From the NCBI GenBank assembly GCA_048013815.1, contig CM106586.1:21204001-21268000 (forward strand): DNA of 64,000 bases, given 5' to 3'. The position numbers were made by a program, and so were the translations under genes. The notes beneath the pieces were generated by a model. That model was given only the letters and a program-made list of their open reading frames with translations. It was not told the DNA's origin and made no database searches. Below, in pieces: positions 1-64,000 of this stretch. Source of the stretch: Setoptus koraiensis. Its lineage: Eukaryota; Animalia; Arthropoda. The stretch's first letter is position 1. Each line of letters opens with the position of its first letter.

Positions 1-138
1 TCACCATGTCCAAACATTATGAGAAATTATCATTGCCAATTGGGCCAATTGGGAATTTTGCTTGTTTGCTTGCCACTACTACAACTAGCTGATTGTCGCT
101 ACAACTACTAGCTCATCATGCCCAAACAAGATCTCTCC

Positions 139-196
139 GTCTCATTGGACGTCTCATTGGGAGTCTCGTTGGACGTCTCATTGGGTGTCTCATTGA
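139..196. repeat. Degenerate 12-bp tandem repeat (GTCTCATTGGAC)x~5
   Basis: Units at 139, 151, 163, 175 and 187 read directly from the sequence. Confidence 0.85.
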
Positions 197-995
197 ATCA
201 ATTACCAGATATCAATTATTACATACCAAGCACAAACAACAGCAAAACGCCTGTCCTATCCCAAACAAAGTGAGAATCGCCATAAACAGCACAGATTTAT
301 TTTATATTACTCGCCGCTGCTCATCACAAACCCTGTTACAGCTCACAACCAGTAACCTGTTACGTGTTGTATATATAATTATTATGTAATATGTAATATT
401 TAATATAAAATTATTATGTATAGTATCATTGTTGTTACCAATAATAAGCTCGGCCTGCTATTCAGTTCTGTCAGTTCGAATATTGGACAATTTTTTTAAG
501 AGAAACTTTTTTTCAACTTTTTCATCATTGTTCCTGAAGCGAACAAAGTTATTATTTGTAACGATTTGTAATTGTAATAATTGATTGTTGTTATTAATAT
601 TATTATTATTGATTTCGCAAACGATGCCATTCGACGCGATTCACAGTAAACATAGACAAACACACATTTCGAAACTCATCAACAATCTTCTGCCCTCACA
701 ACTGTCGTTGCGCAATCAGTTTTGACAGTTTTTTACTAGTGTGTTCAGTTTTTTGCATCGCTGTTGACATTAATTAAATCATAATTTTTGGCCAGACGAG
801 AGCGATTCTCTTCCCAATGATCGAGTCAATTTTTTAGCCGGCTCACACTGATTCCATATGGCCATTTGACGCGAATACTCAACTGTGCCCGTGGAATTCT
901 GTGCCTTGATTCTCATTTTGATGCTCGCTGATATCAACACAGCAGGAAAAAATATAAAAAAATGAAATATAAAAATTAGAAAATCGTTTATCGTG

Positions 996-1355
996 TCAGT
1001 TTATATCAACGTAACTGTCAATTGACGCTTGTGACTTGTCGAAATGACCGAAATGAACACCGAACTTACCCGACGATTCGTGCTTGCCGTTTCCGATTGG
1101 CGTTTTCGCATGCTGGTGCGAGGCTAAATTTTCGCTCACCTGCCCGCTTGGCTCGCTGTCTTTTTTGTCAGTTTGAGCGCGCCAAAAGTCACAAACTTCG
1201 TAACAATCGTAGTCGCAATCGCCATAGTAGTCGCAACCAATGAGAAAGCAATCCCAATGACATATTTCCACTTGACCCTCGATTGGCTGAATGGAATTGG
1301 CGCCCATGCAAACAATTATCGCGACCAAGCTAAGAAATTTCAACGATTGATTCAT
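996..1355 (-). CDS. Small secreted cysteine-rich protein (119 aa), no recognisable family
   Basis: ATG in AAAATG context. N-terminal signal peptide MNQSLKFLSLVAIIVCMGANSIQPIEG, then a 6-Cys core CHWDCFLIGCDYYGDCDYDCYEVC and a hydrophilic G/H/S tail. Single exon. Confidence 0.7.
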   Translation of the reverse strand: MNQSLKFLSLVAIIVCMGANSIQPIEGQVEICHWDCFLIGCDYYGDCDYDCYEVCDFWRAQTDKKDSEPSGQVSENLASHQHAKTPIGNGKHESSGKFGVHFGHFDKSQASIDSYVDIN

Positions 1356-1869
1356 TTTCTTTGATTATTCTTGTCTGTATCGATCTGTATTGTTAATTAT
1401 GCTGTTTGTATTGTTTCGCTGGATACAGCTGTTGTTTTTGAGCTTAAATATCACTTGCAACTTGCACTCATGAATGACTGACAAAGTGGCGACCAACTGA
1501 ATTGGATTTGTTCAAAGGTATAAATGAGATTTCGGAGGAAAATCTCGGCCTTTTATGGCGGCCAAACAAAAGAATCTGCCCAAGAGCTCAAACAACCATC
1601 CAGCCAGCATCAACGCCGGCCACAAACCAGCATCATGACTCAACAATGGCAATGACCTAGACCTTGGCAGGGTCAATGATGTCAGCGCAATCGTGGATAT
1701 GGCGATGTGGAGCTGTTAATTAATTTAAAAAGACATTAATTATTGATCAATATTGTTAATTATTATAATGAGCTAATTATCAATTCAGCAGGGCTCAGTC
1801 TGGTGCCCGCTCTTCTAGCGATGCCCGAAATACCCGAGAAATACCCGAGATTTTTCTACCCGAGACTTT

Positions 1870-1902
1870 TTTTTTCTGGCGAAAAATTTTCGCCAGAAAA
1901 AA
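1870..1902. repeat. Perfect 16-bp inverted repeat with 1-nt spacer
   Basis: TTTTTTCTGGCGAAAA-A-TTTTCGCCAGAAAAAA; the arms are exact reverse complements. Confidence 0.9.
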
Positions 1903-2217
1903 GGGTTTTCAAAATTTCGCGCAGTGCGTACTGCTACGCGCAGTGCATAGGAAGGAAACTTTCATTTGTCATCATCTTGTTTTGTTACATTGTTTTGTAG
2001 ATGAAAATGATTTTTTCTCTTCAAGACTCACCTCAAGACACTTGAATTATATTTACATATTTGCCATTATTATCGTCACAGTTATTGTTATCATTATAGT
2101 TATTATTGTCATCACAGTTTATTATTATCGTCGCCCATCAATCGTCTTATTCAATCGTCTTATTAGATCGGCCCCTGTCAATAAGTTAATTAGACACACA
2201 CGAGCGTATTTAGTGAC

Positions 2218-5200
2218 ATGTCGTGTGAGGTGAAACCGGTGCCATTTATTAAATTATTCCAATATGCATCAGGCAGGGATTTGTTATTACTGTTATTGGC
2301 CAACGTTATGATTTTATATTCGTCTTTTAACATACCTCTCGTCAACATCGTGTACGGTCTTATGATGCGCACCATGAACGACTTTGTCGCCAACAGAGCA
2401 AAATTTCAGCAAGTGGCCCCCCAACAAACAAGCACGGACTTGAGCGGACAGCTGACAACATTGTTGACAACCGATAATTCATATCAACAGTCGGATTATA
2501 ACACGAGCAACTTGTTGGGGCCCAACCAGATGAACGGCTCGACGGAGCAGCCTAACAGCCTGGCCGAAGCCGAGCACTTATTCATGGATGAATCGTACAG
2601 ATTGTGCACGATAGTGATTGCGTTTGGCGTAACGCGATTGTTCACCCTTTACATTGGTCTGTTACTTTTTAATATTGCCGCCGCCAATCAGGCCCGTCGT
2701 GTCAAGATAATGTTCTTCAGGTCGCTGTTGCGCCAAGAAATCGAGTGGTTCGAATCGAACAGAACGGGCGATTTCGCTTACCGGCTCACAACGGATTTGA
2801 GCAAATTCGAGGACGGAATAGGCGAAAAAATAGCCCTGTGCCTGAATGCCCTGTTCGCCTGGATCGCCTCAGTGGTGTCCTCATTTTTCTACGGCTGGGA
2901 ACTGACGTTGGTGTGCCTCATACTGGTGCCATTCACCATTATTATCACCACCATCATTGCCGAAATACAAGCGAGTTACTCTATCAAGGAGAGCGCCGCT
3001 CTAAGCGGGGCCTTCGCAATCTGTCACGAAGTGCTGTCGTCCATACGCACCGTGTTCGCCTATTCGGGCCAACAAAAAGAGCACCAGCGCTTCCGGTTGG
3101 CCCTCGATCATGCCTACAAGCACGCTGTCAGGCGCAACATATTCTCTGGACTAAATTTGGGCTTCACCTGGATGTCGGGCTATCTCGGCTTTGCCATTTG
3201 TCTTTTGTACAGCACAAAATTTTACAATGTTACTGCGGGCGAACAGGCCGGCTACGACGAGGCGGCCATTATAACCATTTTGTGGAGCGCCGCCGGTTGC
3301 GTATTTCTACTCAACAGAATGATGCCCTTCATCGAGGTCATTCAGATGGCGCGCGGGTCCGCGGCAAACATTTTCAGCGTGATAGAACGTGACTCGAAAA
3401 TCGATGTCACCTCGTGCCACGGGCTCCGGCCCAAACATTTCGAGGCGCATGTAAATTTCGACCGGGTCTCATTTACCTATCCGGCCACGGGGGCGCCCGA
3501 TCAGACCGCCAGCCAAGAGAGCAACATGACCAACGAAAACAATGAAAACAACAGTTTCGGCCACTCGCAAGCCAGCTCGACAGCGGCACAGCACGACGGA
3601 CAGCGGGGCGGCGGCGGCGGCGGCCCGCCAACGGCCGCCGGGCCGGGCGGCAAACTGAACAACAACTGCAAGCACGAGCGCAAATCGCTCAGTCCCATCA
3701 GCAGCGGAAGTGGGTCTACGAGCACCACGGCCGAGCCGCAAGATGTGGCGGCGTCCTCTTCGTCGTGCCCGCCCACGCCCAGCACCAGTCAGCACACCCT
3801 GGCGGACGACGACGACTTGATAAACGACGACGACCACGACGACGACAACGACGACCAGCCGACAAACAACGCGCCCACCCTGGCGGACATTTGCATAGAG
3901 GTGAGGCCCGGCCAAACGGTGGCGCTGGTGGGCCCGTCGGGCAGCGGCAAGAGCACCGCGCTGTCGCTGTTGCAGCGCTTCTTTGAGATACAATCGGGCA
4001 CAATATCCATTGGCGGCTACGACATCAAGCAGCTCAATCTCGGCTGGTTGCGACAACAATTTGGCGTTGTCACCCAGGAGCCCGTGCTGTTCGACATGTC
4101 CATTGGCGACAACATACGACTGGGCGCCCGGCCCGGTCAGCTGGTGACGCAGCACGACATTGAGCTGGCGGCGCGCAGCGCAAACGCGCACTATTTCATT
4201 AAGCGGCTGCCCGCCGGGTACGACACGCGGGCCGGCACGCGCGGCATTCAGCTGTCGGGCGGCCAAAAGCAGCGCATTGCCATAGCGAGGGCGCTCATTC
4301 GGCAGCCCAAGATTTTGCTGCTGGACGAGGCCACATCGGCTCTGGATCTCGAGAGCGAGTCCATTGTGCAGCGGGCACTGGATCAGGCCCGCATAGGGCG
4401 CACCACGTTCATTGTGGCGCACCGGTTGTCGACGGTGCGCAACGCGGACAAAATTGTCGTCTTTGACAGGGGCACCATTGTGGACAGCGGCACCCACGAG
4501 GAGCTCATACAGAGGCGTGGCTTGTACTATCAGATAAACGCGCAACAGAAGCACGGACTGGATTTGGTGGCGCCGGGCGGCGGCGGCCCGGGCAGCATTA
4601 GGCGTAACTCGTTGCTGGACTCGCTGCGGGACACGCGCGAATCGCGCTCCCTGTCCATATATTCGACGGGCGCGTCGACCGCGTGCGGCAAATATGTCGG
4701 CTTCGGGGCTGCGGGTCACGGCGGAAATGGGGAGGGTCTGAGCGACGCCGATCAGCACGGCAGCAGCCTGCATCATCAGCAGGCCGAAGAGGAGCGCTCG
4801 TTTGCGGCGGCGGGCAGCGGACTGTACGCGGGTTTGCGCTGCGACGATCTGCTGGCGGCCGGCGACATGACGGCGGCGGCGGCGGCCGGCGATCATCACT
4901 GCCCGGCCGACCCGAAGGACGGGATGGGCTGGCCCGAGGGCGCGGGCGAGTCGCTGCCGCTGATGGACGCGCACGGGCGGCGCGTCCGCAACCTGTCCGT
5001 GTGGGCAATTTTGCGCTTCATCAAACCCAACGTGACCTTTACAACGATCGGCATAGCCACCTCGCTGCTCATGGGCCTGTGCATACCCATATCGGCCATT
5101 ATAATAGGCGACATTGCCAATTTGTTTTCCACCGACGATCCGGATAAAATACGGCACGGACTGTACACGCACGGCCTGTTGTACATGGTTCTGGCGGGTT

Positions 5201-6939
5201 TTGCGCTCGCCATAAGCTTCGTGCAAGTGCTCACCTTCGGTACGGCCGGCGAGCGCATTGGGGTACATTTGCGGCTGGGCGGATTTCAGGCCATTCTGCG
5301 GCGCAACATAACCTGGTTCGACAATAGACGCAACAGCCCGGGCTCGCTGTGCGCCCGACTAGCGTCCGACGTGGGCAACGTGCAAACCATAACCGGAAGT
5401 CGGACAGCGGTCATATTTCAGTCGGTGAGCATACTGGCCACAACGCTCATATTTGCCATTTATTTCAATATAAAATTTAGCTCATTGTGTGCACTGTTTG
5501 TGGCCATACTACTCATGACCACCGTGTTACAAGCACATTATGCGGGCAAACTGACCGTTAGCAATCGCGAATTTGACTCAAACATCGGCAAAATAGTGCT
5601 AGAGTCATCGGCCAACATTAAGACAGTGGTCAGTTTGCACCAAGAGGAATATTTCATCAGGCGCTTCGAGCAAATGCTGCACACGGACAGGCGCAGCTTT
5701 AAGCTGGACAACCACATCCGGTTGCTCATGGAGAGCCTCAAGTACGCCATGACGGCCATCTCGAAGGGCTCGGCCTTTTACTTTGCGGCGCGCATGCTGC
5801 TCCGCAACGAGATCACCATAGACGTCATCTTCAAGCTCATAGAGATCATCCTGTACGGGCTCACCGAGGCCTCCAAGAGCCTCATTTTCATCAGCGATCT
5901 GGAGAAGGCGCGCCGGGGCGCACAGAACCTCTACAAGCTCATATATACGGAACAGTATTACGACTTGGAGTCGCCCTACAGCACCAACAACAACAACAGC
6001 CAGTATCCGTTTGAGCGCGACGCCAACGTGAAAATACTCATGAACAACAGCAAAAACCAACAGTCTGTCGAGCGCCACAAGTGGCCGTCGCAATTGTTTG
6101 TCAGCATGCTCAGCCAGCAGCGGCAGCAACTCGCCAATGCGCCAGCAAAAATTATACACAATCCCAACTATTACGATAACACTCCGTGTCAGGGCAATAT
6201 TCACTTTGAGAATGTTAGCTTCGCCTACCCGACTAGACCGGGCGACACCATATTGCGCTCGCTAAATGTCGACATACCCGCGGGCAAGTCCATTGCGCTA
6301 GTGGGTAGATCGGGTTGCGGCAAATCTACCATTGTGCAACTGCTCGAATGTTTCTATCAGCACTCACAAGGTGTCATCACGCTGGACGGAAACGATTTGC
6401 GCCACTTACCTGTTGAATGGTTGCGCAAACAAATAGCGCTGGTCAGTCAGGAGCCAACGTTGTTGAGTTACACTATTGGCGACAATATTCGTTATGGTGA
6501 CAATTCGCGTCATGTGCCCCACGACGAAGTTGTCAAGGCCGCACAAACGGCACAAATACACGAATTTATTATGTCACTTCCGGATGGCTACGACACTAAA
6601 TTGAGCGAGGCCAACAGTATGCAATTGAGCGGGGGCCAAAAGCAACGGATTGCCATTGCCAGGGCGCTCGTTCGCCAGGCGCCCATTATGGTGTTTGACG
6701 AGGCAACGTCGGCGCTAGATACCAAGAGCGAGCACATTGTTCAGCGGGCCCTCGAGCAGGCTCAGCTGGGCAAAACGTCCATAATGATTGCGCACAGATT
6801 GTCCACTATTAAAAATGCCGACCGGATATTGGTGCTCAAGGATGGCCTTGTCATAGAGCAGGGCACCCATCAGGAATTGTTGGAGCGGCGCGCCGAATAT
6901 TACCGCCTGTTTAAGAACCAATCAACTTTAAATAAATAA
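2218..6939 (+). CDS. ABCB1: ABC transporter subfamily B full transporter (P-glycoprotein/MDR-like), 1573 aa, intronless
   Basis: TMD-NBD-TMD-NBD layout. NBD1: GPSGSGKS (3931), QEPVLF, LSGGQKQRIAIARAL, ILLLDEATSALD, VAHRLST. NBD2: FAYPTRP, GRSGCGKS, LSGGQKQRIAIARAL, DEATSALD, IAHRLST. TMD motifs include LLRQEIEWFE and DGIGEKI. Confidence 0.97.
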   Translation: MSCEVKPVPFIKLFQYASGRDLLLLLLANVMILYSSFNIPLVNIVYGLMMRTMNDFVANRAKFQQVAPQQTSTDLSGQLTTLLTTDNSYQQSDYNTSNLLGPNQMNGSTEQPNSLAEAEHLFMDESYRLCTIVIAFGVTRLFTLYIGLLLFNIAAANQARRVKIMFFRSLLRQEIEWFESNRTGDFAYRLTTDLSKFEDGIGEKIALCLNALFAWIASVVSSFFYGWELTLVCLILVPFTIIITTIIAEIQASYSIKESAALSGAFAICHEVLSSIRTVFAYSGQQKEHQRFRLALDHAYKHAVRRNIFSGLNLGFTWMSGYLGFAICLLYSTKFYNVTAGEQAGYDEAAIITILWSAAGCVFLLNRMMPFIEVIQMARGSAANIFSVIERDSKIDVTSCHGLRPKHFEAHVNFDRVSFTYPATGAPDQTASQESNMTNENNENNSFGHSQASSTAAQHDGQRGGGGGGPPTAAGPGGKLNNNCKHERKSLSPISSGSGSTSTTAEPQDVAASSSSCPPTPSTSQHTLADDDDLINDDDHDDDNDDQPTNNAPTLADICIEVRPGQTVALVGPSGSGKSTALSLLQRFFEIQSGTISIGGYDIKQLNLGWLRQQFGVVTQEPVLFDMSIGDNIRLGARPGQLVTQHDIELAARSANAHYFIKRLPAGYDTRAGTRGIQLSGGQKQRIAIARALIRQPKILLLDEATSALDLESESIVQRALDQARIGRTTFIVAHRLSTVRNADKIVVFDRGTIVDSGTHEELIQRRGLYYQINAQQKHGLDLVAPGGGGPGSIRRNSLLDSLRDTRESRSLSIYSTGASTACGKYVGFGAAGHGGNGEGLSDADQHGSSLHHQQAEEERSFAAAGSGLYAGLRCDDLLAAGDMTAAAAAGDHHCPADPKDGMGWPEGAGESLPLMDAHGRRVRNLSVWAILRFIKPNVTFTTIGIATSLLMGLCIPISAIIIGDIANLFSTDDPDKIRHGLYTHGLLYMVLAGFALAISFVQVLTFGTAGERIGVHLRLGGFQAILRRNITWFDNRRNSPGSLCARLASDVGNVQTITGSRTAVIFQSVSILATTLIFAIYFNIKFSSLCALFVAILLMTTVLQAHYAGKLTVSNREFDSNIGKIVLESSANIKTVVSLHQEEYFIRRFEQMLHTDRRSFKLDNHIRLLMESLKYAMTAISKGSAFYFAARMLLRNEITIDVIFKLIEIILYGLTEASKSLIFISDLEKARRGAQNLYKLIYTEQYYDLESPYSTNNNNSQYPFERDANVKILMNNSKNQQSVERHKWPSQLFVSMLSQQRQQLANAPAKIIHNPNYYDNTPCQGNIHFENVSFAYPTRPGDTILRSLNVDIPAGKSIALVGRSGCGKSTIVQLLECFYQHSQGVITLDGNDLRHLPVEWLRKQIALVSQEPTLLSYTIGDNIRYGDNSRHVPHDEVVKAAQTAQIHEFIMSLPDGYDTKLSEANSMQLSGGQKQRIAIARALVRQAPIMVFDEATSALDTKSEHIVQRALEQAQLGKTSIMIAHRLSTIKNADRILVLKDGLVIEQGTHQELLERRAEYYRLFKNQSTLNK

Positions 6940-7060
6940 ATTACACTATGCAATACATACTAATAACATAATAAATACTATAATAAATAATATAACAAAT
7001 AATATAATTAATAATATAATAAATAATAAAGGTTAGTTAGTTAAGTTAAAAGTTAGTTAA
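6931..7060 (+). terminator. AT-rich 3' region of ABCB with several AATAAA polyadenylation signals
   Basis: AATAAA hexamers at and just after the stop codon within a nearly pure A/T stretch. Confidence 0.4.
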
Positions 7061-9695
7061 ATTAATAAACAGATGATACACTTAGGAACAGGCAGTTCTC
7101 TCGCACGCTGCGCGCCCAATTGCAATTTCCGCCCGGGCCCCATCTCGCTCAGGCGATTCGCTTGCCAGTTATTTACCTTATCCCTATGCGCCCCTCTTGC
7201 CTTGCTCCTCACACGCCCAGGGATTGAGTCACTCAATTTGAGTGTGCTCAAACCCGAAAAGAGCAACCAGATATGGAGCTCAACAGAGTGATAACGGTCT
7301 AATTAAATCTCCAAATGTCCAGATCGGGGCCGTTCCGTCATTTCGGGGCCGCTTCTTGAGGAGGCTTTCGCGGGCCTGGTCGACTGTCGAACAACGAAAG
7401 TGTCCGCTGTCCAAATGTCAAACGGCCGTGTCATTCTGCAGAGAGATAAGACAACAATGGTCCGGCCCGGCGCGGTTTGCTTGAGGCGCAGTGTATGTTT
7501 CAAATATGTGAGTCCTGTGCACCGGCCCACAAGCCCATCAACCGGATCAGTTCTGGCCGCCGACAAACGAAACCAACTCGTGCGCCCAATAAAGGTCATT
7601 ACAAAATGAGGCCACAGAAGAAAGAGAGAGAGAGAGAGAGCGATGCTATTGATAATGACAATATTGTCCTATTCTTTAATTGATGAGCCCTCTCGCGCGC
7701 CACCCAAAAGCGGCTCAGCAGGTGAAATGGGGTCCCAGATAATGGCCTGTCACGGCGTGCGGGCCAGCCGGCAGACGGAGGACGATACGCGCACAATGCA
7801 CAATCGACTCACAACCATCGCCATAAAGCCAACCGATAGCCAGAAAGATAAAATGTTGTGTGATGGGCGAGATAATTTAATGTTGTCTCGCCGGCGTTGC
7901 GTAACAACAACAACAGCAACAACAACAACTGGCTGCGAATGGAAGTTGGCAAGATAAGCAACTAAGAATAATGATGGGCCAAAGTGGAGCAGACCAGAAT
8001 GAAATGAATTAAATGAAAATAGATATAAATTCTGCGGGACCCGCTAGTGATATTACAGAGAGTTTGTGAGAGTACACACAAAAGAACAATGGCTGTTTCA
8101 ATTGGCACACACACACAAACATCACTGGCAAGCGCTCAAACAAGACATACGATGCTTGACGGTCATCATCATTTGGTGGCCGTCGAGCCATTTTTCATTG
8201 GCTCGGCCAGGCTAGATTGGGTGGCCCAATGGAGAGGCAAGCGCGTCCAGAGACAAGCAGCAATCAAAGGATAATCACGTTCTCTCGGCCGCCACCAGCA
8301 CCGTGAGGCGAGCAACGTATTTCGAATGGGGCGTAATTTGGGGCGCATTCGCCATTTCGGTGACTTTTATTCAATGTTACAACCGAGCGTAATAGATGGG
8401 GGCCACTTATACATTAAGCATTATTGTTATTGTAATGATATATAAATAGCTTCCTTTTCCAATTTAAATATCTGGGCTCTTCGTCTTGAAATATGACAAG
8501 CGGCTCATTATGGCAGCATTATGGCAGCACAAATACTGCCACTTGGCACTGAATATGTGTAATTCGCAATGCGGCTCGGGTGTAAATTCGGCCGGATATT
8601 TAAATGTTTTACTATTGTGCACGCGAGGTAATTCTGTTGGGCGCCTATTTAAACTCTCCGAGTGACTGTCACATTGTGACGGGACGGAACTCTCACGATC
8701 ACAGTCACTCAAACACTCAAACGACAAACAAATCTTGAAATGTGCGGGGTTTTTAGCAACCATTCGGAAAGCATCAGCATTCAGTTCTTTCGCCATTTTA
8801 TACACGAAAAACTGAATTTGGCGACTTTCGTGGTTTTTACCCAACAAACCGGAAAACAAATAGAAGACAACAAATAGAGAAGGCTTGCCACTCGCCTAGC
8901 TGCCGTCGCTAGCTTGTTTCGGCTCGGGTGCTTGGTTCGGAAGAGGCCCGATCGCACCGCCGTGTCGGTCCAATTCATATGTTCGTATGTATGCCAACTA
9001 GTTGTGGCAGCATAATCGCTTTTGTAGCAACAACACGCTCACTACGTGATTTCGGGCGCGATTTCGGACGCGGAATCAAGATTTCGGGCGCAATTTCGGA
9101 CGCGAAATCAAGAAATGAACTACTGGGCAGCACCAAAAAATAACAGAGTAATAAAACAAAAATCGGCAAAACAATATCGCCCAACCCTTGCCGACATTGT
9201 TCGGCCCCGTTCGGCTGGCCGGGCGCCCATATCGGGCCACGTGACTCGTAGCGGTCTTGTTAGACGATGGACGATGATGATCTCGCAAAACTATTAATCT
9301 ATGTGTGAGACGAACCAATGAGGCCAGCGCGTTGTTTGGCGATTAGTTGCTCGGACAGCGGCACGGATCAACAGCAACAACAAGAGAGCGCGTTGTTGTT
9401 GTTGTTGCTGTTGCTGATCATTATCGAAGATAAATTAGTCAGTAGTAATTTCTGCATGATTGAACAATTTTATGCATTTGATGCAATAATTTCTGCTTCT
9501 CACTCGCGGCAGCACCAGCGCCCATTAAGGGGCCGCAATTATCGCTGTCGTTGTGCAGTGTCTCAAAAGTAGTAGTACAGATCGCTGGAATCGAAATCAT
9601 TTTGAATTGATGTCATCACTCAGATATTGTCCGTTGGGCCCTCGCTTGGGCGCTTGCACGGCCTGTTTAGCTTGATACGACATTATTGTGTAACT

Positions 9696-9788
9696 GTTTC
9701 GTTTCGTTGCGTCTCGTTTCGTTTCGTCTCGTCTAGTTTGGTTCCGTTTGGTTCCGTTTGAGACCGTCTGGTTCCGTTCCGTTCCGTT
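9696..9788. repeat. Degenerate 5/10-bp repeat (GTTTC / GTTCCGTTTG)n
   Basis: Visible periodicity. Its reverse complement resembles the GGAGCCGAAC array at 40115. Confidence 0.75.
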
Positions 9789-10309
9789 AGGCCCGTCGCT
9801 CACGCTGGCAATGATTAAGGGCGGTCATAAGCCAAATTGTGTGTCATCACTTATTGCGCAACACTACCGCTATACAATCTGTGTGTGCTCTCTAGTGGCG
9901 CAATTCAATTTATTTATTAGACAAATGACTTTGGCCACATCAACGGCTAATGTCCAGACAAGCGACTACTATTACCGTAATAGAAGTCGCTAGTATCACG
10001 CAACAAACACGGTTGCGCCAAGCTAGCGGAATCATATTATCTTGCTGGCTGCAGCAGCGGCAGCAGCCAGCTACATGTAAGCGTACACCGTGGCGCTGAG
10101 GCCAGTATGTTGCAATGAAATACGAATCGACAGTATCAAAGCGAATCATTAGTAGATATAAAGATACGCTACAAATACGCTGGCTAGCTGGCTGGCCGGC
10201 AATGGTCATCTACATAGACATTATACATTATTACATGCAGCATATTCATTGGTTGTGTTAGCATGAGTGTGCACCATTATTATGTAACTGTCGGGCCCCG
10301 CGATTTGTA

Positions 10310-10345
10310 TTTGGCTGGCGCCTGTCACCAGTGGCGCCAGCCAAA
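10310..10345. repeat. Perfect 13-bp inverted repeat, 10-nt loop
   Basis: TTTGGCTGGCGCC-n10-GGCGCCAGCCAAA. Confidence 0.85.
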
Positions 10346-10766
10346 CTAAAGACCACTTAACATTTCCGTTAGTTGTGTGTAGCTACTGTCAACTGGCCTT
10401 TTTAACCATCTACAAAAACAACAACCACTGCTAATACTAATTCAAGTGGTGCTAGTTGACTAACTTTATCTCTACACAGACTCATGTCCAAACTGGACAC
10501 TAACAAGTGAGTCGTAAGACCAAGTTAGAGAGAGAGTCGCCTAGCCAGTGAATTAAACAATATCTAGTGACCGGAACAAAACTAATAAATAAACACAAGA
10601 GCAGCTATGCTCACTTTGTCTCAAGAGAGCAACAACGGCTTAATTACACCCGAACAACAAATCTTTTGGCTCAGGCCCCTCACTACCTTGGCGCCCCGAC
10701 TACAGATGGTAGAAATAGTAGCAAAAAGTTGTTACTGATCCTTGCCTCGGAGTTCCGGTGGAAACC

Positions 10767-10826
10767 TCCACTTTCGTCCACTTTCGTCCACTTTCCCCCA
10801 CTTTCATCCACTTTCGTCCACTTTCT
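10767..10826. repeat. 10-bp tandem repeat (TCCACTTTCG)x6
   Basis: Six consecutive units with 0-2 substitutions each. Confidence 0.9.
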
Positions 10827-12375
10827 GCTGAGCGGAAACGGTGTGAGCCCGAATGGGTCCGGGGGGACCTCAGTCAGTATGTAGGTTGAAACATTTAAAT
10901 ATCGCGCAAAAAGAGTTGGCATTTCAGATATTGACGATTCAGTGCTACCCACTTTGGGACCTGTTATACTGTTGTTACTATAAATATTAAAACGATGCCG
11001 ATTAGTGCCAGCTTACGAGCTTGCCACAAAGGTATTGTGGGCATGTATGCTGGTGGTGACATATGGAAAAAGGTGGCAGCACAATGGTCGCTATAAGCCC
11101 CCGTTTGCCATTGAGCGCGAAACTATCATTTGTCTAGACACTACAATAATGTGTCTGTGTGCTATATTTATTATTTGGCGCTGTTGTATAAAACAAGAAA
11201 CGAATGCGAATTGCAGCAAACAATAAGTTTTGCACCAAGGTCAGCCTGCTACTGCTACTAACAAGTGTCCAGCGCCAAGAAATACAAACAAACAGCAGTC
11301 ACACAAAGCGTGTAGATAACTCATCCATCATTTGAAACAAACAGAGAAGCCAAGATGCGCGAGAAGAGCGCCAAGAAATAGCAAGGTGATCCATTTTGGA
11401 GCTAGGGTAGGTCCGAGTTTAGAGTTGCGTTTGCACCAATGTAGCCGCTGTGTGTAAATTGCCAGAAAGCGCCAAGCAACTGTTTGTGGGCCAACTGGTC
11501 GGCGTTGTAGTTGGCAACTATAACCAAGCAGACCGTTGAAGAGAGTGTCGGCGATGACAGAGGCCCCTACATGTACCGTTGTATGTGTATTGGCGTCATA
11601 ACTCTTTCTTTCCATCACACTCAGAGAGAGAGAGAGAGAGAGCGCGAGAAAACGAAGCGAATCGAAACAAAACGCAACGAAACAAAACAAACGCTCGCTG
11701 CTACAACAAGCTCGCACAAGAGGTCATTGCAAACTGTCTAGCCAAAAAAGAATCGATTAGACACTCCATTAGCTGGATCTCGCCATGACAGCCACCTACT
11801 ACAACTGCCACTGTGTCTTGTAAGCTGCCATACACTTTACACAAACTATATTGTATACAGTGTGTGTGCCCAGACAAAACAATGGCAACAATGTTACAAT
11901 TTACTTGAGCCCACCAATGACAACAACTGCTAGAATTCATTATTCACGACGACAGTTAAATGCGGCCCGAAATAGTTAAACGGTTATCAACACACACACC
12001 CACACCTACGACAGCACAATGACAACGTTGAACTAAATTAAATTCTCAAAACAATTTCTCTCGTGTTATGTATGTTATGTAAAGAGCCGAGTGAAAAATC
12101 AATTTCATTTGCTGGTGCCAGATTTGACACAAAACAATAGGTCAACATTTACACAGCACAAACATTGAGTCTCGCCAGACACTCAATGTTAGTGGCGGCG
12201 GCTAACCAGGCCTAATATTGTAACTTAATATTATACGTATATCATTTCAAAGTGAATTGTTGCGTCTTCTTGCCGCTGAGCGGCCTGACAGAGCTCAATT
12301 GGGCACTGTCAGGCCCAATTGTGGGCGACGAAACCCCGTCGAACGATTAACGCGCAACTTACGGCAGATACTTAC

Positions 12376-12475
12376 AAATCACTTGGAAATGACATTCGAT
12401 AGCGTTGTCGTCGAGATCTGAATTTGTAGTGGCGATGACTGCAATGGTTGTAGCATAAAGTTGCACGAGATCCAT
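12376..12475 (-). other. Putative first coding exon of an unidentified minus-strand gene (MDLVQLYATTIAVIATTNSDLDDNAIECHFQVI, phase 1)
   Basis: CACCAAAATG start context, A-rich leader, 33 open codons, then a consensus GTAAGT donor. No homology recognised. Confidence 0.3.
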
Positions 12476-15400
12476 TTTGGTGCAGCGAGCCAGCTCAACT
12501 TTCGGTGCAGTTTTCATTTTTTTCTTTTATTTTTGTTTGTTTATTTTCATTCGGTTATTTTCGAGCGCAAATTCGGCTCGTTTGCGTCGGCCTGCCAATA
12601 CCAGCAGCTGCCTTTCGTTGTGTGTCGAGTCTGTCCAATCAACGGGCTCGTCAAATCCAGTTTTACATAATAGCTCGCTTATGTCATGTGTCACGAAGAG
12701 GAAAATTCACGAGATCGATCAGAAGAGAGCACACCAGACAGAATTAGATTGCGCTGCATATCTGCTCTGATCCGTCTAATCGCGCGATACAATCTTGCTT
12801 GATCCGTCGGCTCGCGAGCGACCAAGGTAAACCCTCCCCCACCCCACCCCCTTCGACGGGATGCTCAAACACGAAAAAGATCATCCTGTCCGAACCGAGA
12901 TTAATTTCCGAGAAACTGACGGCTGGCATATTCCGTCTCCGTTTTTAGAATTATTGCGATTTTCAGAAATATTTTCACTAATAGATCCGCACTGATTGTG
13001 CAGTCTGTCGTTGAACATGCGCGCATTTGTGGCAATATTTTGTCATATACTTCAACTTTCATTTTGATGCTCTTGCCAACACTGAAACTAAGAGGCTAAT
13101 GCGCATTAGGAATTGCCGAAAATTTCATTGACAGGCCAAAAGTCTATCCAAACCGTCAATTTCACGAAAATCACATCACACTATCTGATCTTTCCTTTCT
13201 AACATGCATCGATGCAAAGAAGGTCGTACTTTGTCAGTTAGCTCGCCTGATGAATTGCCAAAAATAATTGATCACTCCAACGGCGGACAAGTGTTTGGAT
13301 TGGAAATCGATTAAGGTGTGTTTGCACGTTAACAGTCAATCAGTCATTGATTGGGTGACCCTAGATGAGCTGGGCACCTCTATTACGGTATTTTATTGAT
13401 TTCGAACTCATTCGAAATCACTTCAATTCGGTCCAACTCCATTCAATTCAATTTAAACACGGAGCACAAACGGACCAAAATTCAATTCTTACGATGCAAT
13501 TTAGAATCGACAAATCTGATCCTATTCAATGCAGCAGTGGATAATTCATAGCTACCTGAATTTGAATGGAAATCTCGAAATTTCGATTTACCCGCGAACA
13601 CATTTCTGTCTAGCACTAGATTATAGCAATAGATGGGAGGGGGGCGAGTTACCGGAAAGGAAACTAGCTGCTAGAGAGACGAAAGTTAGTTGACGCGATT
13701 TTCAACACGCTGAGAGCGTCGTCATAGCAAAGCTCGTAAACTCGCCCTCAAAAAATAAGACGACAGACCGGCTGTAATTGAATATGCCCTCTCAAGCATA
13801 AGTATGTTCCGATGATAAACCGATCAATATAAAGATTTCGATGAGGGTGTCTAAAGAGTGCCATTATTCCATTCTACATGGACACAACATGAATAGATTC
13901 GCATGCTTGACAAGTTATCATTCTTAAACTAATCATCTGATGTGTATGGCACGCATTTATTGACCTGCAAATCATTAGCAAGTCTGCGACAAATGTATGT
14001 TGGTGAGAAGTTAATCTGTTTCTTTTTCTTTTGTGAATGTCAATATCGCACGTTTCGTGAACTTATTAACAGCCGGTTACATTTTAGTTGCGGCAATCTT
14101 GATATAAACTCTTTTATTTCCAGTGTAATTGAGTTAAATTTTATATTTGAACAGGACCAGTTTATAGGAATACTCTGGGTCGATTTAGTTCAATCTCTGG
14201 TTGAAACTGACAGAACCATACGGGAATAGGATTAAATTTTGCTGTGGGCACCTATAATAAGTTCCATTGACAGAGCGATTAGTTCAGGCGAAACTTTTCA
14301 GACTTGACTATTTTGACACTATTTCCATTATGAATTGTGAGGAACGTTGTGCATTTTTCGTTGTTGCCAATACTGGCCTGGCTCATCGGCAAAGTTTTTC
14401 TTTCCAAAAACCGATCAGATAAAACATGAGATAATATGTTCCGTCCGATTCGTTTGAAATATTGTAGCAAATAACTGTACTGGTAGCATATGGTTCGGAG
14501 CAATGTGCTGGAAAACGCTCGAAACACTACCACTGCTAGATTTAATATCAGATCGAGCCAGAAAAATAACTCTCCTCTAAATAGTGAGAAATCTATTGAA
14601 GATCGTGGCGTCTCTGCACAGAACTGCCAAGTCCAATGTGTTCCACATAACTGAAAGACCACTAATCCAAATGAGATTAGCTATAGCTAGAGCGGGGATT
14701 GAAATTATTTGAATCATTCTGTGCGGTTAGAGATCGGGCCAACCCTTTCCTGATAGCCGGCAAGAAGCTCAAGAAGCTATAGCTGCAACTATGGGGGAGG
14801 AGGGAGCACATTCAAATTAATACTATACCAAACACCCCTCCAAATATCGCATATCTGTCTCTGGCTTGTTCTAGCGCTGTTAGCGCCCATTTCTTGTCTC
14901 TATATTATCTTGCCCGAGGCGAAAAATCTAAATTTCTCTCCACATTTAGCCGGATATATAGCATAAAGATAGTTGTGCCAGTAGAATGCACACGTTAAAC
15001 AACAGGTAATGCGCTCATGTGGCACATTATCCAATCTGCGAACATTTGTTTCGCACGAATAATGTGGGAATAACATTTCTTGCAAGTGAACTTTGTTTTG
15101 TGCGAATGGTTCGAGCCACAAGCAATGGTGTATAAATGTGCCTTCGAAGTGACTCCGAAGAGTCATTTGATCTTTTGAAATCATTTTCGGCTAACATTGT
15201 AGGTATAGTTCAATATTTCGAAGAGTCTCATGTTGGAGTGATTTTTTTATTCCATTCGATTTGATGGCCGAACTCACAAGCTGTTTTAATCTCTTCGCCT
15301 TGCTCATTTGTACTGCCCGGGAAAGGTATGCTAGGCAACGGAAGGCCATCCCTAGGTACCTTACGCGCATACTATAATTCTCAGCATTCCAGAGATTCTT

Positions 15401-18400
15401 TCTCCAATATTTTTGCACAACCAATCCCATCTATATCTCATCTGTGCTAGCGAGAAAACGATCAGATACAGCTGCGACAGCATAGAACTCGATCGATCAG
15501 GATTTTCGTATAACTCGTTATTCCGATAAGTAGTGTGCCGAGTGTATACGTGTAGCATGAAAACTTTCAGTATACACCATTAATGATCGGTGATCAGACG
15601 CTTATATACGCTTCGAGCCCCTCTTTCTCTCTATGCTACCATTACCGCGACCTATCCGGTACGACATGGTATTCCAATCAAAGTTCTTGGTGAGCTCCCG
15701 GATATAGGAAGCACTAATTGCATTTTTCATTGGCGCTATAAGAATAGTAAGATCAATCTAAGCTCGCTATGGTTTAGGTGAGGTAAAGCGAATCAAATGC
15801 TCGCAACTTCATTGACTTCAAATGTCAGATTAGATTGTGAAACCATTAGTGGAAGTCTGATGAAATTTCCAGAGGCTGCTAAAAGTGGAGTTGCCCGGGC
15901 AGGCACCTACGCTTTTTCAGAATGCGACATTTCGGAGTGTAATTTCAGGGACGTTTAGTTTTACAATATACGCTTTGCTGGATCCGGCGCGTAATTACGT
16001 GAGCCCTCTTGAAAATAAAGTGTGTGTTGTTCCGCTCAACAGAATACATACTTTAAGCATCTAAGGTTGCCTGGTAATATCTGGTGACTATAATCATCAC
16101 AAGTTTAGGCACGTACAAGCCGGCTGGAGACAGAAGCGAAAGAAGTGCAGCAGAAGAGAAACGTTTAAGTCGCTTGTCTTTTATTGAAACAATAAAAGTC
16201 GATTCTAGTTCAGCCAGCTTTTTTTTACACTGTATGTATGACGACAAAAAGTGTGAATTCCGCGCCAGCCGCATGAGACAAAGGACCCCGAAAAAAACTC
16301 GCTGCCACAATTTAAATATAAGAGCGAAATCTTGCTTGCACTCTGATATAGTTATAATGGATATAAGTCAGCAACTGGATCGACTTTAATGACAAAAAAT
16401 TGTTGCTCAGCAGAAATAAATGATGAAAAGATTGCCAACCAGTCAACAGAAGAGACCTCCATGTCTGTCATCATTGTTGGACGTCTATTTGGAAATTGAG
16501 TGCTGCATTTGTTCCTCTGGCTCTCTTTTTTGTTTGGTTTGCTTTGAAATGTAGACAGAAATGTAGCAAAGAGGATCTTTTATTGATTTTCAGTGCAAAT
16601 TGAAATAAAAAGTTCGTGCGTGCAGTAAAATCTGAAAAAGTGCTTTCGGATTTTCGGGGCTAACCCCAAACTGTATGCAATGCACAAAATGCACCTTTGG
16701 TTTAATAAAATGAGTGGCACGAGCTGATTCCAATAGAACGAATTTTAGTTTTTTGTTTCCTCGGTAACCCGTTGGCATCAGCGCCTCGAAGTAGCTGCGT
16801 CCCTGTAGAAATTTCATCATTGTAATCAAGTTTATTTGGAGAAGGCTAAATCCTTCATGCGCCGAAATCACATAACTTTTGTGCGCATTCTGCTAGCATC
16901 TGCTCTAAGATAGCCTGGCGGTGTCTGGCGGATTGAACATAACTTAAACACTCTCACATATATTGGGCTGAACTATGATTTCATTTCGAGAGTCGACCGC
17001 GATACCATCTGGTTACTTTGCAGCGCGAAGAAAATCAAATTCAATCCTGGCAAACTAATGAAGATGCCAACTAGCGCGAACAAAATTAAAGCAGCCAATG
17101 TCTCATCCAGATTTCAGTTTCACGGGTAGGTAGGTGCGAAAGGTAGAGCAGCGATTGGAGCCCAAGAGATTGCTCCGTCAGCTGCCATCGCGATCACTTT
17201 GAACGACACTCCATATGATTGCTTTTTTTCTTGTTCATTTGAGTCAAGTGTCAATATTTATATACTGAATTGCGGTACCTGCCAGATCACCGAACGTTGC
17301 AGTGAATTTTGAATTGCGCAATCAAGGGGAACGCCAATCATATCCGCTTAATTTGGATGTGACCGGTCTTATGTGGCCGAATTCTAACCGCCAGCTTGCA
17401 CTCGCATAATTAAATAATATAGGTGGAAATGATAGATTGGTTCTTCGCATCGAGAAATTCTCAGGTAAGAATGGCGCCCACCAAACCCGCGTTGGAAAAA
17501 AAATATTCTCGTTCCCAGACAATTCAGGTATAAGACTATCTAGTGCAAATTATGGCTCTAGAGTCGGAGTAGATAAGAAAATTGAATTAGTTTGCATCGT
17601 GAATCACGAACCTCAAACTGGCAATCTTTTGTTAGTGTATCCACTATCGGGAATCTTTTTCAGCTTGAGTAGGTTCGTCATCTTTGGTCTCGATGATCGT
17701 TACTGTTGATATTAGAATGAGGCTGAAATTAGCTAATGATCCAATTCACTGAATGAGGATGAATTCTCTGGGATCGATTGGCAAATTCATAATCTTATGC
17801 TGAGGGAATTTTCGGGGTAATCTCAATAATGTTAGTCCATTGGATCGTCATGCTCAGTCTTCACTAGAATTGAGATTGATTGAAAGGATTTTCATATCAA
17901 GTAGAAATTGTTACGTTTAGGAATCGTCACCGATCCATCATGCAACACATCAGACCAAATGGAGACATAATCGCATTACCGCTGTCATATGCAAATGCTT
18001 TTACTCAGGATTCTGTATTTGCGGGCTTGCAGTTGCTGAATGTATGAAATTGGACATACAGAAAGAGAAATATGTTTGTCGTGAAACTCGATGGGCTCGC
18101 TAAATGTAAATTGAAAGCGCCTGAAAGTATGTGAGAGCCATAATGTCGCTAGCAGACGCGCAATAAATTACATAATCGAAAGAAAAGAGAGAAAAGCAAA
18201 GGGAGAAGACTGAATATAGATTACAGATATATTACGCCTACATCAGTATCGAATGGCCAACAAAGATTTCGGCTGGATGCATAAATAACGATTGCATAAT
18301 TGAAACAATGGATAAACGAATACATTAGGGAAAAAATGAATAATTGATTATTCGCCACACCCTCAGTATGGTGATTAAGGTCCATTGATTTTGGGTATGC

Positions 18401-21083
18401 TCCGCTGGTTCACCCGAGTTTCGACAGCAATGAGTTGATTAATTTCAAAATTGTTCCCTTTTCTCCTATCATGTTATTACTCTGTTGATCGCAGAACATA
18501 CGCTGTATTTTACAGATTCTAAATCGCTCGAAGAATTCGAGCTGAATGTATTAACGAGGTTTTCTAGTTCATATTGTTTGTTTGTTTTGCTGTGCCGCCG
18601 AAAAAACAGAAATAGACCTGTCACAATTTTCTTGTTGGCTCATTTGTCATCTAATCTAGAAATGTAGTTTTAATTTTGTGACACAGTGTCACATTGGTGC
18701 ACATTAAGAAAAATTCATAGTGCATCTATCGTGCATAGAATGACAGGTCATACGATAATCTCAAAAGTAGGAAAAACACTGTGCTTAGTGCTGTGATAAG
18801 ATTAGATAATTAATGAAAATCGTAGTTGAACTACAAGTATGTTACAACTATGAGTAATGATCTTGTGGTTTAGATACTTCAAAATAGCAGGGACTATAAC
18901 CGGAAGGGAATCTGACAGAGAACTGCAAACAAATTGATTTACGACAGAGTAAAATTTTTGAGGTCGGCTCAAAAAAACAGCCTTTCACTCATTAAGGAGC
19001 ATACATGCACTGAATATATTTCCTCGTTCATTATCTCGTCGGCTATTGTTATAATTTTGTTTTTTTTTTGTTCGGACACTCTTGCTGGACAATTAATGGA
19101 CAAAAGGCCACAATATCATTAACGAAGGTCGTTTTCGGAACAATAGATTCAAATTTCGGCCTTGGATTGATATATAAGCAAGGCAAATATGATTTGCTGC
19201 ACCTTTTATGTAGTTTTCAATGGCAAAGCCACTTTTGCTTTGGCCCCTTTCGAATCTTCCATGTATGGACTATAATTTCTTGGTGTAGTCCGCCATCTTA
19301 CAAGCCAATAGAATAGATAAAGATGTTTCGGATTTTATTTATTGTTTTGTATTATTAATTATGAAATTCGCGACACACTCCCCTCTTTTTGTTTGGATAT
19401 CCACAATGATGATGGCGCTTGATTCGGAGACCTTGTGATGATGTCTGGCCGGTTGGCTAGCCGACTGGCATGTTCAATAATTGATTGCAAATGGACATTA
19501 GCAGTTGAAGTATCACGCGAGGATGTCTCGCTCTGAGGAATCATGTTAGTTTGATAGTTTTCGAGGAGGACTAGGAGTTATTGGTGCGAGCGGTGGCATA
19601 GACAGCGACCGCAAAGACGGTGCAATCGGAAAGACATTGAAAGGTCCTTGCCAGAGAGAAAGAGACAAGGGTGAGCCATTGCGCCGACGATGGAATTCAA
19701 TTTCAATTGGACGGAATAATTGACCCCAGTTGGTTAGCCAACATCCGACGTATATGTGCAAGATTCGTGGCCGCCTTCTCGTGTGTGTGTGCGTGCTAGC
19801 GAAACGAAGGCAAAGAGAGTATTCTTTGTTCTTTTCTCATGGGGTGATCGTTGGAAACTAGAGACTCGCCTGGAAGAGAGAAAAAGAAACTGTGCCTACC
19901 GCAAGCCTTGGCCAGTCTAGACAGATTTAGATGTCATTGTAGCAAAAAATATAGCCATTCAACCATAAGTTTGCCCATGTCTGGTGTGCTCGTGTTTATT
20001 CATTTGTCCCGCCACTAAGCTCGCTTGCCAAACTGGTCAGACAGGTCGCTCGATGGATATCGACATCGACGGCACACAAATTTGGAGGCTCGCTATGTGC
20101 ATGTGGCTATTTCTTTTTTGTGTTGTTGTTGCCACAACAATTTTCTCTGTTAGTGCCATGCCATCGATACAAACACACACAGGCACGCACGCCTAGTTTC
20201 GCCCGAGGGGTTCCCCCATTCCGGAGTCTCTATGTGTCTGGCTGTGGGTAGGTGTAGATGGGCGCACTGAAACAGCAGATCGTTTTTCCGATGTGTGAAT
20301 CGCGAAACGCATGCGTCGGTTGTAGTTGCGCAAGTTCGAGCAGGCGCTCGAAAGTAACTGTTAGCCGGTTAGATGGGCTCTTGATTGATAACTAGAGCAA
20401 CTTTATACAAACTCACAAACACTTGTACCGTACTCACGAACGGGTCGTCATATCAGTGCGACAGAGAAATTATCTCGCAGGCCGCCAACTGCACACAACA
20501 ACACCAACAACAATGTGTCGTCGTCGTCAATGACATTTTAGAAATTCAAATTCATTAGAAGAAGCCCAAGCTCGTTGACTCGAGGTCGAAAATCATTGAT
20601 AGTGTGTGCAACAGCATCAAGAGCATTTGAAATGACGAAGGCAACCAGCACCAGCGGCGATAACAGTCATCACATCTCCAACTACCCAAACCATATATAA
20701 ATATAATATGAATACATGCAAATGAATGTGTGAAAATGATGACGCAATCGTGTTGACAGTGCGTGCTTGAAATCAATGGTTCACACAATAGATGATGCAA
20801 ACAATATCAAACGCAAATATCTGCGCATTCATTCGCAAGTCAACGGTGTCAATGTCAGAGATCAAATCAGAGTAAACACTTGTCTCGCTCTCTCTCTCTT
20901 CCTCTGACACCAACACGTACACTCCAAGAAATGGCCACGATGCAACCCGTGTAAGAGGAAATGAGAGATTACGTAATATCGTCGGCAAATGAGAGCCACT
21001 TGAAACTAATGAAATTCTACCCTACACAACACACGGGAACAAACACACGCACACACATATTGGTTAGCCGAGTGTCTCGCCCC

Positions 21084-21089
21084 ATGATG
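21084..21089 (+). CDS. Putative start micro-exon (ATG ATG) of the sNPFR-like GPCR
   Basis: ATGATG followed directly by GTAAGT; phase 0, in frame with the exon at 22720. Confidence 0.3.
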
Positions 21090-22719
21090 GTAAGTTTCCA
21101 CAATGAACGATGTGATAAAATGATTTTCAAGTAGTGACCTTCAGGCGACAAGTGGCAATTGAAATAAACAGAGCAAAAAAACAACCTGCTGAAATCACGT
21201 GGCTGCAGCCACAGTCGGCACATGTGTACTTATCCCAAAGGCGCTGCAAATCCATGTTTGCTGTGGATAGTATTGATTTACTTCCGGTTTTTGAGATCAA
21301 CTCAGCAGCTATCTGCATCTTGCACCTCATAGAATAGCTAATCAGAATTGGAAATCGCAACTATAGTTCGATTTTTAAAGTGATGCCAGTGCCTCTGTAG
21401 TATTTGCCATAAATTCGGTGCAAAACACTTAGGAAATCAGTTTGTCACAACTCATGAATGGTGTTCTGGCAGGAGCGTTTCGAATGGAAGCCACATGGCT
21501 TTTATTCAAAAAATCAAAGCCAATTTTATTCTTTTATCGGATGAACAAAAGAGGAAAAAATTGCTTCTTTTCATGTGTTCAGATCGGAACAGAGTCCACG
21601 CTCGGCCTTTTTTTCCTTTTCTTTCTGCCGTTCATTCCCAAATGGTTTGGACCGCAAGTGGAAAAGATGGGGAAAAGTGGCAAAAAAAAACGAGTTTTTG
21701 TCAGCACACCGCTCTTGAACTATTTATGAAGCTTAGGGATTCACGAGTTGATGGCTGTTATTTACGATGTTTTTCCTAGAGTGAAATGAATATTCACAGT
21801 GATACTTTATCACTTCCTATAGCGTCTCTACTGTGGACAAGATGAACTGGCAGTAGCTTTAGCGAAATCTAAAATAACTGAGCAAGTGAAAAAAAAAACT
21901 CTCACGATCATTTCGGATAATCGTTCATTGGGGAATTATGTTGCTTTCCACATGGTGAGTCTGAGATGTTGTCACCTCCATATTGAGAGAGAGAGAGAGA
22001 AAGATGAAACTTTGTATCTGAAAGAAAGTGGTGCAATCAAAGCCAGTGTAAAAATCGGGAAAATAGTCGCACTTAACATTCAACTCACTATTCGACTCCA
22101 AGTTTTGCTCAGCATTTGTTCTTTTCGGTCGTCATAGCAAGAATTTCGCGTTTGGTTATGATGTGAGATGTGTCCATAGAGGCGCAAGAACTGTTTCATT
22201 TTTGCTTTATGTACCAGAGGGTTGTGCACTTCCTGGAATAAAGTCATCAGCTACATCTTGTAGACGATCAGGTATTAATTCGTAATACCAACTGGCAGTG
22301 TCTTGTGGGATTTATTGGGCCCATACTGAATGTCAGAATGTGTTGAATCGGGCCAAGCTGCACATGATGTGCTGATGAGATTAGCCGAGTAAGAACTGGC
22401 GTCGTTTTGCCAAAAGCCATAGGACACGAATGAATTGAATGGTTATCGCTTATACGCAACCCGAACTTCGAGTAGCCGAATCTTGCGCTTGCTCAATATC
22501 TACTACAGCTTCTCTTTCTGATCATAACAACGAAGGGGTCTCGCTGGCTCTGCTTAGCTAGCAATAATCACTTGCAGCCTTCGATTCGAACACTAGAGAT
22601 CTTTTGTGCCACTATGTTTAACGAATAAGCTGCACGCGTTAGTTCCGAGACAGGACAAACAAACCAACAAATGTACTAATATTATTATAATAATATTAAC
22701 ATCACACACACACACACAG

Positions 22720-22839
22720 GAAAAGAATCAAATGGAGATGCAATCAATGGATGAGCGACGAAAGAAACACTATAATCTATTGGTGAGCTGGACCAGCAGA
22801 CAGGTCATTGGCGAGACCGATCAGTATTGCGTCATGCCG
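22720..22839 (+). CDS. Putative upstream coding exon of the sNPFR-like GPCR (EKNQMEMQSMDERRKKHYNLLVSWTSRQVIGETDQYCVMP)
   Basis: CAG acceptor at 22717-19, 40 open codons, GTAAGT donor at 22840. Phase 0, matching the acceptor at 27923. In-frame ATG at 22732. Confidence 0.45.
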
Positions 22840-25200
22840 GTAAGTAGCAGTAATGGTAGTAGTTGAGTACACACAAACATAACTTGAATACACGCACCAC
22901 TACATAATCATAAGAGAGATGCAGCATCACTACTGGCGCCGTCTTCCGTTGACCACGGGCAAGTGCAATGTTTTTATCGAGTATTATGATAATGATAATG
23001 ATGATAATGTTGTAGATAGTAATAATGACGATGTTGCAGTAGTGGCAAAAATGGCCATGCTTACGAGATCAAGAGAGCCTTTCGAAGAAATTAATTATTA
23101 ATAGCAATCTGTCTCGTGGCATAATGGGACGCGCACACATAACGACGGCGCCCCATGTTTTTATCGTCAGTTAATTATGTTAATAGAAAAAAGCCATAGA
23201 GAGAGAGAGAGAGAGAGAGAGAACGGGCTCGGAAATATAAATCGCAACGAGCACAGCGAGACGCTATAAATAGTTTTCATTTACTGTCATCTTGATTTAG
23301 CCAAGTAAGAAGTAGACAGATAGCGGCAGATAGAGAGATAGAGAAACCAATTTAGTATAAAGTGCCCAAGCTAATCAGGCGCACACACACACACACACAC
23401 TGTTGAGATGGGAATATATATGTACGTACAATTTCCGATGTGTTTATATATGTGCACACTTATCCGCTGAGCATGTCAATAAAGCGACGAGAGGTCGATT
23501 TCGGCGACTCACCGCCGGGCGACAACTCGATCGAATAAACCCAATGGGAACCACTTATAAATAGTGAGAGCTTATCGTGCATGCTCGCATGCGTTCGATC
23601 AACGACTACGACGATTTCTTTGGCTTCACCAGAAGCCAATTATTTTAGTTTTTACGAATTTTTCTGAAGAAAAAGCCAGAAATAAGAGGCACTAAGGAGA
23701 TGGCTAATAGCGATGCACCTAGTAGAGCGCGGCACAATAACAACTATTATGCATTACATTGAATAAGTCGGCTCATTTGACGCTTACGTGGGCCAGCCAA
23801 TTGAGGCCGACAACTGAGAAGAAGCCGGCCCAGATTTGCTTTTCCATTTGGTACCCAAATCCACCACCGCTGATTTGTGACAACCGCACACGTTCGATCT
23901 GATGCAATTTAGTCGGTTTATTTTCCATTGAAACAGTGTGGTATTCGTAGCCTAAATGGTGATCTTCTTATCTAGCGTGTGTTGCGTGTTGATTTTACAA
24001 CTTTTTTGCTTTTTGTTTTCGACAACTAAGATTGAATTTCTTATGCAAAATCGACTGTCAAAATCAAGCAAATGTGCTTCTTGTTTGCACAAGCGTGCCT
24101 TCGATGGTCGCCCACGTGAACATGTGGGCACCTGTGTGTCGCTGATATTTCCACAATCAGAGAAGGTTCGCTCCAAAAAAGGGGAGACAGTTCGCAAGAT
24201 AGAGAGCGAAACAAAATGAAACAAACAATATACAAATGTGCAAAGGGTATTAGTTAATGCAAAAGAAGCCACTATCTGATTTGTTGCAATGAATCCCGAA
24301 CGCAAACAAACAGTGCAAAGTTAGTAGTTTGTGCTTCACGAAGCATAATAACAGCGACAATGTCCGCTATTTGTATGTATTATCCGTCTCTCCGACAGAG
24401 GCGCCACTCAGGCAAGACAACACCTAGCGACGGCAACATGGACAGCATTATGTAATGATACGAAAAGAAGACGACGCGTGTATGTGTATGTGTGTGTGTG
24501 TGTGTGTGTGTGTTGTCAATGTTGTTGCCTCTGGCAATTAAATTGTTGCCAAAATCCGCTGAAATAGCCCTTTCTTGGGTGCTCTGCGGGTCCCTGCATG
24601 ATTCATTTTGTATCTAGTTGATACAGTGTGTATGTGAGAGAGAAAAAAAACATGCAAAGCTCCTCTGTGATTCGCGTTGCAGTTTTTGTTATCAGCATTT
24701 CGGGCTGACATTTCAACGGCATAGCAGTTTCGTGCCAGAAAAGTCAGTCAGTGCTCGTGATAAGTGCTTCCTGGAACGGCAATAACCATGTGATTAATCA
24801 CTTGGGCTCCCTACCATCAGTTATATACATATCAACACTGGACAATTGCTGGCGCGCAAAACTTCAACTCAACTTTAGCCAATTGCGTGAATTGCGTGTG
24901 TTTGCTTGAAATAGGTGCATTAAGATAATTTCCACAACATAAACTGTCGCCAACGCGACAATAACATACCTATTTCCGGTGCAATTTAATTGTCTTCCTA
25001 GAAATCGTTGAAGATCATCATCGAGCACATCTGGTCCCTGGACAGACATTGTGGGTTCATTCAGGTGTCAAAGTAGCTTAAAATAGATTTCGTTTCGTCT
25101 GACTGCCGAGGTAATCTGCTTGGGCACCGTTTGGGTTTACCGTTGCTGCAAAGGAACAGTCGGTCAGATTAAAATTAAGCTCAATGCTTTCATTGTTATA

Positions 25201-26115
25201 TCACATTGTGACGGCCACCACAATTCTGGTCAAAATCACTGCCACCATAACAATGCTGATGATAGCAAAACAGATAAGAAATAAGCCGCCTATTTTAGAG
25301 TGAGAGCCCGATAATCTGATTTTGGCCGGTCACACAATATGTCCACTCATAGAGGGATAAACCGGGCCAAATTCGAGATGTCGAGCATAGAAAGAAAGTT
25401 GAAAAGAGCGAAAGAATTGAAGAGTTGGATGGATATTCGGCTTGCTGAACTGATATTAGTCTGTATCCGCGTGACTGCTTAATCGGCAGCCGATCATCAA
25501 TGTATCCTTTGAACTACTACATCAAGTCAGAGAACCAAGCAGAGGATTTTCTTGCGGCCCAGAATAGTAACAATCAATGAGAATTGCTGCATCATTGAAA
25601 TTGTATCAATTCGACCATTCAACATTGAACTTTTAGTTTCCGGCAATTCAATTTTGGATGTACAAAATCGACATTCTGATACATGAGAGACATGGTGATA
25701 TTCCATATTTCGGCTGCCCTGCAGATGAACTATTGGGGGTCCCAGTGAATATCAAACTGCAGCTGTATTTTTATCGAGTCAAGCTAGAACGAGAAACAAG
25801 ATTTTCGTCGGTCACCCCAGCATTGCGGGCTTCCCATCTCACTTGATGATTTTTTGTTGCTTTTAACGTGCCCATGCAAGGGTGGCCGTCTAGAGCTTTC
25901 CAGATCTGTATTGTGTGATGCTTTTGGATAAAAAATCAGAGATGCCTTTGGATCTGCATGGTGCTCTGATAAAAATCAATCATCGACTCTGATCGTTCTT
26001 GTATGACTACTGCACTCACATTGATGGATTGAGACTCGCTCCTAATGACGGGTAAGTTTGGCAACGATAGCAAGAATATAGCCGATACAATACATATGCA
26101 ATATATGTGATGCAT
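25201..26115 (-). pseudogene. Possible decayed type-I membrane protein gene nested antisense in the GPCR intron
   Basis: Signal-like MHHIYCICIVSAIFLLSL at 26115 and TM-like GGLFLICFAIISIVMVAVIL ending at 25201, separated by several stops and frame changes. Confidence 0.2.
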
Positions 26116-27923
26116 CGACGAAAGAGATTGCAATCATAGCTATCTCACAAAATACATCTGAGCCCGATAAAACAACAAACTATTGAGAGTTCGAAGAGTT
26201 GTTTATAATATCCAAAAGAGGCTCGCGGGAGTCTAGAAGAAGAGATTTGACTCGATAGTGCAGTGTGCTGTATGTTGGTTGTTATACTTTGTAGGGACCG
26301 GGGGCGCAACCGAACGCGTGGGTCACTAATTAATATAATGATCTATATCAATCAACTCAGTCTCAGTTCATTAAAGTCGGAAGAGCCAAAATAGAGGAGC
26401 TGCTCTAGGATAAGCGGCCCCGGTCAGTTCCGTTTTTACTTGTGAGCTCATATAATACGATGTTATCTTGATATCCTTCCTTTGTCATTGTTGTTGCATT
26501 GGCAATTGCTCGAATCACTCATATCAAGATTCCCAGAATTTCCGAATCTAAATGAGCAAACGGGCAAGGATCACTACAATGACATCTGATAGAATCGCTA
26601 TCATAAGTTGTAGGTGGCTCCAATTACACCAATCCGACTGCATATTGTTAATATTATCATTGTTTGGTTGGTGCAATGGCACAACTATCGCCTCCATCAA
26701 GCAGTTATTTTTCGATAAATCATTTTTGGTCTTGCTGAGCTTGCAACCAACAAATTATGCAATCTAGCCATTAGTAAGCTAGGAAAAGGCAACAGCGACA
26801 ATTGCCACTATAATCTAACACAAACACATTGCCAAGGGCAGAATATCTGATCACCTGGATTACTTCAGCCAATTGTGTTATTCTCGATCATTAATACAGT
26901 GGTGGGTACTTAATGATATGCGAAACCAATATAATTAGAACCAAATATAATGGCAATAGTATCAGATTATTGTCGCTCTTGACGCCTATCGACTAGTATC
27001 TGTATTGAGTCTATCTCCCCAAGGAAATATAATCAGATAGATATCACATCGATTTCATTGGACGTAGGCCTTGATCCTCAGACGAAATGCCATTAGCCTG
27101 GCGAATTGTACAGACTTGTATGAAATTGCCCATTCAATTTGGAGATCCAACGAGCCCCAAGGGTCAATCATCTACAGTGATATTTGTATTCATCATCAAT
27201 ATATACGGATACATATTGTCATGTTAGCACAGCCCTTGAAGTGTCTGAAACTCATCGAAACTACTAACTGATCAGTGATAATTTACGTCATCGTTAGTTT
27301 TGTTCTGCGTTTTAGTCTGACCGGCCTCGTCTTTTTCGAGAGCGGTACCAGTAAATTCATACGACGCTTCGATGAATTACATGACTTTCGATGTGGATTG
27401 TTAGCGAAAGCCATAGGGAAATTGAGGTTGGTCTTGGCAAGATAGAAATAACTGATGGCGTCGGCAATTGATTCTCATCTCAGTTGCATATGCTGCAAAG
27501 CTGCTCCTGAGAATTGTCATTTCAGCCCATCCGGTTTATAAGATTCCTCTTAGCTCGGGTCAATCGAGACTTTCACAGAGCCGGAGCGAGAGAGAGAGAG
27601 AGACGAATTATTCATCATATCCTCTAAAGCGAAGCCGAATTCGGAAATAATTTCAATTCTAATCAGTTTTCGCTAGTTAGTGTACCGTGAAAAAAATCTA
27701 TTGGATCATACAGAGAAATGACATCACTAGAATATGTCAGACTAATTTATGTAGTAGTTTATTCTGATCAATGCAATCACTTCAGACTTTAAATTGCTCA
27801 CCGATGGTCATGTCATCGCTTGGTGGCGATGACATAACAATGAGAGCAAGAATTTTTAATTTTACTTTATTCCACTCTGACATTAATGCGTTATAACTCT
27901 CTATTTATCTTTGCCCCCATCAG

Positions 27924-30900
27924 CAGATAGACATCATCCATCATTGCCATCATCACCATCATCATTCTAGGCGTTTGCATGAGGCCATAAGGCAGCTCAA
28001 CTATAAGTTAGCGACAGTCAACTATCTCAATTTATCACAAGCAGTCTCAAGAAGCTATAGGAGAGAGGTTAAAAGTAAGCATGATAATAAAATAATTATC
28101 ATCAATCACAATAATACTCATCGTTGTGCAAATTACAAAAGTCTCCCATGCTCTTCCGCCGTTGAAACAAGCCGATGCCTTCTTATAATTTTATATCTTT
28201 TTATCAAGACTGGTGCACAAACAAATTTCTTCGCAATGTTGCTCATCGCCTCAACACTACCCCAACCCCAACCACAAGCCCAACCTCAACCACAACCTCA
28301 ACCACCATCAACACCGCAAGCACCTCCAACAATAGCAACACCAACAAAAATAATGATATCAACAGCAACAGCAACAACAACAACAACTCCAAGTGCAGTA
28401 ACATTATATTTTGTAATCAATTCAAGCCAACTGAGTGCCTTATCAAAACTTGACAGAATTTCGGCTCGTCATGGTGCGTGTCGCAAGTTACAGTTAGAAT
28501 CATCAAGATTTATTTGTGTTTGTGTCGTATGCGGTCGCAATCGTTTGCTCCACATTACTGCCAAGGAAGCTGTTTCAATGCAGTTAAGACAACGACGACG
28601 CCAACAACTCATCATCATGTTAATGACGGCGGCACTCGTGATAGTAGTGTTGTGCTGTCGTCAAAGTGACGTATCAATTGTTACAACGATAATTGATGAT
28701 AGTGATTGCGCAACAATAACAAGAACGACGTCGAGTTTACTAAGCTCGTATTCAAATGCTTGTCAAATAATAGAAACACAGTGCAGCAAATTTACTAGAT
28801 TAATAATGGTGCGTTTTGAAGAAATAGTTGCATCTATCGCCACGGCAGCAGCTAATGCGCTCGCAAGCCTAACTAATGCAAAATTTATGGCCATTTTAGT
28901 GTTTCTTAGGCAACGACAATTTAATAATTGTCACCGCCATGATGACAAGAGCGCACAATTAGATAATTATGAAAATTGCATCATCAAATCATTGTTGTAT
29001 CAACACAATTGGCATGCAAGCAATTCGTCGTCGTCGTCGTCGCTCGTGGCTTGCTGCTGCTGTTGTTGTTATGTTGTGTTGAGCAACACTTACGTAATTG
29101 ATGGTGACTCAATGTCGAATGGAAACAAGCAACAAATCATTGGCAGCCATGTAAGAAGAATGTTATGCCAACTAATTGTCACTTGGCCGTATAAGGATGC
29201 GCATAAGTCACAATCAATATCACTGCTGGCATTTATGTTTGTTTTGCTCACAGCAGCGTTCGCCTGTCGCCTTTGTGATCCAATAGAAATACTACTGCCA
29301 TCTAGTCATCACAATCTGTCGTATAATTGGTGCGTCGACTCACCTGTTGAGGTTAAAGTGCCATCAAACAAGCGTCTCATTTCTATCATCAGTAGCGTAG
29401 TTTTTCGTCTGACAGGCTTACGAAATGGGAGCCTGTCAGTGGCCTCATTGAGTTGTCGCCACAATCCTTCAATTCATGGCAATGATGTAGATTGTGTGCC
29501 CCATGAGCAGATTTCATCAATTTGCATAATATTCGCCACTATCACAACTGCCACCAATAGTCGCCAAACAATCGCCAATCATGTGACTGAAGACCCGAAA
29601 CGAGTAGCGAGCCTCTCATTCGAGTCCGTGGTGAATTTGTCGGACAATGACGCCAACTTCATGAGCGGACATAGTAAATCATTGTTGCACACATTGCGGC
29701 AGCAGCAGCATCAGCAGCATCTATTTTCACACTTAAATTCACACAAAAATTGTAGCTTGCTAAGGAACCGTTGGCAAGCTGAAATGCTACGCGAACAACA
29801 ACACCATAACAACAACAATCTGGAGACGGCTATGAGGCTCGACGAAGCTCAGACGTTCCTCTCAGATAACACGACTAGCCAGATTGATGGCGAAACAGTT
29901 AAAACAGCTGCTCAAACTTTAAGAATATCAGCACAAGCTCATGGGCGCAATGCCAAAAATGGCAATCGTCGATGGATTGGAATAGCGATATTTTACAACA
30001 TGTTCATAATGCAAATTGTTTTATTGCATTTGCTATTATTGGCCCAGCAAACTGTTCATGGTTTTCAGCTAGAAGTGTCAATAAACAGCCATGAAGAGGG
30101 CCCAGAAAAGACACTGCTCAACACTAGCAACACTAGCGACGGCATTGACACAACTACTACTCAGTTGGACAATTCTTTCGGTCAAGCAGCGCCATCGAAC
30201 CAGTCTGATGGCTATGACACAACTGACATGGACAATGTGGCGCCAACAAATGATACAAATGATGAGTCGTTTGAAACGCAAACACAAACAGAACAGGACA
30301 GTGCTGAAAATTCAACAAATTCACCTGAAGACACAGATTCAAATCCTATATCACAATCAATAGATCCAGACAACCCGCTCGAGCCCATTAATTGTACCGC
30401 TATGGCGCTAGCAAAACAAACTCACCTGCCCGATTTGTTCACCTGGCCGATATACGTTGCCTACACTCTTATATTCAACATTGGTGTTAGTGGCGCTTGC
30501 ATTGTCGTTTATGTCATTTACAAGAGCAGAAAACTAAGAAGAATGGGTAACACTTATTACCTGTTGGCCAATCTAGCCGTAAGTAACATAGTGATGGGAT
30601 GCACAGCGGTGCCCATAACACCCCTGTACCTGTTGGTGTACCAGAAATGGGTATTTGGTAGATTCTTTTGTCATTTTTTGCCATTTATCCAAGGAGTGGC
30701 CGTTTATGTGGAGGGATTTTCGTTGTTGTTAATGGCCATAGATCGCTACAGAATAGTCATGAATCCATTCATACCCCGTATATCGTTGGCCAGAATGAAA
30801 TTGTTTGTGGGTTTCACATGGATTCTTGCATCGGTGCTGACATTGCCCTACGGCTACTACGTTCGCTTGTACCCGGACCAGTGTCCAGAGGATCAATATT

Positions 30901-32279
30901 GCGAGGAGGTCTGGCCTAGCGAATCATATCGAAAGATATTTGGTGCCTCAACAATGTTGGTTCAATTTTTGGTTCCGTGGTTCATCATAACCGTGTGTTA
31001 CTTGGAGGTTAAATTTAAATTGGACGATCGCTCGCGACAAGGCAGACCGGGCGCCAATCTAGTGCTGAGACAAACTGTTGCCAGATCTATGCCGTCCACT
31101 AGCCGACTGTTGAATACAACAACAAATAATAATAATAATGCACAACAAACAAACAATGGTATAACTAGCTGTTCTAGCATGAAGAGGCACCATCATCGCC
31201 ATTGTAATTTGTATAGAATATCTGCCGCCCAAGCGTCAGCGTCGTGCGTTTCCTTTTTATCGGGATACGCTGCGAATCAGCGTCAAGCTAACCAGTCACC
31301 GCAAGACATCACCGCATCCATACCTTGCCTGGTGGTTCATGATCCCATTACAACATGCGAACAACCGGAAACAACAACGCTGAACAACACCATTAATAAT
31401 CAAGATAATCAAGTGCAACACGAAGACAAAGAAACACTTCCGGTGCAACCACCCATTGTAGTGTGCCAAAAGGACCCACAAGAATTGGTGCAAACCAACC
31501 AGCAACCGTCTTGCTGCGTTGCCGAAGTGCACGACGCTGCCGACCAATCCGGCCTCATCATGATACAATTACACACACAAACAATACCTGTTGCCATAGA
31601 GGAACGTCACCATTTAGAAATCGATCCACCTACAACAAGCAGTATCATTAATCAGCAGACTTCTTGCTCCAGTAAGGAAAAATCAAAATTTTGTAGTTAC
31701 CTGTTGCATTTCTGGTGTCACACTATTTGTCGTCGACAGGCCAGTTGCAGCTTGAACGCAAGCAACAACAATGTCAACAACATACATGCTCCCAACAATG
31801 GAACAACAACAAATCAACAACAGTATGAACAACAGCAGCAAGGCACAATAATGTGCAATTGCCAGACCCATTGCGAAGACAGTTTGTGCTGCTGCAACAT
31901 CAATTGCAACGAAGAGAGAAATCTACAACAAATACTAGAACGACAGGTGAATCGAGAACAAAAAGCGAGAAGTTTAAATACCACCCTGATTGCCATGATT
32001 GCCTTCTTTGTCATATCGTGGCTGCCGTTAAATTTGCATAATATTGCCCAAGATTTCTTTCGTGAATCGCTCAATTCACATTTCACTCTTTGGTTTTTCA
32101 TGGTGGGACATTTAATGGCCTCCAGTATGATTGTGCACAATTTGTGGATTTATGTCTGGTTGAATGAGCCATTTCGCGAAGAATACACAATAATGATGGG
32201 CCCAATATATGCAAGTATTTTTCCTCGCTTCATATCGTCAAAGTTTTGGTGGGGCAAGCAAAAACCTCAGCACCTTTAG
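27924..32279 (+). CDS. sNPFR: Class A neuropeptide GPCR, short neuropeptide F receptor-like (main exon; 7TM ~30440-32190)
   Basis: NLAVS..AVPITP; WVFGRFFCHFLPFIQG; AIDRY..NPF.PR; LPYG.Y; YCEEVWPSESYRKIFG; QFLVPW..CY; SWLPLN; WLNEPFREEY. These match sNPF/PrRP-type receptors. The frame is open from 27897, with a pyrimidine tract and CAG acceptor at 27923. Confidence 0.9.
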   Translation, partial: QIDIIHHCHHHHHHSRRLHEAIRQLNYKLATVNYLNLSQAVSRSYRREVKSKHDNKIIIINHNNTHRCANYKSLPCSSAVETSRCLLIILYLFIKTGAQTNFFAMLLIASTLPQPQPQAQPQPQPQPPSTPQAPPTIATPTKIMISTATATTTTTPSAVTLYFVINSSQLSALSKLDRISARHGACRKLQLESSRFICVCVVCGRNRLLHITAKEAVSMQLRQRRRQQLIIMLMTAALVIVVLCCRQSDVSIVTTIIDDSDCATITRTTSSLLSSYSNACQIIETQCSKFTRLIMVRFEEIVASIATAAANALASLTNAKFMAILVFLRQRQFNNCHRHDDKSAQLDNYENCIIKSLLYQHNWHASNSSSSSSLVACCCCCCYVVLSNTYVIDGDSMSNGNKQQIIGSHVRRMLCQLIVTWPYKDAHKSQSISLLAFMFVLLTAAFACRLCDPIEILLPSSHHNLSYNWCVDSPVEVKVPSNKRLISIISSVVFRLTGLRNGSLSVASLSCRHNPSIHGNDVDCVPHEQISSICIIFATITTATNSRQTIANHVTEDPKRVASLSFESVVNLSDNDANFMSGHSKSLLHTLRQQQHQQHLFSHLNSHKNCSLLRNRWQAEMLREQQHHNNNNLETAMRLDEAQTFLSDNTTSQIDGETVKTAAQTLRISAQAHGRNAKNGNRRWIGIAIFYNMFIMQIVLLHLLLLAQQTVHGFQLEVSINSHEEGPEKTLLNTSNTSDGIDTTTTQLDNSFGQAAPSNQSDGYDTTDMDNVAPTNDTNDESFETQTQTEQDSAENSTNSPEDTDSNPISQSIDPDNPLEPINCTAMALAKQTHLPDLFTWPIYVAYTLIFNIGVSGACIVVYVIYKSRKLRRMGNTYYLLANLAVSNIVMGCTAVPITPLYLLVYQKWVFGRFFCHFLPFIQGVAVYVEGFSLLLMAIDRYRIVMNPFIPRISLARMKLFVGFTWILASVLTLPYGYYVRLYPDQCPEDQYCEEVWPSESYRKIFGASTMLVQFLVPWFIITVCYLEVKFKLDDRSRQGRPGANLVLRQTVARSMPSTSRLLNTTTNNNNNAQQTNNGITSCSSMKRHHHRHCNLYRISAAQASASCVSFLSGYAANQRQANQSPQDITASIPCLVVHDPITTCEQPETTTLNNTINNQDNQVQHEDKETLPVQPPIVVCQKDPQELVQTNQQPSCCVAEVHDAADQSGLIMIQLHTQTIPVAIEERHHLEIDPPTTSSIINQQTSCSSKEKSKFCSYLLHFWCHTICRRQASCSLNASNNNVNNIHAPNNGTTTNQQQYEQQQQGTIMCNCQTHCEDSLCCCNINCNEERNLQQILERQVNREQKARSLNTTLIAMIAFFVISWLPLNLHNIAQDFFRESLNSHFTLWFFMVGHLMASSMIVHNLWIYVWLNEPFREEYTIMMGPIYASIFPRFISSKFWWGKQKPQHL

Positions 32280-35200
32280 CGGTGACGCGGCGGCCCCCAA
32301 AATAACACTGTGAGCAACACTAGGCAAACATGTTAAAAAGTCGACCATAATCAGGCGCTAAGAACCAAACTAATGTTTGCATTGCAAAGACGAAACAGAA
32401 ATCCAATTTGCGACTTCCGGTCATCATTTACGTCATTGGCCCTTTTTTAATGCTGCTGCAACTGTTTGTATCAAGAAAAACAGGCGAATGTGACTTTTGC
32501 GCTTCTTCAACGAAATGCGCCGAAAAATCGTAGCCCAGAGTTTCACGGCCAGACAAGTTTTTCTATTCAGAAAATATTCGCTTGGGCTCGTGTGCAGAAT
32601 CGGCTGTAACAACCAGGTCAGTGCTACAAGCTTCCGAAGAGCGGATTTTGCCGAAAAGATCTAGGAGTATATTTACGATAGCATCCAGTCGCTTCGAAGT
32701 CAGTGCTTGCTCAAGATGAGTGAGAGAAGAATTCATTAATCAAATAAAATGGTCCACAGCTAAAGAGCGTTAGCCCTGTCTGCCCCATGATGTACGATGC
32801 ACCTGTCTATTTGCTTCCTATTTATTATCCTCAAGAATTTTGTTCAAGCGCTATGTCATGTACAACATGTTACTTTTCTATCATGGCCTCAAGCTATCGT
32901 ATCGTCCAAAACAAGTTAGCGGCAACAGTGAACTGTCAACCGTTTCAAATATACATGCCAAAATTGGCATGATAAAGCGATGGGTTCTAACAACACAAAA
33001 AGAATATTCTCACCACGCGTTCAAACGGACAGCGTCGAAATTGTTGCAACGTATCTAGCCAACGACATTTAGTGAAATAAATAAACAGAAACAGACTTTT
33101 TGGCAGTAGTCAGTGCGTCAGTTTTGCCAGTTTTGATTGAACAATGATAATAACAATGCCATCAATGATGACTCGCTCAGTAAAGTAAGCAAGTTGTAGA
33201 TGGTTTGGTCAAGCTATGTCATGGGCATGCGAGTACTGTAATTATTGTGTCAGTTTATCAAAGAAAAAACACAATCCTGGTAGTTGTGTTACATGGTGTT
33301 ATATGAATAGAATCGTTCATTGAAATTCAAGTCAAACATTGCTTTTATTGCTGGGCCCCATAATGGTTGCTAGATGAGGAATAACACAGGCAGACTTAAG
33401 ACGGCAGGCGAGGTGTTTCACAGAAGCGTACATGTGCAGTCACGTAACTGTTGTTGTTTTAACATTGTCACCAACTCGAGGATATTATTGAATGATTATA
33501 ATGCCACGCACATAGACTCTTTCCATGGAATCTGCAATTGACACATATAATTCAAAGTCCATCGGCAATGTCCTGACAGAACAATAGAATTTGATGCCAA
33601 CGCTGAAAAAGTCGCGCGAAAGTGAATGATTGTGATTTGTTTTTTTTGTATGTCAAATCAAAGTATAATTAAATCAATTGATATCATTGTTAATCGCTGA
33701 GCGACACAAAATGAACAACTGACTTGAGAATGTTGAGAAAGCGATCTAGCGAAGAAAATCTTCACAATATGTATGTGGTAAATTCGTGTTTCTAAGTGTA
33801 TCTGCAAGTCCCAACCTTTGTCTATCTAGGCTATCCATACAACATGTAGGAAAGTAAAATTCACATTAAAATTTTATTACAGACTATTTTTCTCTATAAT
33901 ACCAGTCACACGCGTCTTGTTATATACTTCCAGTTTGTTCCAATAACTAACGAGGATTCTTGTTTATTTTTGGTTTGCCCTCACAGTAGGCGCCAAGCTT
34001 GAGCATGTTCAGTGGAATTGTTGGGGTTCCAAGTGAATATTCGTGGCGAACGCATCTATCTCCGCTAAAGTCATGGTACCCCATGGTGACATACCGGATT
34101 TCATGACTGATAAACTAATCAAGCATTTTCTGTATGGTCAAATATCAGAAGAACACGAACTAAATGCTTCGGATGGTGTTTACTTATTTGGACATTCCAT
34201 TGAGATACCGGAGATATTGGATAGATAAAGATGACCTGAAGCCAATATGACAGAATGGCTGACATGAGGTCTACATTTCGAACTATATACCACTTTTTTG
34301 GTTTATTTTTCGATCGACTCTCGCCCCTCCCCCTGATAGTTTTGTGTCTGGCAGTGGAATTTCTGGGGCGGATCGTGATATGTGACCGATAGGCCTCGCT
34401 ACTGAAATTAGCAGCCTCTTCCGTGGGGCCGAAATACTCACTTTTACTATTTCGCACCCGCGGACAATATTAGAAAATCAAGAATATGCTCACGATCAAA
34501 TAACCTGGGGACAGAATAAGGTCAGACCAATGTGCGGTGAATGAATATACTTGAGTTTCCGCCAACGCAGTCTAGTTGGAATGGGGAGTCGCACAAATTT
34601 GGCAATAGATCCAGCCAAAGTTATCGTTTTTTGTTAGACAAAATCTCGAGCGCCTGTCGAGCACAATGATAAGACCGTTTTCCAGAGATGAAGGTGAGAT
34701 GATTGATGGAAGCGGAAGAGTGATAAAAAAGAATATTCTCGCATTTCGTGATCGAGGACATCGAAAAAATTAAAGCCTCAACTGGCTGTCAATATAACGC
34801 CTCGAGGTGATATTTGGCGTGGGTGGCTGTTTTTGCGAGCGGCAATATATGATTTGAACTTTGTTTGAACGTTGTGAAAATTGATTTACTAATATATTAT
34901 GCCGGCAATATTTCGAAATAATTTTCTGGCATGAATAACTTACTTTGTCTTGCCGAAATATGGTGATCAAGTTATTTGCTAGCCTGATAGGCGCAGCTGA
35001 AGAGGCAAATGGTCGCCTAGAGAGGATTGATGAAAAATTAAAATAAATAAATAAAAAAAGAGATCGATAGCACAATATTCGCTGGTATTCATATCATGTG
35101 ATAGAGCATTCCGAGAATCATTCAAAGCCTTTGCCTCCCTATTTCTCCCCTAAGGAGTAGCAGTAATAATCGTTAGACTCTTGTGATGGACAAGTTTTTG

Positions 35201-38200
35201 TTGTGAACATAGGCAGACCAACGATAGTCGGATGAGTTTGCGTTGTTCTAGGTGAGCCTCGGCAAATATTGGTGCTCGTGCCACTGAAAGCAACGGACTA
35301 TGAAACTGCGAATGTTGAAATGAATGAAAGGTAGGAAATGATTTTGATGCTTGCACCAATAAAGTGTGATCATACAGCGAGCGAAAATATCGCTAGTAGT
35401 GATTCACTACTTACGTTCATCTCATGCAGAGTTGGAATATCCGAATCGGAAACAGTGATTCAATGTAGTGAAAAATTTGCGAAAATAAATTACATTGGAA
35501 TTTGCGGATGGACACACCAACTCAAGTTCAAACAAAAACTTACATCACAAAGCAAATTTTTACCAACTGACACGATGGCTTGCCAAAATGTGAGCTGAGG
35601 CCGTTGCATAGGGCTGTTGGAAAAAGAACAGACACAAAAATCAACTGTGGCCCACAGTCTGTGGACCTGATTAAAAGAAAAATACGCGTAATGGTATCGT
35701 TATCATGTCGGCGTTGTTACACTGTTTCGGACCGATCATCAATGTGAGAACTTGTCTATTCTGGATGCTATTACTCACACGCATACACAGTATCGATTGG
35801 AACGCGCAATCATTTTTCACTCAGAGGATGTGGGATGAATGTTCTAGGTAGTGAGGACCTCGGTAAAACTGGAATCATACTGTTCGCCTCAAAAACTTAT
35901 ACATGCAATGCATATGTTTGTGGTGGCTTGATAAGTCAGACGGTTGAATTTATAGTTCTTTTTTTTCAGAACAAAACTGCAGATATGGCATGTACTCGCC
36001 CGATTTTCACCACCGGCTGTCGCATCTTATATATCATTCAATAATCATTTTCTTCCACTGTATTACAATCCGCAACTAGCACACATTATGCATCGTGTAT
36101 AGATTGAAGAACCCCAACAATTGGTCTGAGAGTTTCGCGCCAACAAACAAACGAAAGAAAAAAGAATATATGGAAGACAATTTTCACCAAGTTAGAAATG
36201 TGCCAGCCCACCAAACAACTACTGTTAGAATAGAATTTCTAGTGCAATTCGATTCAAAGACAATATCGGGTCTGTTTTCACCAATGCGCAGTGACATGAA
36301 CATGGATACTGGCATGGTTATCGTTGTAGCAAAAGAGTGAGAGACATTGCTGTTTCAACTGAAAAAAAAAATAATATTAACATTGTCAAAGGCCATTTAA
36401 AGTGACAGAAGAACGAAGAAAGAGAGTAGACAAAGAATGAATAACTAGGAAATATCAAGGAGCCGTTGTGCATGCGTTGATGGAAGGAAGAAAAAACAAC
36501 TCAAGAGATGATACTTGTTCTTGTGGCATTCAGTGTCACCATTGAATAGGTCACAATTGAAAAGCTTGAAATAAACACAGGAAGTTGCTTTTTGTTTGTT
36601 ATATTTCCGGAAATGGGCACAGGTGTACTTCTAGCAGTCCATCTAGTTATTCAATGCGGCTTAGCGAAATGTGGCCCATGCACTCGTGCTCGCTTGAGTT
36701 GCAAATGTCAGATTGAATATTTGGAATGAGTTTTTCGTAACGAGTTGCTAGAGATCGTCGCTGCCTGCTCTCAAGCGCAATATTACCTATACAGCAATTC
36801 TGCTGGGCCTCTCAGTCTAACCTGAACCTATTAAGTCCCCTTAATGAAATCAGCTCTCCAGCAGACAAAATCTTACTTAGTGCACCGGGAGAAGCTTTCA
36901 TTCCGGCATCTGGGAGATTTCAGTTAGGATAAGAACACATCTAGCTACGCGATCAAAAAAAAATGAGAAAACGCTGGTGCTTGGGTAAGAAAGTCCGGAC
37001 CGGGTGCCTTTTATTCGAGAGAATAAATGCCAGCTTTTCTCCACGAGAGGATCAATGACAGAAATCTTGTTTAATCCGAAGTGAAAAACTACACAAAGTT
37101 CGGTTCTATTCTATTACGACTAAGAACGGTTCGATAGGAACTATTCTCAGAAAAAAAGTACTACAAAAAAAGAATGATTGCAAGAACCTGGAGCGCTATC
37201 GTGGAACTCTCCTAAAAAAGTACAGTCAAGAAAAGTGGTAGCGAGTATATAAAATAGGAACAGATTTTCTCCAAGACTCCGACAAATAAGTTGATTTCAG
37301 TCAGCTTTCGAATGTGTTCGACACACTGACTACACCAATTAATAAGATAAAAATTTGTGCATTGATGATGAGCATGAGGATCGAGCCAGACTGTTTGGCA
37401 GATAACTTATTATGCGCTCCGCATTCGTTTTATTTGCTTCAAGCTCTGCTAAAATAAATGGAAATCTTATCAAATTAAGTGGATCGCATTTGGAATTTGG
37501 TTGCAGCATAATCAAATGTTGGCAGCCATGATGTTTGCAGTGGCGGCAATTGTTACAATGTATACAAATTTTGTTACTTTTTCTTTCATTCTTTCCTGAT
37601 TAATTGAGTGATCGATTAATCTTGTTGAAAACTGTGATCAATTGCATTAGCACTTGTGCCTGTTCTTGGCGGCCCAATTCAGTCTGACAGTGTTAGCGAT
37701 GACATTCACGTCACCTCTATGACAATCAGCTTTAATATGGATGCGAAAGAGATTAGATCACTAAATAAGAGCGGTGACATTGGCGGTAATGTTGGCAATA
37801 ACACTAATTAACAACGACAACGACAGCAATAAACATGGCAATGAGTAACCGTTGTTGTCGTGTTTGTATCGTATGTTTCACATTAGAAACAAATGAATGA
37901 ACGTGTGCGTGAATAAATAGACATAACAGTTGAGAGAGAGAGAGAGAGAGAGGAAACACGTTCGTCTGATTCAGACGATTTGTCTAGATGTGTTGTTGAT
38001 CCAATGAATATCAACGGAGACGCCGGCGACAACCCACGATTAGATGACAGCAACAACAACCTACGATTAGGTGGGGGCGCGCTCATGTATCACCCATGGT
38101 ATCCGGGATTATCAGTGGCGCCGTGTCATCGCGACACACACATACTGGTGCGCCACTTAACGGCGGCCCCATTATCATGGTGAGTAGCGGGCCTCATCAT

Positions 38201-40114
38201 GCGTCATAGCGGCACGTTGTTGTCTGAGGATTCTAGTGAGGCCCAGCGAGCAATTCTTCGGGGAGGCAAAGAAAGAGGCAGAGAGAGAGAGAGGCATTAA
38301 TGTAGCGTCGCAAAAGGTGCAACACACAAAATAGATAGACTGTCACTGGATGCTCGTGACAGCCGAGTCAGGGCCGGCCTAATAGCGGCCAGCTCTGTTG
38401 CCAATTTATTGCCAAGGGCATGATGCCTTTTCAAGCTGGCGAACATGTTATCCGGCCCACAACGGGGCCTCTTTCGGGGCCCATCTAACCCGAAAGAGAG
38501 TTAAGCAAGGAAAAGGACCAACAAAAAAGCTCATCTGTCTCTTTATATGTGCAAGCGTGTCGTAGCGAGCCCGATTTTCGCTCTTGGCGCGTCACCATGG
38601 TGGCATAATCAACAACACTATGTGTTTGTGTGTGACCTATGTGAAATTACTCTGGGCACCCAATAGTGGAGATTCTTTTTCGAAGGGGGGCATCTTCTTT
38701 TTTTTCTTCTTCAACTTTTTCTCTTCTTCTTTTTCCAGCTTCGCTCACAAGTTATTGCGTCACGACGAATTTTTTTCTTGCTCGTAACGCCTTTCACAGT
38801 AGCGAAGAAAAACTCACACAGAGCAAATACACACAACATGCACAACATGTCTTGCCAATGGTGTCACGCTGATGACTGACATCGTTGGCGGCTTCGTTGG
38901 CGAAATGTCGATGTCAGCCAACAAACAAAAAGCATTATGCTCAATCGCCTGTGATTGATATCGCGCTCCACTTTTTTAACGGTCCAAAAATGCCGCAAAT
39001 CAATCAATCACTCCACGTACTCATCCTATCATGTCTATACAACAATAATTCTGTGCCGTATGATTGGTGTTGCCCACGCCGACATTGTGGCTCGACCTAT
39101 GGGGCCGACCTATGAGCCGGCTGGTCGAAGGTCGAATGTGGCTGCATGCAAAAATAGCCAATTTCAGTAGGGGCTCCGTTTTGCAGGACAACAACTGGCC
39201 CTCCTTCGAGAACATTTTGCTCCATCTCTACTGCAGATGCTCGTGCACAAATTGACCAAAGAGGACGACGGTCGCAAGAGTTGAACGACTCTGAAAAATT
39301 GTTAGTCAGCTGAAAAAAGGGCCCTTTTTCCAGTTACATAACGTGCCTGCGCGTGTGTATGTGCTGAGAACGTCGCAAGAATGTTAACAAGAAAAGTGAG
39401 AGAGAAACCGGCTTCGAACAGTGTTCTCGAAACGACTGCTTGCACCACGAACGCACTCGGCGATGGCTAACGGTCTGGAACTGTCACCCAGACCGTTTCG
39501 ATGACAGATGGTAAAGAGAACCAGCTCCGGCTAGACACGCCCTCGGGTAGAGCGACAACCAGCGCTAAATGACTACTTTATATTACCTGTTTGACTCATT
39601 TTCGCGGCCCGAAATAACCCGAAATGTTAACATGATATCGAAGAGCCGGCTATGTAGTGAGTTTGTTAGGCTAATCGGTCGGCTAACCGTTCAACCCGAT
39701 TGAATGCGAGTCAGCGGCAGTTAACGGTTTCTTTTACGGTTCATTCAACGTATATTCGCGCCGGTTGCTGGCGACACTAGTTTGCTAGCAAAATTCTAGC
39801 AAGAAACGCACGCGATAAAACACGACACTGCTGTTGGCACAAACCACCGACTACCACGGCGAACTACATCAATGTGCACACTTGTGCACATCTCACGTAC
39901 GATCGCATATGTGCGAGGCACCCTCTAATTGAGGTCAAGGCACTAGTTGATGATTTCTAGCGGCAATTTTCAGATTTAACGCACACCCTCAATTAGTCTG
40001 GACACTTCAAGTCATTTGAGCCGAGCTTGATCGGGCCCCCTCCCCCAATCAGAGCCAAAGTTCACAAGAGACACCTCAGTAGCGTCTCGTGAATTTGTGG
40101 GAGTGGGCCAAGTG

Positions 40115-40200
40115 GGAGCCGAACGGAGCCGAACGGGGCCGAACGGGGCCAAACGGCGCCTAACGGAGCCTAATGGAGCCAAATGGCGCCAAACGGAGCG
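40115..40200. repeat. Degenerate 10-bp tandem repeat (GGAGCCGAAC)x~8.5
   Basis: Direct reading. Confidence 0.9.
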
Positions 40201-40535
40201 ATTTCACTGGCTTGTTTGCAAAGTGCCTGCGGAGTGCTCGGGGCTCTAGAATGGATTCGCTCGCCATGGGCGACATCTGGCAGCAAGCTAGACAAAATCA
40301 ATTTAGCACCGTTGCAGCCAAGACAAGCGAAAATTTGTTGTATTGTCCGAGGCGGAAATTCGTCAAGGGTCGTTTGGTTGAGCTAAAATCAAGAATCACA
40401 AAATATCTTGTCGTGGCTAATTGAGCGATAGCAGCACAGCCGCTTGCTGGTTATGTGAACTGGCTGGGCCGAAAGCAGTGGCCCCTGTCGGATGAGCGGT
40501 TACCTGAAGGGGCTCACAAGAGCCAGATCGAGGGC

Positions 40536-40571
40536 CACTGATTGTGTTTGCGCTGACAAACACAATCAGTG
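40536..40571. repeat. Perfect 15-bp hairpin, 6-nt loop
   Basis: CACTGATTGTGTTTG-CGCTGA-CAAACACAATCAGTG. Confidence 0.9.
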
Positions 40572-40601
40572 TGAGTCGCATTTCACTCATGCGAGAGGCG
40601 C

Positions 40602-40682
40602 CCTTAAATATGCCTCAAATATACCTTAAATATACCTCGAATATACCGTAAACATACCGTAAATATACCTCAAATATACCGT
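40602..40682. repeat. Degenerate 11-bp tandem repeat (CCTCAAATATA)x7
   Basis: Direct reading. Confidence 0.9.
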
Positions 40683-42954
40683 GCCGGCGTATATTGAAGC
40701 GGCTCGCCGGTTGGCACCGTGCCCGGCCAGCTTAGTTATGAGCCAGCTTAGTTGTGAGCCAGTTGAGTTGCCTGTGAGCCTGTTCATTTGGCAGCCAGCG
40801 AGCAGTTATTAGCGCACGAAGGAACGGAAGACAAAACACAGCAAGAAGAGAAAAGAATGACAATAATCATTGTCTAGCCCAGCCTTTACATGGCTAGTTG
40901 CACAATAACACACAACGGTCACACATAACTTACCTGTGCGAATTCATTAGCGGGGGGTCTCAAGTAACAACACAACAACAGCAAAAAATTATCATGAATA
41001 GCTGTTCGGGGGAACAATGTTGCCCACTTGGAACAATGTTGCACGTCAAAACCGGACACGCGGCTCAAGAGCGCGTACATGTTGGCCAACTTAATCAGTA
41101 TTTCCTGAGACACCGTTCAACAGCAACACTGGCTGCACCGAAATAGCTCGCAAACAAAACAATTGTCGGGGGCCTCGGATCATCAGAGCGCGCGCTTGAT
41201 CATCAATCACACAAACACGCACACACACTCACGAGATAGCTCTATTTAGTTAAAATGATACGATCAGACAATCCCTGGTGAGGCGGCCAGCACAATATAC
41301 ATGTAAATTGGTAATGCGGCTTGGTTAGGCCGTTATGTATTATGTAACAGGAGTTGGATCGGAACTGGGCGCGACAACAATGCAGCGCTCGCAGCAGCAG
41401 CAACGGCAACGGCAAGCGAAATCGTTAAATTGTCGCTGTTGGGCCCCCCAACCAACAACTGTCAACTGTTTAGCGCGCCCCACAAACGACGATATCAATA
41501 GAGCCATCATCAATTGACTAAAGCCATGACAATGGTAATAGATTTTCAGCTGGCGGTCGGCCCAACCAGCCAGCAGGAGATACAAAGCAAAAATAGAATG
41601 GGTATGGGAATAAAATAAATAGCTGCCACTCCATTGTTTGGCTCACTTTTTGCGGCCGGGCCTCTCGCTGGCTGTCGGGCTGGCTGGCTGGCTGTCGGGC
41701 TGGCTGGCTGTCGGGCTGGCGGGCTGGCCGGCGAGCGACAAACAATGAGCAAGACTTGAATTGAGGTTATTGTTACATTGTGGGCACGACATTGTCACGC
41801 GCACATATAAACTTGATGATAGATAGCGAGCAAATCAATTAATTATCTGGCGCTTGTTTACATGGAAAATGTTACAAACGTTGCATGGCGATTATGAGGT
41901 GGCTAATATGACAGCTCGTCATTATTTAACTGGGCGCGAGCGGCGCCAGCAGGCCAAGAGGTGCACTGGCGCCCCATTGATTGGCCTCTCTGAGACGGCC
42001 CGTCGCCTCTCCTGTGAGCCTGTGGGCCTGTGAGCCCGTGACAACTTGAGGGGCGCAAGTTGCCGCTCACGAGAGCCCACACAAAGCGATGACCCCTCGC
42101 GACATTTCGGCCAGTCAGCGCCAATAAACAGAGGGATAAACAGAGAGCCATGAATGGCTCTGTTCCTTGAGAGAGGGATAAATGGAGCCGTGAGCACGAT
42201 GCCCGAAAGTAATCAGCGCGCCAGTTGTTGCTGCAACCAGTTATCCAGTGTCCCGTTGCGCGTCTATATTGGCGCGCGTTTGTCAATACGACAATACGTT
42301 GCCAGCCTGCTCGCCTAATATATTCATCATCCATAATCGGGCCCCACTTGTGGGGCCCCAGTTCGGTGCGTGCCCGCAGCCGGCAGCAGCCGTGCTCGGC
42401 TGATGGGCCAGATCGGCCATGCCGCGCACGTGGGCCCTGGCATTTTTGGCCTGGCGGCCCAAATCCCGTCGGCATCGGCATAGAAGCGGCATTCGATGAT
42501 GCTTTATTAATGTAGTGATGATGCGTCGTGCGTGTGTGTGTGCGGGTGTGTGTGCGCGAAATTGCACCTAGCGCCGGGCGCCCCCAAAAGAGCGGAGGAG
42601 ATTATTTTTGAGACGACGTCACTTTTCTAGCTGACGCGGCTCGATAAGACAGCCGCGCATATGCTCAGTGCGCACACTTAATTATACTCAGCTTGAACTC
42701 ACTTTTGTGTGGGCGATAAATCGGCGATAGATCGATGATGCAACTGCCAACTGCGGCCAACCTAGCGCCCGCCAACAACTTTATTCGGCGCCAGTGGCGC
42801 CATTCGCCGCCAGCAGCGGCAGCACCGTTCCCGAAGCTTCGCTCAGCGTCTCGGATTGGCGTGGGTGGGGGCGCCCACTCTCGGCCAGTTTCTCGGGCGG
42901 CGGGCCCCTGTCTGGCAGTGGCTGTGTGAAGGCGCAAAGTGCACTCGTGGCGGG

Positions 42955-43005
42955 ATTTGCTGGTGTTTTATTTGCTGGTGTCTTATTTGCTGGTGTCTTA
43001 TTTGC
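42955..43005. repeat. 15-bp tandem repeat (ATTTGCTGGTGTCTT)x3.4
   Basis: Direct reading. Confidence 0.85.
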
Positions 43006-43425
43006 AAGTGTTTGCTCGCCAAACATAGTGATAAAGAGGGCGACAAAGAGGCGCGTTATTTCTGGCGGAAGTGTCGCCGGCCCACGCGCCTCAAGCTGGA
43101 CCTCACTTCAAGTGGACTCGTTTGCCGGCTGGCTGGCCGGCTGGCCGGCCAGCCGTTCTTAGAGCATCGTCTGCTGGCGTTGTCACTGGGCCACAGCGCG
43201 CCGGAGATCTCTGCTCAAAGATCCGGCGATGCCAACAAATGCCCAAATGCCCAACTGCCCAACTGCCCGACAAATGCCGACCGATTGCAGGCTGGCGCTA
43301 AAAGTGCGCCCCTCGTCAAATCTATTGAATGCAACGCCGGACTCATTGAATGCATTGAATGGTGGCCAGTGCACGCAGCGAGCCACTTATTTTGCTTGCT
43401 CTGCTTCCTTTTCGGGGGGCCCTCG

Positions 43426-43450
43426 TACGACTCGTAGGCTACGAGTCGTA
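43426..43450. repeat. Perfect 12-bp inverted repeat with 1-nt spacer
   Basis: TACGACTCGTAG-G-CTACGAGTCGTA. Confidence 0.9.
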
Positions 43451-44088
43451 GGCTACAGGAGTGGTGGCAGCACTTTTGAATTGATCGGCCCGCTCGCGCT
43501 CGGGCTTACTTCTGACAGCCGGTTCGAGCATGTTGCCCAAGCTGATGTTCGTCATCAATCAGAACAAGGCAGCGCGCAAGCCAGCAGCCAAGGGGCCGCT
43601 CGATCACGACTTTTTGACTTTGTTGTTGTGCGCGCTGTGACGCGCTACAACTATATTATCGGGGCCCCAATAATATCTGCTGCCGCTCTTTAAGCTGGCC
43701 GCACATGGATAGATGGCACAGCTATATATATACACGGTTTAATAATGATTGGATGCGATCGGCCAATGCGACAACAGCAAGGCAAGCGCTTTAATGAACG
43801 ACACACTCTTATCTTTTGCGATAGCGTTCCCGAAGCGAACACTTTGACCTTCTCTCGGCCAGCGAGTGTGTGAAAAGTATGATGGATCTCATTCGGTCAG
43901 TTTCATTTGGTCAGTTGTTTGTGTTGGATTTGGATTGGGATTTGGATTTGGTGGATGGTGGCGCAAAAGTGGCGCTGTTTACCGATCGCTGGCTGCTCTG
44001 GCGAGCCCACTCCGAAAGTAATGATCAACTGTATCGTGATAGAGGCCGGCAAGACAGGTGGCGGCAGCATTTACATCTTGACTTTGTC

Positions 44089-44150
44089 CACTGATGACTT
44101 GCTCGACTGATGACTCGCTCCACTGATGACTCGCTCCACTGATGACTCGC
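44089..44150. repeat. 16-bp tandem repeat (CACTGATGACTCGCTC)x~4
   Basis: Direct reading. Confidence 0.9.
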
Positions 44151-47100
44151 AGTCAGCTGGCGCGAATCAAAAGAAACGAAAAAACGACAACGTGCCAAAT
44201 TCGGATCACAGCGTCAATGGCCAGCTCAATTGCAGCATTCGCCACACGCTGGCTAGCTGGACGAGCGAGACGAACCAACATTATCTGTGGCTGCTGCTCG
44301 CATAGGCAACGGCAAACAAGCCAGCATCATCAGTTATTCATTTGATCCGCTAGCTTGCCAAACTTGCCAGCTCGCCGGGCCGCCGCCGGCCGTGGTCGCC
44401 GTGGTCGTGCCAGCACGACCACGACGACTCACTTATCAAACTTTAGCTTCGCCAGTCACTACTGAGAAGTGTTTACAGCGGGCACGCTTTCTTTGGAATC
44501 CGGCAGTAGGCAGCCGGCAAGTGCATGTCGCGCGCGTCTCGAGTGGGGCGCCTTACGGCCTTTCAGTTGACAGCTCTGTGCCTGTCGCCGGCTCTGGCTC
44601 TCAGGCTGAGAGTGGCGGCTTAGGGCGAGCGAGAGAAACGGCCACGCCGAAAAGAAATCTTATTTGATTTCAAATGAGATATAGAGTATATTTAAAAATT
44701 CATTGCAAGCAGTCCGAACACTTTTGGCAATATAATACAAGTTGCAGCAGCAATGCGAGTTGAGCTGCAGCCGGCCGCTTGCCGAAAGTGGCGAGTGGCA
44801 CGTCGCAAGCGGCCAGCTTGTCCCCACTGGCGACGGCCAAATATGGCCGCGAGTTTGTCGGATGTTTGCAACTGGACGGCAGTTGGCACCAGCCAACAAG
44901 GACAAAGAAGCTATTTTATTTCACTTTGCAGTCGCTTGTTTTGAGCGGCGCCCGAGTAGCGGCCAACCAAACAGCCCGTTTCAACTTATTGACTCAGTGC
45001 AACTATAGGTTGCAAAATAGCCGGCAAAATACTTGAGAGAGAGGGGGGCCCCCTCAAAGTATTTCGGCCCCGTTGCTTGCAAACTTCGCCAAGCCCGCTC
45101 TCGCCAACCTGAGATAGATATTTTACACAGTGTGTGTGTTTGTGTTCAATTTAACTCACAATCTGGCGCAAATGTGGGCCCAACTCAATGTTATTTGATT
45201 ACTGGCGGCGCCCATTCAATTTGTGCCCGCGTGCGTGTGCGTTTATATCAACTATGATTGCAATTTGCAAGCGCCTGTGACTCACAGGCTGTGAGCCAGC
45301 CAGAGGTCCCACCGGCTGGCCGCTTGGGCGTCTTACTGTGTGTCTTGCTGGCTAGGCGCGCGCTGTCGGCCCGGCCAGCACAAGACTAGTTAGTCTCACT
45401 GTTGGGGCCAGTTAGACGGGGGCGCCCCTATTGAGATATATATTTATCTGATATGTTATATACGCGGGGCGCCGAAGCGGCCGAATTGGCCCCAAAGAGA
45501 GGAGGCGCCCGTAGCGGCCAAGGCGAGCAATGTAATAGGATTATATTTAACGCCTCAGCTAACTAACGACGGCCGGCCCAAAGATAAGTGATTCGTTTCT
45601 GGGTATATCCAGCCAGTCTTGTCCATTCACTTCTCTGTGCTCCACGCCATAATATACACACACACAACTAGACAAATAACAAATAGCCGGATCGCAACGC
45701 CAACACGCCAGCCAGATCACACAGGTCGCCTAGCTCCTTTCGCGCCCAGTTCCGTTTGCTTCGCTCCGAACGCACACACACACTTATGAGGACACGTATG
45801 CTTGGCTGGTCAGAAAGTACAGATAAAATAGGAACAAACTAACTACAAACACAAACTAGATGAGACAGTTGCCGGCCAGACATTTGAGGATATGATCGTG
45901 AACAAATAGAGCACGCGTTACAACACATCACAACATCGCCAGAGCGAGCTGCCAGCCAGCCCGACAGCCAGCCAGCCTGAGACAGATAGCAGCAGAAATA
46001 AAGTCATCACACACTCACGAGCCCGTTAAGTCCCCATAGTGATTGCACAGATAAACGAATTGGCTTAACTCGTGGGGCTTAGTGGGGCCAGCGTCCAGTT
46101 TATCGAGACGACCAAACCATGATAAATTAGCTGTATCTGCCATATATGTATGTAGATACAACAACTTTCCCCGATGCTCAACCTCTTGATTGTGTTGTTC
46201 GGGGGCGTCGTGATTGCTTAACGAGCCGAACCCGAAGATAAAACAAACGCGATAACATTCGCAAGCCACACCATGGCCACGCGCGATCTGTAATCAGCAA
46301 ACTGATTAACGCGCCAAAGTGACAGATATTTGTGAAGACCTATTGTGTCACCTATTGTGTATAATTGACACACAAACAGCGATGCTATCAGCGACGATGC
46401 TTATGCTCACCCTCCATTTATCAAGCCAGCAACTATTTACATCTATCACCTTTTGCAGCAATCTGACGGCCAATCACTAATTGGCGATCAGCCTAACAAT
46501 GTGGCCACAGTGACAAATGTGACCCCCGAAAAGAACGATCTCAGATATTTGGGCTCCACTCAGTTGCTATCACTTTTCATAAAATTGTCACAGTCAAAGA
46601 TATGAAGTGACTCGAAACTAACGCTTGCATCCGAAGCAATCGCTGCCATTCTGACATGTGAAAAACGTCCGAAAAATATATCGGCTAGCAAGCGACATGT
46701 ACATCCGAAGATGCAGCGATGGGATTTTCAGTGAACATTTTTCACCCCAACAAATGATCCACTGGGATTCGAAAAGCTCTAGACCGGCCGATCTCAAAAA
46801 GAGCATCTTGAAGAAAAAAAAAAACTAGTGAAGACTTATGTGAGAATCACCGACAAAACCGAAAGTGACTGCTATCTCACAATTTAGAGAGGCATTAAGA
46901 AACTTTTCTTGACATCTGACCTGTTAAGTAGCACAGAAAGGATACGTGCTTCCACTGCTGCCACTATATTGTCGATTTATCCGTACGCGATTGGCAAACG
47001 AGACTGGACAACGAGACGTACGGCCCCATTGGAGCTGCAACGTCTGGCCAACGAGCCTGACGGCCTGTCGCCGTGGGCGGCCGACAATGTCGCAGAGAGG

Positions 47101-49125
47101 CACTCCTTGGTCGCGATCCCGGGTTGTTGGCCGGGTTATATATGTATATGTATACAAAGCGGAGTAGACGAGCAAATGTAAGCAATGATATCTGCTACGC
47201 TACATTAGGAATTTTATTTAATTCAATTTATTTACACTCATTAATATCTAAATTGGCGACGAGTGATGTATAAGTGGTCATGTTTGAGTCGGCCCCATTG
47301 AGTGCATGAATGGCTTCGTGGCTCGCTCCTCAGATATGTGGTGACAAATGTGTGCACCAGATGCCCGAGTTGCTTCGAATTTCACCATTTCCTCTGTCAA
47401 TTTCGTCAGGCCATCTTGGGCTTTGCATCCGGATCGGAGTGTGAGGGGACGCTGTACGATGTGATTTGGAGGTGGTGAACGAGCGACCCAAAGGAGCTGC
47501 AATGGAGTTCCGTTTTCGAATCACTACAAAAGAACGTGACAAGGCCTGTGCGATTGCATGACATCCGGTCTTTCCAGCTTTTGGCATTCAAGTTTCAGCT
47601 AGTGTCCAATTGGTCGAGTGGCCACTGGCTGGTGCTCGTCTCTCTTTGGTGTGACACTTGTTGAGGACGCTTAAATTGGCGATATCTCGCTAATAAACGG
47701 ATAACAGAAAACCTCCATAGGGCGTCGTTGTGTTTGTTCGGTGTGCAGGCCAGCAAAACGAAAGTTTTGCTTAGGTCTTTTTCTAAAAATTGTATCATCA
47801 TTTAAACCGTGCGAGGGGAATTAATCCAGAGCGCCAGTTCAATTAGCTGCTAACACATACTTACACTTGTATGATACAAGTGTTCCCTTTATAGCGATCT
47901 GTGTTGGCGCCCAGTGTTGCTGGCCAAAGATTTATGGGTTTGCTCGGTCTGGCGGGTTTTGGGCATTTTTCAGCGTTGCCAAAATTCAGGTGAGTTCAGC
48001 CACACTGGACAGGTTACCTGAGTGTTTGTATGGGATGCAACGATTGCGAGTCTTTGGGGTATAACGATTGCAAGTGTTTGTGGGCACATTGCTGCTTTGT
48101 TAATTTAATACGTACGCTTGTGCACACATTTCCACACAAACGGTTTTGGTGATGAGGGACAAATTTCTCCGGCGGGGACGCGCTTGCCGTCAGACAGGGG
48201 GCCCAGTGCACCTAGCGACTGCAAACAATGGAGTTGCGTCGTCACTTTCGCCTCTCGCTATTGCCTCACGAGTGTGCGTGTGTGTGCAAATTGTGCCACT
48301 TGTCAACGGCGTGTGTGTGCGTGTGTGTGTGTGCTGCATTGCACAACATTGTATACATTAGTGGCTCGAGTGTCGGGGCCCCATTTCGACTATCTGTCCG
48401 TGTGTCTGTTTGTAGGGCCAACAAACCGGAATCGACCTTGAAAAGAGCCTCGATCTACCTGTGTGTGTGTGTATTGACGCACACAGGTAGATCGCAGTGG
48501 CGCCGCCAATAAAAGAATAAGTAAACACACACACTCACACTAGAGAGAGGGGGATCCGTTGAGATCTGTTAAGACCTGTCGAGGTGCCTCGCAGTGTGTG
48601 TGTGTGGGGCCACCGGCTCACCTGACGCCAGTTGTTGACATGTAGCCCAAATGAGTCTGGGCAGGCCAACCCGGGCAAGCGCAACTAATAATTTGAGCCG
48701 TGTTACCATGTTACTAGTTGCGAGTATGTGTATGCGCGGATATATCCACATCTACCGTAATATATCTCGGTGGGTCGGATGGGCGCCAGTGTGCACCGTT
48801 AAATATTTGTGTGCCCGGCGCGCTCAAATTGCTGTCTGTATTTGTACTTTGTAATCATTAGCATTCTTATAATCTGGTTGTTATGGTCACTGATGATGGT
48901 AGTTCGCGAGAACTCATTCACGGCGCGCCGCACTAACACGCGCAACACACAACGCGTTACACAACGCGTTACACGACCGGCTCGCGGTTCCCCTGACAAG
49001 TGCCGCGCTCGTCCGAGCCGGCCCCAAACTGGCGAGCCTCGCTGGCCAAGAAAAACAGCATGACATCATACTAATAACTTGTAATACATATATATATATA
49101 TATATGTGCACCCCAATTATTATCA

Positions 49126-49156
<31 letters not shown>

Positions 49157-64000: not shown

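Follow-up and report, generated by a model that had tools for sequence, protein, structure and literature searches.

A 701-codon reading frame maintained ahead of a divergent sNPF/PrRP-type receptor and its possible translation as an N-terminal extension

Receptors of the sNPF type carry 18–126 aa before the TM1 core and a short third intracellular loop (ICL3), in agreement with the statement in an earlier sequence-only reading of this DNA that sNPF receptors have short N-termini. A second group, made up of distant relatives and referred to here as the long-N clade, is known only from unannotated SRA/metagenome contigs (P0052, P0074, P0036, P0057/P0157, P0109, P0067, and others). The clade is strongly supported, and its genes are single open frames that encode 130–907 aa before TM1 (163–912 open codons) as well as an expanded ICL3. 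In these receptors, basic residues lead into a single signal-like hydrophobic segment, and an acidic glycosylated stretch comes next, with a Cys some 20 aa ahead of TM1. The leaders that precede the segment span 14–215 codons, with basic leaders of 14–200 aa and most being 14–60 aa long; they are hydrophilic, contain no extra spans except in P0074, and have an ATG 4–16 codons past the upstream stop. A further point of comparison is provided by signals that lie within a longer polypeptide. Internal signal peptides of viral polyproteins are cleaved by host signal peptidase, and the long cellular signal peptides we know of comprise about 50–150 residues, not about 700.

The gene described here belongs to a small mite-like genome and lies on the forward strand of the window, by which we mean the whole 64,000-nt stretch of DNA that was analysed. 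Between its bounding stops (Table 1), the frame 27897–32279 contains no stop in the 1460 codons before its terminal TAG. In contrast to the sNPF-type receptors, the gene carries 850 or more open codons ahead of the TM1 core and an ICL3 some 300 aa long, and its leader of roughly 700 codons is also unlike those of the long-N clade. As in other long or internal signals, a hydrophobic core and a small-residue −3/−1 site lie far from the N-terminus and are followed by a lumenal glycosylated domain. Here, however, cleavage is putative, and the part preceding the signal bears no sign of a functional protein.

Table 1. Features of the receptor locus, in window coordinates
Feature	Position	Strand	Remarks
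Candidate first-exon end	21087–21095	+	ATG/GTAAGT: canonical donor directly after the start codon; exon would end at 21089; speculative
Second candidate first-exon end	21952–21960	+	ATG/GTGAGT; exon would end at 21954; speculative
Candidate 3′ splice site	27850–27923	+	AG-free 72 nt; branch-like CTGAC; first AG 27922–27923
Open frame bounds	TAA 27894–27896 upstream; TAG 32277–32279 downstream	+	
Open leader	27897–29999	+	701 codons without a stop; homology to other sequences undetected
First in-frame ATG	28236–28238	+	113 codons into the frame
Basic hydrophilic leader end	29661–29981	+	From in-frame ATG 29661; GRAVY −1.06
Signal-peptide/signal-anchor-like segment	29982–30062	+	About 23 hydrophobic residues
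Acidic S/T-rich ectodomain	30063–30455	+	6 N-glycosylation sequons; strong coding periodicity
Seven-transmembrane core	30456–32153	+	Pfam 7tm_1 spans 30495–32153
Expanded ICL3	31029–31946	+	About 300 aa; coding periodicity not detected (p = 0.37)
Stop codon TAG	32277–32279	+	

The C-terminal half of the frame matches the class A GPCR profile (PF00001) over positions 2–260 of 260, with an E-value of 7.5e-36 and 124 bits against a cut-off of 30.5. Of the microswitch set (N1.50, D2.50, DRY, CWxP, NPxxY), only DRY is intact, at 30741. N1.50, D2.50, and P7.50 are all replaced in the core, with G-A for G-N in TM1, S-N for S-D in TM2, SWLP in TM6, and N-L-W-I-Y for NPxxY in TM7. Among solved structures, the PrRP receptor matches best (E 2e-38), with NPY Y2, Y1, and Y4 next. 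The best database matches, at 38–41% identity, belong to mites, scorpions, lobster, ants, and mosquitoes and are labelled, for example, sNPF receptor or PrRP-receptor-like. Phylogenetically, the query falls inside a group with 100/100 support that holds the sNPF-type receptors and the long-N clade; in the careful tree, its place within that group is a polytomy, and its branch is very long (2.1 changes per site). A quick tree groups it with the long-N clade (SH-aLRT 85), and a joint clade is not rejected by the AU test (p = 0.31 and 0.36). On these similarities, the C-terminal half is classified as a divergent class A receptor of the sNPF/prolactin-releasing-peptide type, and the earlier assignment is right at the level of this group.

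The architecture of the long-N clade recurs in the query, which has the long N-terminus, the basic-flanked segment, the juxtamembrane Cys, the long ICL3, and the TM6 motif NIAQD, the last found in the long-N clade and the query only. The juxtamembrane Cys (codon 30393–30395, about 20 residues ahead of TM1) is likewise common to both and missing from the aligned sNPF-type receptors. The amino-acid permease gene that adjoins three clade members is not present at the query locus. The signal-like segment noticed in the earlier reading after KNGNRRW exists, its hydrophobic run having the length of a membrane span. K..RR precedes the core, and V-H-G precedes F-Q-L-E; cleavage after V-H-G is possible because these residues fit the −3/−1 rule. 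Two start codons lie within the segment, ATG 30000 in a good context (caacATG) and ATG 30009, with the basic n-region situated upstream of ATG 30000. The S/T-rich, N-glycosylated ectodomain claimed to follow was recovered as an acidic stretch of 131 aa with six predicted N-x-S/T sites, 25 D+E, and 2 K+R. Ten relatives contain counterparts of the hydrophobic segment. Since the relatives also have a basic leader before one signal-like segment, the internal signal is probably a family trait that this gene has taken to an extreme.

The claim that 701 stop-free codons precede ATG 30000 holds, as no stop was counted among them, and the hydrophobic stretches, C6 run, and PQ/T/Q tracts named earlier were all found in frame. 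Beyond its open part, the same frame is interrupted by 30 stops over the preceding 500 codons and by 24 over the following 500, while the other five frames of the leader stretch hold 48 and 52 stops on the forward strand and 55, 32, and 47 on the reverse strand. At the lowest of these other-frame rates, the chance of 701 stop-free codons is about e^-33. In addition, all six microsatellite arrays in the leader have a period divisible by three (3n), compared with 41 of 103 flanking arrays (Fisher p = 0.005). Homopolymer runs of at least 6 are absent from the leader, against a mean of 5.0 in non-coding DNA (P = 0.0014), a depletion like that of the receptor coding sequence and the ABC coding sequence. 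Both the 3n-only repeats and the absence of homopolymer runs span the entire leader. These three independent signatures (no stops, 3n-only repeats, and no long homopolymers) show that the reading frame of the leader is maintained. They separate it from the flanking non-coding DNA and support one of the two options put forward earlier, that of an open leader under selection. Furthermore, the leader cannot act as a scanned 5′UTR because 32 of its 45 ATGs are out of frame.

Frame maintenance is accompanied by a composition that does not resemble that of a protein. The amino-acid composition, codon usage, and hydrophobic-segment count of the leader are like those of translated non-coding DNA; three hydrophobic segments are found, versus 2.5 ± 1.5 in translated non-coding DNA of the genome. 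In the first ~550 codons, codon usage, composition, and 3-periodicity are indistinguishable from stop-deleted non-coding DNA, though the codon-usage test is weak here, as genuine AT-rich genes of the genome (WD40, PTB) score non-coding-like too. Protein-like composition begins only near 29550. Within the leader, such a composition is confined to the stretch 29661–29981; this stretch terminates in the K..RR that abuts the hydrophobic segment, and it is this part that the basic leaders of the long-N relatives resemble. A parallel is found within the receptor itself. ICL3 must be translated and yet lacks detectable periodicity, whereas the expansions of the clade members show it clearly. ICL3 looks as unconstrained as the leader, which counts for translation of the latter. 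Non-coding-like composition is also all that speaks for an open frame without biological meaning, produced by chance or by an assembly artefact. This explanation is scarcely credible, since its probability is that given above or lower, the boundaries of the frame are sharp, two more independent signatures concur with the missing stops, and nothing in the region except simple repeats occurs in more than one copy.

Searches for relatives or a source of the leader returned nothing in Pfam, in PDB, or in the two contigs of its own genome, where neither a paralogue nor a source copy was found. Word-based database searches also yielded no match. No close relative of the gene came up either, in collections that may omit this genome and near ones, so that its absence has no bearing on orphan status. 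An exhaustive search whose query included leader residues 261–701 gave no leader relative among the best 150 matches, which were all receptor-driven and could mask weak leader-only matches. The leader was not recognized by a protein language model (Atlas score 849, below 2300), and no similarity to any part of the relatives was found. The idea of a tandem receptor copy had been prompted by Galendromus model P0001, which consists of two fused receptors, and by a weak PDB match to a somatostatin receptor (E 0.2). A decayed copy of this kind was rejected, as the leader frame scored no higher against a profile built from 109 cores than other frames or upstream DNA did. A repeat or transposon origin was also rejected: the leader is single-copy except for CAA/ACA-type simple repeats, and internal duplication was not found. 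No Rfam matches occur in the window.

These results bear on two further explanations. The other earlier option, a receptor polyprotein, sees in the leader a functional pro-domain, polytopic in the membrane, that signal peptidase would release from the receptor. Hydrophobic segments and a −3/−1-compatible V-H-G do exist, and maintenance of the frame implies that the region matters somehow. However, the number of segments is that expected at random, the composition is random-like, and the leaders of the relatives are hydrophilic and, P0074 excepted, have no extra spans. Conservation, a domain, a relative, and a GPCR remnant were looked for, the first three across Pfam, PDB, the databases, the own genome, and Atlas, and none was found. 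The pro-domain proposal is therefore unsupported, and we regard it as very improbable. Alternatively, an upstream orphan exon may have recently lost its stop or spacer and joined in frame to a receptor that once started at the signal peptide. Such a gene fusion would account for the resemblance of the signal-like segment and its good-context ATG to a former N-terminus, and it fits the dissimilarity of the leader to every part of the relatives. It is nevertheless improbable, given that no source copy is found in the two contigs, that the composition of the leader is unlike that of an established protein, and that the relatives already carry leaders ahead of the segment.

At its upstream boundary, the frame has no in-frame ATG in its first 113 codons, whereas the leaders of the clade begin close to the upstream stop; four out-of-frame ATGs (27979, 28081, 28148, and 28175) lie ahead of 28236. 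An acceptor-like site lies 27 nt past the opening of the frame, and the in-frame TAA sits within the candidate acceptor zone. The last 40 nt of this zone are 70% pyrimidines, and the exon would begin at 27924 in phase 0. The true introns of paralogous GPCR genes here show the same arrangement of branch motif, AG-free run, and first AG. A small upstream exon carrying the start codon is conjectured, and two speculative ends for it are listed in Table 1. A 117-nt intron running from the in-frame ATG at 27804 to 27923 is unlikely, as its donor reads GTCATG, compared with AG/GTRAGT in 6 of 6 real donors examined. In eriophyoid mites, 5′ introns are preferentially kept (PMC7738191).

Judged from the sequence features, we assign a probability of roughly 55% to the reading that the 701 codons form a translated N-terminal extension of the receptor, probably entered through a 3′ splice site at 27923/27924 and selected for openness only. 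The choice of start codon is the point at which this reading meets a shorter product. A receptor starting at ATG 29661, 29784, 29832, or 30000 would have a leader of 0–113 aa, as in most relatives, and the 590–700 codons upstream would be a relic of coding sequence given up recently or be translated in a minor long isoform only. The onset of protein-like composition near 29550, after ~550 codons that appear non-coding in all compositional tests, agrees with such a start, as do the caacATG context of ATG 30000 and the 14–60 aa leaders of most relatives. Still, 588 codons would remain open by chance with a probability of only ~1e-18 at the local stop rate. To have avoided all stops, a relic would have to be younger than an estimated ~4% neutral divergence, and frameshifts would also have to be avoided. 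The 3n-only repeats and missing homopolymer runs, moreover, run through the whole leader. We therefore consider a short receptor rather unlikely. Among further observations, distant relatives have 29–215 open codons ahead of their hydrophobic segment, and the counterparts of the basic residues that precede the core in relatives are located here upstream of ATG 30000; both count for the long product. Against it count the plausible signal peptide headed by caacATG 30000, the lack of an in-frame ATG in codons 1–113, and the three extra hydrophobic segments farther upstream, which could disturb membrane topology.

Under the translated-extension reading, the leader frame would be kept open by selection since the receptor sits downstream, while approximately the first 550 residues would evolve without detectable sequence constraint. 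The large exon would probably be entered at 27923/27924, with the start codon supplied by the small upstream exon; ATG 28236 may be an alternative start for the long product. The last ~110 residues of the leader would form a basic, hydrophilic cytosolic tail, and the segment 29982–30062 would serve as an internal signal, either as an extra span with the N-terminus inside or as a signal cleaved by signal peptidase. Either mode would place the glycosylated acidic stretch outside and orient the seven helices correctly. Cleavage of the segment would remove the leader along with it, which would explain why openness, rather than sequence, is conserved.

Gene callers that choose ATG 30000 as the start would probably annotate a truncated product. 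If the leader is translated, it would be among the longest N-terminal regions on a peptide-type class A receptor and a clean natural case of a long polypeptide held open by selection without detectable sequence constraint. The case bears on coding-region inflation, on the tolerance of cells for random-like hydrophobic sequence before a signal, and on the origin of new protein sequence inside existing genes, for which such a leader, if real, may be a nursery. It also points to a receptor clade with an internal signal-like segment that is not among the named entries in the clusters looked up. Tentatively, and with considerable doubt, a lineage of class A neuropeptide-type receptors, probably of gall and rust mites, may bear ahead of the seven helices a cytosolic leader plus an additional signal-anchor or cleaved internal signal. 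In this species the leader may have grown to at least 700 random-like residues that are translated and then discarded or tolerated, which would be a natural instance of selection on openness of the frame alone.

The receptor gene occupies an open frame of 1460 codons, and the 701 codons ahead of the ATG at 30000 (the leader) hold no stop in the receptor frame, as against 48, 52, 55, 32, and 47 when that stretch is read in the other five frames. The boundaries of the frame are sharp, since the flanking 500 in-frame codons carry 30 stops upstream and 24 downstream. Even if stops came at the lowest local rate, a stop-free leader would arise by chance with a probability of about e^-33. The open frame described in the sequence-only reading is thus borne out as real and far beyond chance, and every sequence detail quoted there was found.

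Coordinates of features (window positions unless a contig of the same genome, G000:C1 or G000:C2, is named)
Feature	Position	Strand	Remark
ABC-B transporter exon	2194-6939		52-59% GC, surroundings ~40%
Antisense open frame on ABC-B exon	3469-5358	-	629 codons
Upstream region	7000-27896		~21 kb; no open frame >131 aa, either strand
Candidate first-exon ends	21087, 21952	+	ATG/GTRAGT
Stop preceding open frame	27894-96	+	TAA
Candidate acceptor, first AG	27922-23	+	
Leader	27897-29999	+	
Signal-like hydrophobic segment	29982-30062	+	
7TM core	30456-32153	+	
Third intracellular loop (ICL3)	31029-31946	+	~300 aa
Stop ending open frame	32277-79	+	TAG
Receptor-like match	G000:C2:13430975-13431544		open frame of 2617 codons
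Receptor-like match	G000:C2:10447536-10447835		open frame of 1344 codons
Receptor-like match	G000:C1:18961539-18961946		open frame of 1182 codons
Receptor locus L013	G000:C1:23926339-23929740		intron between two receptor exons

The reading frame of the leader is maintained. All six of its microsatellite arrays have periods of 3, 6, or 12, compared with 41 of 103 in the flanks (Fisher p=0.005); only 300 nt before the open frame begins, there is a (GA)10 array. Homopolymer runs of at least 6 are absent from the leader, against a mean of 5.0 in equal-length non-coding windows (P=0.0014), and are likewise scarce in the receptor and ABC transporter coding sequences. Both signatures, which are independent of the stop count and were compared with flanking non-coding DNA, match the product of selection against frameshifts; together with the missing stops, they support the earlier suggestion of an open leader under selection. 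In addition, of the 45 ATGs in the leader 32 are out of frame, which bars a scanning ribosome from reaching the ATG at 30000 through it. It follows that the leader is either coding or absent from the mRNA.

The other option raised from the sequence, a polytopic pro-domain released by signal peptidase to give a receptor polyprotein, is not supported, as the leader has neither relatives nor a recognizable domain. It matches no Pfam family, no relative in the PDB, and nothing in word-based database searches, and no paralogue was found at the protein or DNA level in the two contigs of the genome piece (48.76 Mb) except CAA-type simple repeats. No remnant of a second receptor was detected inside it. 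Its three span-like hydrophobic segments equal the expectation from translated non-coding DNA of the same genome (2.5 +/- 1.5), so its hydrophobic stretches do not point to a designed polytopic domain. The language-model recognition value of the leader is 849, whereas 91% of known-family proteins reach 2300. In amino-acid composition it is as close to the base-composition expectation (distance 0.10) as out-of-frame translations are (0.11-0.18); real coding parts give 0.13-0.45. Codon usage gives no frame-0 advantage (-0.146 bits per codon versus a non-coding null of -0.164 +/- 0.036), though this test is weak, as two genuine AT-rich genes score likewise. Three-base periodicity is not above that of stop-deleted non-coding DNA (p=0.18), and a protein-like, hydrophilic, basic composition begins only at about codon 550 (~29550). 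ICL3, which lies between TM5 and TM6 and is necessarily translated, serves as an internal control and also lacks excess periodicity (p=0.37). Since it is as periodicity-free as the leader, long, compositionally neutral, open insertions are a property of this receptor gene.

The receptor itself is of the sNPF/PrRP type. Its Pfam match is limited to the C-terminal half (7tm_1, E 7.5e-36), and among solved structures it is closest to the prolactin-releasing-peptide receptor (2e-38), then to NPY Y2, Y1, and Y4. In an exhaustive search, the best matches (38-41% identity over TM1-5) bore names including sNPF receptor, PrRP-receptor-like, and NPY-receptor-like, and came from mites, scorpions, a lobster, ants, and mosquitoes. 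DRY is kept, while A occupies N1.50, N occupies D2.50, and L occupies P7.50; TM6 reads SWLP in place of CWxP, and TM7 reads N-L-W-I-Y in place of NPxxY. The receptor lies on a very long branch (2.1 changes per site); its signalling may be atypical, or the constraint on it relaxed. Three receptor-like matches elsewhere in the genome also lie within long open frames (see table), so this locus may not be the only one with a GPCR core inside a very long open frame. The public model of Galendromus occidentalis LOC100897503 (P0001/P0151) joins two sNPF-type receptors, of which the first has no TM1, into a single protein and is probably a merged tandem pair.

Lower in the match list is a long-N clade (100/100 support) whose 12-14 cluster representatives all come from SRA-derived or metagenome contigs that lack annotation. 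These proteins have 130-907 residues ahead of TM1, and their ICL3 is expanded by up to 560 residues. Six of its loci have 163-912 open codons before TM1 and many stops in other frames (L019: 912 open codons versus 49-113 stops), with the ATG 4-16 codons past the upstream stop. Ten members carry one signal-like hydrophobic segment after basic residues, 14-200 residues from the called start (P0074 has three hydrophobic segments), followed by an acidic, glycosylated stretch and a Cys ~20 residues before TM1. The present receptor resembles them in its long N-terminus, long ICL3, basic-flanked segment, acidic glycosylated stretch, and juxtamembrane Cys, and the TM6 motif NIAQD is confined to it and the clade among 157 proteins fetched. 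The 7TM-core tree places it at a polytomy, and the AU test does not reject grouping with the clade (p=0.31). The segment and its flanks have counterparts in the clade, and the putative internal signal peptide noted earlier is therefore probably a family trait. The leader is exceptional in how long it is, with 695 codons before the segment versus at most ~215 in the six loci (197, 215, 60, 51, 29, and 155), and in its missing protein-like composition, whereas the relatives' expansions have clear coding periodicity. In three distant relatives (L020, L042, and L044), an amino-acid permease gene follows the long-N receptor gene on the same strand, then an arrestin gene in L042; these genes are single open frames on compact contigs, a neighbourhood not shared by the window genome.

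An acceptor-like site lies 27 nt inside the frame opening, with a 72-nt AG-free zone, a CTGAC branch-like motif, and 70% pyrimidines. Its layout is shared by genuine introns of paralogous receptor genes from the same genome, whose donors are AG/GTRAGT in 6/6; in L013, TACTAAC-like motifs precede ~280 AG-free nt before the acceptor. An exon start at 27924, in phase 0 and with the start codon carried by a separate exon further upstream, fits because the first in-frame ATG comes only after 113 codons, four out-of-frame ATGs precede it, and 5' introns tend to be retained in eriophyoid mites (PMC7738191). No convincing gene was found in the 21 kb upstream, where only six canonical donors lie on the receptor strand; two of the six follow ATG (P ~0.02) and are candidates only. 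The scarcity of long open frames here looks unusual beside the ~200 kb sampled just upstream of the window, with its 34 open frames of at least 250 codons; the stretch may serve the receptor gene as a large 5' intron or as regulatory DNA. ATG is the third commonest trinucleotide before canonical GTRAGT donors (10/239; window plus G000:C2:21000001-21200000, L021-L040), a hint that this genome repeatedly has first exons whose last codon is the start codon. The antisense frame on the ABC-B exon is most likely a by-product of that exon's GC content.

We infer that the leader would be translated, its final ~110 residues forming a cytosolic tail, and that the hydrophobic segment would insert with its N-terminus inside, to be either kept as an extra span or cut after V-H-G. 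The three chance-like hydrophobic stretches further upstream might disturb this topology. On cleavage the leader would be discarded, which would account for selection acting on openness only.
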